From Selaginella moellendorffii (lineage: Eukaryota > Plantae > Lycopodiophyta): DNA of 64,000 bases. Positions 1 to 64,000 of the stretch are shown here, one piece after another. Position 1 is the first letter of the stretch. The number at the start of each line of letters is the position of its first letter. The notes beneath the pieces were generated by a model. The model did no database searches. It had not been told where the DNA came from and worked only from the letters and a program-made list of their open reading frames with translations. The stretch is taken from contig NW_003314269.1 of the NCBI RefSeq assembly GCF_000143415.4, forward strand, positions 458,401 to 522,400. The letters run 5' to 3'. Position numbers and translations under genes: made by a program.

Positions 1-1402
1 TTGTATCGTCCACCACCTTGCTATCCTTGTCTGAAGCTCTGTGATATTTTCTCTTCTTAGCAGTGGTTGTGCCATCCTCCACCACCTTGCTCGTTTCGTC
101 CGTAGTAGCAGCAGACTTGCCTGGATCATCCGCGAAATTGCTTGGTGGATCGGCTGTTGGATCTGCTTGAATCTCTGGAGCAGCACGCTTGCTTGCATTG
201 TCCAGCATTTCGCCTGCTTTTGGAGTTCGTTTCTCCACAACAGTCATGCCAGCTTCCTGTAGTCCTTCAGCTTGAGTGGCCCTTTCCATTCTTCCCAGAG
301 AATCGTTCACCACCTTACTTGTCCCCGTTTCTTGGATAGCATTCGGAGCCGCGGCCGGAGCTTCTTGAGCCGGATCGACACCATGTCTTGAGCCACCAAT
401 GTCTGCCACCTTTTCCAAGCCGAGAGCTTCGACCCTTTCTTCTTGATGGTCAGTGCTCGCCAGCAAGTTCCTTGTAACAAGCTGGTCTTCCTTGTCTGTG
501 GCAACTTGGTGGTCACCCCTATCTTCGGTCGAGGGGAACAAGTTCATAGCTCTATCCACCAAGGTCCGATTCACCACACAGATATTCGCGGCTGGCCGAG
601 CTTGAGCCTCGATCGTCCTTGGCGTATGAGCCATCGCGTTCGAGCACTCCCCTAGCACCAATCTTCTCTTGGCGGGAGCTCTCATCTCCATTTCCGAGCG
701 CTTCATCCCACCTCCCGGACTAGCCAAACGTTGCTTCACTGGCAGTGCCAAAAGATCGAAGCGAACTTTCTTCCTCGGCCTGGGTGGCTTCCCGGCTTTC
801 CTGTAGATGATCGGTGGTCCTCCCGGAAGGAGCTGGAGGAGCGGCGGATCCGCGGCTGGATTGGTAGGAGGCACCCCGGGCGTGATGGAGACACCAAACA
901 GCTTGATCGCGGACTGGCGACTGCGAAGAACAGCATCGGCGCGGTCGTGCTCGGCCCAGTGCTTGGCCTGGCACTCGATGGAGCAGTAGCTCGCGGATCT
1001 CTCCCAAATCCCCCGGCCGCAGAGGTAGCACGCCGGATACCTGTCCTTAGCCGAGGGATCGGGATGGAGCAGCAGCAAATTCTCACCGATCCCGCGGCAG
1101 CTATCCACTAGCGCGACGTTGTAGAAGCGCTGGATTTCCTCCCGCGGCACCACCATTTGCTTGTTCTTCTTGATCATTGCGAGGATTCCAACGCCGTGAG
1201 GAGCGTGCCGCCGGCGATCATCCTCGACATTGCAAAGCTGGGATTTGCAGCCCAGGCACATCGCCGATTGGACCCGCTTGAAGCCCTTGCCGTGGTGGTG
1301 ATTTCGCCGCGGCCGCAGGCACGGCGCTAGGAAATCGAGCGCCAAGAACACGTCCAGCCATGGCGGATGCTCTCTCACCACCGGTTGTGGCAGTGGAAGC
1401 AT
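1..1402 (-). CDS. Divergent PLATZ zinc-binding transcription factor with long C-terminal extension; 3' end runs off the window
   Basis: Manual translation from ATG at 1402 stays open to base 1 (>=467 codons, so it is missing from the ORF track). It reads MLPLPQPVVREHPPWLDVFLALDFLAPC...MCLGCKSQLC...HAPH...VVPREEIQRFYNV...CYLCGRGIWERSASYCSIECQ. This matches the PLATZ layout (PPWL..L...FF..C; C-x2-C...H-x2-H; C-x2-C-x11-C-x3-C). TATAAA on the minus strand at ~1456-1461. Confidence 0.75.
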   Translation of the reverse strand, partial: MLPLPQPVVREHPPWLDVFLALDFLAPCLRPRRNHHHGKGFKRVQSAMCLGCKSQLCNVEDDRRRHAPHGVGILAMIKKNKQMVVPREEIQRFYNVALVDSCRGIGENLLLLHPDPSAKDRYPACYLCGRGIWERSASYCSIECQAKHWAEHDRADAVLRSRQSAIKLFGVSITPGVPPTNPAADPPLLQLLPGGPPIIYRKAGKPPRPRKKVRFDLLALPVKQRLASPGGGMKRSEMEMRAPAKRRLVLGECSNAMAHTPRTIEAQARPAANICVVNRTLVDRAMNLFPSTEDRGDHQVATDKEDQLVTRNLLASTDHQEERVEALGLEKVADIGGSRHGVDPAQEAPAAAPNAIQETGTSKVVNDSLGRMERATQAEGLQEAGMTVVEKRTPKAGEMLDNASKRAAPEIQADPTADPPSNFADDPGKSAATTDETSKVVEDGTTTAKKRKYHRASDKDSKVVDDT

Positions 1403-1501
1403 CGATTCGAAGCGTCAGGATCAATCTCTCCAAGAACCCTAGAATCTCTCCACTCTTTATAACCTTTTAGTGGGGTCTAAAATTATCTTTTTCGAGCCAA
1501 C

Positions 1502-1640
1502 GGACGGCTGAGATCTCATGATCCAAAAGGTACGTGGCCGTGGATGGCTGAGATCTTATATCCTAAAAAAGGTACGTGGCCGCATTTTGCTAGCTGGACG
1601 GCTGAGATCTATATCCTCAAAAGGTACGTGGCCGCATTTT
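1502..1640. repeat. Three imperfect tandem copies of GGA(C/T)GGCTGAGATC...AAAAGGTACGTGGCCG, upstream of the PLATZ gene and overlapping the PPR stop codon
   Basis: Units at ~1502-1540, 1541-1594 and 1595-1640; each has TACGTGGC (ABRE/G-box core). Confidence 0.9.
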
Positions 1641-3273
1641 GGGGATCTAGCTCGATTGCCCGACGCGCGGAATCTAGGGTTCTTGCTTCGCGCCCTCGGC
1701 ATGCTAGAGATTTCCAATCGATCGCGTCTGGCACGAATGGCATGCTTGCTATCAGATCCTCGGCATCCGCTAGGCGCCCTGCGCGGCCGAGAAGATCGAC
1801 CACGCAGCAGTAGCGGCGGTGCGTTGGCTCCAATCCCCAATCCGCGGCCATAGCGCGGAATGATCGCCACGCCGATTCCAGGTTCCCGGAGTGGCCACAG
1901 GCGAGGAGATTGGCAATGCAGGTGCTCTCATTGGGCCAGATTTCTCCTTGGAGCTCCATCGCCCGCAAGAGATCCTCGACACTGGATGATCTTCCCGACT
2001 GGGCGAGCGCCAAGAGGACGGCATTCCAGGCCGCGATGTCGAGATCTGGGGCGCTGAGCAAGAGGGATTTCGCGCGATCCAGGCGCCGGGATTGCACGAG
2101 GGCTTCCAGCGCCATTGTCCAAGACACGGAGTTTTTCTCCGGGAGGAAGAAGAGGAATTTCTGGAGCTCCTGGATATGCCCGTCTTGGGCATATGCCATG
2201 AGGATCGTGTTCCACGAGAAAAGATTCCACTCAGGCATTGCCTCCACTAACTCTTTCACGGCGAGGAAGTCCCCGTCCTGGGAATATGCGAAGAGCATTG
2301 TGTTTCGAGAAATTAGATCCTGCTGGGGCATCTTGGCAAAGATGCTCCTTGCCTCGCTGGCATGACCGCCCAGGGCATACGCAAAAAGCAGCGTCGTCCA
2401 CGTCACTATGTCCCTCTCGGGCATGGAATCAAACACGGATCTCGCTTCTTCCAAATGCCCAGCATGGGTATATGCCGCGAGCATCGCATTCCATGAGACC
2501 ACGCACAGCTCTGGGATATTCTCAAAGACACTCTTGCAGCGCTCTAGATTCCCGGCCTGGGAGTAGGCCGACAGTAGCACATTCCAAGATACCATGTTCC
2601 TCTGTGGCATCTCGTCAAACAAGCGCCTAGATTCCTCCAGATACCCGTTCTGGGAATATCCCGACTGGAGTGCGGTCCACGAGATCACATTCCACTCAGG
2701 CATGGCGTGAAACAATTCTCTGGCATCTTTAAGATTTCCTTCCCGGCAGAGCGCCGTGAGCATCGCATTCCACGTCACGATGTCCCAGCCGGGCATGCGG
2801 CCCATGAGCGCGGCCGCGGCGGCCAGGCTGCCGTACTCGATTTGGGCCTGGAGGAGTACGGTCCACGAGACGAGGTCGGGCTGTTGGGGCATGGAATCGA
2901 ACAGCGCAACAGCGTGGGAGAGATGCCCGTTGCGGGCATATGCCGCGAGCATCATCGCCCAGGAGAGATAGTTCCGGAGCGCGGTGGAATCGAACGCCCG
3001 CCGCGCGTGATCCACGGCGCCACACGCGCCGTACATCCGGACGATGGTGTTGGCGAGAAAGATCGGGCAATGCGAGGAGGAGCTGGGGCTAGACGCCAGC
3101 GACGCCATCGCCGAGTGGATCTCTATGGCTTGTACCAAGCTCTGGCACGAATTCGCGAGCCTCACACAATCGTCGAGGCTTCTAATCGCCTCTTTCGTTC
3201 GCGCGCGAGGGAGAGTTCGCCCGGGACGATTGCCGCTGGGTTCGATTCCCGCCCAAATGCCTGGAGGACACAT
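1609..3273 (-). CDS. PLS-class PPR protein (SS-rich), E-type, no DYW domain
   Basis: 554-aa intronless ORF of repeated MPxxxxVSWNxML.AY...G.L..A..LF motifs, then YCCVVDLLGRAGRLADAEDLIASMPFVPD and a shortened E region. Confidence 0.92.
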   Translation of the reverse strand: MCPPGIWAGIEPSGNRPGRTLPRARTKEAIRSLDDCVRLANSCQSLVQAIEIHSAMASLASSPSSSSHCPIFLANTIVRMYGACGAVDHARRAFDSTALRNYLSWAMMLAAYARNGHLSHAVALFDSMPQQPDLVSWTVLLQAQIEYGSLAAAAALMGRMPGWDIVTWNAMLTALCREGNLKDARELFHAMPEWNVISWTALQSGYSQNGYLEESRRLFDEMPQRNMVSWNVLLSAYSQAGNLERCKSVFENIPELCVVSWNAMLAAYTHAGHLEEARSVFDSMPERDIVTWTTLLFAYALGGHASEARSIFAKMPQQDLISRNTMLFAYSQDGDFLAVKELVEAMPEWNLFSWNTILMAYAQDGHIQELQKFLFFLPEKNSVSWTMALEALVQSRRLDRAKSLLLSAPDLDIAAWNAVLLALAQSGRSSSVEDLLRAMELQGEIWPNESTCIANLLACGHSGNLESAWRSFRAMAADWGLEPTHRRYCCVVDLLGRAGRLADAEDLIASMPFVPDAIDWKSLACRGREARTLDSARRAIELDPQNAATYLLRI

Positions 3274-3515
3274 GGCGGCGGCTTACTGGGCACGAACCGT
3301 AGCATACAAATACCCTGTGAGGGCATTGCCTATCCGTGGCTGTTCCTAGGGTTTTCATGGCGATGGCGCTGGCTATGGTAACGGCGCTGCGTTTCTCTCC
3401 GGTCTAGCTGTGGCGGGCGGCGGCATTGGATGCCGGCACGTAGGGGCGTCTCTTGAGCTGCTGGCCTTTTTCTTGGATTCCAGGAGCTTGCAGCTAGGGT
3501 TTCTAGGCGCCGGCC

Positions 3516-6500
3516 ATGAGCGGGCGCACTCGCAACAAGAATTCCAAGGTGCCGAAGGGCGATCGCGGCGCCGAAATTCTCAGGTGCGCCATTGCTTTCT
3601 TGTGCTGCTCTTGTTGCTCACGAATTCTTTCTTCCCAGGAGAATCCACCTCACGAAGATTGTGACCGAGGAAGATCTCCGGTGGTTCTTTCATCTCGATC
3701 GGCCAGCCTGCCAGGGATGCCGCGGCAATACCAAGGATAATCCGCTGTGCCTCTGTGGCCTAGTTCCCCCGGCAAACGGTACGAGAAAGCATGGGCTCTG
3801 GCAGAAGCTATCGGACATCATCGACGAGCTGGGTCCGGATCCATCGAGGGAGCTGAGGGTGATGGACATTCCAGCGGGGTTGACCAATCTTGGAGCCACT
3901 TGCTACGTCAACAGCGTGCTCCAGTGTCTCTTCATGAACACCACCTTCCGGAATGGGGTCTTCTCCGCGGAGATGGAGCTGGTGAGAAACGATCCGGTGC
4001 TTCACCAGCTCGCTCGGCTCTTTGCGCAGCTCCATTCGGGAACCAAGAGCTCGGTGGACTCGGCTGCGTTTGCGACCACGCTGGAGCTGGACAACGCCGT
4101 CCAGCAGGACGGGCAGGAGTTTCTGAAGCTTCTCCTCACGCTACTGGAGCGAGTTCTTGCGCAGTCGAGAGTTCCGGAGGCGCGAGACGTGGTGCAAAAC
4201 CTCTTCCGCGGGACGTTTTCATACGTTACGAAGTGCGCATTGTTTCATATCCAGGTTTATTTCTTTGTTTAGTGTAGTGCTGTAGGACGGTTTTATCACT
4301 TAGTGTTTCGTGCTATGAAGACTTACGTTCGTATCTTTCATGTTTTGCAGGTGCTCGAGCTGCGGTAAGGAGTCCGGCGCTTCGGATCAGTTTGTTGATT
4401 TCTACGAGTTAGAAGTGAACGTAAAAGGCTTCTCGAGTCTGGAAGAGTCGCTGGATGATTATCTCAACGAGGAGAAGCTTTCGGGAGAGAATCAGTACTT
4501 TTGCGAGTATTGCAAAGCTAGAGTGGATGCCACGCACAGCACAAAGCTCAGATTACTACCTCCTGTCTTGAATTTTCAGCTCAAAAGATTTGTGTTCAAT
4601 CTCAAGGTATGTCGTTCTCCTTTGGTTTTATGTTCAGTGACTTATTGTTCTTCTTTACAGACTTCGACGAAGAAGAAAGTCACGTCAAAATTTATGTTTC
4701 CAAAGGTCCTGGACATGGAACGACGAGTATCGCCTGTGACATCCGATGGCTCTCCCGGCGAGCCAGCGCACTACGATCTTTTTGCGATTTTAATGCACAA
4801 GGGCAACATGGCCAGCAGTGGACACTACGTAGTTCATATCAGGGACGAGAGAACGGGGCAGTGGTGGCAGTTCGACGACGAGGAGGTAACGATGCTTGGC
4901 TCCAATCCTCTGGGAGAGCCAACATCTAAACTTGATAAGGTATCTCCTGATAGGGACGACAATTTACTGATGTCTCCGGATGCTTACATGCTAATGTTTT
5001 CCCGTCGAACGAGCACGCCGAGAGTTGCCGAAGAACCAGTCAGGAGTATACCCGAGTTCTTGAAGGCAGAAGTCGATGAGCAGAATTACAGTCTTATGAG
5101 TAGCTGCGAGGTTTACAATCTCATGAAGGATGAGGAGGAACAGAGAATTGTCGAAAGAAGGGCAGAAGTTCGAGAGGTTCTGGCTAATGCACGACCGACA
5201 GCTCCAAAAGGCTTCTGGATTTCCGCAGAGTGGCTCCGCAATTGGACTGACAGCTTAAAACCACCGTAAGCCTTTCTGTCCTGATGGTTTTATCTTAAAC
5301 GTTTTTTCTGCGGGTGTTGCAGATCGGCCATTGATAATAGCATCTTATTGTGTGAACACGAACGTGTTTCTCCCAAGAGTATTCAACTGATGAAATGCAT
5401 ATCCGATGCTGCTTGGCAGAGCTTGCATTCAAAGGTGCGGTTTCTTTTTCCTATTTGAATTTCTGACAAGAACTTTTATTTTGAGTTGCAGTATGGAGGC
5501 GAGCCAGTTCTAACCATGGAAAGCTGTTGTTTCGAATGTATTTATGCCGATGCTGGTGCTGCTGCTACGGCAGAAAGCTTTCGAAGCGGAAGAGCGGCAA
5601 TGAAATTAATGGCTGAAAACGTTATGGCTGGGAAGGGCCTTGAAGGTCACTTGTTTTACGTGTCCAAATCCTGGTAACTTTCCTTTTCATTATTTCATAG
5701 CTGACTTGTTCTGTTATTAAGGCTCGTGCAATGGATGCGCAAGAAGGCTGCCCTGGACACACTAGGAGATGGTGATTTAAATCCAACAAGTGCCATAACC
5801 TGTCGTCACAATGCATTGCTTCCTGACGACGCTGCCGGTGCAAAACGGCAAGTCGTGCCTGAGGTTTTATGGTCCTACTTTTACCAAAATGCTGTTCTTG
5901 TTGGTGGAGAAGAACAACGTGGACACAAGCCGTTTCCTGTAAACACGGAGAATTGCAAGATTTGCGAAGCCGAGCACTCACACACTCTGTCCAGGCAGAA
6001 CGACTTAAGGTAGCTTCCTCGCCAGAATCAGAACGAAATGCTTAATGCTATCTTTCAGAGCTACAAAGATGGAACAACGTCAGAAACAGGAGGCAATATT
6101 TTCTGGACGGAATCCCGTACTTAATCCCGGAGATGTTTATTACCTCGTTCCCTCTAGTTGGATTTCTCTCTGGCGTGCGTACATCGGAGCCAGTGGGAAA
6201 AATGTGCTAGATATCGAGGAGCCTGTGGGACTCGAAAGGTTTCTTTCGTCTCTTCTTTGCAAGGTAAAATTGGACTCGATTGTCAGCATAAATTTTAACG
6301 TGATTTTGGTCAGCATGGTGGACTTCTCTATAATCCCCCAGCCTTAACAAGGACCAGGCGGGGAGAACTCGTACAAAAAGCATCTTCTGTGAGTTTTCCG
6401 TTTTTTATTGGGGAACTTTGAGCTCTGACTTTCTGTTATCTGGTAAAGGATGACGTTCAAGTTGTGGTCTCTCGAGATGATTGGGTCTATTTTTGTCAGC

Positions 6501-7342
6501 AGTGGGATGCAAATGCTGGCAAGGGCATTCGAGCGTACGTTGAGGAAGCAGAAATGCCTGATCGTCCAGAAAAAGAATTAAGTGAACTCAAACTGCCTGT
6601 TCTTAGAACAGAACCTGAGGTAACCCGTTCCAGTATTTTGCTGTCGTTACTAATGCTTTATATTACAGGTTTGCAGGGAGTGTATAGACGACCGGGAGAC
6701 TACTGAACTCGTGCACAAGCTTAACTATACCAATGCAACTATCACCGTGGATCTTGTCCAAGGGAAAGAGCCACCTCCTTCTCTTGTCTTTGCGGCGGCT
6801 AACCAGGACGCCGAGAGAAGAACGTCAAAGCGTGCGCGCAGGACTGTGGCCACCGGAAACAAGCAAGTGAAGCTCACAGTTTCTGGAACCACGACGGTCT
6901 ACCAGTTGAAGATGCTTATTTGGGAGTGGCTCGGGGTATGTACTGTTACTTCGTTGAGCGCGTTAGCTAAACTAACACTTTTCTTTTCCTGGATGAAGGT
7001 TGTGAAAGAAAACCAGGAAGTTCATTTTGGGAAAGTGGAGCTTACTGACGAATCGACTACACTCGCAGACGTTGGTGTTCTGCCAAATTCACAGTTGTGG
7101 GTTTCGGACAGCGGACTACACGAACATCGAGATATTGCAGGCAAGCCGATGCTTTCTTTGTTTATTTATGTCAGCCTGATTGCATCGCTATGGTTTTCGC
7201 AGACGAGCTCTCGACTCCACAGCAGGGCCATGTTGAAGAAGGTTTTAGGGGGACGCGGCTTTTAGATTCTTGCTTGCCTGGTCCAGCAAATGGATTGCAC
7301 AGCTCCGAGAATCAGTTTTTGGAGCAGCCAGGGATATGCTAA
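3516..7342 (+). CDS. UBP26: Ubiquitin-specific protease 26 (USP48-like), multi-exon
   Basis: Cys box GLTNLGATCYVNSVLQCLF, QQDGQEF, His box HKGNMASSGHYV...WWQFDDE, DUSP-like segments and a C-terminal Ubl region ending EEGFRGT. Short GT-AG introns and a likely GC-AG last intron (7141-7202). Confidence 0.93.
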
Positions 7343-7447
7343 AAGAGCATATAGTGTTCATACATGTAAGTAACAGTGGCTTACACCTTGTTCTTCCAGT
7401 TCTCAGGAACTATGGAATCCATCTACTTTCGAGCTTTTGTTCTGGAG

Positions 7448-9400
7448 TCAGGATTTGCGATACACATTGGCAAGCATTACGTACGCTCCAGGATTACTTG
7501 GTTTTAACGAGAGAACTCTCTTTGCAGCGAGAGCGCCAAAGTGGACGTCCTTGTGGCCCTTGCAAGCGGCCAAGAGGCAAGTCCACTCCATGGCGTCCTC
7601 GACATAAGGCATGGAATCGATGAGAGCTTGGGCGTCACTCAAGTATCCCGAGCGAGCGAGAAGATCGACCATGCAAGAGTAGTGGAGCTTCCGGGGCGTC
7701 AATCCATAGTCGGAGCTCATGGAAGCCAGCCAGCTCAAGCCTCGAGAGACCTCGCCCAGGTGTCCGGCGGCGTGGAGGATCAAGAGGAAGGATACGTCGT
7801 CTGGACGCTCCACCATTTTCATCTCTGGGAAGAGCTCGCAAGCCGTCCGGGAATGCCCGTTCTGGGCAAATGCTGCGAGCATGGCGTTCCAGGCTGCGAG
7901 GTCCCTCTCTGGCATTGACAAGTAAAAGCGCGACGCTTGCGTGATTTCTCCGTGTTGAGCGTGTGCCGAGACGATTGCTGTCCATGAAACAATATCTCGT
8001 GATTGTGCTTGGTAGAATAAAGATTTAGCTTTGCCTAGATACCCATTCTGGGCATTTGCTGTGATCATCGTGTTCCATGTCACTAGATCTCGAAACTTCA
8101 TCCTCGAAAAGAGTTCTAACGCGTAATCTAGAAATCCTAATCTAGCATAGCCATCCAACATTGTGTTCCATGACACTAAGTTCCATTCCTGCATGGTATC
8201 AAACAAAAATCTAGCTTCTTCCAGATGCCCGTTTTGGGCATTTGCCGCTAGCATTGCATTCCACGTCACTAAGTTCCTCTCCAGCATGGAGTCAAACAAC
8301 GACTGGGCCTCGCTGACGTGGCCGGCCTGCGCAAATGCTCCCAGCATCGCATTGCGCGACACGACGTTGTGGTCTTGTATCTGGTCAAAGATCCGCTTGG
8401 ATTCGCCTAGATTCCCGGCCCGACCGTGCGCCGCCACCAGCACGGTCAGCGACACCGTGTTCCACTCCTTCATCCGGTCAAGCAGCCGCGAAGCTTCGTG
8501 GAGGTCCCCCGCCTGGGCATATGCCGACAGCATTGCGTTCCACGACACGAGATCGCGCTCGTCCATCTCGTCAAACATCCGCCGCGCGATCCGGAGATTC
8601 CCGGCCTCGGCATATGCGTAGAGCATGGCGTTGGAAGCGACCACATTCACGGCGGGCATGGCGTCGAATATCCGCTTGGCATCTTCCAGGTGCCCGGCCT
8701 GGGCGTGCGCCACCAGCATCGCGGTGGAGGAGACAATGCCCCGCTCGGGCATGTCGGCGAAGATCCTCTCCGCATCTTCCAGATGCCCGGCCTCGCCCAG
8801 CGCGGTGAGCATTGCGGTGCAAGAGATCTGGTCCGTGAAGCGCATGGCAGAGAAGAGGGCACGCGCGGCCGCGGCGTCACCGATCTTGGCGTGCGCGTCG
8901 AGGAGGATGGTGGCCGCGACCATGTCGTGCTCGGGCATGGCGAGGAAGAGGCTGTGGGCGCGTGCGAGGTCTCCGGCGCTGGTGTAGGCCGCGACCATGG
9001 CGGTCCAGGCGATGGAATCGCGCGCGGGCATGGCGTCGAAGATCGCCCGGGCGCGCTGCGGCGATCGCCTGCCATGCGGCGAGCGCGCGATGGCGAGCAG
9101 CATCTCCGAGCAGGCGACGAGGTCCCAGATCTCCGGCATCCGGTGGAAGAGATCCTCGGCCTCATCGAGGAGCCCGTTGGATGCGTAGGCCGAGAGGAGC
9201 GCCATCCAGCAAAAGGGATGGGGTTTCGCGAGCTCGTCAAGAACACGGCGGGAGTCCCGGATGCTGCCAAGTCTTCCATACGCCCGGATGAGAGAAGACG
9301 CGAGCAGAGCGGAATTGGGGAGGAGGTGCTGGATTCGAGCATTGGCTTCGCGCAGCGCTGGCAGCGTCTTGCAGGATCTGAGAAGCTCTGTGGCATCCAT
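7448..9400 (-). CDS. PLS-class PPR protein (SS-rich), E-type, no DYW domain
   Basis: 650-aa intronless ORF of tandem ~31-aa PPR motifs ending HYSCMVDLLARSG...WTCLLAACK...AYVMLANVY. Confidence 0.93.
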   Translation of the reverse strand: MDATELLRSCKTLPALREANARIQHLLPNSALLASSLIRAYGRLGSIRDSRRVLDELAKPHPFCWMALLSAYASNGLLDEAEDLFHRMPEIWDLVACSEMLLAIARSPHGRRSPQRARAIFDAMPARDSIAWTAMVAAYTSAGDLARAHSLFLAMPEHDMVAATILLDAHAKIGDAAAARALFSAMRFTDQISCTAMLTALGEAGHLEDAERIFADMPERGIVSSTAMLVAHAQAGHLEDAKRIFDAMPAVNVVASNAMLYAYAEAGNLRIARRMFDEMDERDLVSWNAMLSAYAQAGDLHEASRLLDRMKEWNTVSLTVLVAAHGRAGNLGESKRIFDQIQDHNVVSRNAMLGAFAQAGHVSEAQSLFDSMLERNLVTWNAMLAANAQNGHLEEARFLFDTMQEWNLVSWNTMLDGYARLGFLDYALELFSRMKFRDLVTWNTMITANAQNGYLGKAKSLFYQAQSRDIVSWTAIVSAHAQHGEITQASRFYLSMPERDLAAWNAMLAAFAQNGHSRTACELFPEMKMVERPDDVSFLLILHAAGHLGEVSRGLSWLASMSSDYGLTPRKLHYSCMVDLLARSGYLSDAQALIDSMPYVEDAMEWTCLLAACKGHKDVHFGALAAKRVLSLKPSNPGAYVMLANVYRKS

Positions 9401-9530
9401 AGAACCCTAAACTTTGAATTCACAGAATATTCAAATCCTGCCAAGGATATTCTCTTTTAACTTTAGCCTATAACTTCGTGTGGTCCGTCATCAAACCTAC
9501 CAAAACAGGAAGAAGCTCCAGTGGATTTTC

Positions 9531-10826
9531 ATGGCAGAAACGATCGATAGTATACTTCCAGGACTGCCAGATCGTTTGCTCGTCGCACACATCCTTCCAA
9601 GGCTACCATGCTACACTCGCCCGGTATGTCGTGCTCTCTCCAAGGCCTGGAAATCCCTCCTCGACACTCCAGACCCCGCTCTGGAGCTTAGAACTCGTGA
9701 GCTCCAGCTCCCACGTCTCTGGGATCTAGATCTCGTGTGCACCTATGCTGACTGGGACAAAAAGATCAATCTCGCTCCTTTGATCCAGGAGCCTGGCAAA
9801 GGCTGGATCAAGCTTCCAGAGATCCAGGTCTATGCTCAAGGGCAACCAAGAATGGTGGCTTGGTCAGGGATGATCTTTGTCTGGACGATTAGAAAAGAGG
9901 GCTGTGGTGAGGGGCGAGACATGATCGCCAAGCTCGACATTGGGCGAGGGAAGTGGTTGTGGGATTTGTTCCCGGTGATCGGCGCTGCCGGCTGGAAGGA
10001 CTCCGTAGCGTTCAAAGGCAAACTCTACTCGCAGTGGTCTCCAAAGAAGAAGCTCGGGAATGACTATAGGACCGAGTGTCTGGTTTATGACATGGAACGC
10101 GATGATGTCTACGCCATCGCTGGGAAATGGATGTGTAGCAACGTTGGAATCACTCGTAGCTTGGGCTCGCCACCACAGCCATCATCCGGAAGATCCTTGG
10201 GAAAGGTGCGATCGGCTCCACCGGCAACAGAGAAACGATACCGCGATATCGCATCTTCGTCTTCCTCGTTGAGCTCTTGCGCCAAGGAGGATATGTATGG
10301 ATTCGTCAAGGACTGGGATCGCCTTGCGATCAATGTTGTGAGGTACGACGATCGCTGTAACGAGTGGAAGATCGAGGAGGAGCTCCCCAGGGTTCCACAG
10401 CTGGAAGATCAAGTGGAAGATGCAGTGGCCGTGAAAGGGCTCACAGTGGTGAACCGAAGCTGCTTTCATCCGGCTATGGAGGTCGATGCGATCAACGTTG
10501 TTATGTACAGAGAAGAAGAGGGCGATCTTATGTGGTGTAATGTATCAATGGAGAAGAATTGGGTTCCAATCGAGGATGAGCTTCTGGGCGGTGGGAAAAT
10601 CAAGGACCTTTTGGTGGTGCATGGTGATCTTTTCGCAGTTTCTAGAGAAGCTCTTGATCAGGCTCCATTCTTCAAAGAATGGGTCATATGGAAGGGGAAA
10701 ATCCATCACTCCAGCTCCAGGAATTACGTAGAGTGGAAAAGAATGTATGGATTGCCGGTTGGATCCAGGAGAATTTTGGATCAGCCTCCAACCAAGACAC
10801 TTCTATGCTACACTTACATGACTTGA
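9531..10826 (+). CDS. F-box protein with degenerate kelch/beta-propeller-like C-terminus
   Basis: ATG 9531, MAETIDSILPGLPDRLLVAHILPRLP...VCRALSKAWKSLL is an F-box. The rest has VAFKGKLY and YD...EW kelch-like motifs. Intronless. Confidence 0.8.
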   Translation: MAETIDSILPGLPDRLLVAHILPRLPCYTRPVCRALSKAWKSLLDTPDPALELRTRELQLPRLWDLDLVCTYADWDKKINLAPLIQEPGKGWIKLPEIQVYAQGQPRMVAWSGMIFVWTIRKEGCGEGRDMIAKLDIGRGKWLWDLFPVIGAAGWKDSVAFKGKLYSQWSPKKKLGNDYRTECLVYDMERDDVYAIAGKWMCSNVGITRSLGSPPQPSSGRSLGKVRSAPPATEKRYRDIASSSSSLSSCAKEDMYGFVKDWDRLAINVVRYDDRCNEWKIEEELPRVPQLEDQVEDAVAVKGLTVVNRSCFHPAMEVDAINVVMYREEEGDLMWCNVSMEKNWVPIEDELLGGGKIKDLLVVHGDLFAVSREALDQAPFFKEWVIWKGKIHHSSSRNYVEWKRMYGLPVGSRRILDQPPTKTLLCYTYMT

Positions 10827-10917
10827 AATATAAAGAAACCCCCTGTTTTTAGGGTTCTACATTTGAAATCAAGAACCCTAATAACAGGGGCCCTGTTTTT
10901 AAGGGTTCTTGGGAAGA

Positions 10918-12411
10918 ATGCCGCCAATTCCGGATCTTCTAGATCAGCGCGAGTGTTTGCAGCTCATCCAATCCGCGAGAAGCCTCCACTCCATCAAGCA
11001 AATCCACGCTAGCATCCGCCATCTGCTCCCGGCGAACGTGAAGATCGCCAACATGCTCCTCCAGCGCTACGCCAAATGTGGCAGCATCGAGCTCGCGCGC
11101 GCCGTCTTCGACGAGATCGCGCCCAAGAACTGCTTCTCCTGGGCGATCATGCTGTCCGCGTACGCGCAGGCGGGCGATCTGGAGCACGCCAAGCGGATCT
11201 TCGACGCGATGCCCGAGCAGGATCTAGTCATCGCCACGACGATGCTGGATCTGTACGCGCGCACCGGCAATCTCGCGCAGGCAAAGGCGCTGTTCGATCG
11301 AGGAATGCCGTGGCGGGATCTCGTGTCCTGGAACGCTGTTCTTGCGGCCTACTCGCAGCGCGGCCTCTTGACCGAGGCGAAAGCCCTCTTCGATCGCACG
11401 CCCGAGAGAGACCTCATCACCTGGACTGCGATGTTATCGGCCTACACACAAAACAGCAATCTCGGCAATGCGAAGCTCGTCTTCGATGAGATGCGCGAGA
11501 GGGACGCGATCGCGTGGAACGCGATGCTCCACGCGTATGCCCAGGCCGGGCATCTCGAGCACGCCAAGCACATCTTCGATTCCATGCCCGAGCGATCGGT
11601 AGCGTCGTGGAACTCGATGATCACTGCGTTCGCGCAGAACGATCACCTCGCAGAGGCCAAGGCGGTGTTTGATGCGATGGAGCAAAGGGATACCATCTCC
11701 TGGACTTCGATGCTCACGGCATTTGCCCAAAGCGGGCATTTGCGCGACGCGAAAGAGATGTTTGACAAGATCAAGGATCCCGATCTCGTCGCCTGGAACG
11801 CGATGCTCAGCGCGTACGCGCAGAATGGCTGCCTCGACCGCGCGCTAGAGATGTTTCACACGATCGAGAGAGGGGATTCCATCGCCTGGAACGCGATGCT
11901 CTCGGCGTATGCGCAGAACGGGCGACTCTACGAGGCGCTCGCGCTCTTCTGCTCGCTGCCGGAGAGGAACGTCTCGTCCTGGAACGCGATTCTCACGGGC
12001 TACGCTTCCAACGGGCTCTGGCGCGAGGCCATCGATCTCTTCCAGGCGATGAAGGCGGTGGAGATGCCCAACGAGATATCGTTTGTGTGCGTGATCATCG
12101 CCGCGAGCCGTCTGGGCGACGTGGATTGCGGCTTGGGCGCTTTCGTTTCGATGCGGCTGGACTACTGCGCGAAGGCGACCAAGCAGCACTACTGCTGCGT
12201 GGTGGACTTGCTGGGACGAGCCGGATACGTGAGGGAGGCCGAGGAGCTGTTGCAAACCATGCCTTTCGTGCCGGAGCCTCTCGACTGGACGTGCCTGCTC
12301 GCGTCTTGCTCCACGCACCGCGATGGCGAGCGCGGGTCCAGAGCCTCCAACCGGATTGTCGACTTGAATCCGAGGAAAGGTGCCGCCTATGTCTTGCTCG
12401 CAAGCATCTAA
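10918..12411 (+). CDS. PLS-class PPR protein (SS-rich), E-type, no DYW domain
   Basis: Intronless PPR repeats ending HYCCVVDLLGRAG...WTCLLASC...AAYVLLASI*; first ATG at 10918. Confidence 0.93.
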   Translation: MPPIPDLLDQRECLQLIQSARSLHSIKQIHASIRHLLPANVKIANMLLQRYAKCGSIELARAVFDEIAPKNCFSWAIMLSAYAQAGDLEHAKRIFDAMPEQDLVIATTMLDLYARTGNLAQAKALFDRGMPWRDLVSWNAVLAAYSQRGLLTEAKALFDRTPERDLITWTAMLSAYTQNSNLGNAKLVFDEMRERDAIAWNAMLHAYAQAGHLEHAKHIFDSMPERSVASWNSMITAFAQNDHLAEAKAVFDAMEQRDTISWTSMLTAFAQSGHLRDAKEMFDKIKDPDLVAWNAMLSAYAQNGCLDRALEMFHTIERGDSIAWNAMLSAYAQNGRLYEALALFCSLPERNVSSWNAILTGYASNGLWREAIDLFQAMKAVEMPNEISFVCVIIAASRLGDVDCGLGAFVSMRLDYCAKATKQHYCCVVDLLGRAGYVREAEELLQTMPFVPEPLDWTCLLASCSTHRDGERGSRASNRIVDLNPRKGAAYVLLASI

Positions 12412-13072
12412 GAGTGGTAAGTTCTTCCGCTTTCTCATCTCCCTTCTTTCTTCGTCATTCATTTCGCTTTGGTTTTCATTTCCTTTTGTTCTTCGCCATT
12501 GGCCTTTCGTTCTTTCGCTTTGTTTTACGTTTGATTTGGTATGTTCTTTCTCTTTGTTTTTACCTTCCGTTTCTAATTCTCCTTCTTTTTTTTGGATTCT
12601 GTAGTGGGAGACAGTGGCAGCGACAATTCTGTTTTTTATCCATGACTGAGTTATCCTCTTCTACACAATCTTAAGTTCTTCCCGTTTTTTCACGTCTCGC
12701 GGTAAGGCCTCTGTTCTTTCTTGTTTCTGGTGGAAACTGTTTCGTTTTTGTTTCTGCATTCCTGTTTCGAGTCGGACATGCTAGTTCACTTTGTTTTCCT
12801 CAGATATTGACAGTGATTTTTTTTTCTTTCCAGGGACGCGGCTAAGGAGCTAACGCGTCCACGCTCTTCTTCTTAAGTTTTGTGGGGGCCAACCAGCGTA
12901 AGGTCTGTCATCAAGAGTGGACTGGCCGAGAAGCCATTAACTTTGTTTTCTTTTTCTTCCTTTTTTAGTGCCGCCATTGCACCAATCGGTGATCGTGTTT
13001 CCATGCTACACGCTCTACTTGCTCCAAAGCCCGACTATAAACTACACATGCTTCATTGAATCCAATGCTGCT

Positions 13073-13105
13073 GCTGTGATGCTGTGATGCTGTGATGCTG
13101 TGATG
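13073..13105. repeat. (GCTGTGAT)x4 short tandem repeat
   Basis: Read directly from the sequence. Confidence 0.9.
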
Positions 13106-16100
13106 TGCCGAGAGGCTATCGATTTATAAGCCAGGTACCCAGCTTGACTCGTTTTCTATGCCAGATATCTAACTTCTAGCGACTCAAGGACACAGTCCAG
13201 TGGGAGGAGCTCGATACCAGAAGGAAAACTTCTTCTGGCTTTAGAAAATACGAGGAGCAGGACAATGTGTGTGAAGTAAAGGTGACACTTGACCATCCTG
13301 TCGGAGCTCAGTTTTCCAGGGAGCACTGCTTGCCTTGCTTGCGTGCGCTTTGCTTGCTTGCTTGCTTTGCATCCATTGATTCCTTGTGCTTTTCTACTTG
13401 AAATATTCATCGCTTCTAACTGGCCATCCCGAGGATATATGTGTGGAACAGGGAAAGCTCAAGGGAAATCGCGAAAGGAAGAATCGGAAGGCCTCGAGAG
13501 CGGAGCCTGGCATGAATGGTGGTGGCTGGAACAGAGGGGATTTGGATGAGAGATGCCTTGGTACCATTAAAGAAAAGGGGGAGAAATGCTAAGCCGGAGG
13601 AGAAGTATCAAACCAAACAAACAAGGAACAGGCTCCAAGCACGTCGAGGTTAGTGGGAGGCAAGCTGATTAATTCTGCTACTCATGCATGCGGCCGCTGT
13701 CTGCCAGGACTCGGACCAAAGCGTCGCGGATTTTAATCGACAAAAAAAAAGAGTAAAGGAGCAGTCTTGATGCCCAAGTTCGTCCCCTGCGTGGTCTATC
13801 TTTGTCGGACGAAGCCACTTGCAGGAACTCCATGGAGGTAAGAATCAGCTGAGAGAAAAGAGAGAGAGAGAGAGGAAAAAAAAACCGAAAAAAACAGGAA
13901 AAAAAGAGAGGGAAAAAAAAAAGATGGAGATATAAGTATCCTTGAGAAGTGTGCGCGAACTTTTCTAGAGGAGGAGCACCACTGAGGCAGTGGGGGCCAA
14001 ACTCTACAGTTGTGGAAGATCACTTTCATCGCCATTTTAGTACTTTGGAGGAGATTCTCTCGCTCGGAGTGGCAAACAACAGTGTTCTTGCCGCTGGTTA
14101 CTGATTCTCTGGTCTCTCGTAAGTAATCCGGTCTCTCGTAAGTAATCCACTTGCTTTTTTTCTTTTTCCTTGGGACAATTCACTGATTTAAGTGGCACTT
14201 GCAGTTTGGTTCGTTTGTTGCTCGTCCCTTTCAATCGGATTTTTAAGCAGGCCGCCGAGCGAATGAAAGCGAGCTTTACGGGTCACTCTCGATTCATTTC
14301 TCACTGATCACGAGTGGGAGAAGAGTTAGGCTGGGATCCCCCATTCCTGGTTTCTGGTAAGCAATCTCTCCATAGTTTTCTCTTTTCCTTTCTTTCCTTT
14401 CTTCCTCTAACCTCTCTGTTCCAGGCTTGGCTTGGTTGTTTCCATTCGCTCCTTGTTTGATTCGAGCCAGCGACAAGTAAGATCGATCTTTCTTTTTAGT
14501 TTCTTTCTTGTGAACACAAGAAGAACAAGGCTGGCGATTTTTCTAAGCAAATCCTTTTTGGACCACCACCAATCTGCACGACGTTTAAAATAATTCGCGC
14601 TGTCTGTGCGCGTGGAACACGAACACTCGCGAATGGCGGCATGTATACGCCTCCTTTAAAAGGTGCTTAATCCGGTTTAGGCATTTTGTTAATGGGATCT
14701 CCACCTGTTTGTTTCTAGTGACATCAGGGTGATGCGTTAATTTTTGCTGATCTGCCAACTTTGATGTGGTAATTTTTCACCCCATCACACTATGCAAGAA
14801 AATCTCCTTACCTTACCATTGTTCGTTCCATAAATCCAAAGATTTCAGCTCATGTCTATAGTGTCTTGTCAATCTAAGGAAATCACTTCTTGTTTACTAC
14901 GTTTCTAACATTTATTTATTTCACCATTGAAGGTATGAACTTCACCACGAGGTGAAATAAAAAATGCCGCTTACACAGCAGTAAAAGCCAGAGTAAACAA
15001 AGGCCCAGAAGGGTTGACTCTTCTGGAGAAGTTTGAACAAGCCCACCATTCATAGGAATTCATTCTCGGGCCACCATTCAAATCGCAAATTCAAGACGGT
15101 CTGGCCTGTCACTGGGACACTGTAGTGAAACCACGATCCCTTCATATGCATATAAAAGCTTTGACCAGCTGCAATTCTCCACCCCCATTTTAATTTTTTT
15201 CAAGGCTTCCATGTAAAACCCCTTTGACCTGGCTTGCAAGTGGCCATTGGGGCATTTTGCCAAGGCACACATCTTTTTGGCTCCTTGCATGTTATAAAAG
15301 TGGGCAGGGACAAAAAGCAAGGGGAAACTTTGAAAGGAAAAAAGCCTCCAGAAAAGCAAGAGGAAGTGGGGTATTTGCTGTTGTCACTCACTCACACTTT
15401 GGGGCTTTCTCTTCTCCTCTAAAGAAAGAGGGAGTGGTGCATTTGGAGCAACTTCTTTTGGATCAAACAGCCGGCTAGCAAAGTATCATTCAAGTTCTAC
15501 CCAGTCCCCACAGAGAGAGGGTGAATTTGTTGCAGATTGATAGCCTCCTGCAATAATTTACAACAACAACAATACTGTGCATGCATGCTGCAATGCAATT
15601 GCCCAGTTGCAAATTGTTACATGCATGTCCACATCTACTTTTATTAGTTCCTCACCAAACTTTGCTCGCCACCTTTTCCTCTTTTTTCCTTTAATTTTCT
15701 TATGTAACTAGCTAGTTACCAGAAACCTGCCTGATGCTGGCTCTAGTTTGCGTGATGCTGTGCTTAGCTCAGCACGTATCAACTCCAAGTTACTTTGCTG
15801 GCAAAATGCCAGGCTTTGGTAAATGCTCCCCGTCACACCACCCGTCACGCTTTCGAGAGTTAACAATCAGGCAAAAGCGGATCAGCCAGCTGACTGATCT
15901 CTGCTGATGGTGTCCGAAACTCGCTGCTGGCGAAATGGTGGTGGGGAATATCCCCCTGGGTCAGGGAAATTCGGGTTGGTCTCGCAGAATGCTGTACAAC
16001 TTGCAAACCGGTGACGTATGGTGTATCCTGTTTATCTCTCACGTGTATGGTGTTCTTGGAAAGTATACGTAGATGAGTATTTGATTGAAGACTGATCTCC

Positions 16101-18100
16101 TTCCTCTGATGATGATGGTGTGTGTGATAGATGACAGGCGATTGATTTGGGAGTCATCGACTCGCTCGGTGGCGAAGGCGAAGATGATCTCATTGCCGTG
16201 TTACACTGTTCCATGCCTGATGACCTCATCGCCCAAAAGCGGTGTTGGTTCTGTGATCTCGGGGAGAGATTCTTTAAAGGTTCAGAAAAGGTGGCGGGGC
16301 TAGAACATTAGGTTTCTTTTCCTGATCATGTGTGCTCACGGGATTGAGATCCGTACTGGGGAATACTGCCGTGTTGGGCTCTTACACAATTCTATACAAA
16401 AAAAAAATGAAGTTAAAAAACGGAAAACAAAAGGAAAAACAAACGGAAAAAAAAACAAGCAAGAAGTTTGACCCGCTCACGTTCAAAGTCTAGAAGGACA
16501 TGAGATGAGAGCAACAAACAGACGTGGGGCACAAGTCTTGGCCGCGATGACCTCCCCGTAATCAGTCCCGCGGAGGCGTTTTTTGTGTAGGTGGGGCTGA
16601 GTTGGGTTGTTGCATCTCCATCCCCTTGCCTCCCTACTCGCCCATCTTTCACGGATGGACAGGAGATCCAAAAGCCCCTTCCGTACATACTGTGACAACT
16701 TTGGCGGTGGATGCCGTGTTTTCATGGCAAACGCACACACACGAGCTCGCAAGTTGACAAGCAAACAGTATTTTTCTCTCTTTTTTTTTTTTTTCCTCTT
16801 TGCTGGATCGGTAGATATCTTGGGTGGGAACCCTTGCTCCAATCTAGAACCTCTAAGAGAAAGCATCTCTTGCTAGATTCCGTTACTCCAGGACCACCAC
16901 CCCGCTCTTTGTTATAAAGTGCGGGGTGTTTTAACGAAAGAAACTTCTCATTCCTGTGCGACTCTTTCTCGCCTTCTTCGGAGAAGCTCAGGGGAAGAGG
17001 TCCCAAAAGCGAGAGCTCTTCCAATGAAGAACCCCACAAAGGAGAGAGATATGGGCTCCACTCTAAGCTCTAAAGAATCACTCGCAATATGGCTGTACAA
17101 TACAAACAAACACTCGAAAAGAAAGGATTGAAAGCTACATATGAGAGAGAAAGAGAGAGACACTAGACTACCGCCCTCTCGTGGATTCCCTTGCGAAATC
17201 CAAATCTAAGCCACACAAAAATCTATAGCAAGCAAAGGGAAGTTCATTCCAAAGTTGTCTCGCGAGATCACACTTGTTTCATGAGCTTCCCCGCCCAGCT
17301 CCATCTTGTTGATGGTCACCGTCCACAATCATCACTCCAATCTTGTCACACGGCAAAAGGTTCCCATTATAAACCGTCTCCAAAAAACCATGAACTTCCG
17401 TACAATGCCGTATGACACGGCCCCTTCATATAAGTAACCCACCCCCATACGAAACCCACGCGGTGTTTACTTTTCTTCCGTGAATCTCTTCCATCGCCTC
17501 CATCGCCTCTTCTTCTTCATCATCCTCTCCTCATTCGACTCTCTCTCTCACATTTTTTTTTTACTTTTTTTCTTTTGCTTCCATGGTCTTGTAGACCGTG
17601 GTTTTTGGAATCGATCAGGAAGTTTGTTTGGCCACAGGTCTCCATCCCGGAGCGTATAAAACTCAAGTTGGAGATCCATACAGCACTGTCCAAATCCTGA
17701 ATGGGATTTCTGGTGACACGTACAGACGATCCTACTCGTCGTCGCTCCTTTGCTGCGGCTGCTGCTTCTTCTGTTTCATTCGAATTGCAATCGCGGGGAT
17801 TCGTCTCACAGGCTATAAAGGAGTTTGCTTCCTCCTCTTCTTTGAATTTTCTTTAGCTTCTTCTCTCTCTTTTTTCTTCTTCTTCTCGTGGAGGGGGCTG
17901 TGATTGTGAAGCGAGCGGGGAAGCAATTGGCCATTTAATGGGCATTCGAAAGACCCGGGCAAGGCATCACAGCTCTGGGACAGAGACACAGGAAAGAGAA
18001 GAGAGAGAGCGAGCGAGTTAGAAAAGAGCTTAAATGGAGAAATATCATCATAGCTGGGATGGAGCTTCTTCTTGATTATTAGCTCGTCAAAAAAAGAAAG

Positions 18101-18153
18101 GAGAGAGAGAGAGAGAGGGAGGAGAGAGAGGACTCAAGCAAGCAAGGAAGAAG

Positions 18154-18183
<30 letters not shown>
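18101..18183. repeat. (GA)n and (GAA)n microsatellites in the WRKY 5' region
   Basis: Read directly from the sequence. Confidence 0.9.
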
Positions 18184-18185
<2 letters not shown>

Positions 18186-18378
18186 GCAGATCTTTTCTTC
18201 AAATTCGGATATCTCTCGTGATCTAGAGTCGAAATTCTGGATTTTTCTGGGAAGGGGGAGCTGTGGCAGCTTCTCCAGACAGATGTTTCAGGAGTGCCAT
18301 GAGAAGAAGAGGAGCATACAACGGTGTGAAAATGTGGAGCAAGCTGGAACATCTTCCAAGTGACAAGAGAAAAGTCTT

Positions 18379-20461
18379 ATGGAGAGGAGGCTGATCAAGA
18401 GTGCCAAGGAGGAGGAGCAGCAGCAGCAAGAGGAGCTCGAGAGAATTCTCCAAACCCTAGGCGGAGCTACAGAAGCTTCTTCATCTCCATCGCGGTCTAC
18501 AGCAACAGCGCTGATAACTTCTTCTTTCTCTTCCAGTTCTTCCAGTTCTTCCAGTTCTCCCAGCTCTTCGTCGTCCTTGATCGCTAGCGGGATAGCTGCA
18601 TCGGCCGCGCAGTCAGCAGCGCTGATGGACTCCACGGTTGCAGCAGCGGCTCCCTGGAGCTTCCACTTGGATCCCGCGATGGCGGCCATGGTGGACTCGG
18701 CGCAGCTTCTCTACAGTGGCGGCATCTCGGGCATCATGGCCGGCAGCTCCACTGTTCCAGGCAGTAGCAGTAGTGGCGCTGCTGCCGCTGGGAGGCTCTA
18801 CACCGACTGGAATTTGGCCGACTTTGACAACGCTGCTACTGCTGCTGCTCCTCGATCCGGAGTGGAAGCGTCGTGGTGGCAGCAAACTTTCCTCTCGCAG
18901 CAGCAGCAGCAGCAACAACAGCAGCACCACCACCATCGCCACCAAGAACACTTGGAACAAAGCTACAATCCCGCGGGATTTTTCTTGGACGACCCAGATG
19001 ACGATCAAGTAGCGGCGCCGTCGAATCAACAGCAGCTGGATCTGGCGAGCGCTGGTCATGCTGCTGCTGCTGCTAGCGCTGGTGTTGCTGCTGCTGCTGC
19101 TAGTGGATCGATAGCGTCTGGAGGGTCAGGAGGAGGAGATCAGGCGATTGGAACTCCCACGTCCTTCACGTCCTCGTCGGGAGCCAGCGATGGCGACGAG
19201 GAGCACAAGGGAAATGTGGCATCGTCCGGAGGATCGCTCAAGCGCAAGGCCGGGTCTTCCGAGGACGCGGAGAAATCGTCGTCGCTGGAGCCGCAGCCGC
19301 AACAACAGGAAGGAAAGAAACCGTAAGAACTCTCGGCAAACTTTTCACCATTTCTTCTCTTCCACTGGGCTTTTGGTTTGTTCTTGCGGTTTCGTTGATT
19401 TCTTCCGTGCTTTCGTGCTTTCATGCTTCTTGGGCTTGCGAGGATTTGCATCGTTGTAACTGGGCTGCCATGAATTTCAGTGTTGGCGGACGCCATAGCC
19501 ATCCATCTCTTACGTATGCCCGCCTCGGGCATACGTGAGTCTACACTGGCATTTTTCAGGGAAGATTTTCGTGCTTCCAAAGGCAATGATGAAAACATGG
19601 AGTTGTTTTTGTCCTGGGCATTTGTGCATTTGGATTTCATCCCTGACTGGAACTCTCATCTCACAGATCTCTCACCAAATTTTCCTGTCAATCGTTTGCT
19701 TCCAGAGCCAAGCCTCCAAAGAAAGGTCCCAAGCGAAACCGCGAGCCTCGCTACGCTCTCCAGACGCGCAGCGACGTGGATATCATGGACGATGGATTTC
19801 GGTGGCGAAAATACGGGCAAAAGGCCGTCAAGAACAGCCCCCATCCAAGGTACGTGAGCAAAAAACTGGATTTTTCTTCCGATCGATCACCAAGTTTTCT
19901 TTCTTCTCTCGCAGGAGCTACTACCGCTGCACCAACAGCAAGTGTCCAGTGAAGAAGCGAGTGGAGCGTTCCTGCGAGGACCCCGGAATTGTTATCACCA
20001 CTTACGAAGGTACTCACACTCACCACAGTCCGGCGACGCTGAGGAGTTTGACGGAAGTTGGAGGCGGCGGAGGCGGAGGAGGTGCTGGAGCTGTGAATCC
20101 TTTCGGCAGCCAGCGCCCCGGATCGTTCACGCAGGCGCTGTACCAGACTATGCCTCACTTGCAAATGCAGCAGCAGCAGCAGCAGCAGCAATCGCTTCTC
20201 TCTGGCCTCGGAGCTAGAGGTGCCAGCTTCAATTTTCCATCGGCTCGAGCGCAAAGCCAGCAGCAGCAGCAGCAGCAGCAGCAATTCCTCCAGCAGCAAA
20301 GCCAGCTTCTCCAGCAGCAGCGGCAGCACCAGCGAAGCCAGCAGGATCAGCAACAGTTTCTACAGCAGCACCAACAGCAAAGCCGGCAAGTAGGCCAAAG
20401 CCAGACTTTCACGGACGAAGGCCTGCTAGAAGATATGGTTCCTCCTGGTATGCGGAAATGA
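18379..20461 (+). CDS. WRKY transcription factor, group IIc; exons ~18379-19322, 19706-19849, 19915-20461
   Basis: Spliced frame gives [37 protein letters not shown]|[36 protein letters not shown] (C-x4-C-x23-H-x-H). C-terminal [10 protein letters not shown]; poly-Q/S/A tracts. Confidence 0.93.
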
Positions 20462-21699
20462 AAATTGGAAACTTACCTCGATAGCAGGACCATCTCGAAG
20501 CAGCCAGGAGGTCGGTGTTTAAGTCTGGCCAAGCGAAGAAAGGTCCAGTTTTGCGCGTTCTACTGCAGCACCGAAAGGAGAAAAAGAAACGTACACATGA
20601 ATTAGCAAATAACTTCCACGGCCCAGCGCATTTTGAGACAAGGTACCTGGTTCTGGGCCGCTACTAACACCTTCAGATGGAGCTCTTGTCACAAGGCACC
20701 ATTTTTTTTTTGCTCGACGATCCAAGAGGCTTAAACATTTCCTCTCGCGCAGGCCTTTTCCGTTCCGATATAATTTGTTATATCAAGCCGCGGGGGGGAA
20801 GAGATGCTGCTTCGTAGTGTTACATTCATTCCATCTGTGTAGCTCGCAATAAAACTTTTGGTCACTTTCACCATATCTGAGCGTTGCAGCGGGGGGAGCA
20901 CAGAGCCGCAGTAGCGAAATCCCACCAGATGGATCATCCCATCTCGGGCAGCAGCAGCAGCAGGAGCAGCACTGAAATACCATAAAGCATGTCAATAGCA
21001 GAGCTCGGCGATGGCATTAATGCAACAACGTACCAGTTTGGACGAGGACTGATCGCGTCAAAAAGCCTGCAAAAACCACATATCTGGAACTCCAGAACCA
21101 AATGATCACTGGAAATGTGTGCATAGCTAGCTACCTGGGGGAGTACATTCTTGTGTAAGTGCGCTTACACACACCGACACAAAGCCTTCGCGTACGAACC
21201 AGCTTCAAACGCTTCAACCGTCGAGATCACCGGATCAAACCAGGACCACGCGGCTGGCCGCTGGAGCGATCATATAATAATACCCGGGTGGCTCGAATCG
21301 CGAGAGAGCGAGCGGAGACTCAGCAGTAGCAGTCGGATTGAAAAGTAGAGAAATCCATTAAAAAGGAAAGAGCGAGAGAGGGGAAGAGCCAATGTAGTAA
21401 ACCTCGCAGCGGATGTGTGTCGTGCTGGTGTGGCCACGCTCCATCTTCAGTGAGGGCTGACATAGTTCGCGAATCGATCTGGTCAAAAACGAGAACGATT
21501 CACCCGGTCAGATGGCACGAACAGGAAAATTCTTTCTTTTCTAGCAAGCAACACCTACCAGTCTACTGGTTGACAAGCCTTCGTCAAGAACGCAAGAAGC
21601 GACACTTAAGGTGGGCTAACATAGCTGACAATGCGTCCTGCTTTTGTTTACACCTCCAAGTTAGCCCCAGAAATCCAGCCAAACCAGATCTTACGCTCG

Positions 21700-22858
21700 T
21701 CAGTATGGCTGCCGGTGCTTCCTGTGGAAACGATGATACTGCTTCCGTTTCCTCTCGATCCCGCTTAGCTCCCGCTTCTCAATTTCCACCACCTTGATCG
21801 GGCTCAGCTTGAACGTCCCGTTTCTAAGCTTGGCTTGAGTGTTGTGGAACCAGTCCATATTCACGTTGTCCAGAGGAACTTTCGATGGATCGCCACCTGG
21901 ACCCGCCTTGACTCTCCTGTACGCCTCCAGTAGAACGTCTATGTCCGACACCACCTCCATCAAGCTCCGGTACCTCCCATCCGGATCCGGTGCTAGCATG
22001 GACAGCTTCTGATGAACTTTCTTGCAGTGCTCGTCCTGGACTAACGATCTAGAGTCGTACTCCTTCTTCATCGCTCTGAGATAAGCGCCGGCTTCCTTAC
22101 GAACCCGCCCAGCTTCCCCCTGCTGCTGCCTAAACTTCTCCTCGGCCTTCTTCACTGCGTCCTCCGGAACATTGGGAAGAACACGCGCGAGTTCTTCCAT
22201 CAATCTATCCGAGACCGAAGGCTGCTCCACCTCTTTACTTTCTTCCGTATCCTTCTCGCTCAGTTCACTGCTAGGTGTTTCATCCATCCCCTCGTTCTCG
22301 CCCCAGAGATCGTTGTCGTTGAGAAACGTATCACCCTCCTCAAACTCCGACCCCTGGTCTGAGTCGCCACCACCACCACCCTCTCCTTCGTCGTGGCTCC
22401 ACATCGACTCACTCTCACTATAGCTCCCTTCTCCATCGCTCATATCGGACAATTGCTCGCGCTCGTCGAAGAAGGACTTCTCATTCTTGTCACTAGAGCT
22501 AGACTCGGTGGAGCAGGACCTCCGAGCACCTGGAATGAGTAAGAACGGCTCTCAAACAACCGACTGGCAGGCAAGCATTCAAGCGGCGGAACGAGCGGAG
22601 AGAGCCTGACCTTCGAAACGTAGAAATCCGCCGCTCGAGAGCCCGGAAACCAGCCGCGATGACGCCAGAGTGCTGTGAAACGGCCGCATTGACTCCAGCG
22701 CCGCGATTTCACGAGGAATCCTATGTGTGTCGAAGTACGTGAGCAGGCAACGGCGCCGGGAGATCATACCTGAGGCATCGCGGCCGCTGGAAGGCCGATT
22801 GCCGCGGCGGCGCGCGCATTGTCGCGATCAGGCGCCTCGCTATTCCCCTGCTCGCCAT
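21700..22858 (-). CDS. Putative mitochondrion-targeted ~342-aa protein carrying only the RT0-RT1 N-terminal part of a group II intron maturase; exons 22858-22770, 22720-22611, 22529-21700
   Basis: Two GT-AG introns join in frame an Arg/Ser/Ala-rich presequence (MASRGIARRLIATMR...RPFHST...RRSCST), an acidic tract, and DGRYRSLMEVVSDIDVLLEAYRRVKAGPG...LDNVNMDWFHNTQAKLRNGTFKLSPIKVVEIEK. The latter resembles mitochondrial-lineage maturase N-termini. Confidence 0.72.
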
Positions 22859-22974
22859 GAGAAGCCCCAAGCCCTAAACCCTTGTGAGCTAATGACATGG
22901 CAAATCAGCCCTAAAATATGATGACGTGTCTGCCAAGCGGGCGGATAATGTTTTAGGGTTTTAGGCGCGAGGGA

Positions 22975-23142
22975 ATGGCTACAATATCCGGGAATGCGGC
23001 ATCCATGGCGCTCGCGCGCCGCCTTGTCTCTCCTCCCCAGGCGCTGCGTTCCTCCTCGTCGCTCTCCAAGTCAAATCTGGCTGCGAAATCATCGCCTTGC
23101 GTGATTCTCCGGGCAAATGCCGCTGCCGCCAATGCCGAAGGC
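22975..23142 (+). CDS. 5' end of a gene for a probably plastid-targeted protein; body lost in the assembly gap
   Basis: MATISGNAASMALARRLVSPPQALRSSSSLSKSNLAAKSSPCVILRANAAAA is Ser/Ala-rich with no acidic residues, like a transit peptide. Telo-boxes lie just upstream. Confidence 0.6.
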
Positions 23143-23242
23143 NNNNNNNNNNNNNNNNNNNNNNNNNNNNNNNNNNNNNNNNNNNNNNNNNNNNNNNNNN
23201 NNNNNNNNNNNNNNNNNNNNNNNNNNNNNNNNNNNNNNNNNN
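23143..23242. other. Assembly gap (100 N, probably a placeholder of unknown size)
   Basis: N run. Confidence 0.99.
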
Positions 23243-23815
23243 AGATTCCATGATTTGGAGAGCTAGGAATGGCAATGGCGCCGTGCTGCGAATGAGCACT
23301 CCCACAGTTTTATCGCTCCAAGGTATGCTGAGAAAATTCTCCATCTTACTTGTTCTTTCTTTCTCTCTCCTTTTCCTTCTTTCTTTTATTTTCTTGGCTT
23401 GTTTGCAGGCACTTTTATGTGCACGAGCACAACAGATGATGGTGGATAATTCTCTTTTGTGGTCCTCTCTAGCAGGTCACGTCGTGCATTCCTTCTTGAA
23501 GAGTGGAGTCACGTAATTTTCTGGTGAAAGAGAGAAAGAGAGAGGGAGAGATTCTCGCCAAAGAGGTTGGAAGTTCTTTTATTTTTTGGTTTATCATTGA
23601 GAAACGGAACACAAACTTTCCTTCTACGAACAGTCACTAGAAAGGCTATATATCTTTGATCTGCCTGATGTTTTCGCGCTTTTACAGGCACCTCCAGTAG
23701 CAGAGCTGAAAGCTATCGGTATAGATGTTGGACTTTGGGTTTCCTTGCAGTGATCTAAACTCCTGTTTTATTTTTTCTTGTGCTTTGACAGGAGAGTCGG
23801 ATGCGACCAAAGTTT

Positions 23816-25025
<1,210 letters not shown>

Positions 25026-25310
25026 CGCTCTTCCTCGCTCGGTGCTGTGACGACTCCCACTCCATCCATCACCACCATTTATACAGGTAACTTTGCTCCA
25101 ACTTGTTGAGTTGTGCTTGAGCTGTTTAGCAGAAATATCCTTTTCCAAATGATTTTGCGCGGCTTCTAGTGGAAGAGCAACTCCAGTAAAAAGTAAGCCC
25201 ACTTCCATTATTCTAGATTCTTGTCAGAATACATCGCTTGGCTCTAAAGCTACGAGAAAATCTTATGTACAGGTGACTGATCACTAGCAAAAAAAAAGAA
25301 GAAAAACGCT

Positions 25311-26755
25311 TCAATACGGCCGGTATGGATACTCTGCAAAGATTGAGTTAGCCCCTCTCACGCNNNNNNNNNNNNNNNNNNNNNNNNNNNNNNNNNNNNN
25401 NNNNNNNNNNNNNNNNNNNNNNNNNNNNNNNNNNNNNNNNNNNNNNNNNNNNNNNNNNNNNNNNNNNNNNNNNNNNNNNNNNNNNNNNNNNNNNNNNNNN
25501 NNNNNNNNNNNNNNNNNNNNNNNNNNNNNNNNNNNNNNNNNNNNNNNNNNNNNNNNNNNNNNNNNNNNNNNNNNNNNNNNNNNNNNNNNNNNNNNNNNNN
25601 NNNNNNNNNNNNNNNNNNNNNNNNNNNNNNNNNNNNNNNNNNNNNNNNNNNNNNNNNNNNNNNNNNNNNNNNNNNNNNNNNNNNNNNNNNNNNNNNNNNN
25701 NGTGGTGGAGCAGCGTACGGATAAGGCTGTGGAGCCGTGGAGTATAGCTGCGCTGCATATGGAGACGAGACCATCGGAGCTACTGGTTTTGGCTGGAAAG
25801 AAGATCCCAAGTAAGAAAAACAGTGTTGAAAGTATCAAGTCTAAAGCTTACCGTTTTCGTAAAGTGTAGAATGACCCGCAGTTCTCCGGCATATCTGCGA
25901 AAAGAAAGATCAAATGTAAGCTTTAGACTCTCCTGTTTCTTCTCGATTTTTGATACCTTCCACTCTTTGATGTCAGGTTCCACGTTGAATCATCATAGCC
26001 CGTGGTGAGAGCTTTGTCCAGCAGTATCCTAGAAAAAAATTTACGAGGGCCGCGTCAGGCATGACGTCCACGAGGAAACGCAAGCTACAAAAATCGCACA
26101 ACGCACCTTCCAGAGCCAATGAAGTCATCGAATGTAAGCGTGTTGCTGTTCCACACCTCCGCGTTTATCTCACGGAGCCCCTCGATGAGAGGCAGCACAA
26201 ACTTCTGGTTGAAGGACGGATTTCTTCCTCCATCTGCGGAAAAGAAAGTCTCTTAGCTCGTGATCAAGTAAAAAGCTAGCTACAGTGATCATGAGCTTAT
26301 GATCAAGAAAATGGAAGAAAACATTTTTCTAGCAAACAAGTGATCAAGCACAGCAAACCCAAAAAGAAAAAAAAAAGTGATCATGAGCGTATGATCGAAA
26401 TGACCGAAAAACTCAAGGAGCACAACAAACAAACAGGCAAACGAGAAATTTTCTTAGCTCGTGATCAAGCAAGCAGCTCCTTACCTGTGTCGGTCTTTGT
26501 CCTCAATTTGCTACTGGCATAAGTGATCACAACGTATGGATCCTGCCTCGACAGCCATTCCTTGTCTCTCAAATTCCTGCATCCTAGAACTGCCAAGACA
26601 CACAAAGAAGATTCTTAGCCGAATCACTCCAGGAAATTCGCTCCCACCAAAGAGAAATAGAAAATGGGAGCGACAGTGCCACCGACAGGGCGCCAAGATC
26701 TGGAATTCCACTCACCATTGATATCGAGGAGCTGCCCTTGCACGCCCGCCGCCAT
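25311..26755 (-). CDS. C2 (CaLB) domain protein with Pro/Tyr-rich C-terminus, interrupted by a gap
   Basis: Spliced MAAGVQGQLLDINVLGCRNLRDKEWLSRQDPYVV...DGGRNPSFNQKF...VWNSNTLTFDDFIGSG, followed by PQPYPYAAPP and ...YPYRPY*. Confidence 0.85.
25364..25701. other. Assembly gap
   Basis: N run. Confidence 0.99.
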
Positions 26756-26878
26756 TCCCTCTCGCGCTTCCTCGATCGATCGATCGATTGAATCACAGCC
26801 GCCCTAGTTTTTTCCCATTATATGTGAATGCCGCCGGACTGCGTCAATGCCGGCGAATATTCCACGCCATTCTATGTT

Positions 26879-28811
26879 TCACAGCTCCACGCGGAGGATA
26901 TTGTTTTGGTTCATGCTTTTCATCGATACTTCTCGCCTATGATCTATTTGCCATTCGCCATCTACGACGAACTTCATCTGGGCCAAAGAAGAAAGAAAAC
27001 GTTTTTTTTTAATCAGCCATGATCGATCGAAGAGAACTTTCGAAACTCGTTACCTCGTACACGCCAGGATAAAGCCATAGCTCGGTCTCCCACAACAACG
27101 GACCTCTAGAAAAAAAACCATGGAGTTTAGCAAAAGAGAAACAAGCCGACAGTGATGCATTCACCTTGATCCGTCTGGTTTGACGATCTCGGACGAAAGA
27201 TCGGGCTCCAGCACGAAAAAGTGCTGCCAGCCATTGAAGCTTCCGGCGAGCTCGACTTTGGAAGCTACACCCCACCACTCTATCTTCACCTGCGTTGACA
27301 ATCTTAAACGTGTCATGTCTGGAGAGAGTTTTCGNNNNNNNNNNNNNNNNNNNNNNNNNNNNNNNNNNNNNNNNNNNNNNNNNNNNNNNNNNNNNNNNNN
27401 NNNNNNNNNNNNNNNNNNNNNNNNNNNNNNNNNNNNNNNNNNNNNNNNNNNNNNNNNNNNNNNNNNNNNNNNNNNNNNNNNNNNNNNNNNNNNNNNNNNN
27501 NNNNNNNNNNNNNNNNNNNNNNNNNNNNNNNNNNNNNNNNNNNNNNNNNNNNNNNNNNNNNNNNNNNNNNNNNNNNNNNNNNNNNNNNNNNNNNNNNNNN
27601 NNNNNNNNNNNNNNNNNNNNNNNNNNNNNNNNNAGCTGCTTTCAGATCCTCTGAAAACACCGGAGCTTGGTCCTTCGACTGGGATTGAAGACCCTTGTCC
27701 TTCTGGATTCACGGAAGACAACGGTTTAAACTGAGTTTGTTTCTCCTGCACTTGAATATCATTTTCTTTTCCCTGTTCTCTACAAACAATGGCAGAGCAC
27801 CCCCATAAGACAGTCAATGCTGATGCAGAAGCTAAAGAAAGGTAGAAGTCCCACCTCTAAGAGATCTTGGACTTTATTGGTAGTAGCAAATAGTTTCTCG
27901 CTAGCTATTTGTTCGTCCTGAGAAACCGTCTCCCTGATGGAAACCAAGATGACAAAGATAAGAACAAAAAAAGCAAGCTCACCTGGAGCTGATGAAGGGT
28001 GTGAGCTTCGATCGTAGCAGCGCTGCTTTTCTCAGTGCAACCATTTCCAAGGCTTCGTCCTCGCTGTCAGATTCTTCAGTCGTGCTTAAAGCCTCGTTTT
28101 CTTCTCAAAATCGAACGAAAGAGTTTTTAGTGCTTCGAGGATTTAGAAGACGAATGTACCTTGATCCGAAGAGAACTCTCCCGTACGTAGGAACTTCTCA
28201 GCTTTTTCTTCCAAGACCTGGCTCGAATCTACTCCAAGAACATCTGGAGAAGGCGGCCTTATTACATCGAGATACTCAAGCTGGTGATGGCTGGCTCTCT
28301 CTTCATCTTCTGTCCTGGCAGAACCGTTAAGAACAACATCGTTCTCGACTTGCGGCTGTAGAGCATCACAACTTTCATCCACAATGTTTCCAACAACAGG
28401 CTGGCTCGAGACGGGAGTCGAAGCTAAGAGCTGTGCGATGGCTTTGTAGCCTCTGCGTCTCACAACGTTGGCAAGATCTTGGCTAGAGGAAGAACAAGGA
28501 AATCCATAAGAAAAATCTTTCGCTCAAAGCATACCGTCCATTGCTCGCTAGCTCCTTTGTACTTGGAACTTTATCAGAAGGAAGTCCATTAGCTACCATG
28601 AATTCCCGGAGCTCCCGCGCCAAATTCGCATCGTTCCACGGCTTACTCCTAAAAATCCTCTTCGATCAGAAGCACAGCTACAGTAACACACACCTGGAAT
28701 CCTGAATTGAGCTGGAGCAAAGAAATACCCTCAATTTCGTGAGCTCCCGGCCCGCATTCTTGCACCCCCTAAACTGGAGCTCCGCGGCGCCAGCGGATCC
28801 AGCAGCGCCAT
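26879..28811 (-). CDS. PTST3: PROTEIN TARGETING TO STARCH 3-like (coiled coil + CBM48), interrupted by a gap
   Basis: N-terminal LREFMVANGLPSDKVPSTKEL...DLANVVRRRGYK motif; C-terminal VELAGSFNGW...LWLYPGVYEIKFVVDGEW CBM48. Confidence 0.8.
27335..27633. other. Assembly gap
   Basis: N run. Confidence 0.99.
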
Positions 28812-28959
28812 GCCTCCAGAAGCTCGGAGAAGGCGCAGCGACAGCTGCGACCTCCATCTTCTTCCGAAGAACCCTAATTTCGTATTTTTCCGGGAATATG
28901 CCTCAAGGATCTTCTCCAAGAACCCTAAAAACAGAGAAGGGGAAAAGAGCGGCATTGCG

Positions 28960-29456
28960 ATGAATCGCGATCTCCACGCAGGGCAAATTCTCTGGCGCCA
29001 CATCGTATGGCGCACCAGGGAATCCAAGGTGTTCTTCGCCGGCTTCATGGGAGCGTGCCTCGTGGTGCCGTGGGTGGTGGCCGAGGGATTCATCTGGGCG
29101 TCGCGGCGCAATGAGGAGAAGCTCAACAAGGAGCTTGGCCAGAGGCCCATGGGCGTGTCATCGGTGAGTGCCGGCATTCTTTCTTGGACGATCGCTCGAC
29201 AATATTTCTTGTGATCTTGCGCTAGGACATGTCAAAGGTGAATAAAGATCGCCTCCAGGAGCTTCTGGACGATGTGAAGAACAAGCGCGATATCAACGAT
29301 CGCTACGCCGCGGCGCTGCGTGGCCAGATCATGACAGGGCCTCCGGAAGCTCGAGTTCTTCACAAGGGAGGCGGCACGACTTTGCCACCGATTCCAGCTC
29401 CAAGCCCAGTCCAGGCAGCGTCTAGCAAGCCACAGCCAGCAACACAGACGGCTTGA
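28960..29456 (+). CDS. Small single-TM conserved plant protein of unknown function, 2 exons (intron 29164-29225)
   Basis: Hydrophobic segment followed by VNKDRLQELL...NDRYAAALRG; in-frame GT-AG splice. Confidence 0.7.
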
Positions 29457-29684
29457 GTTGATTCATATCCTTCTTTTCATCGTTTCTTCTTCTTTGTTCT
29501 TCACTGAGAATGTTTGCTGGAGTTTTTCCAGGATTATCGATCGCTATGTTCTCGGCATTCCTTTGAATGGATCATACGTTTAAAGCTCACGGAACAGTTT
29601 CTTTACGCTTTCACTTTGCTGGAGATTTTTTCTTCGGTTTAAGTGAATCCAGTTGCTTAGGTTGTTTGGTTCTCTTTCTCTCTT

Positions 29685-31060
29685 ATGGCTATGGTGTGCT
29701 GCAGCTTGGGACTCGAGTGGAAGGCTAGACCCGGAGTTTTAATCTCTGCCTCTACGGCCCAAGGCGCGAAATCTTCATCCTCCAATATCAAGGTTGGTTC
29801 TTTCCATTTTCCTTTCTCGTTGGTTTCACGGTTCCTTGCTCAGGTGATTGTAAGTGGTGCTTGCAAAGACATTGGCAAGGCTGCCATTGCAGCAATCTCG
29901 AAAGCCCGAGGAATGGAAGTTGCCGGAGCTATTGACACAATACGTGTTGGCGAAGACGTCGGTGAGGTAAAGCTTTCCTTTTTTTCTCTTTTTCTCTCTA
30001 GAGTCTTATAGGGAGCTACATTATCAGGTTGCCGGATTGGAAGCACTAGAAGTACCAGTGTCCAACAATCTCGTCACGGTCTTGGGCTCTCTGTCTCAAG
30101 TTAGAGTATAGCATTTCCATTTCGTAAGTTTTATATGTGGTATTCTTTCCACAGTCGCGTCCAACCGGAGTAGTGGTCGACTTCTCGGAGGCATCCGAGG
30201 TCCTCGAGAATGTAAGACAAGCGACAGCGTTTGGGATGAGGAGCGTGGTTGCGGTGCCAGGTGTGGATTTGGACGTCGTCTCGCAGCTTATCACATTTTG
30301 CGAAAAGGCCAGCATGGTGAGATGTGGTGAGTTAAGCTGTGGAGTTTCTCCGTCCTTTGCTTCTCTATCTATGTCTCAGCGTGTGCCTGACTTGCAGGGC
30401 TGTGTCATCGCACCAACGCTTTCGATTGGAGCTATTCTTCTTCAGGAAGCGGCCATTGCTGCGTCTTTCCACTACAGTCACGTCGACATAGTTGAGTCCC
30501 TGCAGAGCGCCAAGGTTTGCCACCTCTTTCAAAGTTTACATGGTTGAGATCTTCCTTGCTTTGTATGTAGAACGTTTATCCTTCTTCGGAGGCTCTCAGA
30601 GTTGCAAAGAGCATGACCGGCATGGGGCGCGTTTACAACGACTCCGATTTCTCCAAAGAACATCCGGTAAAGTCCAGTGTTCTTCATTTTTTATTCATTT
30701 AGATTTCTTAGTCTTCACTGTCCTTGTTCGTGAAGGCAAGAGGCGAGCTCGTAGACGATGGAATTAGGATCCACAGTATGGTTTCACCTGGATTCATTTC
30801 AAGCCTCGCCGTAAGCCTTTCAGGCCCAGGAGAGGTAATTTGTTCTCATACTCATACCTTGCGAAAGTTTCTCACCACTTTCCACAGGTGTTTTCTCTGA
30901 GGCACGATATAACAGATGTTAAGGCTCTCATGCCTGGGCTCTTGGTTGCCATTCGACGAGTTATCAGGCTTCAGGTAACAGGACAAATTTGCCAAATCTC
31001 ATGGTTATCGTTTGATCTTTTTCGCAGTCTCTTGTCTATGGACTAGAAAAAATACTATGA
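29685..31060 (+). CDS. CRR1: Dihydrodipicolinate reductase-like chloroplast NDH assembly factor
   Basis: IKVIVSGACKDIGKAAIAAISKARGMEVAGAID, GVVVDFSE...NVRQATAFGMRSVV, ends LVYGLEKIL*. Confidence 0.85.
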
Positions 31061-31650
31061 CTGAATCGATGGGGTCCATCAAATCGTTCCGGCCTCCATT
31101 TCCTTTGGTGAGATTATCCTACTTAATGCATTCAAAAGCGAAGTTTTCTTGTCTTCGGGGTAGTTGTGCAAAATCCGAACTAAAAGAAATAGAAGCTTTA
31201 AGTGGAAACAAGTTCGAGATAAACTTCAGGTCGTCTTTGATTCTTCCGTAAAAGTTGGCGGAGCTTTCGCGACACTCGGGCCACCACGGAATCTCTTCGC
31301 CCCACTTGCAATCGTGCATTTGCTTTCAGCTCCCCTTTCTTCGATTCCCGTAGCTCAACAGGTTTTTCCATTTCAGATCTCGTCCTAGTTAGAGATGAAG
31401 GCTCTCGTTGGAGATGAAGTCCCGGAATATACTTTACGAACACGTCCGCTGGACGCATACCAAACTCCGGAAAGCCCAAAAGAGCCAAGCCATGAATTAC
31501 AAGCTGCTGGCTGGGAGTGGAGGAAGCACTTTGCTGGAGTCCAAGTTTGTTTCCACACGGAGGTTAGTTATAAGCCCCATGAGCTGGAGTGAACTCATGA
31601 GTGAACAGTGATGATCCCTCTGGAATCCATCCATGAGACAGCCCCCCGCG

Positions 31651-33777
31651 TTTTAACAGAATATAGGTGCGGTTTGTGAATTCCCCTTTATACTCCTCGC
31701 ATCAGCTTTTGTCCTTTTACCTTGGCATGGCATGCATGCCGCAAGCGCGTAGATCTTCTTCTTCTTCTTCCTATTGTATGGTAGTATAATGTTTGTACTG
31801 TCTTCGCGTATGTGTCAACTGCACGAAGATCGACAGCAATCTCACGCTCGTCAACTTTGATGGTTTCAAGGGTGGTGGGATTCACTCCAGCGAGGCTACG
31901 ATTGCATCAAATGTTTCTTGTTGGAGACTAGAACTTGCTGCTTTTGCTAGAAAGTTTTCAGTGTTCCAGATAGCGTGCATGCAACTCCTGCTGATGTTGA
32001 TGCCTGGGCAGAAAAGAGGAAAATCGCAGCCCGTGGCCTCGATCCTCTTTGCCTTTACTTTTTCTTTTCTCTCCATTTTTTGATAATCACACTTTTTGTG
32101 GTTGTTTTCAGGCATTCAAGGCTTTCCAAGAATAAATAACCTCTCCGCGAGTGAAAACGAAGCTCCGGCGGGGAATAGGCAGTAGGGATGAATCGATTTC
32201 AAGAGAAAGAAACAAAAAGTCACCGCGTAACTTTGGCAGCTTGATCGTAGCGGGCAGTACCCGCAGTAGGATGTACTGAGATTCGACCCAACACTCTTTA
32301 AACTCTGACCCGGTAAATTCACTCGGCTTTGGATTGATACGTAAGAACTTACTCGCATGGATAAAAAAATCAACGTAGCAAAACACGTAGTTGGTTCCTC
32401 CATTTTGTTTTCTATCCTGGAAGATTTACTGTGGATTGCGCGCGTAAGCGCGGCGTGAAAACGGGGCGGAGACAAAGCGAGAAAGAGTAAAAACAAGGAA
32501 TAGAGTCGAGCTTTGCGCTGTGAGCTACAGCGTTGAGTCAGTCTGGCTGGCATCTCTGGCGCTATAAATCTCCACTCCACTCGCTCTCATCCCTCATCTC
32601 TTTGCTCCTCCTCCAGCTCTTCTTCTCGAGAGCTCTTCACTCAGCTCTAGATTGAGGAGCATCCCTCAATCGCTCGTCGCGTCGCTCGCTGGCTGCTCCA
32701 ATCCGATCCGATCGCACCACCAGCAGCACCGGCGATTCTAGATCTCCATTCTCTGCGGGCTTTCAATCAGTGAGATCGATCATTCCAGCATAGGAAAGAC
32801 GGAAAAAAGATAAGGAGAACAGGGGATTTTGCGAGCTCGATCTTCCGGCAAAATGGGGACCAGATTGGTGGCTTCCCGCAGCTCGATCGCCCTGGGATGG
32901 GCTCTAGCACTGGTGACAATCGCGGCATTGGGAGAGATTAATGTGGTGAGCGCGAATTACGATTACTCCTCGCCGCCGCCGCCTTATGTGTACAAGTCCC
33001 CACCTCCGCCATCCCCATCGCCGCCTCCTCCGTACGTCTACAAATCGCCGCCTCCGCCGTCCCCCTCGCCACCACCACCATACGTCTACAAATCACCGCC
33101 GCCACCATCTCCATCTCCACCTCCTCCTTACATTTATAAATCTCCTCCTCCGCCATCTCCATCTCCGCCACCTCCCTATGTCTATAAGTCGCCGCCGCCG
33201 CCATCTCCGTCTCCTCCACCCCCGTACGTATACAAATCTCCACCACCTCCCTATATCTACAAGTCGCCCCCACCGCCGTACGTCTACAAATCGCCGCCGC
33301 CGCCATCTCCATCTCCTCCACCCCCGTACGTATACAAATCTCCACCACCTCCATCTCCCTCTCCACCACCCCCGTATGTGTACCAATCCCCGCCACCGCC
33401 ATCTCCCTCGCCACCTCCTCCATATGTTTACAGCTCGCCACCTCCGCCATCTCCATCCCCACCTCCGCCTTATGTGTATAAGTCTCCACCGCCTCCATCT
33501 CCATCGCCGCCACCTCCTTATGTGTACAAGTCTCCACCGCCTCCATCTCCATCGCCGCCACCTCCTTATGTATATAAATCCCCACCACCACCTTCACCAT
33601 CGCCTCCACCCCCTCCTTCTCCATTGCCACCTCCTCCTTATTACTACCAGTCACCACCACCACCCTCACCATCGCCACCTCCGTACGTCTATAGCTCACC
33701 ACCTCCGCCCGTGTATTACTATAGCTCTCCTCCTCCTCCATCTTACTATTGATTTGAGATGATGAGCTTCTAGTGTT
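31651..33777 (+). repeat. Tandem segmental duplication, copy 1 (extensin plus ~1.2 kb upstream)
   Basis: Colinear with 35182-37415 from TTTTAAC(A/G)GAATATAGGTG to GATGAGCTTCTAGTGTT. Confidence 0.92.
32853..33752 (+). CDS. Classical extensin (SPPPPSPSPPPPYVYK repeats), copy 1
   Basis: Signal peptide from ATG 32853, then Ser-Pro4 and Tyr-X-Tyr repeats; TATAAA at 32563. Confidence 0.95.
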   Translation: MGTRLVASRSSIALGWALALVTIAALGEINVVSANYDYSSPPPPYVYKSPPPPSPSPPPPYVYKSPPPPSPSPPPPYVYKSPPPPSPSPPPPYIYKSPPPPSPSPPPPYVYKSPPPPSPSPPPPYVYKSPPPPYIYKSPPPPYVYKSPPPPSPSPPPPYVYKSPPPPSPSPPPPYVYQSPPPPSPSPPPPYVYSSPPPPSPSPPPPYVYKSPPPPSPSPPPPYVYKSPPPPSPSPPPPYVYKSPPPPSPSPPPPPSPLPPPPYYYQSPPPPSPSPPPYVYSSPPPPVYYYSSPPPPSYY

Positions 33778-33872
33778 TGGGATTGGAGTCAATGAGAATA
33801 AAAATAAATATAATAACATCTTAGGGCACTTTATTAGGTCCTGGGTCAATTCCCTATACTTTCTAGGGCTGG

Positions 33873-34481
33873 ATGGGGTTCGTGCATCTCAAGGATCTGG
33901 TAACTCCGCAGGATGTGCTCAACGACCGGAGCTGGAAGATCAAGGAGCTGGGTCTTCCTAACTACTGGGATGATCCCGTGGGCTTCCTGACTGGCTACTT
34001 ATCAATACTGATTCGCAACAGGTAAGGAAAACTCGAATAAATCTTCCTGCGTGTGACATGATCGCTGCGCAGTGGAGAATTCAAGGGCACGCGAGATGGC
34101 GCTGTCGTCCTCCTCTGTGGCCGCACCCCTTACGACATGTACCATTGCCTGGACAAGGAGATGAACAAGAACGATGGGCCTTACCTCCTCTTCGGCATGC
34201 TCCTGTCCAGGGGGTTTCGCGTCACCTTTTACAGGTGGGAGCGGGCTGGCGATGGCGAGGGGGTGCGCAAGGACGTGTGTGATAAGGCATACAATTTCAA
34301 CATTTCGGCCGAGGTTCGCCACGTGATCGGGCCGACCATCCGCGGGATGCTGAATACCGTCTACACCGGCCCTTACGTCGATCTCCAGGTGCTCAAGTCT
34401 GGAGTTGACACCGAGCTTATCCAGCCGGAAGACTACGATCTGTTTGCGGACTATCCAAGTCGCCGTGTTATTCTGGTGTGA
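33873..34481 (+). CDS. Two-exon orphan gene or 3' gene fragment (~185 aa) between the extensin copies; intron 34022-34072
   Basis: MGFVHLKDLVTPQDVLNDRSWKIKELGLPNYWDDPVGFLTGYLSILIRN|SGEFKGTRDGAVVLLCGRTPYDMYHC... joins in frame across a 51-nt GT-AG intron; GC3-rich codons. Confidence 0.6.
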
Positions 34482-35181
34482 AGTGTGTGCTTGTGCAAGG
34501 CTTTCAATTTGTCCTTTTTAATTCAAGATTTCATTCATTCATGGTTTCATAAATAGTTTCCCGAGTGAACAAGCATGTCAGTTGTAAAATTGTGTAGTGT
34601 ATACACAAGAGTATGCGATATGGCTTGGTATAAGGGTTTTCCATGTTTTTGTTCTTAGAATCTTTATCAACGGTGTGATAACCTTAGGAAAATCCTGGTT
34701 TGCTAGCATGCATACTAGATTACAATGCTTTCAAGCTCTCTCCACTTTCTTGTATTAATTTATGCATGCCAGCTAGAGTACCTTTATGACCTCTAGATCT
34801 CCTTGTTTCTTATGATATTTAAAGCTTTTGATCTGTGTCCGGTGTGTGGTGCCTCTCTTCAACGTCAGGTCATTGTGCTCTCAATTCCATTGTGATTCGC
34901 TAAGCGGAAAAGGGGACTCTCTGATAAATAAATATCCTAAACATATAAATAAATCAGAAGGCGAAAGTAGATAAAAAAAGTGATGTTAATAGTCAGTGAT
35001 TTGTTGGTTGGACTGACCAATAACAAATAATGATCTTGTCAATTTATTTCTTTGTGAATTACAACTTCCAATCCCATTTGCATATTACTTTGGATGGTGA
35101 TGTTTATCAAAGTCCAAAAGTTGAGCAAAAGAAAGAAAGTATATATAGACACACACAATACATATATTATATAGAGGATCC

Positions 35182-37415
35182 TTTTAACGGAATATAGGTG
35201 TGGTTTATAAATTGTTTTTTCCTTTGGCATGGCAGATCTCTTATTCTTCTTCTTACTCTTTTTATTATTATTGAAAACAATAATAACTTTTGATATTATA
35301 AATTTTTTTTATAATATTCACTTCGCAAGGCTATGATTTCATCTTGTTGGAGACTAGAAGTTATTGTTTTTGCTAGAAAGTTTCAAGAGTTCCAGATAGC
35401 GTGCATGCAACTCCTGCTGATGTTGATGCCTGGGCAGGAAAAAGAAGAAGAAAGAGCAATCCGTGGTTTTGATTCTCTTTGCCTTTTACTTTTTTTTTTT
35501 CCTTTAATCAGTTTTTGATAATCAGGTTTTTTGCAGGCATTCAAGGCTTTCCGTTGGCGTTGTTGACACAATAATAAATACCCTCTCTGCGAGTGAAAAC
35601 GAAGCTCCGGCTGGAATAGGCGATAGGGGTGAATCGATTTCGAGGAAAAGAAACAGAAAGTCACCGCGTAACTTTGGCAGCTTGATCGTAGCGAGCAGTA
35701 CTCGCAGTAGGATGTTCCACTGCGAGTACTGAAAATGCCCACTGATAAGTAGATTCTACCCAACACTCTTTAAACTCTGACCCGGTAAATTCACTCGGCT
35801 TTGGATTGATACGTGGAATAGGCAAAACTTGCATGGATAAAAAAATCAACGTAGCAAAACACGTATATCAAACAAGAGAGTCGGTTCCTCCATTTTGTTT
35901 TCTGTCCTGGAAGATTTACTGTGGATTGCCCGCGTAAGCGCAGCGTGAGAACGAGGAGAGACAAAGCGACCCATTCAAATAAAGGGCGAGAGAAAGAGTA
36001 AAAACAAGGAATAGAGTCGAGCTTTGCGTTGTGAGCTACAGCATTGAGTCAGTCTGGCTGGCATCTCTGGCACTACAAATCTCCACTCACTCTCATCCCT
36101 CATCTCTTTGCTCCTCCTCGAGCTCTTCCTCTCGAGAGCTCTTCACTCAGCTCTAGATTGAGGAGCATCCCTCAATCGCTCGTCGCGTCGCTCGCTGGCT
36201 GCTCCAATCCGATCCGATCGCACCACCAGCAGCACCGGCGATTCTAGATCTCAATTCTCTGCGAGGCTTTCAATCAGTGAGATCGATCATTCCAGCATAG
36301 AAAGACGGAAAAAGGATAAGGAGAACAGGGGGATTTTGCGAGCTCGATCTTCCGGCAAAATGGGGACCAGATTGGTGGCTTCCCGCAGCTCGATCGCCCT
36401 GGGATGGGCTCTAGCGCTGGTGACAATCGCGGCATTGGGAGAGATTAATGTGGTGAGCGCGAATTACGATTACTCTTCGCCGCCGCCGCCTTATGTGTAC
36501 AAGTCGCCACCTCCGCCATCCCCGTCGCCGCCGCCTCCGTACATCTACAAATCGCCGCCTCCGCCGTCTTCTTCGCCGCCACCACCATACGTCTACAAAT
36601 CACCGCCGCCACCATCTCCATCTCCGCCTCCTCCTTACATTTATAAATCTCCTCCTCCGCCATCTCCGTCTCCGCCACCTCCATATGTCTATAAGTCGCC
36701 GCCGCCGCCATCTCCCTCTCCGCCACCCCCGTACGTATACAAATCTCCACCACCTCCATCTCCCTCCCCGCCACCCCCGTATGTGTATCAATCCCCGCCA
36801 CCGCCATCTCCCTCGCCGCCTCCTCCATATGTTTACAGCTCGCCACCTCCGCCATCTCCCTCACCACCACCACCGTACGTTTACAAATCTCCGCCGCCTC
36901 CATCTCCATCCCCGCCACCTCCTTATGTGTATAAATCTCCGCCGCCTCCATCTCCATCCCCGCCACCTCCATATGTGTACAAATCTCCGCCACCACCATC
37001 CCCATCCCCACCACCTCCATATGTGTACAAATCTCCGCCACCACCATCCCCATCACCACCTCCGCCATATGTATACAAATCCCCGCCACCACCTTCACCA
37101 TCTCCGCCACCACCATACGTTTACCAATCTCCACCCCCGCCATCTCCATCGCCCCCTCCTCCTTACTACTACAAGTCGCCGCCACCACCCTCTCCATCCC
37201 CTCCACCACCGTATATCTACAAGTCTCCACCTCCGCCATCACCGTCCCCACCACCACCATACGTATACATGTCCCCTCCACCACCCTCGCCATCGCCGCC
37301 ACCTCCGTACGTCTATAGCTCGCCACCACCTCCGCCCGTGTATTACTATAGCTCTCCTCCTCCTCCATCTTACTATTGATTCGACGAAGCATAAGGACGA
37401 TGAGCTTCTAGTGTT
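35182..37415 (+). repeat. Tandem segmental duplication, copy 2
   Basis: Colinear with 31651-33777. Confidence 0.92.
36360..37379 (+). CDS. Classical extensin, copy 2
   Basis: Same signal peptide as copy 1, longer repeat array. Confidence 0.95.
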   Translation: MGTRLVASRSSIALGWALALVTIAALGEINVVSANYDYSSPPPPYVYKSPPPPSPSPPPPYIYKSPPPPSSSPPPPYVYKSPPPPSPSPPPPYIYKSPPPPSPSPPPPYVYKSPPPPSPSPPPPYVYKSPPPPSPSPPPPYVYQSPPPPSPSPPPPYVYSSPPPPSPSPPPPYVYKSPPPPSPSPPPPYVYKSPPPPSPSPPPPYVYKSPPPPSPSPPPPYVYKSPPPPSPSPPPPYVYKSPPPPSPSPPPPYVYQSPPPPSPSPPPPYYYKSPPPPSPSPPPPYIYKSPPPPSPSPPPPYVYMSPPPPSPSPPPPYVYSSPPPPPVYYYSSPPPPSYY

Positions 37416-37899
37416 GCGGATTTGAGTCAGTGTTATCGGATGATGTGCATTAATGAACGTTTGTGGCTTTTGCCCTTAGTTATAGTCTTGGCTGCGTCAG
37501 CGAGAGCCGCTGTCTAGATATGTTTCTATTGATTTTCTTTCCCAGTGCTAGAGATTTGTTACCTTCCATCTCGAAATCTTTCTCGAAACCTTTGGAAGTC
37601 ATGCTCAAGGATTTTCCAGCTGAGCATAAAGCCAGAGTTTGCCTAGGAGATTTTATCTTCTGGTATCAGCGGAAGACGCTAGAGGCTTCCATTGCTCTGT
37701 CTCTGTGCTCCATAAAAGAATGGATGAAGAAAACCTGATGAAGGGCAGCATATACATTGTGAAGAAGTTGGTGCTTGGAATCTGTGAAAAACAAAAAGAA
37801 AGGTTTTGAGATCATTAAAATAATAGCTCCCGTTTACTATATAATCACATGTTGGTTCGGGATCAAGCACTACTTCCACTGCCATTCTTCGTTGCTCCT

Positions 37900-38023
37900 C
37901 CAGAGATGCCAGCCAGACTGACTCAACGCTATAGCTCACAGCGCAAAGCTTGACTCTATTCCTTGTTTTTACTCTTTCTCTCCCCCCTTTATTTGAATGG
38001 GTCGCTTTATCTCTTGTTCTCAT
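37900..38023 (-). repeat. Inverted copy of the extensin upstream segment 35945-36070
   Basis: CCAGAGATGCCAGCCAGACTGACTCAA...TTTATTTGAATGGGTCGCTTT is the reverse complement of 35945-36070 with few mismatches. Confidence 0.92.
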
Positions 38024-38077
38024 ACCGCTCTTGCATCGCTTGCTTCAACATTCTTCTTTGATCTCATCTCTTCATCG

Positions 38078-39677
38078 CTGCTCCAGCATGCTCCACTGCC
38101 ACTGTCTCATCTTCTTCCTCTTTGCAGCCTTCATCACATAATCTTCTCAGCAGCTAGAGCATTCCCAAAAACATCTTTGTCTTCCTTTTTGGTTGCTACT
38201 ACCTTCTTTTTGTTTGCTTCAGCAGCATTGCTGTTTTTTGCCATTGAATTAGATGGCTTGATCCTTGTCAAGCAATGCCTTATTATCATTCCTTGGCAGT
38301 GGCACTGGCTTGTGTGTCTTCATGGCTCTTGGCTTTAGTGGCATTGTTTGCTCCTCTTAGTTTTGTCTTTAGTCTGTGCTTTGACTGCTAATACTGTAAT
38401 TTAAAAATCTAAATTGTCAAAATAGCATAAAATAGAATGTTACTTAACTAACTAATAGTGGAGAACTGCTAAGAAAAATGTTTTTAAATCTTGGCACATA
38501 TGTTTTGAAAATTATAAGCCAATTTATTTAAAGAATGTTTAGATACTATGGTATTTTAACAATTACAAATGATATAGCTAATGGATTTATAATCTATCAC
38601 ATATTTAATAACTAAACTATATAAAATAAAATAAAAATTAATTGACAAATATAAAAAACTCCAATATAAAAGTAATTAAAAAACATTAACTAAATGAAAA
38701 ATGATTCATTAGTATATCTTGTACAAACATAATTAATATAACTTATTTCATGATTATAAATATGATTTTTTTTCATTAATCACATTAATAATTTCTCAAA
38801 AAATATTATAAATTGGTTTCAATACAAGAATTTATTTATGTGTACTTACTTTTACTTTAAGGGCCTTTGCCACTATGCCTATAATCATAAAAAATATGTA
38901 TAAATTATTATGCAGAAAATAATTAAAAAATAATTTTATTTTTGAAACAATTATAAATTTTATGTAAAATTTCTTAATATTTATTATTTATATTTATAGA
39001 TAAAGGTTATAAAATTTCTAGTATAATATTTTAATCTAAAAAAATCAGTTGTAATGATGTATTTATAAAAGATTTTTAGAAAAAGATAATCACCATAAAA
39101 ATTAATTAAAATAAATTTTTAAAAATTAGTTAATATATAATAGTAATCAAACACAACTAGAAAAAAAATGAAAGCATTAAAAATATTTTGCACAAATATC
39201 TTTTGATCTTGTTGTTCAAACTATATATTGAGTTGAGTTAAGTTGTTTAAGAAGAGTTAAAGTAGAGTAAAAATCCTAAATTAATAAATTAAAGATTCCT
39301 CAAACAGGATTAAGAAAAGTTCCAAGAAAAAAAAACTTTTGAATACAGAAGAATATTTTTTTATTTACTTTGTTATTTTATCAAAATTTACCAATCTAAG
39401 CATATTGCCATTAGTTTATTAAAGAAAATTGAAATGCCAACAAGATAATTGCTTGCTAGTCTATTAAGTGGCACTAGCCAAGATTGCTGTGATTTATATG
39501 TATATGCTTCTCCTGAGCTAGCTGTTCTTTGTTCATTGAATCACAACTATAAAGTTTTTGAAACACAAAATGTGAATGGAAATCTGGATTCTATTCCTCA
39601 CAACCACCATGCTGTTTTTATAAAAGAGCAGCACATGCTGAAAACTCTGCTGCACCTGGACTTCTCAAAGCCAGACA
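38078..39677. mobile_element. CpG-free, largely very AT-rich tract; probably a decayed methylated repeat or TE of unknown class
   Basis: No CG dinucleotide found by eye over ~1.6 kb; flanked by stop-riddled coding-like remnants; no transposase motif or termini recognised. Confidence 0.4.
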
Positions 39678-40889
39678 CGCAGCAAGAGTACCACAAGTTT
39701 CTGCATTGTCCCGGAAAGCAAGTGCAACACTCTTGAATTTCCAGCAAAACCTTGGCAGTTTTTTCTTTCCTTGCGAAGGGTTGTTGCATTGGTCGCGCGT
39801 CCCTCTCCAAAACCAAGAGGGTTTAACGCCTCTTTAAAGCAACTTATGGCATGCCTGGAAAGCCAAGAAGTGGAATGCTCCACATTTGGGTGCGCAAACC
39901 TTTGTGTTTTGGTGCCATTGGGAGGCTTGGATTGGATCCTGCACCCAAATCGAGTCACAAAAGCAATGCTTTGAATGTCCGAAAATTTTGACTTGAAATA
40001 TAAAAAAAAAGTTGTAAGTTGTGCGAGAGTGAGTGGCTCCAGCGATAAAGCCGTGTTTTGCAGCTAACCAATCAGTTGGGAGCGTTGTCAACCCCGGCCT
40101 GCCCATTCCACCACAAGCGTTCATCGTGGCCGTTGCTTCGGCATCAATGATTAATTCGTAAATTGGTAAAAAGACACGATTTTCCTATCGACGCTCGGGG
40201 TGAATCGCGCGCGGAGGTGGCAGGCGCCAGGGCCGTCGGATGGCCAGCATGGAATTTAAAAAGGTAGGTCACGTGTTACGGTGGCAGTAAAAAAAGGCAA
40301 GTAATCGATTTACTGCCCTTTTTTTTCTTCCTCTCTCTTTCTTATGCTTTGGGCTGTGGTGGTGTGTCGTTCATCTTCCATTTCTTTGTGCGCGTCGCGT
40401 CGTCGGTGGGCGAGTGCTTGATCTGGCGCCTCGCGAGCTCTAGGTAGATCGCGGCTGGCCTCGGCGCGTCTGCGATAGGTATGGTGGCGCTCGATCTGGC
40501 GCCGGCGAGGGCGCTGTGCCACGATCTGGTGATCCGGGGCTAGGGCCGAGCAGGGAGATCGATATTTCGGGGCGGCGCAGGGATCTTGCGGCGGCTGGGG
40601 CGAGGGAGGAGCTGCATTTTGGGGGAATCCGGGATTAGGGCGTGGGGATGAGACAAGCGGCGGAGGGGTTCGATACCTGCTGTTGCCGCTGCCGGTTGCC
40701 ATCGCCGAATTGCCAGAATTCTTCTATCTGGGACACGAGGAGGGTGCCGCGATTTGGGAATTCCCAGCTTGTGGAAGCTAGCGCTGTCAAGAACAAGGAT
40801 GTTTTGTGGGAAGCCTGGGGATTGAGGGGCCGCTGCGGTGGATCATCACTGGATGCTTGCTCTTGCGTCGCGGCATTGCTGGGCAGCAC

Positions 40890-43403
<2,514 letters not shown>

Positions 43404-43708
43404 CGAGAATACGATTGAGGAAGACAACGACGAAGACGATGAACAAGGATGGAAGAAGACGATGAGATCATCCCTGTTGTGTAACTGATGGTGAAGATAT
43501 CGAGTGTTTGCGCGAGATGATCGATCGACCAGGGAGGAGGGAGAAAGAGACGAAGAACAAGAGAGACGAAGAGAGAGACGAAGAACAAGAGAAATTCTTT
43601 CTATTATTTTTTTCTTCTTCTTCCGTTGTGTCCGTACGGTATTGGAATATTTCCGTTATGGCGCGTATCTTCAAAAGTTTAGGGCTAGGGCTTAGCTAGG
43701 GCGATGCG

Positions 43709-46420
43709 ATGCAAGGGGCGATTATCGCGCTCCCCACGACGCCGCGCTACAAGGAGAGGAGTGGCGCTGCTGCGCCACAGCGCTGGAGGGACGATCTAGA
43801 TGCTTGTGCGCCCCGGATGGATCAGCATCGGCGGCGCCCGGATTCCTCCGCGCCGCATTACATCAGTCCGGTGCTGCTGCGGCTCATCGCCTCCAATGCG
43901 CCGATGGAGCTGGATGTCTTCAGCGATCTCGTGCGCAGGAGCAAGGTGCGTGGTCTACACGGTTACAGGGTTCGCGAGCGGCAGTGCTTGCGTAAGCCGC
44001 AGCGGCCGGCGAAGGATCCCGTGGAAGAGCTGCTAGAGACGATCCGGGAATACAACAAGATCAGTGAGGATTTGGATGGAGGAGCTGAGAATCCTGGCAA
44101 GGATCAAAGTAGTCTAGACAGACGAAGAGAAAGGGACAAACACGAGAATGCTACCTGTAGTAGTAGCGATAGGATTTCCAGGGAAGGACAGTCGAGCAGG
44201 GATTTCGAGAAATGCAGAGAAAGAGGATGGAATCGTTCTGCCGGGGGATCGAGGAATGCAAAGAGGAATAGTAAGCAGTGGAGTGGAAGGAGTAGTAAAG
44301 AGAATAGCTGTGGTGGAAGGAGCTGTAGCAGGGAGTGCGTTGAGAGGTATTCCAGAGAAAAGGACTGCTTTGAGAGGCCCCGCAGTAAAAGCAGGCATCA
44401 AGAGAGACCGTTTTCGGCTAGAGAAGGTCGCTGTGCCAAGGAGAGTAGTCTTCTTGCAAAGAGGCCTTGGTCTGCTAGAGATGAGTCTCCTGCGAGAAAA
44501 GCCAGGAGCAAGAGTGAGCTCGATGATATGGACGGTTCCGTCGACGATGGTAGCAAGTCTTCTTCGCGAGATGGTCCTGCGTTTGAGTCTCCACCGAAGA
44601 GGGGCAAGAGTAAGCAGCAGAGTTGGCAGGGTACTCCGTGCGACTTTGGCCACTCCTTTCATGACGAAGAGCTTATCAAAGCCGGAAGTAAGCACCGTGC
44701 CGTTGCTTGTGACCAGGACGAGAAAAACTTGCATAAGGAAGATGTTCATCCGGCCAGGCCCTCGCTACAGGAAATTCGGTTCAGACCCGCTTCAGCTGGA
44801 CCAGTTTTGACGTCCGAAAGAGCGAAGCCACTGTGGTTTAGACAAGCCAGTGTGAAGGCTCTACTGGCACTGGAGAGGAACTTATACACGAAGCTGAATA
44901 TAGCTGACACCAAGGGGCTGAGCAGCAACTTTGACGAAACAGAGCAGGTGTCTTTGCACTTGCAGAGCTCCAAATCGAGGATCAAAGACGAAGAGTTCAC
45001 GTCAGGCTGCTTGAAATCAACGAGCAGTAAGCATAGTGTAAGTAGCAGCCATGCAAGGCCCGTGACTGCACCAGTGGTAGTAAATACCACTTCTGAGATT
45101 GCTGCAGCAGCTGAGAAGGTCTTTCCGGACAACACTTCGAACGCTCAGAGCAATCAGCTTCACACTTTTTCACCAAGAAAGAGCGTGGTGGAAAATGCAA
45201 CCGGTCTCCAGGGAGTCCAGCATCCGTGCGTTGATAGTGCGGTCTGCTCAACGGATGTAGATTTTCCTATAACGAGAAAGTTTGTCGAGGATAAGAGGTG
45301 TTTCACTGCTCCAAGCTCGCTCGACACACCAAGAAAGTCGGGGGGATCACCGAAGAAACTCCCAGCTGCGAAGGACGTTGACGAAGATTTGGCAGCGAGC
45401 GACGACGAGGAAGAGAACGATGTTTTCAAGGACTACGTTCAGAATGGCATGCCAGACAACAATGGAGCTGCTGAGGATGCACCAAGCACTTGCTCGTCTG
45501 ACTACGAGGACGTGGATATAGAGGAGGTTTTGCAGGAAAACGCGAAGCCTGTAGAACAGGAAGACAACCAAAACCGTGCTTGCTTCCTCAAGCTCAAGAA
45601 GAAAGGTGTCAATATCGCGGAGGACGTGACAGACTTGTTCAAGGGGGTTCACGAGTCCCTTCTGGTGTCCTCGAAGCTGGCCGAGGTGGTTGATCTGTGC
45701 TCCAAGCGTGGCCAGGAACTGCTTAGAGCCCGGGAATCTATGGTCAGTACTGAGAAGGCTCCAGAGAGAAGTCGATGGCCGTTCAGGCTCCATCGAACAA
45801 GGCAATCGAGGGCCAACCGACGTGCCTTGCGAGCGGAGTTGAAGTGGTCCATCTTCTCCAATGGTGGAAAGCTCAGAGCTTTAAATCCGATATATGGTGG
45901 AAAGAAGTTCATCCCACAAAGGATAAGGTTCGTCTCCGGGGATGACCATCATGCTGAGGTACTTTGCTTTGCCTTAACAACACCTCTACAACCTTTTGCT
46001 TAGAGTTTTCTTATATTCTCAGACTCCTAAGCAATCGAAACGGCCAGCTACAGCTCCAGCCGACGTGCAAAGAGCGCCGAGGTTTAAGCTGGCTTTTGTT
46101 TGTGATTCTAATTTATTCTCTTATTTTAGCAGGGAAGATACTGTACACGGTAAACATCCAAATGTTTCTTCTAACGGAGTTCGACGCGCAGAAAGCATTG
46201 GTCCTTGGACTCCAACTCCAGAAGCAAACAACACACGGTTTCACCAATTTGATGCTGCAAAGCACCAGGTACAATACCTGCTTTGTTAGTCAGCTTATGC
46301 TGGCTGTGTTTTCAGAAGAAGAGACTGCCGCTGGAAACTCAAAAGGATTTTCAGCAGTTACAGATTTCGGAAGCCGTGACTGCGTTTATCTGTGCTGCCA
46401 AGCAAAAGTTTTCATGGTGA
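43709..46420 (+). CDS. Large hydrophilic protein of unknown function (long first exon to 45958 plus ~3 small exons)
   Basis: 750-codon open exon; in-frame GT-AG exons at 46023-46081, ~46130-46268 and 46316-~46420. Confidence 0.7.
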
Positions 46421-46507
46421 GTTCCTGTTGGAGAAGTTTCGTTCAAGCCATTTTAAGTATTGCTCTCTTCAGATCAAAACAGCGTGGGTTCCCTTTGAAA
46501 CGAGCTA

Positions 46508-47840
46508 TTAAACCACGGCCGACACAGATGCAAGCTCTTCGACATTGATTGGCGACGCATAGGCTGTGGTCCCGTTGTAAAAATCGGTGGCAATAACCAT
46601 GTTGGCCGCTTCCGTGGGATGGAAAGGATCCCAGAACAGGTACTCTTTCCTATTACTGCACAGGTTTGATATTGGCATGCAAGCGAGGAGGCCATTGAGT
46701 CTTCCAAGCCCGCAGCAACCTTCGTCCGTCACCTTAAAACCTGCGAGAACAAGCAACGCGTAGAAAACTGCTTGCTGAGTGAAGAGGCACACGTACCATA
46801 TGATGCAGGCGACTTGACCATGTCGATGAACCTGTCGTAGCCATGCGCGTACACGAACCGGACTTTGGGAAGCTGCTTGAGCAAAATTCCACTGAGCTGC
46901 CTCTGGAGTGCCGCGTTGAAGCCTTGGACATAGCTGTTTACTTGAGGATTGCATTTCTGGTCAGTGGTTCTCATCAGCTGGTTGGGAATGCAACCGAGTG
47001 GGCCGACTCCAAAGACAACCATTTTCCTGGCTCCGAGGTCGTACAGACGCTGCCCAGCGATAGAAACCAAGTCAGCGGAAGGAAGAAACTACCAAAGAGA
47101 AAGAAAAGGACATCCAAAACTCACGGATATCTGCTGCGAGTACGTCGAGATCAGCATGTCTTGGAACTGAGATGTGTTATACAGCGACGGGGTCGGGGAG
47201 AAGGTGACGAGATAGTTGTTGATATAGTCGTTTGCTCCGAAGGCCACCATGTAGATCGAGTCCGCCAGGAACTTGTTGGCCGCGTCCATTCCCAGCTCCG
47301 TGACGTAGCGCTGCTTCGTGCCGGCGAAGTAGACGAGCTGCTGGTTGAACGAGAGCCTAGCAATCTGGAAGACAAGGCAGCAATAAGGAAGAAGTACTTG
47401 ACAGGGGTGGGAACTTACGTAGTTTGCTCCAGTGGCATCCAGAACGCCCCCAGCTCCGGAAGCGTAGTTTAGTCCGCGAGAGATGTCTTTGATCGTCAAG
47501 TTGGGGGTCAGGTACGCTGGAGGTGGGGGGACTTCGAGGTACTCGCCTGAAAGTCAAGAGGAAAGGTCAGGCAGGATGCAAAGTTGGCCATACCGAGGAA
47601 ATCAGGAATGGTGCGACCATTGCAGAACCTCCCGGTGGGAACGCCGTGGTTGTAGTCGATACCATTGTAGCGGACGTCGGCTTTGGCGAGTGAGTTGATG
47701 TAGTTGTTATTGCCAACGTCGATGAGCGAGTCCCCGAAGATGAACAGAGCTGGGACTTTGGCAGCGTGGAGAAGGCAGGCGGCATTGGAAAGAACACAGG
47801 CCAGGAAGAGTTGGAACTTTGGAACTCCTCGCTGCTCCAT
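46508..47840 (-). CDS. GDSL esterase/lipase
   Basis: FIFGDSLIDVGNNNY, PTGRFCNG, GLNYASGAGG, GANDY, FWDPFHPTEAAN. Confidence 0.95.
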
Positions 47841-48194
47841 CGAGGGACGTGTCCTGCTGGAGTTCATCGAGTTAAGTGCTTGCAACTATCTTTCGCTGCT
47901 TACCACTGACGTCGGGAGCTTCTCTAGATCTCGTCCTCGGCGACAAGAACGAACGTAGAACTGATGAGCGCGCTGAGTGCTTCCTCGAGGAACGCACACA
48001 ACTTGAAGAGAAGCCCGACGTTGAACATACGGGCGTGACTTCTCACACCCCTCCTTGTTGCTGCTCTTCTTCGTGCTCCAGCTCTGGGAAGCAAGAACTC
48101 CCGGCTTGCTATGTAGCCATCCTCGTCACCAGTGGAAGTAAGTCGCTCAACTGCTTTTTTATTTCCCAAGACTCACGGTCCGGAATAGGTGCTG

Positions 48195-49860
48195 CTAACC
48201 ACGCGAGCTGCTGACGATTGACGAGTGGTGGTGGAGCTTGGATCCCTCTGGAAGGCCCAGCGGAATTTCTTCTCCACTCTCGTCATCCTCGTCACCATAG
48301 CGGTTGTTGGTGACGGTGTACATCTCCCATAACTTAATACCGCAGCGGCCGAGAGCTGCGTTAACTCGCTCGCTGTGCTGCTCGCCGGGCCACATTCCAT
48401 CCGGCGACACCAGCACGGCACCCGAGTATGACTGCCCCGCGGCCGTGGCGGCGCCACTGTAGTAGAAGAGCCCCCAGGAGAGATCGTCGGCGCAGTCGAC
48501 TATCCGCCAGAACTCCTTCGAGACGACGCCGTTGTCGAGAACTGTGAAGTAAAAGGTGCCGGGAACCTCTCCTCTGCGAGCACGGTAGTGTCTTCTTCTC
48601 CACACCAGTTCTCCCTCTAACGTCTCCACTTGGAACACAGGATCGTACCACATCGAGTTCTTGGTCCCGCGGTAGTAGAGCTGGATCTGGTTTGCGAAGT
48701 GATCGTAGGCAGCGTTCTGGCCAGCGGCCACCCTCCAGCTCCACTTGAGTGTCCCCAGCCAGCCGATGAAGATGTCCTCGGCCAGAGTGTGAGTGAGTTC
48801 TTGTCCCCGGAACTTTTCTAGCGGCTTCACCACCGGCTGGCTCTGGATCTCGGCGCTCAGTCCCAAGCAGTTGTTCTTCTGGAGGATGCACAGCGAGATG
48901 GCCTCGAGCGTAGGCGTCTCGTACGAAACGATACAGCGGTAGCTGCAAACTTGGTCGTTTGGAGCACAGCTCGTCAGGCAGTCGAGCGCCTTGCGGCAAC
49001 TTGGATCCAAGAGGCAAGCCAGAATCTCCTTCCCGCAGTTCTTGGCCATGCACTGGATTTGTGACAAGCTCGTGGCTCGCAGGTTTTTCAGCAGCGGCAC
49101 GGGAGCTACGTACGAGTCGATGAGAACCAGGAGCGCGAAGCACACGTTGTCGCTGCTGTGACGGCTCCAAGCGTTGGTGACAAGGTCCAGAACCTTCAAG
49201 CCTTTGGCGAGCTTCGTTACTGGGACGATCGAGCGCAGCCGGTCCACCGGGCTCTCCAAAGGCAAAACTTTGACACCTCCCAGCCAGGTACCGGAATTGT
49301 CCGTGGAGTCGAAGCAAATCCTTGTAGGCACTGACGAGCTCGCGCTGTTGATCCAGCTTACAGTGTCGGGATTTCCGAGCCCGAGTCCCAGGAGTATATC
49401 AGCTTTCGCGACCGCCGAGGAGAACTCTCGATTCTCTGGAAGTGATTCGTCCGTGAAGACGAGCATCTCAAAGCTAGCATCAGTCCAGCGAAGCCTCTTC
49501 ACCTGGAAAGAAGAGAAAGAAAAGCGAGGTGGATGAATGAAGGAGACTTAAAACCATACCATATGGTTCATGACTTCCAGCCATGGTGTTTCCTGGAGGG
49601 GGCTCACGGCATTCTCTCCAATCACGGCAACGAGCTTGGCGGCGGCCGTGGGCGAGAATGGAGGCGCTGGAGGCGAGCCGAGCGATGAGGAAGAGGAGGC
49701 AATCGCGCATCGATGCCGCCGAGGGCCTGCCAGATGTGTACTCTTGCTGCCGATGCCTGGACCCGCGATCGCTGATCTTCCTGCCGCCAAAATCGCGATT
49801 CATGACACAATCGATCGAGAGACGTAGCTTACCTCCATGAAGAACCGACACAAGCGCCAT
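48195..49860 (-). CDS. VDR: Violaxanthin de-epoxidase-related protein
   Basis: Cys-rich CMAKNCGKEILACLLDPSCRKALDCLTSCAPNDQVCSYRCIVSYE, WRVAAGQNAAYD, LDNGVVSKEFWRIVD. Confidence 0.88.
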
Positions 49861-50123
49861 TGGGGTTTAGGGTTTATCCTCCCTTTAAAAAGAGGATATT
49901 TTAGTATTCGTTAAGAATCTCTCATCGATCGATCTTCATGAAACTCCAAATGTCGAGTGTGAGAATCAAGATCAAGGCTGTAGGAGGAGCATGGACGAGC
50001 AAGGGCAATTCATCGCGTATAAAATCGCGAGCTCTTTTTCCAGGGGTAAAAGGACGTGACCAAATTTTAGGTTTTAGGGTTCTTCGTCCAGCTGCTGCTA
50101 CTGCCCCTGCTCGCCGGGAGGAG

Positions 50124-51775
50124 ATGGGACTTTTGGTCCCATTGTCACAGATTTCTCCAGTGCTGGTTGGAATTATCGTCGTGGTAAGGCTCCCTCCTTC
50201 CTCTTCGAGTTTTTTTTGAGAGAATGGAGATCAGGTGTTCTCCAGCGCGCTATGGCTCCTCAGCTACATTGTGGAGTGGACGCAAAAGCTCGATCAAGGA
50301 AGCGGGTAAGCTTGTGCTTCGATCGGATCCTTTTTTTTTCTCTCTTGTGGCTGAGGCCTCGTTGTTCTCTCAGGACTACAACACCAAGTTTCTTGGAGAA
50401 TCCCTCGTCCCTTGAGAAGGTAGCTCCATGTTCTTGTCCCAAAAATTTTCTAAGCTTTTGTATCGTAATAGGTGCGATGTCCTTCGGTGTTTGGACCTCC
50501 CGAGAAATATTTGTCTCTCGTGATTCCGGCCTTTGATGAAGAGGCAAGGCTTCCTCTCACTCTCGACGAAACCTTGAGGTTCTAAAAACTTATCTTTCTG
50601 CCTTGGAAATCTTTCTCTCCCTTGGATTTTTCAACGTTGTTTTTCCTTTGCAGATATCTGGAAGGCCGCGCTGCTGTAAATAAGGCATTCACTTACGAAG
50701 TGAGTAGTTTAGAGTTCTCTAGTGGTTTTCTTTTTTCCTCTTCTTTTTTCTAGTTTTTTTGTACATCGTGTTTTGTTTTCGCAGATTATTATAGTCGACG
50801 ATGGAAGTCGAGACAACACTGTAAAAGTAGCATTCGATTACATCAAGAAGTATAAGATGGACAACGTGAGGCTCATCAAGCAAGGCGTCAATTGCGGCAA
50901 AGGAGCCGCCGTCACCAAGGTATTTCTTTCTTGTTTGATAACTCTATCCGTCGATTCATGCGTCGTGCTGTTGAAGGGAGCTCTCTGCTCTAGAGGAGAG
51001 CTCATTCTGATGCTGGATGCGGACGGGGCAACTAAAATCACAAACTTAGAAAAGCTGGAAAATGCTGTAAGTTCCTGGACGATCAGAAGAGCAAGTTTTG
51101 GCACACTTACATCTTTTGTTTTGTTTTGTTTTTGTCACTGCAGATTCTGACGTACGGGGAGAAGATACAGAAACAGAAATCTCTACGTGATCCTTCCGTG
51201 GAAAACATCTTTGACGTCCCCTTGGTTGCCTGCGGGTCACGCGCACATCTAGAACAACAAGCTCTAGCGACGGTAGATACGCTTTCCTTCTTTTCTTCTT
51301 CCTTGAAGTTTGAACATCACTGAAGATCACTTGGCTTTCTTTTCGCAGCGCAAATGGTACAGGAACTTCCTCATGAAAGGCTTCCATCTGTGCGTCCTCC
51401 TTGCTGCCGGCTCTGGAATCCGAGACACTCAGGTTTGTTGCTATAGTTTTCATAGTGTTCATGGAAAATGGAAACTTTATTCACCGAGTTTTCTTCCATC
51501 TCCAGTGTGGATTCAAGATGTTCACGAGGTCCGCGGCACAGCAACTTTTCATCAATCTCAGGCTCACGCGGTGGTGCTTCGACGTGGAGCTCTTGTACCT
51601 ATGCAAGAGATTGGGGATCCCAGCGCTAGAGATTGCCGTGAACTGGACAGAGATCCCGGGCTCCAAGCTGAGAATGACCAGCATCCTCCATATGCTCTTC
51701 GAGCTGCTGCTCATTCGTATCGGCTACGGCTTTAACGTGTGGAAAATCCACCAAAATCTTGTACAGACCAGCTGA
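50124..51775 (+). CDS. ALG5: Dolichyl-phosphate beta-glucosyltransferase
   Basis: SLVIPAFDEE, IIIVDDGSRD, LMLDADGAT, GSRAHL, DTQ|CGFKMFTR, WCFDVELL, VNWTEIPGSK. Confidence 0.93.
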
Positions 51776-51800
51776 GAAATTTTCTAACGAAATAGAAGCT

Positions 51801-51988
51801 TTAACTGAAATGATATAAGCAATAATAATGTTTGACTTGATTAAAAAAAATATCAAAATATTTCCAAAACAAAATATAATACTAACTAGTTTTGTTAACT
51901 GAAATGATATAAGCAATAATAATGTTTGACTTGATTAAAAAAAATATCAAAATATTTCCAAAACAAAATATAATACTAACTAGTTTTG
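51801..51988. repeat. Tandem duplication of a 94-bp AT-rich unit
   Basis: TTAACTGAAATGATATAAGC...ACTAACTAGTTTTG begins at 51801 and 51895. Confidence 0.93.
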
Positions 51989-51997
51989 GACAGGACC

Positions 51998-52071
51998 TAG
52001 TTCTGGCGGGGGTCGAACCCGCGACCTTCGGCTCATAAGACCAACGCTCTGACCAACTGAGCTACAGAACT
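51998..52071 (-). tRNA. tRNA-Ile(UAU): tRNA-Ile(UAU), intronless
   Basis: AGTTCTGTAGCTCAGTTGGTCAGAGCGTTGGTCTTATGAGCCGAAGGTCGCGGGTTCGACCCCCGCCAGAACTA folds as a cloverleaf; anticodon TAT; A and B boxes intact. Confidence 0.95.
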
Positions 52072-52620
52072 TGGACGCTCTAAGCCGTCCTCCAAATCAT
52101 TTTTGACTCCCAAACTTGGTGCAATTTTACCATAGAAATGAGCTGTCAAATTTACCTGCCAGAGAAGATTATTCCTCCATAGAGGAATCTCTCCGCTTAT
52201 TAACAATTATTCCGTCTCCCCTGACTGACGGCGACTTGACGGCGGCGGGCGGTCCGACCTTCCCCCGACATACGTACCTGCGACGGCGTTGTATACTCAG
52301 TAAAGTTAAAACCTGCGCCAGCCAGTAAAAGATTAATATTCTATCTTTTCACTTTGTGCTTAATCATTTTGAATTAGCACAAAGCTGCTAACGCTTACTC
52401 GTTTTACAGCTTGGGTGCTACATAGATACGTACCCATTACTTAACTATACTAAATATTTATTATACTTAATCTAATGAAATCTCCCTCATGAAAGCAACC
52501 CCACACACACTCACACACACGCACACGGACGTACGTTTTATGGGCTAGATTCCCGTGTGAATATTCCCCACCACCTTGTCATTAACTACCTCTCCTAGGA
52601 CATCATACTCGGGTGGATAG

Positions 52621-52732
52621 AGACACGTCAGGCTACCTGACACGTGGCATCACCCGGGCCGTGGATTCCCCACCTGAGGGTAACGCCGCCATTTTTTTTT
52701 ATTCGTGGAATATGCGCCGGGGCTTATATAAA
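52621..52732 (+). promoter_or_regulatory. G-box (GACACGTGGC), adjacent ACGT element and TATA box of the AP2/ERF gene
   Basis: GACACGTCAGGCTACCTGACACGTGGC at ~52622-52648; TATATAAA at ~52725. Confidence 0.5.
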
Positions 52733-52800
52733 TTTCTCCCGTGTTCTTTAGCTTGGATTTCTTCTCCACTGATCAGTCGCTTGGAGCGTGTGCTAGGGCG

Positions 52801-54075
52801 ATGAAGCGAGCGCGATGCGATGGCAGCGATGGAGCGGCGGCGGCGGCGGTAGCGAAGCCTTCGCCTCTTGCTCCTCCGGCGGGCGAGGGGCGGTATCGGG
52901 GCGTGCGCCGGCGGCCATGGGGGCGCTACGCGGCGGAGATCAGGGATCCCAGGAGCAAGGAGCGGCGATGGCTGGGCACCTTCGACACCGCCGAGGACGC
53001 GGCGATCGCCTACGACAATGCCGCCAGGGCGATGCGCGGCGCGCGAGCAAGAACGAATTTCCAGTATTCTTCTTCTTCCTGTTCGTCTCCTTCTCCTTCT
53101 TCTCCGCTCGCTTCCTCCTCATCGTCTTGCTCCGGGTGTTATTCCTCGGGGCCGACGCTATCGCAGTGCTCCTCGAATTTGGCGGCGCCGATGGCCCCTC
53201 TCCCGGCGACCATGGAGCTCGTCCAGCGCGGGCCATTCTTGCTTCCCAGGATCGCCCAGGGCTTCGGGCAGGCGCCGAGCCAGCCCCTCCAGCACCACCG
53301 CTGGCCGATCTACGATTCGAGCAACATGTCCTCCTCTCCTTCTTCTTCCTCCAACGCCAAGAGTTCTTCCATCCAGCCATCTCTTTCCACCAACATCCAA
53401 TCCGCCGCTACTGCCACTACTGCCACCACCACTACCACCACTCCGATCAAAAGCACTGGACCTTTGTCTCCGCGGGATCTTTGTCCAGATCGTCACTCCT
53501 CGAGCAGCAGCACTGCGAGCTTCGAGAGGCATCACGACCGTTCTTCCTCCTCCGCGTCGTCTCTATGGCTCCAAGTCGCGGCTCAAATGCAAATCCAGCA
53601 GCAAGATCATCCTCCCGAGCAGCGGCTCTCCCCGGACGAGATTTGCAGTGGCTTCATCTTCGACGCTAGCAACTTAAACATCCCCAGCTTGTATGAGGTG
53701 AGCTGTGGACTTTGGAGTGACACCATAGCCACCACCAACAGCTCATCCTCGTCGCGCGAGTTTAATCCCGGCACCACCACTGCCACTCCCCCGAGTTCTT
53801 GCAGTGCGATCCAGCCACAGGTGACGATCGCCCAGCAGCAGCAGGTAGCGATTCCTGCAGCGTCTCCTCTTCACGATCATCGAGAGAAAGAAGATCGTCA
53901 GAATCAGGATCAACAAAACGGCGGCGGCGGCGGCGGCCAAGTCAGGAATCTCACCGACGAGATTATCGACGACGTCGAGAGTTTTTCATCATCGCTGCTC
54001 GGTGACGAATCCACGTTGATGTATGACATGCAGCTCCTCCAAGGCTTGGTGTGCATGCAATCCTATCTGGATTGA
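52801..54075 (+). CDS. AP2/ERF transcription factor, DRN/ESR/LEP-like (group VIII-b)
   Basis: [57 protein letters not shown]; intronless. Confidence 0.9.
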
Positions 54076-54373
54076 TCGCGACGCCAAAAGCGAAGCTTTT
54101 CTCTCTTCTCTTTTGTTTTTGGTTCTTCGTGTGGGTTTTTTACGACGCCATCCCCCCCACCTGGTGGTACTGCTTTTACTGTAAAGAAAACTGCTGGATG
54201 CGGGGGATGATTAGCGAAGTACTTACTTTTATTACTACAGTAAAAAGAAAAACATGTTAAAGCACCGTACCAAGATCCTGGGAATTTATTGACACAAACT
54301 CGGGCAGTATACTTACAAACTTTGCTTTCTTCGTCGTGTACATTCATAGATATACATATGTGCTTGCCATGCT

Positions 54374-55986
54374 TCAGTAAAGAAACGGTATTAACGCCTT
54401 CCTGTTCTTGGGATAGTTCTCGAACTTGGACAGATACCACTCATGTGTTTCCTTGGCGGCCAGATAGAGATTTGAGAACTGGACGAAACAAAATCAAAAA
54501 TCACGATCAAATTTCCACCTTTATCGACAAAAAGAGAAAAAGAAAAAAAGAATTTAGTACCACCCAGGCGAGTAAAAACCATATCGTAGCTTGCGTCCCT
54601 CCACTTGCAAACACGAGGCCGAAGTACATGACCTTTCCAAAAAAAAAAGTAGAGGAGTTTAAGTCGGAAGTATGATGCGAAGCTCCGGGGGAATGAACTT
54701 ACGATCTCGGAGAGGTAATGAGCGCAGGAAACTTTGTCAAACCAGTCCCCATATGGTATCACGTACGTTTTGCCTTCTCCTGACTCTTCTTCGCTCGAGA
54801 GCGAGGCCTAGAGAGCAAAAGCAAAGCCCGATTAAGGAGCCGGCTTTTCCAGAAGCCCAGAAAACGAGGAGCACTTACCAAGATCTGATGGCACTTGTAC
54901 TGGTGGTACCACCCCCATAGAAAGAGTAGCGCACCCAGCCACTGGTACCAGTTCAGCCTCCATGGCGAGTAATGGAAACATTCCCACCACCGCGTGTCGG
55001 GGTTCCAAGCGCACGAACTCCGTAACCGGCCCTGTGAGACCGTGCCGAGAGTGTTGATCATGATCTCTCCGATTTCTTGGCAGCACAGCGAGAGTGGAGC
55101 TGCCACATAGAAGCTGAGAAAAGTAAGCTCTCCAAGTCCGGAAACTCGAGAAAACCAAAAGCAGTGCTACTCACAAGAGTCCGACGAGGTAGCCGAGGAG
55201 ATGCATCCGAGCGTCCGGGCCATAGGATAGAACCATCAGGGACTCGTAAAGCCTCCGGCACACCTGGAGCTCCATAAGGAGTAGCAAAAGGACGACCGTC
55301 CAGCCCCGTTGCTTCTGCTTGGCCATGGACGGGATGGAGCCCGAGCCGGCGGAAGCTCCAGCCCCGGTGAATTGCTCGACCAGCGCCGAGAACTGGATTC
55401 CATCTGTTGCTGATGATAGTGTACACATGCACGACGAGAGTGTGGCCGTGGCGAGCAAAAGAGTGTTCCAAGTCACACCAACAACGTAGAAGTGCGTGAA
55501 GAAGCTCTGTGGAACAGTGAATCTCTGCAAGGAAAATGTAAGTTGACACTGTTGGAGTACGTGGAGCAAAAATCCACAGTTGGTTTCTACCTAAGGGAAA
55601 GGAAGCTATGGAAGTGAATTGAAATGGAAAGGAAAATGTAAGTTGGCATGCGGAGAAAAAAATCCACAGTGGAGAAAGCTATGGTTTAGACCTAAGGGAA
55701 AGGAAGCTATGGAAGTGAATTGAAATAGACGGAGTGTGGAGTATGTCGACATGAGAAAAATCCAGTGGAGAAAGCTATGATTTCTTCCTAGCTATGGAAC
55801 TATTAATGAAATGCTTACCTTTGACGAAGAAGAAGAAGAATAGAGGAGCTTTCCTCTACGGCAGCAGGCAAGCACCAGAGATCGGAGAGGATGGAGCGCT
55901 TTAATTGGCAGCGCCGCCGCGACACAGATTAAAGCAGCGCCGAGCCATGCAGCGCCCAGGAGCCTATCGATCTCCGCGAAATCCAT
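54374..55986 (-). CDS. PPRD: Polyprenol reductase (steroid 5-alpha-reductase family)
   Basis: [68 protein letters not shown]. Confidence 0.9.
55531..55790. repeat. Mosaic of short direct repeats in PPRD intron 1
   Basis: ACCTAAGGGAAAGGAAGCTATGGAAGTGAATTGAAAT, GGAAAATGTAAGTTG and GTGGAGAAAGCTATG each occur twice. Confidence 0.85.
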
Positions 55987-56354
55987 CTGGAAACAAACAT
56001 ACGAGAGAATTTTAGCAATGTAGAGATCCATACCGTGATCGCAAACATCAATGCTCGGAAGAAAACCCTAGAAAACCCCTGTATATTCTCTCTACACGTG
56101 TCGTCTTGCTGTAATCCCAGCTGGTGGCCTGAGAGGCCGCCACCTCATCTCTCACTGTGCGACTTTCTTTTCACTGTGTTTTCTTAGGGTTTATGCGATC
56201 GCGCTCTTCTTTGCGGGAGATTTGCACGTCATTCCAGGTATGATCGTCGCGTAGCAAGATCGCGGCGACGCATTTCGCATTTCTTGGCCGATGCGCTCTT
56301 CTTGCAGCTGCCGATCGGCGAGTTTCTCTCACAGATCAGAGATTAGGGACTGCC

Positions 56355-57924
56355 ATGGCGTCGGAGGATCTACATTCGGAGCTCGTGAGGCTGTGGAACG
56401 AGCACGAGAGGGTTCTGTGCCAGAGGGGCGTCCCCTCAGGGATCCAGGAGCTCCTCAACTCCGCCTTTGCGAAGATCCCAGTTTCTTACTTCCCGGACGT
56501 GCCGTCTGGCGAAGGTATGAGAAATTCCCATCGTAGGAACTCTACTGAAAAAAATTTTCTTTGCATGATCGTGGATCACAGTCGTGGAGATCGCAGCTGA
56601 TACAACCATCGCCGACACCGTTCGAATTCTCTCGGAGAAGAACATCTTCTCGGCACCCGTGAAGATCCCAGACGCCGACGCCAAGGAGCGCTGGTCCGAG
56701 CGTTACTTGGGGATGGTGGACTACTCGGTGATCATCCTCTGGGTGCTGGAAAAGGCCGAGCTTGCTGCCACCGCTCTAGCCTCCGGCTCGGCAGCAGCGG
56801 CTGGAATGGGAGCCGGCGCTGTTGGAGCTCTCGGAGCTCTGGCGCTCGGAGCCACAGGACCCGGAGTTGTCGTGGGACTCACTGCTGCTGCCGTGGGTGC
56901 CGCCATAGCTGGTGGTGTGGCTGCGGACAAAGGACCTGGAAAGAATGCTTCCACTGCGGCGGACTCTCTCGGCGAGGATTTCTTCCGGGTCATTCTCAAC
57001 GAAGAGCCTTTCAAGTCCACCAAGGTAACGTAGTATGTCTTCCACCAGCTTATCTTTTGTATCTCCTTCGTTTTGCGCTGCAGGTCTGGGAGATCACGAA
57101 GTCGTTTCGATGGGCTCCGTTTCTGCCCGTGCAACCGGACGACACCATGCTGACGGTTCTGTTGCTGCTGTCCAAGTTTCGGCTCCGGAGCATCCCGATC
57201 GTGGACAAGGACCAGCCGACGGTGAAGAACTTGATAACTCAGTCGGCTGTTGTCAAGGGCCTGGCGATGTGCCGCGGACGTGACTGGTTCGACTTCATTG
57301 CCGACAAGAGTATCTTTCAACTGGGACTGCCTCGCATGACCCCGGACCAGGTTTGTCTTTCTCCATCTCTTCCTCATGTCTATAACGCGGCTCCCACAGG
57401 TGGTGTCGATTGATGCAGACAAGTTGGTACTCGACGCCTTCGTGCTCATGCGCGAGAAGAACGTTGGCGGTCTGCCGGTCGTGAAAGGCGAGCAGAAGGA
57501 ACTGGTTGGAAACATCAGCATGCGGGACATCCGGTTCTTGTTGCTTCAACCCGAGCTTTGTTCCAGGCGGAGGTAACCACAGATTTTCTTCTAGTTGACG
57601 AAGTAGTAACTCGCTTTTTCTTTGCTGCGCAGGGAGTTGACGGTGTATGATTTCATGCACAGCGCCAAGTCGTCCACTCACGACCCCCATCCAGCGCTGA
57701 TGATGCCGCCGATAACTTGCGAGGAGAGCACCAGCCTGGGCGAGGTGATCGACGTGCTCTCCACGAAAGGCATCCACCGCATCCACATCGTGGACGACAA
57801 GCAACGCATCGTGGGTGTGGTGACTTTGCGCGACATCATCTCCTGCTTCGTGACGGAGCCCGACAACTACTTCAATAACTTTGGCAGCGTCCTTGCGAGT
57901 AGCATCGCCGAGGCTACTACGTGA
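56355..57924 (+). CDS. CBS-domain protein, SnRK1 gamma subunit-like
   Basis: AFAKIPVSYFP, NIFSAPV, Gly/Ala-rich insert, SFRWAPFLPV, GNISMRDI, IHRIHIVD...VGVVTLRDII. Confidence 0.88.
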
Positions 57925-59382
57925 GATGTCGGCTGGGCAACTTCCTCGCTTTGTTTCTTCTTCCGGACTTCTTTCGGCTGGTGAGTGCGTAGTCCCCACT
58001 GGTAGTCCGGTTCTCAATCATCTTCCAGTTACAGGGCGTGACTGCCAAAGCAAAAGATTAAAAAAAATTCTAGAGAGCTTGCTTTTGAAAGTACCTTCTC
58101 GATCCTCCATGTAAGTTCACGAGAAACTTGCTGTTGATACAAGAATTGTTGTCTCTTTCATATCTCGCTCCGGTTGGTCTTGTCGAAACTGGTTGGAACT
58201 AAGAACAAAAGAGGATGGGCCAGCCTTGTCAATCACAAAAAAGTAGTCTTGCCTCGCTCTCACTTCGATCTCTTCGATGTCGAGGGCGGTGGAAGTATCC
58301 AGTCCACTGCTAAAACCGACTAAAACCATTGTTGGTAGTTTGTTCTTTCTTCCGGCTCACGGGAACACTGTTGTCTCGCCTTGCGGATTACTCTCGTCTT
58401 TGTTTTCGCTATAAAACTCCGCTGAGCTCGGCTAGTGCTCGTCTATCCATCGCCCACCTTTGAATATCACGAACACGAGTTGTGAGTGACACCAGCGAGG
58501 CAGATCGATTCAACACCCACCTAGAGAGACCCGGGTGTGCCGGAAATATATTTTTCCAAAGCGAAAGAAGAACTTGTCTTCGAAGCTTACCTGTGTAAGG
58601 AAGCTCTCACGAATCGATCTTATTTGCGTGAGTCAATCTTCGTCTTCTTGGCCGCGTGGTCTCCTCTCGCCCCCTCTGTGTGTCCGTAAGCAAGTTAAAG
58701 AAAAGCTATGGCAGTTGAAGGATTGACCTTTGATTATTGACCGTCCACTGCGAGCTGTCCTCGTATTAAAGTTTCTCTCTCGCCTTCCTGGCTGCTACCA
58801 CCGACCTTCCTTACACTACATTTTCTGAAAAGCCTGCGCGAGAAAGAGAGTTAGCCGGGTGATCGAGCAAACCAAAGGTAAGCCAGCTTACAAAAGAAAT
58901 AGTTTTTGACGATGGAAATATATACTGATTGACCGCTGCTGTTCTCTCGATTCCTGTAGCTCAAAGGAATTAATCCACGGCGACGCAAGAGAGTGTTCAG
59001 TGTCTACCTTTATATATGATCTCTCTTTCTGGTCTATCCCTCCCTCCATCTTGTTCCGGGGCCGCATAGTTGATTGCGACTCCAAATTCTCTTTCACCTT
59101 TCACTCGGTAAGTGGATTCGTCGACGTGTGAGCGAGCCTCGCTCCACTCCGGGAGCACTCATGCGCACGAACTGATATATGGCACGCCAGCGAACATTCG
59201 CACCAATCTGCAAGGTGCACTTCGGGCTTTGCGAGTCAAACAAGGATAGCGGGATCGTCTAGAAAAACTTACGCTCTCTTCGAGGTAAGAGACAAGCCCC
59301 TTTGTCTGCGGCTCTCCAGCCTATCTCACTCGCTTCTCAGCAGGCCGAGGTAGCTAGCCTGCATCGAAAAACAAGGAGCACG

Positions 59383-59793
59383 ATGAATCACATGACGAGA
59401 TGGTTCGCTATGCTGCTGGGAATGTTTACCGTCAAGAGAATTTCTAGCAAGGAGTTAGCAGACTCAGAGGATTCGCTCGACAGGTCTGGCTCGCTCTCTG
59501 GCAGCGAAGGATGTCTAACTCCAAGGGCCTTGGCCAAGCTCAAGTGGTTGTCAAAGCGCAAGGAAGCCAAGCGCAAAGCTGCTCTTTTGCGCGTGGAGCA
59601 GCAGTACAGGAAGCAGGACGATATGTTCTGGGAGAACACGGGAGCCGTGTGGCAGAGAACGATTCTCATGGGCGAGAAGTGCGAGCCTCCGGATTTCTCT
59701 GGCCTCATCCTGTATGACGAGAGAGGAAATAGAGTGCCCGAGTATCCTGCAAAGTCACCCAGAGCAGGATCAGGAGCGGGATCACTCTTCTAG
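59383..59793 (+). CDS. Small conserved plant protein of unknown function
   Basis: C-terminal VWQRTILMGEKCEPPDFSGLILYDERGN, a motif I recognise from an uncharacterised land-plant family. Confidence 0.8.
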   Translation: MNHMTRWFAMLLGMFTVKRISSKELADSEDSLDRSGSLSGSEGCLTPRALAKLKWLSKRKEAKRKAALLRVEQQYRKQDDMFWENTGAVWQRTILMGEKCEPPDFSGLILYDERGNRVPEYPAKSPRAGSGAGSLF

Positions 59794-60093
59794 GAGGTAA
59801 GCTACCTGCTGTAATGTCTCGGTTTCAGTTTCATATGATTTAACTGGACTCTTCTCGCAGGTACTCGACTCCTGCAAACACCAAAGGATTAAAACAACGA
59901 TCAAGCACTAGTTTTAGCTACCTGTAGTTGCAGCTCAGAAGAGAGTGCGTCTTCCCAGTATGTTCTCGAAGTCAAGAATCTGACTTGTTCAGCTATCCAA
60001 TATTGAAAATCCAAGTTCGGCTTACGGATGTTTGGAAGATCCATCAGCTACTGCGCTGAAGAGCCCACCATACAGCCTGCCCTCGTTGACTCT

Positions 60094-61881
60094 TCACTTA
60101 GCTCTTTGAGCCAGTTTCCTGAGTTCTTCGATTACACCCCGCGATCATCGGAGGCTTAAGTCGCATTGGTAAAGATAGTTTAGACCTTACACGCGATTCA
60201 TCTTTGTTTGCGTTTCTTGACTGCAAATTCAGAGAAAACAAGTCGGTGCTTAAAAACAACACAGATATGCTTTGCAGGTGGACCCGTTGTCTGCCATGCG
60301 GAAATGGAATTCTGCAAAAACTAGAATCAGGCACCCATACTGAAAAGGAATTCTACGAGTACCTGGTGCAAAGGCTTTGAAGGTGGCCAACCTTGAGCAG
60401 GGAGTCCCCATACATGGCCAGGCGGAACAAAATGGTACGTAGAAGGAATGGATGGAGAAGGTTGAATGTGTAGACAATCGCGTTTATTCAGCGCCTCTTA
60501 GCTTGAGCACTTCTGTTTCGATTCAGCGCGCTTGCGCTTCCTCTGAGCACGGTACTTCTGAAAATAGTGTTTACACAAGCATACAATGATGTTCTTGTAC
60601 CCGTAAGCGACTGGCAACATTATGGCGTGTGAGGGACTCAACGCCCATGATTTCCAGAATTCGAGATGGAATCGCTTTTTCCAAGCCAAGTTCCTCTACA
60701 GCCTGAACAAACAACCGGTGAAGATCTGGGCTCCAACCTGAGAAGAAACATCGTCAAGTCCATAAGAGAGGCGTTCTTACCTTTGTTTTTTTCGTTGTTA
60801 AATTTCGTTCTTTTTTGTGACAGTTTTCTACACGTTGCATGTGTTGTTCTTGTTGAGCGGCATCGACGGTTCCGGTATGGTCAGATGCTGACCTTTGCAT
60901 GGACTCCAGCTCGTCATCCAGCGTCACTTCGTCATTGCTAGAAGTCAGCTGACCATTCACGCTCTCGCCAGCATACGATTTCATTTCGCATTACTTCTTC
61001 TCTGGAAATGTACAAAAATTGTTTCTACTGATGGATAAAAACTCCAAAACACTACCTGAGATATTGTTACTTTGAGATGTAACTAGAGTGGGAATGCTGT
61101 CAGATGTTGTGTTAGATGATTGTTCTAGTCGTGTCTTGGATTGATCTTCAGTTGTAGAAGTATGTTTTATAGAGATTGTTGATTCACCGATTGGATGAAG
61201 ATGGACTCGGCTCTGCTCCTTCAAAGCCTGGAAATTTACTTAGCTGATTGAAGAAACAAAACATACATTTTTTACCTTTCTTGCTACATGCTGCCAAAGA
61301 TTTTTGAGTGTTTCGTCGTCAATAGTTCGTTTTCGAAGAAAACCAGCAGCACCAGCCTGTTTTAAAAACTTTGCGATAGGAAAATCCACTTTCAGAAACT
61401 TAAACCTTACAGCAATATCCTCTATGCTAGAAACCACTGCATAAACTATCCGGATGAGAATGAGACATGCCAAATGCTTAAAACTCACAAATTATAGGTA
61501 CACATCGTGGTGTAGAGAGGATTTCAAGGCCTTTGATGTTCTTGCTCATGGCCTTATAATAAACAAGCATTATTTCTTGATAGGTGAAGAAAATGAAATA
61601 GAAATAGTACCTCCAGCAAAGCTATATGAAACGAGCATGGCTCCATTTGTAATGCTTCACGAACAGAGTCTCCATTCACAAACGTTGTCACTGCCAACAT
61701 TATCAAGAAAATTCCCAGAGAGCTCTTAAACGATCGATCTTACCGCAGTAGTGAAAGATCTCGAGCTTAAGCTTGATCTCTGCCAGAAAATGAGGATCAT
61801 CGTCCGCAACAAGGACGTGACATCCTTCTCCCTACGAAACGCAACGATCAGATCGATCCAGACCTCAATGCGATGGATCAT
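60094..61881 (-). pseudogene. APRR2: APRR2-like pseudo-response regulator (receiver + GARP + GCT box) with stops and frameshifts; 5' start uncertain
   Basis: Exons give HVLVADDD...FHIALLE...GAAGFLRK...[53 protein letters not shown]|KYR, HVWGLP, and LPMRLKPP/GVIEELRK. In-frame TAA at 60991-60993 and 60498-60500. Confidence 0.75.
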
Positions 61882-62138
61882 TCGCAAGGATGCCGCCCGG
61901 CAGCGCCGCCGATCCAGAGGATTGCGCAAGAATCCGCCACTGGCGCGCGCGGCATCGGCATCCAGCTTCCAAAATCTAAACCCTGAGCTAAATCACGCCC
62001 ACGAAGGGAATCGAACCGCGGACGCGTCTCCGATGCCGTCCGTGTTAGGGCAAATCAATCGGACGGCTTTCCACACCTAGGGTTTAGAGGGTCTTCGCAT
62101 TTGGGCGGCTGCGGGAGAAAGAGGCGAGGCGCGGCGCG

Positions 62139-62876
62139 ATGAAGTTCCGGGTAAGAATTCGCAGCTCGAGCGCTCGATCCATCGATTGATCCCTCCCATT
62201 GTCTCGCAGTTTCACCAGTACCAGGTGGTCGGAAGAGCTACTCCCACTCCCGACAATGAGCACCCAAAGATGTACCGGATGAAGCTCTGGGCCGGCGACG
62301 AAGTGCGCGCCAAGTCCAAATTCTGGTGAGTCGAGTCGATTGGATCGATCGATCCATTTCCATTTTCTCTCGATTTACCTTTCTTTCACTCTAGGTACTT
62401 CCTTCGCAAGCTCAAGAAGGTGAAGAAGTCTCACGGCCAGATCCTCGCTATCAACGAGGTAAAGTTCTTTCTTTTTCTTTCTTTCCTCGATGCTCTAGCC
62501 TTACAAGTGAGAACTTTGGAACTTCGTGACACAGATTTTCGAGAAGAACCCGACCACGATCAAGAACTATGGCATCTGGGTGAGGTACCAGAGCCGGACG
62601 GGGTACCACAACATGTACAAGGAGTACCGCGACATCACCTTGAACGGCGCGGTGGAGCAAATGTATGACGAGATGGCGTCGCGCCACCGCGTCCGATTCC
62701 CCTGCATCCAGATCATCAAGACGGCGAGCGTCCCGGACAGTGCTTGCAAGCGCGAGAACACCAAGCAGTTCCACAGCTCGGAGATCAAGTTCCCGCTCAT
62801 GAACCGGAAGATCCGCGCGCCCAGCCGGAAGCTCAAGACGACGTTCAAGGCCAAGAGGCCAAACACTTTTGCCTAG
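62139..62876 (+). CDS. RPL18a: 60S ribosomal protein L18a (eL20), 4 exons
   Basis: MKFR|FHQYQVVGR...YRMKLWA...AKSKFW|[11 protein letters not shown]...|[33 protein letters not shown]; telo-boxes upstream. Confidence 0.96.
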
Positions 62877-63338
62877 GCGCGCGCGAGAGAGAAAGGTTTG
62901 CACGATCTTGTTTGTGCTGATCAAAGCCTGCGAGGTTTTCTTTTGTCTTTCCAACCCAAGAACTTTAATGAAGGGACTATGATCTTTCAGCCATCTTGTA
63001 CTACAGATTAAGAGCAGTGAGTGAAGATGGAACAAGTCAAAGTTTGTGGGGTTTGGAAGAATAAAGTTGAAAATGACGGTGAGCTTTTTGCCTGTTTGGA
63101 TCTGATTTCGATATTTTTACAAAGTAAAACCTTAGAACGTAGTGTTGATCTTGAGTGATTTTGTGGTGTTCTTGTTTGTTACATGAAGTAGAAAAGTACC
63201 AAGATTTTTTGTTTTTTTATCCTTGATCTTGATGGATGATTTTTTGGTACCACGCAACAGCTTTTTTTCCATTTTTGTTTCTTCCCAATCTAGAAAGGTA
63301 CAATGATCTACCAATGCAAGCTAACTATTCCATTAATC

Positions 63339-63842
63339 TCACGCAAAACTCTCCACAGCCAGCTTGGACCACATCACCAGCAATCTCTCCAAGCCTCCTC
63401 CATTCTTCCCGGGCTTTTGATCTCCAGAGCTCTTGAGCAGCGATCCTTGATCCTGGCGATGGATCGTCTCTCGCGGGCGATCCCCATTGCTGGCGTAGAG
63501 CTCGAGCTTCGCTTGCGCCTCCTCCAGTCTCCTCTCCACCGCCGCAAATTCCTCCGCCAAGCGCTGGAGATCTCGCGAGTGAGCCGATCGCTCCATCTCC
63601 AATTGCTCCTTGTGGGCTCGGCTCTGCTCCATGTACTCCACCTCCAGCTGCCCCAGCTGCGCGCACAGACGCTCCTCCGCCTCCTCCAGCTTCCGCTCCT
63701 CGATCCTCATGAGATCGATCTTCTTCCACAGCGATTCCTCGCGCGCCCTGCTCGATGCCAGCGCCCTCTCCAGCTTCTGATTCCTCTCCGCCACCGATCG
63801 CAGCTCTTCCGTGAGCGCGATCTCTCTCTCTGCCATTGCCAT
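63339..63842 (-). CDS. Coiled-coil protein (whole ORF, or last exon of a gene starting beyond the window)
   Basis: 167-aa E/R/L-rich heptad ORF preceded by a splice acceptor at ~63850. Confidence 0.65.
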   Translation of the reverse strand: MAMAEREIALTEELRSVAERNQKLERALASSRAREESLWKKIDLMRIEERKLEEAEERLCAQLGQLEVEYMEQSRAHKEQLEMERSAHSRDLQRLAEEFAAVERRLEEAQAKLELYASNGDRPRETIHRQDQGSLLKSSGDQKPGKNGGGLERLLVMWSKLAVESFA

Positions 63843-64000
63843 TTCGCTCTGCGATGGAATCGATGTGTAAGAATAGCAGAGTTTCTACGCGCAAACCAAG
63901 GTCCTATTTATTGGGAACCAACCTGAGATCTTCCGTTCTGGAAAACGCGCGCGTTCAACGGTCCTGATTGACTGGAGAAGTTTCGCGCCACAAGCCAGTC

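Follow-up and report, generated by a model that had tools for sequence, protein, structure and literature searches.

When a nuclear plant gene appears to encode only the first part of a group II intron maturase, it has to be asked whether the gene is real, from where its maturase-like end derives, and what a protein of this kind may do. These questions are raised by a locus of Selaginella moellendorffii, which was analyzed in a stretch of 64,000 nt (contig NW_003314269.1, forward-strand positions 458,401 to 522,400), hereafter called the window.

Gene structure and transcripts

The minus-strand exons 22858-22770, 22720-22611 and 22529-21700 join in frame to a CDS of 1029 nt, which encodes 342 aa and is free of lesions (Table 1). 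The initial annotation, made from the letters alone, had proposed this three-exon model with introns of 49 and 81 nt bordered by GT-AG, and the model matches both the public annotation and spliced RNA contigs. The 342-aa product and the annotated S. moellendorffii protein LOC9642249 (P0001) share 98% identity and the same gene model. The gene of P0001 is located on a second scaffold, GL377565.1, whose copy was taken to be the other haplotype. Both scaffold copies are 1159 nt long and can be aligned without any indel, with 12 substitutions between them; six non-synonymous codon changes and six synonymous base changes were counted in the 1029 nt. This gives a rough dN/dS of ~0.3 between the scaffolds, with a lower value in the maturase-derived module, and the numbers are too small to count for much. 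Going by sequence comparison, the real evidence for constraint on the gene is its deep conservation (see below), not the dN/dS of the scaffold pair.

For evidence on the RNA level, contigs from four public runs of four studies, labelled only 'RNA?', were placed on positions 21300-23140. Since the introns are absent at the exact GT-AG borders, these contigs derive from spliced RNA. The gene is transcribed and spliced in the four studies, and the joints of both coding introns, for which RNA data had been proposed as a check, were found in contigs. One contig of 1016 nt (X1, X2, X10) spans all of exon 3. The SNPs of both scaffolds are present in the contigs, in different runs.

Two features of the transcripts had been missed. 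The main mRNA does not end near the stop codon; it loses an 80-nt intron 141 nt after the TGA and continues into a fourth exon from 21478. Furthermore, in a second isoform the end of exon 2 (22611) is joined straight to exon 4 (21478), omitting 1132 nt including exon 3. This joint is present as a contig in X10 and as a loose end in X1, X2 and X12, and the isoform is abundant, with contig depths of ~0.6 of the main form. Its predicted product has 76 aa, consisting of 66 shared residues and DRFANYVSPH (10 codons of exon 4), followed by a stop. The 3' UTR intron, the fourth exon and the exon-3-skipping isoform are new for this locus.

Exon 2 contains ESMRPFHSTLASSRLVSGLS, which may be an NFD6/NOXY2-like core; we presume such a core to follow the pattern E..ES.xP.HS..AS.RL.S.LS and to occur in proteins of about 80-100 aa. 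Neither Pfam with aa 1-80 nor a search of the ESM Atlas with aa 1-70 gave a match. Exons 1-2, the 'presequence' of the main product, may correspond to the opening two exons of a gene for an NFD6-like small protein.

Table 1. Coordinates of the gene features in the window (position 1 is the first letter of the window)
Feature	Positions	Strand	Remarks
Exon 1 (ATG 22858-22856)	22770..22858	-	aa 1-30; intron 1 joint in RNA contig of run X2
Intron 1	22721..22769	-	49 nt, GT-AG, phase 2; contig joint 22719/22769
Exon 2	22611..22720	-	aa 31-67; contains ESMRPFHSTLASSRLVSGLS
Intron 2	22530..22610	-	81 nt, GT-AG, phase 1; joint in run X12, matching loose ends in X1, X2, X10
Exon 3, first part: acidic Ser/Asp/Glu-rich tract	22060..22527	-	aa 68-223
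Helical linker ahead of RT0 module	21982..22059	-	aa 224-249; family alignments
Maturase-derived module	21775..21981	-	aa 250-318; phmmer, hhalign, tblastn, alignment
Basic C-terminal tail	21703..21774	-	aa 319-342; in place of remaining RT1 and all beyond
TGA stop codon	21700..21702	-	last exon-exon junction 141 nt downstream
3' UTR portion inside exon 3	21559..21699	-	1016-nt RNA contigs run from 22531 to 21559, then jump to 21478
Intron 3, within 3' UTR	21479..21558	-	80 nt, GT-AG; joint 21478/21559 in X1, X2, X10
Exon 4	21300..21478	-	3' UTR of main mRNA; RNA contigs extend below 21300

Maturase homology of the C-terminal module

The first 30 aa of the protein are Arg-rich with 8 net positive charges and contain zero acidic residues, which gives this segment a presequence-like look. 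A mitochondrial location of the protein is predicted as probable. The following part (aa 31-223) has a net charge of -23; its acidic tract contains the Trp-acidic motifs SMWSHDE and DLWGENE, and only weak Pfam matches, all below the cut-off, were obtained for it. The helical linker includes the L..L...PDG lead-in, which is conserved in the family described below, and corresponds to a helix at residues 5-16 of an AF2 model. The module itself, near neutral in Selaginella, consists of NTE helix 1 (DGRY..LMEVVSDIDVLLEAYRRVKAG), the RT0 loop, helix 2 (MDWFHNTQAKLRNGTF) and the first RT1 strand, in which KVVEIEK is the equivalent of the maturase RRVxIPK. The last 22 aa have a net charge of +7.

According to phmmer, hhalign and tblastn, aa 250-318 share homology with mitochondrial-type group II maturases, namely with their N-terminal extension/RT0 and first RT1 strand. 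Using phmmer, the last 160 aa were compared with 1.84e9 proteins, which yielded 46 matches at E ≤ 1e-3. Full-length maturases were matched with E-values of 2.7e-9, 2.1e-7 and 2.3e-7. Full-length matches comprise 700-960 aa and carry RVT_1, Intron_maturas2 and often an AI2M-type HNH. In the three maturases scanned with Pfam, the match stops where RVT_1 starts; for P0004 (RVT_1, Intron_maturas2 and HNH; E 2.7e-9), the match covers 74-149 and RVT_1 begins at 146. The nearest full-length relatives (P0004, P0005, P0006 and P0009) are annotated only as 'group II intron reverse transcriptase/maturase', and no recognisable nMAT was among the 46 significant matches.

An hhalign comparison of 19 short-family modules with 19 maturase N-termini gave a probability of 99.6% and an E-value of 2.7e-24. 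With the family profile, the top match among 177,635 PDB sequences was LtrA, residues 27-97 (E 0.029); phmmer of exon 3 against PDB sequences returned noise only. When seven maturases were searched against the 64-kb window by tblastn, the sole match was 21981-21730 (E 2e-14 to 5e-9). Module and maturases can be aligned column by column over the DG(R/K)Y lead-in, helix 1, the RT0 loop, helix 2 and the RRVxIPK strand. Thus, the resemblance to RT0-RT1 noticed in the initial annotation was borne out by the phmmer and hhalign values and by LtrA as top PDB match.

Of the profile and fold searches of the C-terminus that had been suggested, the profile part succeeded (hhalign, LtrA), whereas the fold part did not. 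An AF2 model of the last 114 aa, built from a 19-sequence alignment, has moderate confidence (pLDDT 74, pTM 0.40). Foldseek with this model gave nothing at E ≤ 0.001 in the PDB and hence no group II RT, and a wide search with VIA-align returned generic helical matches only (Z ≤ 6.3), again without a group II RT; the fragment is too small and non-globular for fold searches.

The remaining parts of a maturase were searched for in the protein and in the window. Pfam assigned no domain to the 342-aa protein, to its C-terminus or to other family members; RVT_1 is absent from the protein and RT1-RT7/YADD were not encountered. Domain X/thumb (Intron_maturas2, GIIM) is absent according to Pfam on the protein and tblastn across the 64 kb. 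Past the IPK-equivalent position, tblastn with seven full-length maturases detected no RT2-7, YADD, X or En anywhere in the window; initially, RT2-7, YADD and X had been noted as missing downstream of the module. Rfam at E ≤ 1 reported no group II intron element in 17000-27000, only sub-threshold noise. The gene is nuclear, is interrupted by three GT-AG introns and is not encoded within domain IV of a group II intron. Judged by its domain content, the protein is a maturase fragment and not a maturase. The earlier term 'non-catalytic' is appropriate, as every catalytic and thumb element is missing, and the earlier view of a mitochondrial-lineage maturase fragment in an intact, expressed nuclear gene agrees with the homology, the spliceosomal introns and the RNA.

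Family, age and relation to DFR1

Short proteins with the same end point are encoded by the second-scaffold copy and by a Selaginella paralogue, and they recur in Diphasiastrum, ferns and all angiosperms sampled. The second Selaginella gene (P0003) encodes 355 aa with the same truncated architecture, and the Diphasiastrum protein (P0002, 273 aa) is 54% identical over the module. Lycophyte orthologues sharing the truncation, for which a search had been proposed, therefore exist, and the second scaffold and the relatives end at the same point instead of continuing into a full-length maturase, the case named at the outset as speaking against a domesticated fragment. Fern members include Adiantum and Ceratopteris. 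Angiosperm members were found by phmmer at E of about 1e-5 in the 1.84e9 proteins; at least 120 listed members are 60-79% identical among each other and are mostly named 'uncharacterized'. A profile search with the full-length family alignment added only further ferns among the matches listed. Bryophyte, charophyte or gymnosperm members were not among the matches listed, and this search was too limited to show absence.

The common layout comprises a basic N-terminus, an acidic tract with Trp-acidic motifs, the RT0 module and a Lys/Arg tail of +4 to +10. A basic C-terminal tail occurs in every family member examined, and five of the eight tabulated members have an Arg/Ser-rich N-terminus without an acidic residue in the first 30 aa. 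Conservation centers on the two RT0 helices, and G23, E30, D36, L38, P49, F66 and R74 of the aligned segment are invariant. It is lowest in the RT0 loop, whose place is taken by PEYEELRKGGPK in angiosperms and which has gained an acidic insertion in ferns.

A maximum-likelihood tree separates the short family from the sampled maturases by a branch with a support of 98/94, a split which may be somewhat inflated by the differing flanks of the two groups. Within the short family, the order is (Diphasiastrum,(Selaginella, Selaginella)) and (ferns, angiosperms). This order follows plant phylogeny, which suggests vertical descent and a Selaginella-specific duplication. Angiosperm members are strongly diverged in the module, with a tree branch of 1.43 changes per column. 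For gene structure, this gene (by its second-scaffold copy, L003), the paralogue (L004) and the Arabidopsis gene (L001) were compared. In each of them, two short 5' coding exons precede a single large one, and the intron phases are 2 and then 1. Because end point, layout, gene structure and tree agree in this way, the truncation predates the lycophyte-euphyllophyte split. From these comparisons, the ancestor shared by lycophytes, ferns and seed plants is judged to have had both the cut after the IPK-equivalent and the Lys/Arg tail already in place.

The possibility that the gene is a recent truncation, a pseudogene, an assembly artefact or a chance resemblance is practically negligible. A 100-N gap, which lies 285 nt upstream of the ATG, is the one point in its favor. 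These possibilities were rejected in view of the 1159-nt copy on the second scaffold, with its 12 substitutions and no indel, of transcription and splicing in four studies, of an end point kept from lycophytes to angiosperms, and of E-values down to 2.7e-24.

The Arabidopsis member, P0166, has 309 aa and is encoded on Chr5 at ~5.757 Mb. It is flanked in one direction by HMA and LUC7 genes, and in the other by two EF-hand genes together with a DELLA/GRAS gene. We take its position to be that of At5g17460, assuming that these neighbors include LUC7B (At5g17440) and RGL3 (At5g17490). Pairwise BLASTP of the Selaginella protein to P0166 gave an E-value of 7e-13. The two share the PDGRY-led C-terminal module (BLASTP, phmmer and one clade), the charge layout and the gene structure. 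By these marks, the gene is a lycophyte member of the DFR1 family and is neither an orphan nor lineage-specific. It is very probable that both the membership in the DFR1 family and the origin of the module from maturase RT0/early RT1 are correctly assigned.

At5g17460 is named DFR1 and listed as mitochondria-associated in published papers. According to PMC10837010, a study of 2018 (Ren et al. 2018, Cell Rep 23:3960) presented DFR1 as a mitochondrial protein which regulates proline catabolism, and it reported binding of DFR1 to ProDH and P5CDH. The term 'undescribed system', used for the locus at first, is thus not tenable. In the literature searched, no publication was found that ties DFR1 or At5g17460 to maturases, and the portion of a 2023 plant maturase survey that could be consulted does not mention RT0-only proteins.

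Possible roles of the protein

Our main reading, to which we assign a probability of roughly 0.6, is that this expressed nuclear gene encodes a DFR1-family protein of 342 aa which is non-catalytic and probably mitochondrial, and which most likely modulates partners. Having no polymerase or thumb, the protein can act only by binding. The helical pair derived from RT0 and the basic tail would form a docking module, and the long acidic, Trp-containing tract would serve as a regulatory or chaperone-like arm. As an orthologue of Arabidopsis DFR1, the protein would bind and modulate partner proteins in the matrix, those reported being ProDH and P5CDH. In genuine maturases, the RT0 loop is the element which contacts RNA. 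A docking or regulatory role in the matrix is favored here because the loop has been rewritten and because DFR1 provides the sole experimental data for the family; a role in RNA binding is still alive because of the basic tail and the maturase ancestry. That the protein is a protein-binding regulator rather than an RNA cofactor is proposed only tentatively.

Several points stand against this reading. The result on DFR1, ProDH and P5CDH has itself been called into question: no DFR1 was seen in ProDH1/P5CDH complexes, and the assays drew criticism for their methods (PMC10837010). DFR1 is described as 'of otherwise unknown function' and its biochemical role is disputed. RT0 originally served to contact RNA, and a basic tail, present throughout the family, would suit RNA binding equally. 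In addition, the AF2 model is of moderate quality and no group II RT was recovered by the structure searches.

Retention as a splicing cofactor, as favored in the initial annotation, is the strongest alternative to partner modulation and still unlikely. The RT0 module and the basic tail would bind mitochondrial group II intron RNA, e.g., domain IV, without RT and thumb. The basic residues of RT0 which contact D4 are thought to confer intron specificity (PMC9321910), the tail is strongly basic in all members, and since matR is missing from Selaginella mitochondria, their 35 group II introns need trans-acting factors. However, it is the RT0 loop that varies most, to the point of an acidic insertion in ferns, and the near-neutral charge of the Selaginella module does not suit RNA binding either. 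The thumb (domain X), which reviews tie to splicing, is missing. At5g17460 also appears in lists of cold- and ABA-response genes and is strongly responsive. To our knowledge, no housekeeping splicing factor shows such a cold- and ABA-responsive pattern.

A split maturase, in which the nuclear protein would supply RT0 in trans to MatR or another partial maturase (e.g., X-only), is very improbable. The short family retains exactly the RT0 region and is predicted for the same organelle, which fits such a partnership, as matR and matK are without the N-terminal RT0 region and the RT0s of nMATs are degenerate (PMC9321910). In S. moellendorffii mtDNA, however, nad1i728g2 has no matR and nad4L sits there (PMC5654404), and two expressed copies of the short gene are retained nonetheless. 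The divergence of the angiosperm module (1.43 changes per column) is unexpected for a conserved interface. About 20 RT1 residues are apparently in neither half, if MatR starts where we assume it does. Moreover, the maturase P0045, which was assigned to the cox1i44 type from its N-terminus, is a weaker match than others, and the cox1i44-type lineage is the one reported to be closest to matR.

We give little credence to a wider proposal, in which the DFR1 family would be the missing front end of plant maturases: on group II intron RNPs, the imported RT0 module would be the trans-acting partner of MatR, which is RT0-less, of the RT0-degenerate nMATs or of an X-only protein, and the stress and proline phenotypes of DFR1 would lie downstream of altered splicing. 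At the Selaginella locus, the module would be spliced alternatively from an NFD6-like gene, one promoter and one presequence serving two mitochondrial proteins.

An acidic-basic protein of the nucleus or nucleolus, with the Lys/Arg tail as NLS and a histone- or nucleolin-like acidic tract, is scarcely credible, although the composition fits and some automatic annotations of family members read 'nucleolin' or 'acidic nuclear phosphoprotein 32'. The Arg/Ser-rich, acid-free N-terminus of five in eight tabulated members and the mitochondrial listing of DFR1 in papers speak against it.

The known system nearest to the Selaginella gene is Arabidopsis DFR1, with which it has in common the presequence, the acidic Trp tract, the PDGRY-led module, the basic tail and three coding exons with the same phases. 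Unlike in Arabidopsis, the Selaginella locus has an extra 3' exon and an exon-skipping isoform; module identity is only about 33%, and the 5' exons differ. The RT0 loop is maturase-like in Selaginella (PGGDPSKVPLDNV), whereas it has been rewritten in angiosperms. DFR1 has been studied experimentally; the Selaginella protein is described here from sequence and transcripts. With mitochondrial-lineage maturases, for which LtrA is the solved model, the protein shares the N-terminal extension with DG(R/K)Y, the RT0 loop and the first RT1 strand. In contrast to them, it lacks RPLGI, RT2-7, YADD, domain X and En, and its gene is nuclear, has spliceosomal introns and has no group II RNA nearby in Rfam. 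nMAT1-4 and the Selaginella nMATs are nuclear, stem from mitochondrial maturases and have mitochondrial targeting (Guo and Mower 2013, as cited in PMC3927076). Like them, the Selaginella gene is a nuclear gene derived from a mitochondrial maturase, but nMATs retain RT and domain X, whereas the Selaginella protein has RT0 only. MatR and MatK are likewise degenerate, non-mobile maturase derivatives; their content is complementary, i.e., domain X without RT0 (PMC9321910) as opposed to RT0 alone.

For the splicing of their degenerate group II introns, plant mitochondria need numerous factors that act in trans. The maturase descendants known so far (MatR, MatK and nMAT1-4) all retain the thumb, while their RT0 is lost or degraded. 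In the DFR1 family the reverse has survived, namely RT0 by itself; it has been kept from the last shared ancestor of lycophytes, ferns and seed plants onwards, and the family is present in every angiosperm sampled. An RT0-only protein is a new architecture among domesticated retroelement parts and maturase derivatives, and the Selaginella locus adds the exon-level reuse of one 5' module for two products. For research on DFR1, maturase ancestry offers a testable alternative, namely binding of RNA or of maturases. The relevance of the finding lies mainly in plant mitochondrial biology, where it gives the enigmatic DFR1 a testable molecular identity.

Transcript forms and the 3' UTR intron

The 3' UTR of the DFR1-family gene is interrupted by a spliceosomal intron. 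In plants, an intron placed there downstream of the stop codon can subject the mRNA to nonsense-mediated decay; this position notwithstanding, the mRNA assembled readily in all of the four public RNA runs. RNA contigs from these runs also gave a second form, in which exon 2 is joined directly to exon 4 (21478-22611, minus strand), whereby the entire maturase-like exon is bypassed. One run yielded a contig across this joint, three further runs from separate studies had loose ends at it, and the contig depth of the exon-skipping form was ~0.6 of that of the main form. The predicted product of the skipped mRNA would be 76 AA long.

Features of the neighbourhood of the DFR1-family gene and its paralogue locus
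Feature	Position	Strand	Remark
WRKY gene	19535-21480	+	convergent with the DFR1-family gene
3' UTR spliceosomal intron	21479-21558	-	80 nt; 141 nt past the stop codon
Class III peroxidase ORF fragments	23816-24736	-	upstream of the DFR1-family gene
N run	23143-23242		100 nt; 285 nt upstream of the ATG, clear of the gene
N run	25364-25701		338 nt
N run	27335-27633		299 nt
Paralogue P0003 (LOC112343584)	L004:5001-6182		flanked by an LHC gene on one side and a tubulin gene on the other

Flanking genes

The last-exon ORF of the WRKY gene (19535-20461) encodes the zinc-finger half (YYRCT...C.VKK.VER...TTYEG.H.H) and a long poly-Gln tail. The 3' ends of the two genes may overlap, since a 1662-nt RNA contig of run X12 begins in exon 4 of the DFR1-family gene and, if colinear, would reach ~19833. 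On the second scaffold, which carries another copy of the DFR1-family gene, the position syntenic to the peroxidase fragments is occupied by a PF00141 gene (L003:3860-5116).

Full-length and short relatives

Among the nearest full-length maturases is P0005 (962 AA, from a Logan contig), which is GC-rich and Arg/Ala/Pro-rich and shares one continuous reading frame with the C-terminal portion of ATP synthase alpha (atp1). This fusion presumably represents a maturase encoded by an atp1 intron in a mitochondrial genome of high GC content. In the Selaginella paralogue P0003, an ordinary short presequence replaces the putative NFD6-like exons of the DFR1-family gene, whereas the intron phases are identical. 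In the fern Adiantum nelumboides, a single 2.48-Mb contig holds multiple, nearly identical short genes of the family (P0024 and P0181-P0184); their almost consecutive accession numbers point to a tandem arrangement.
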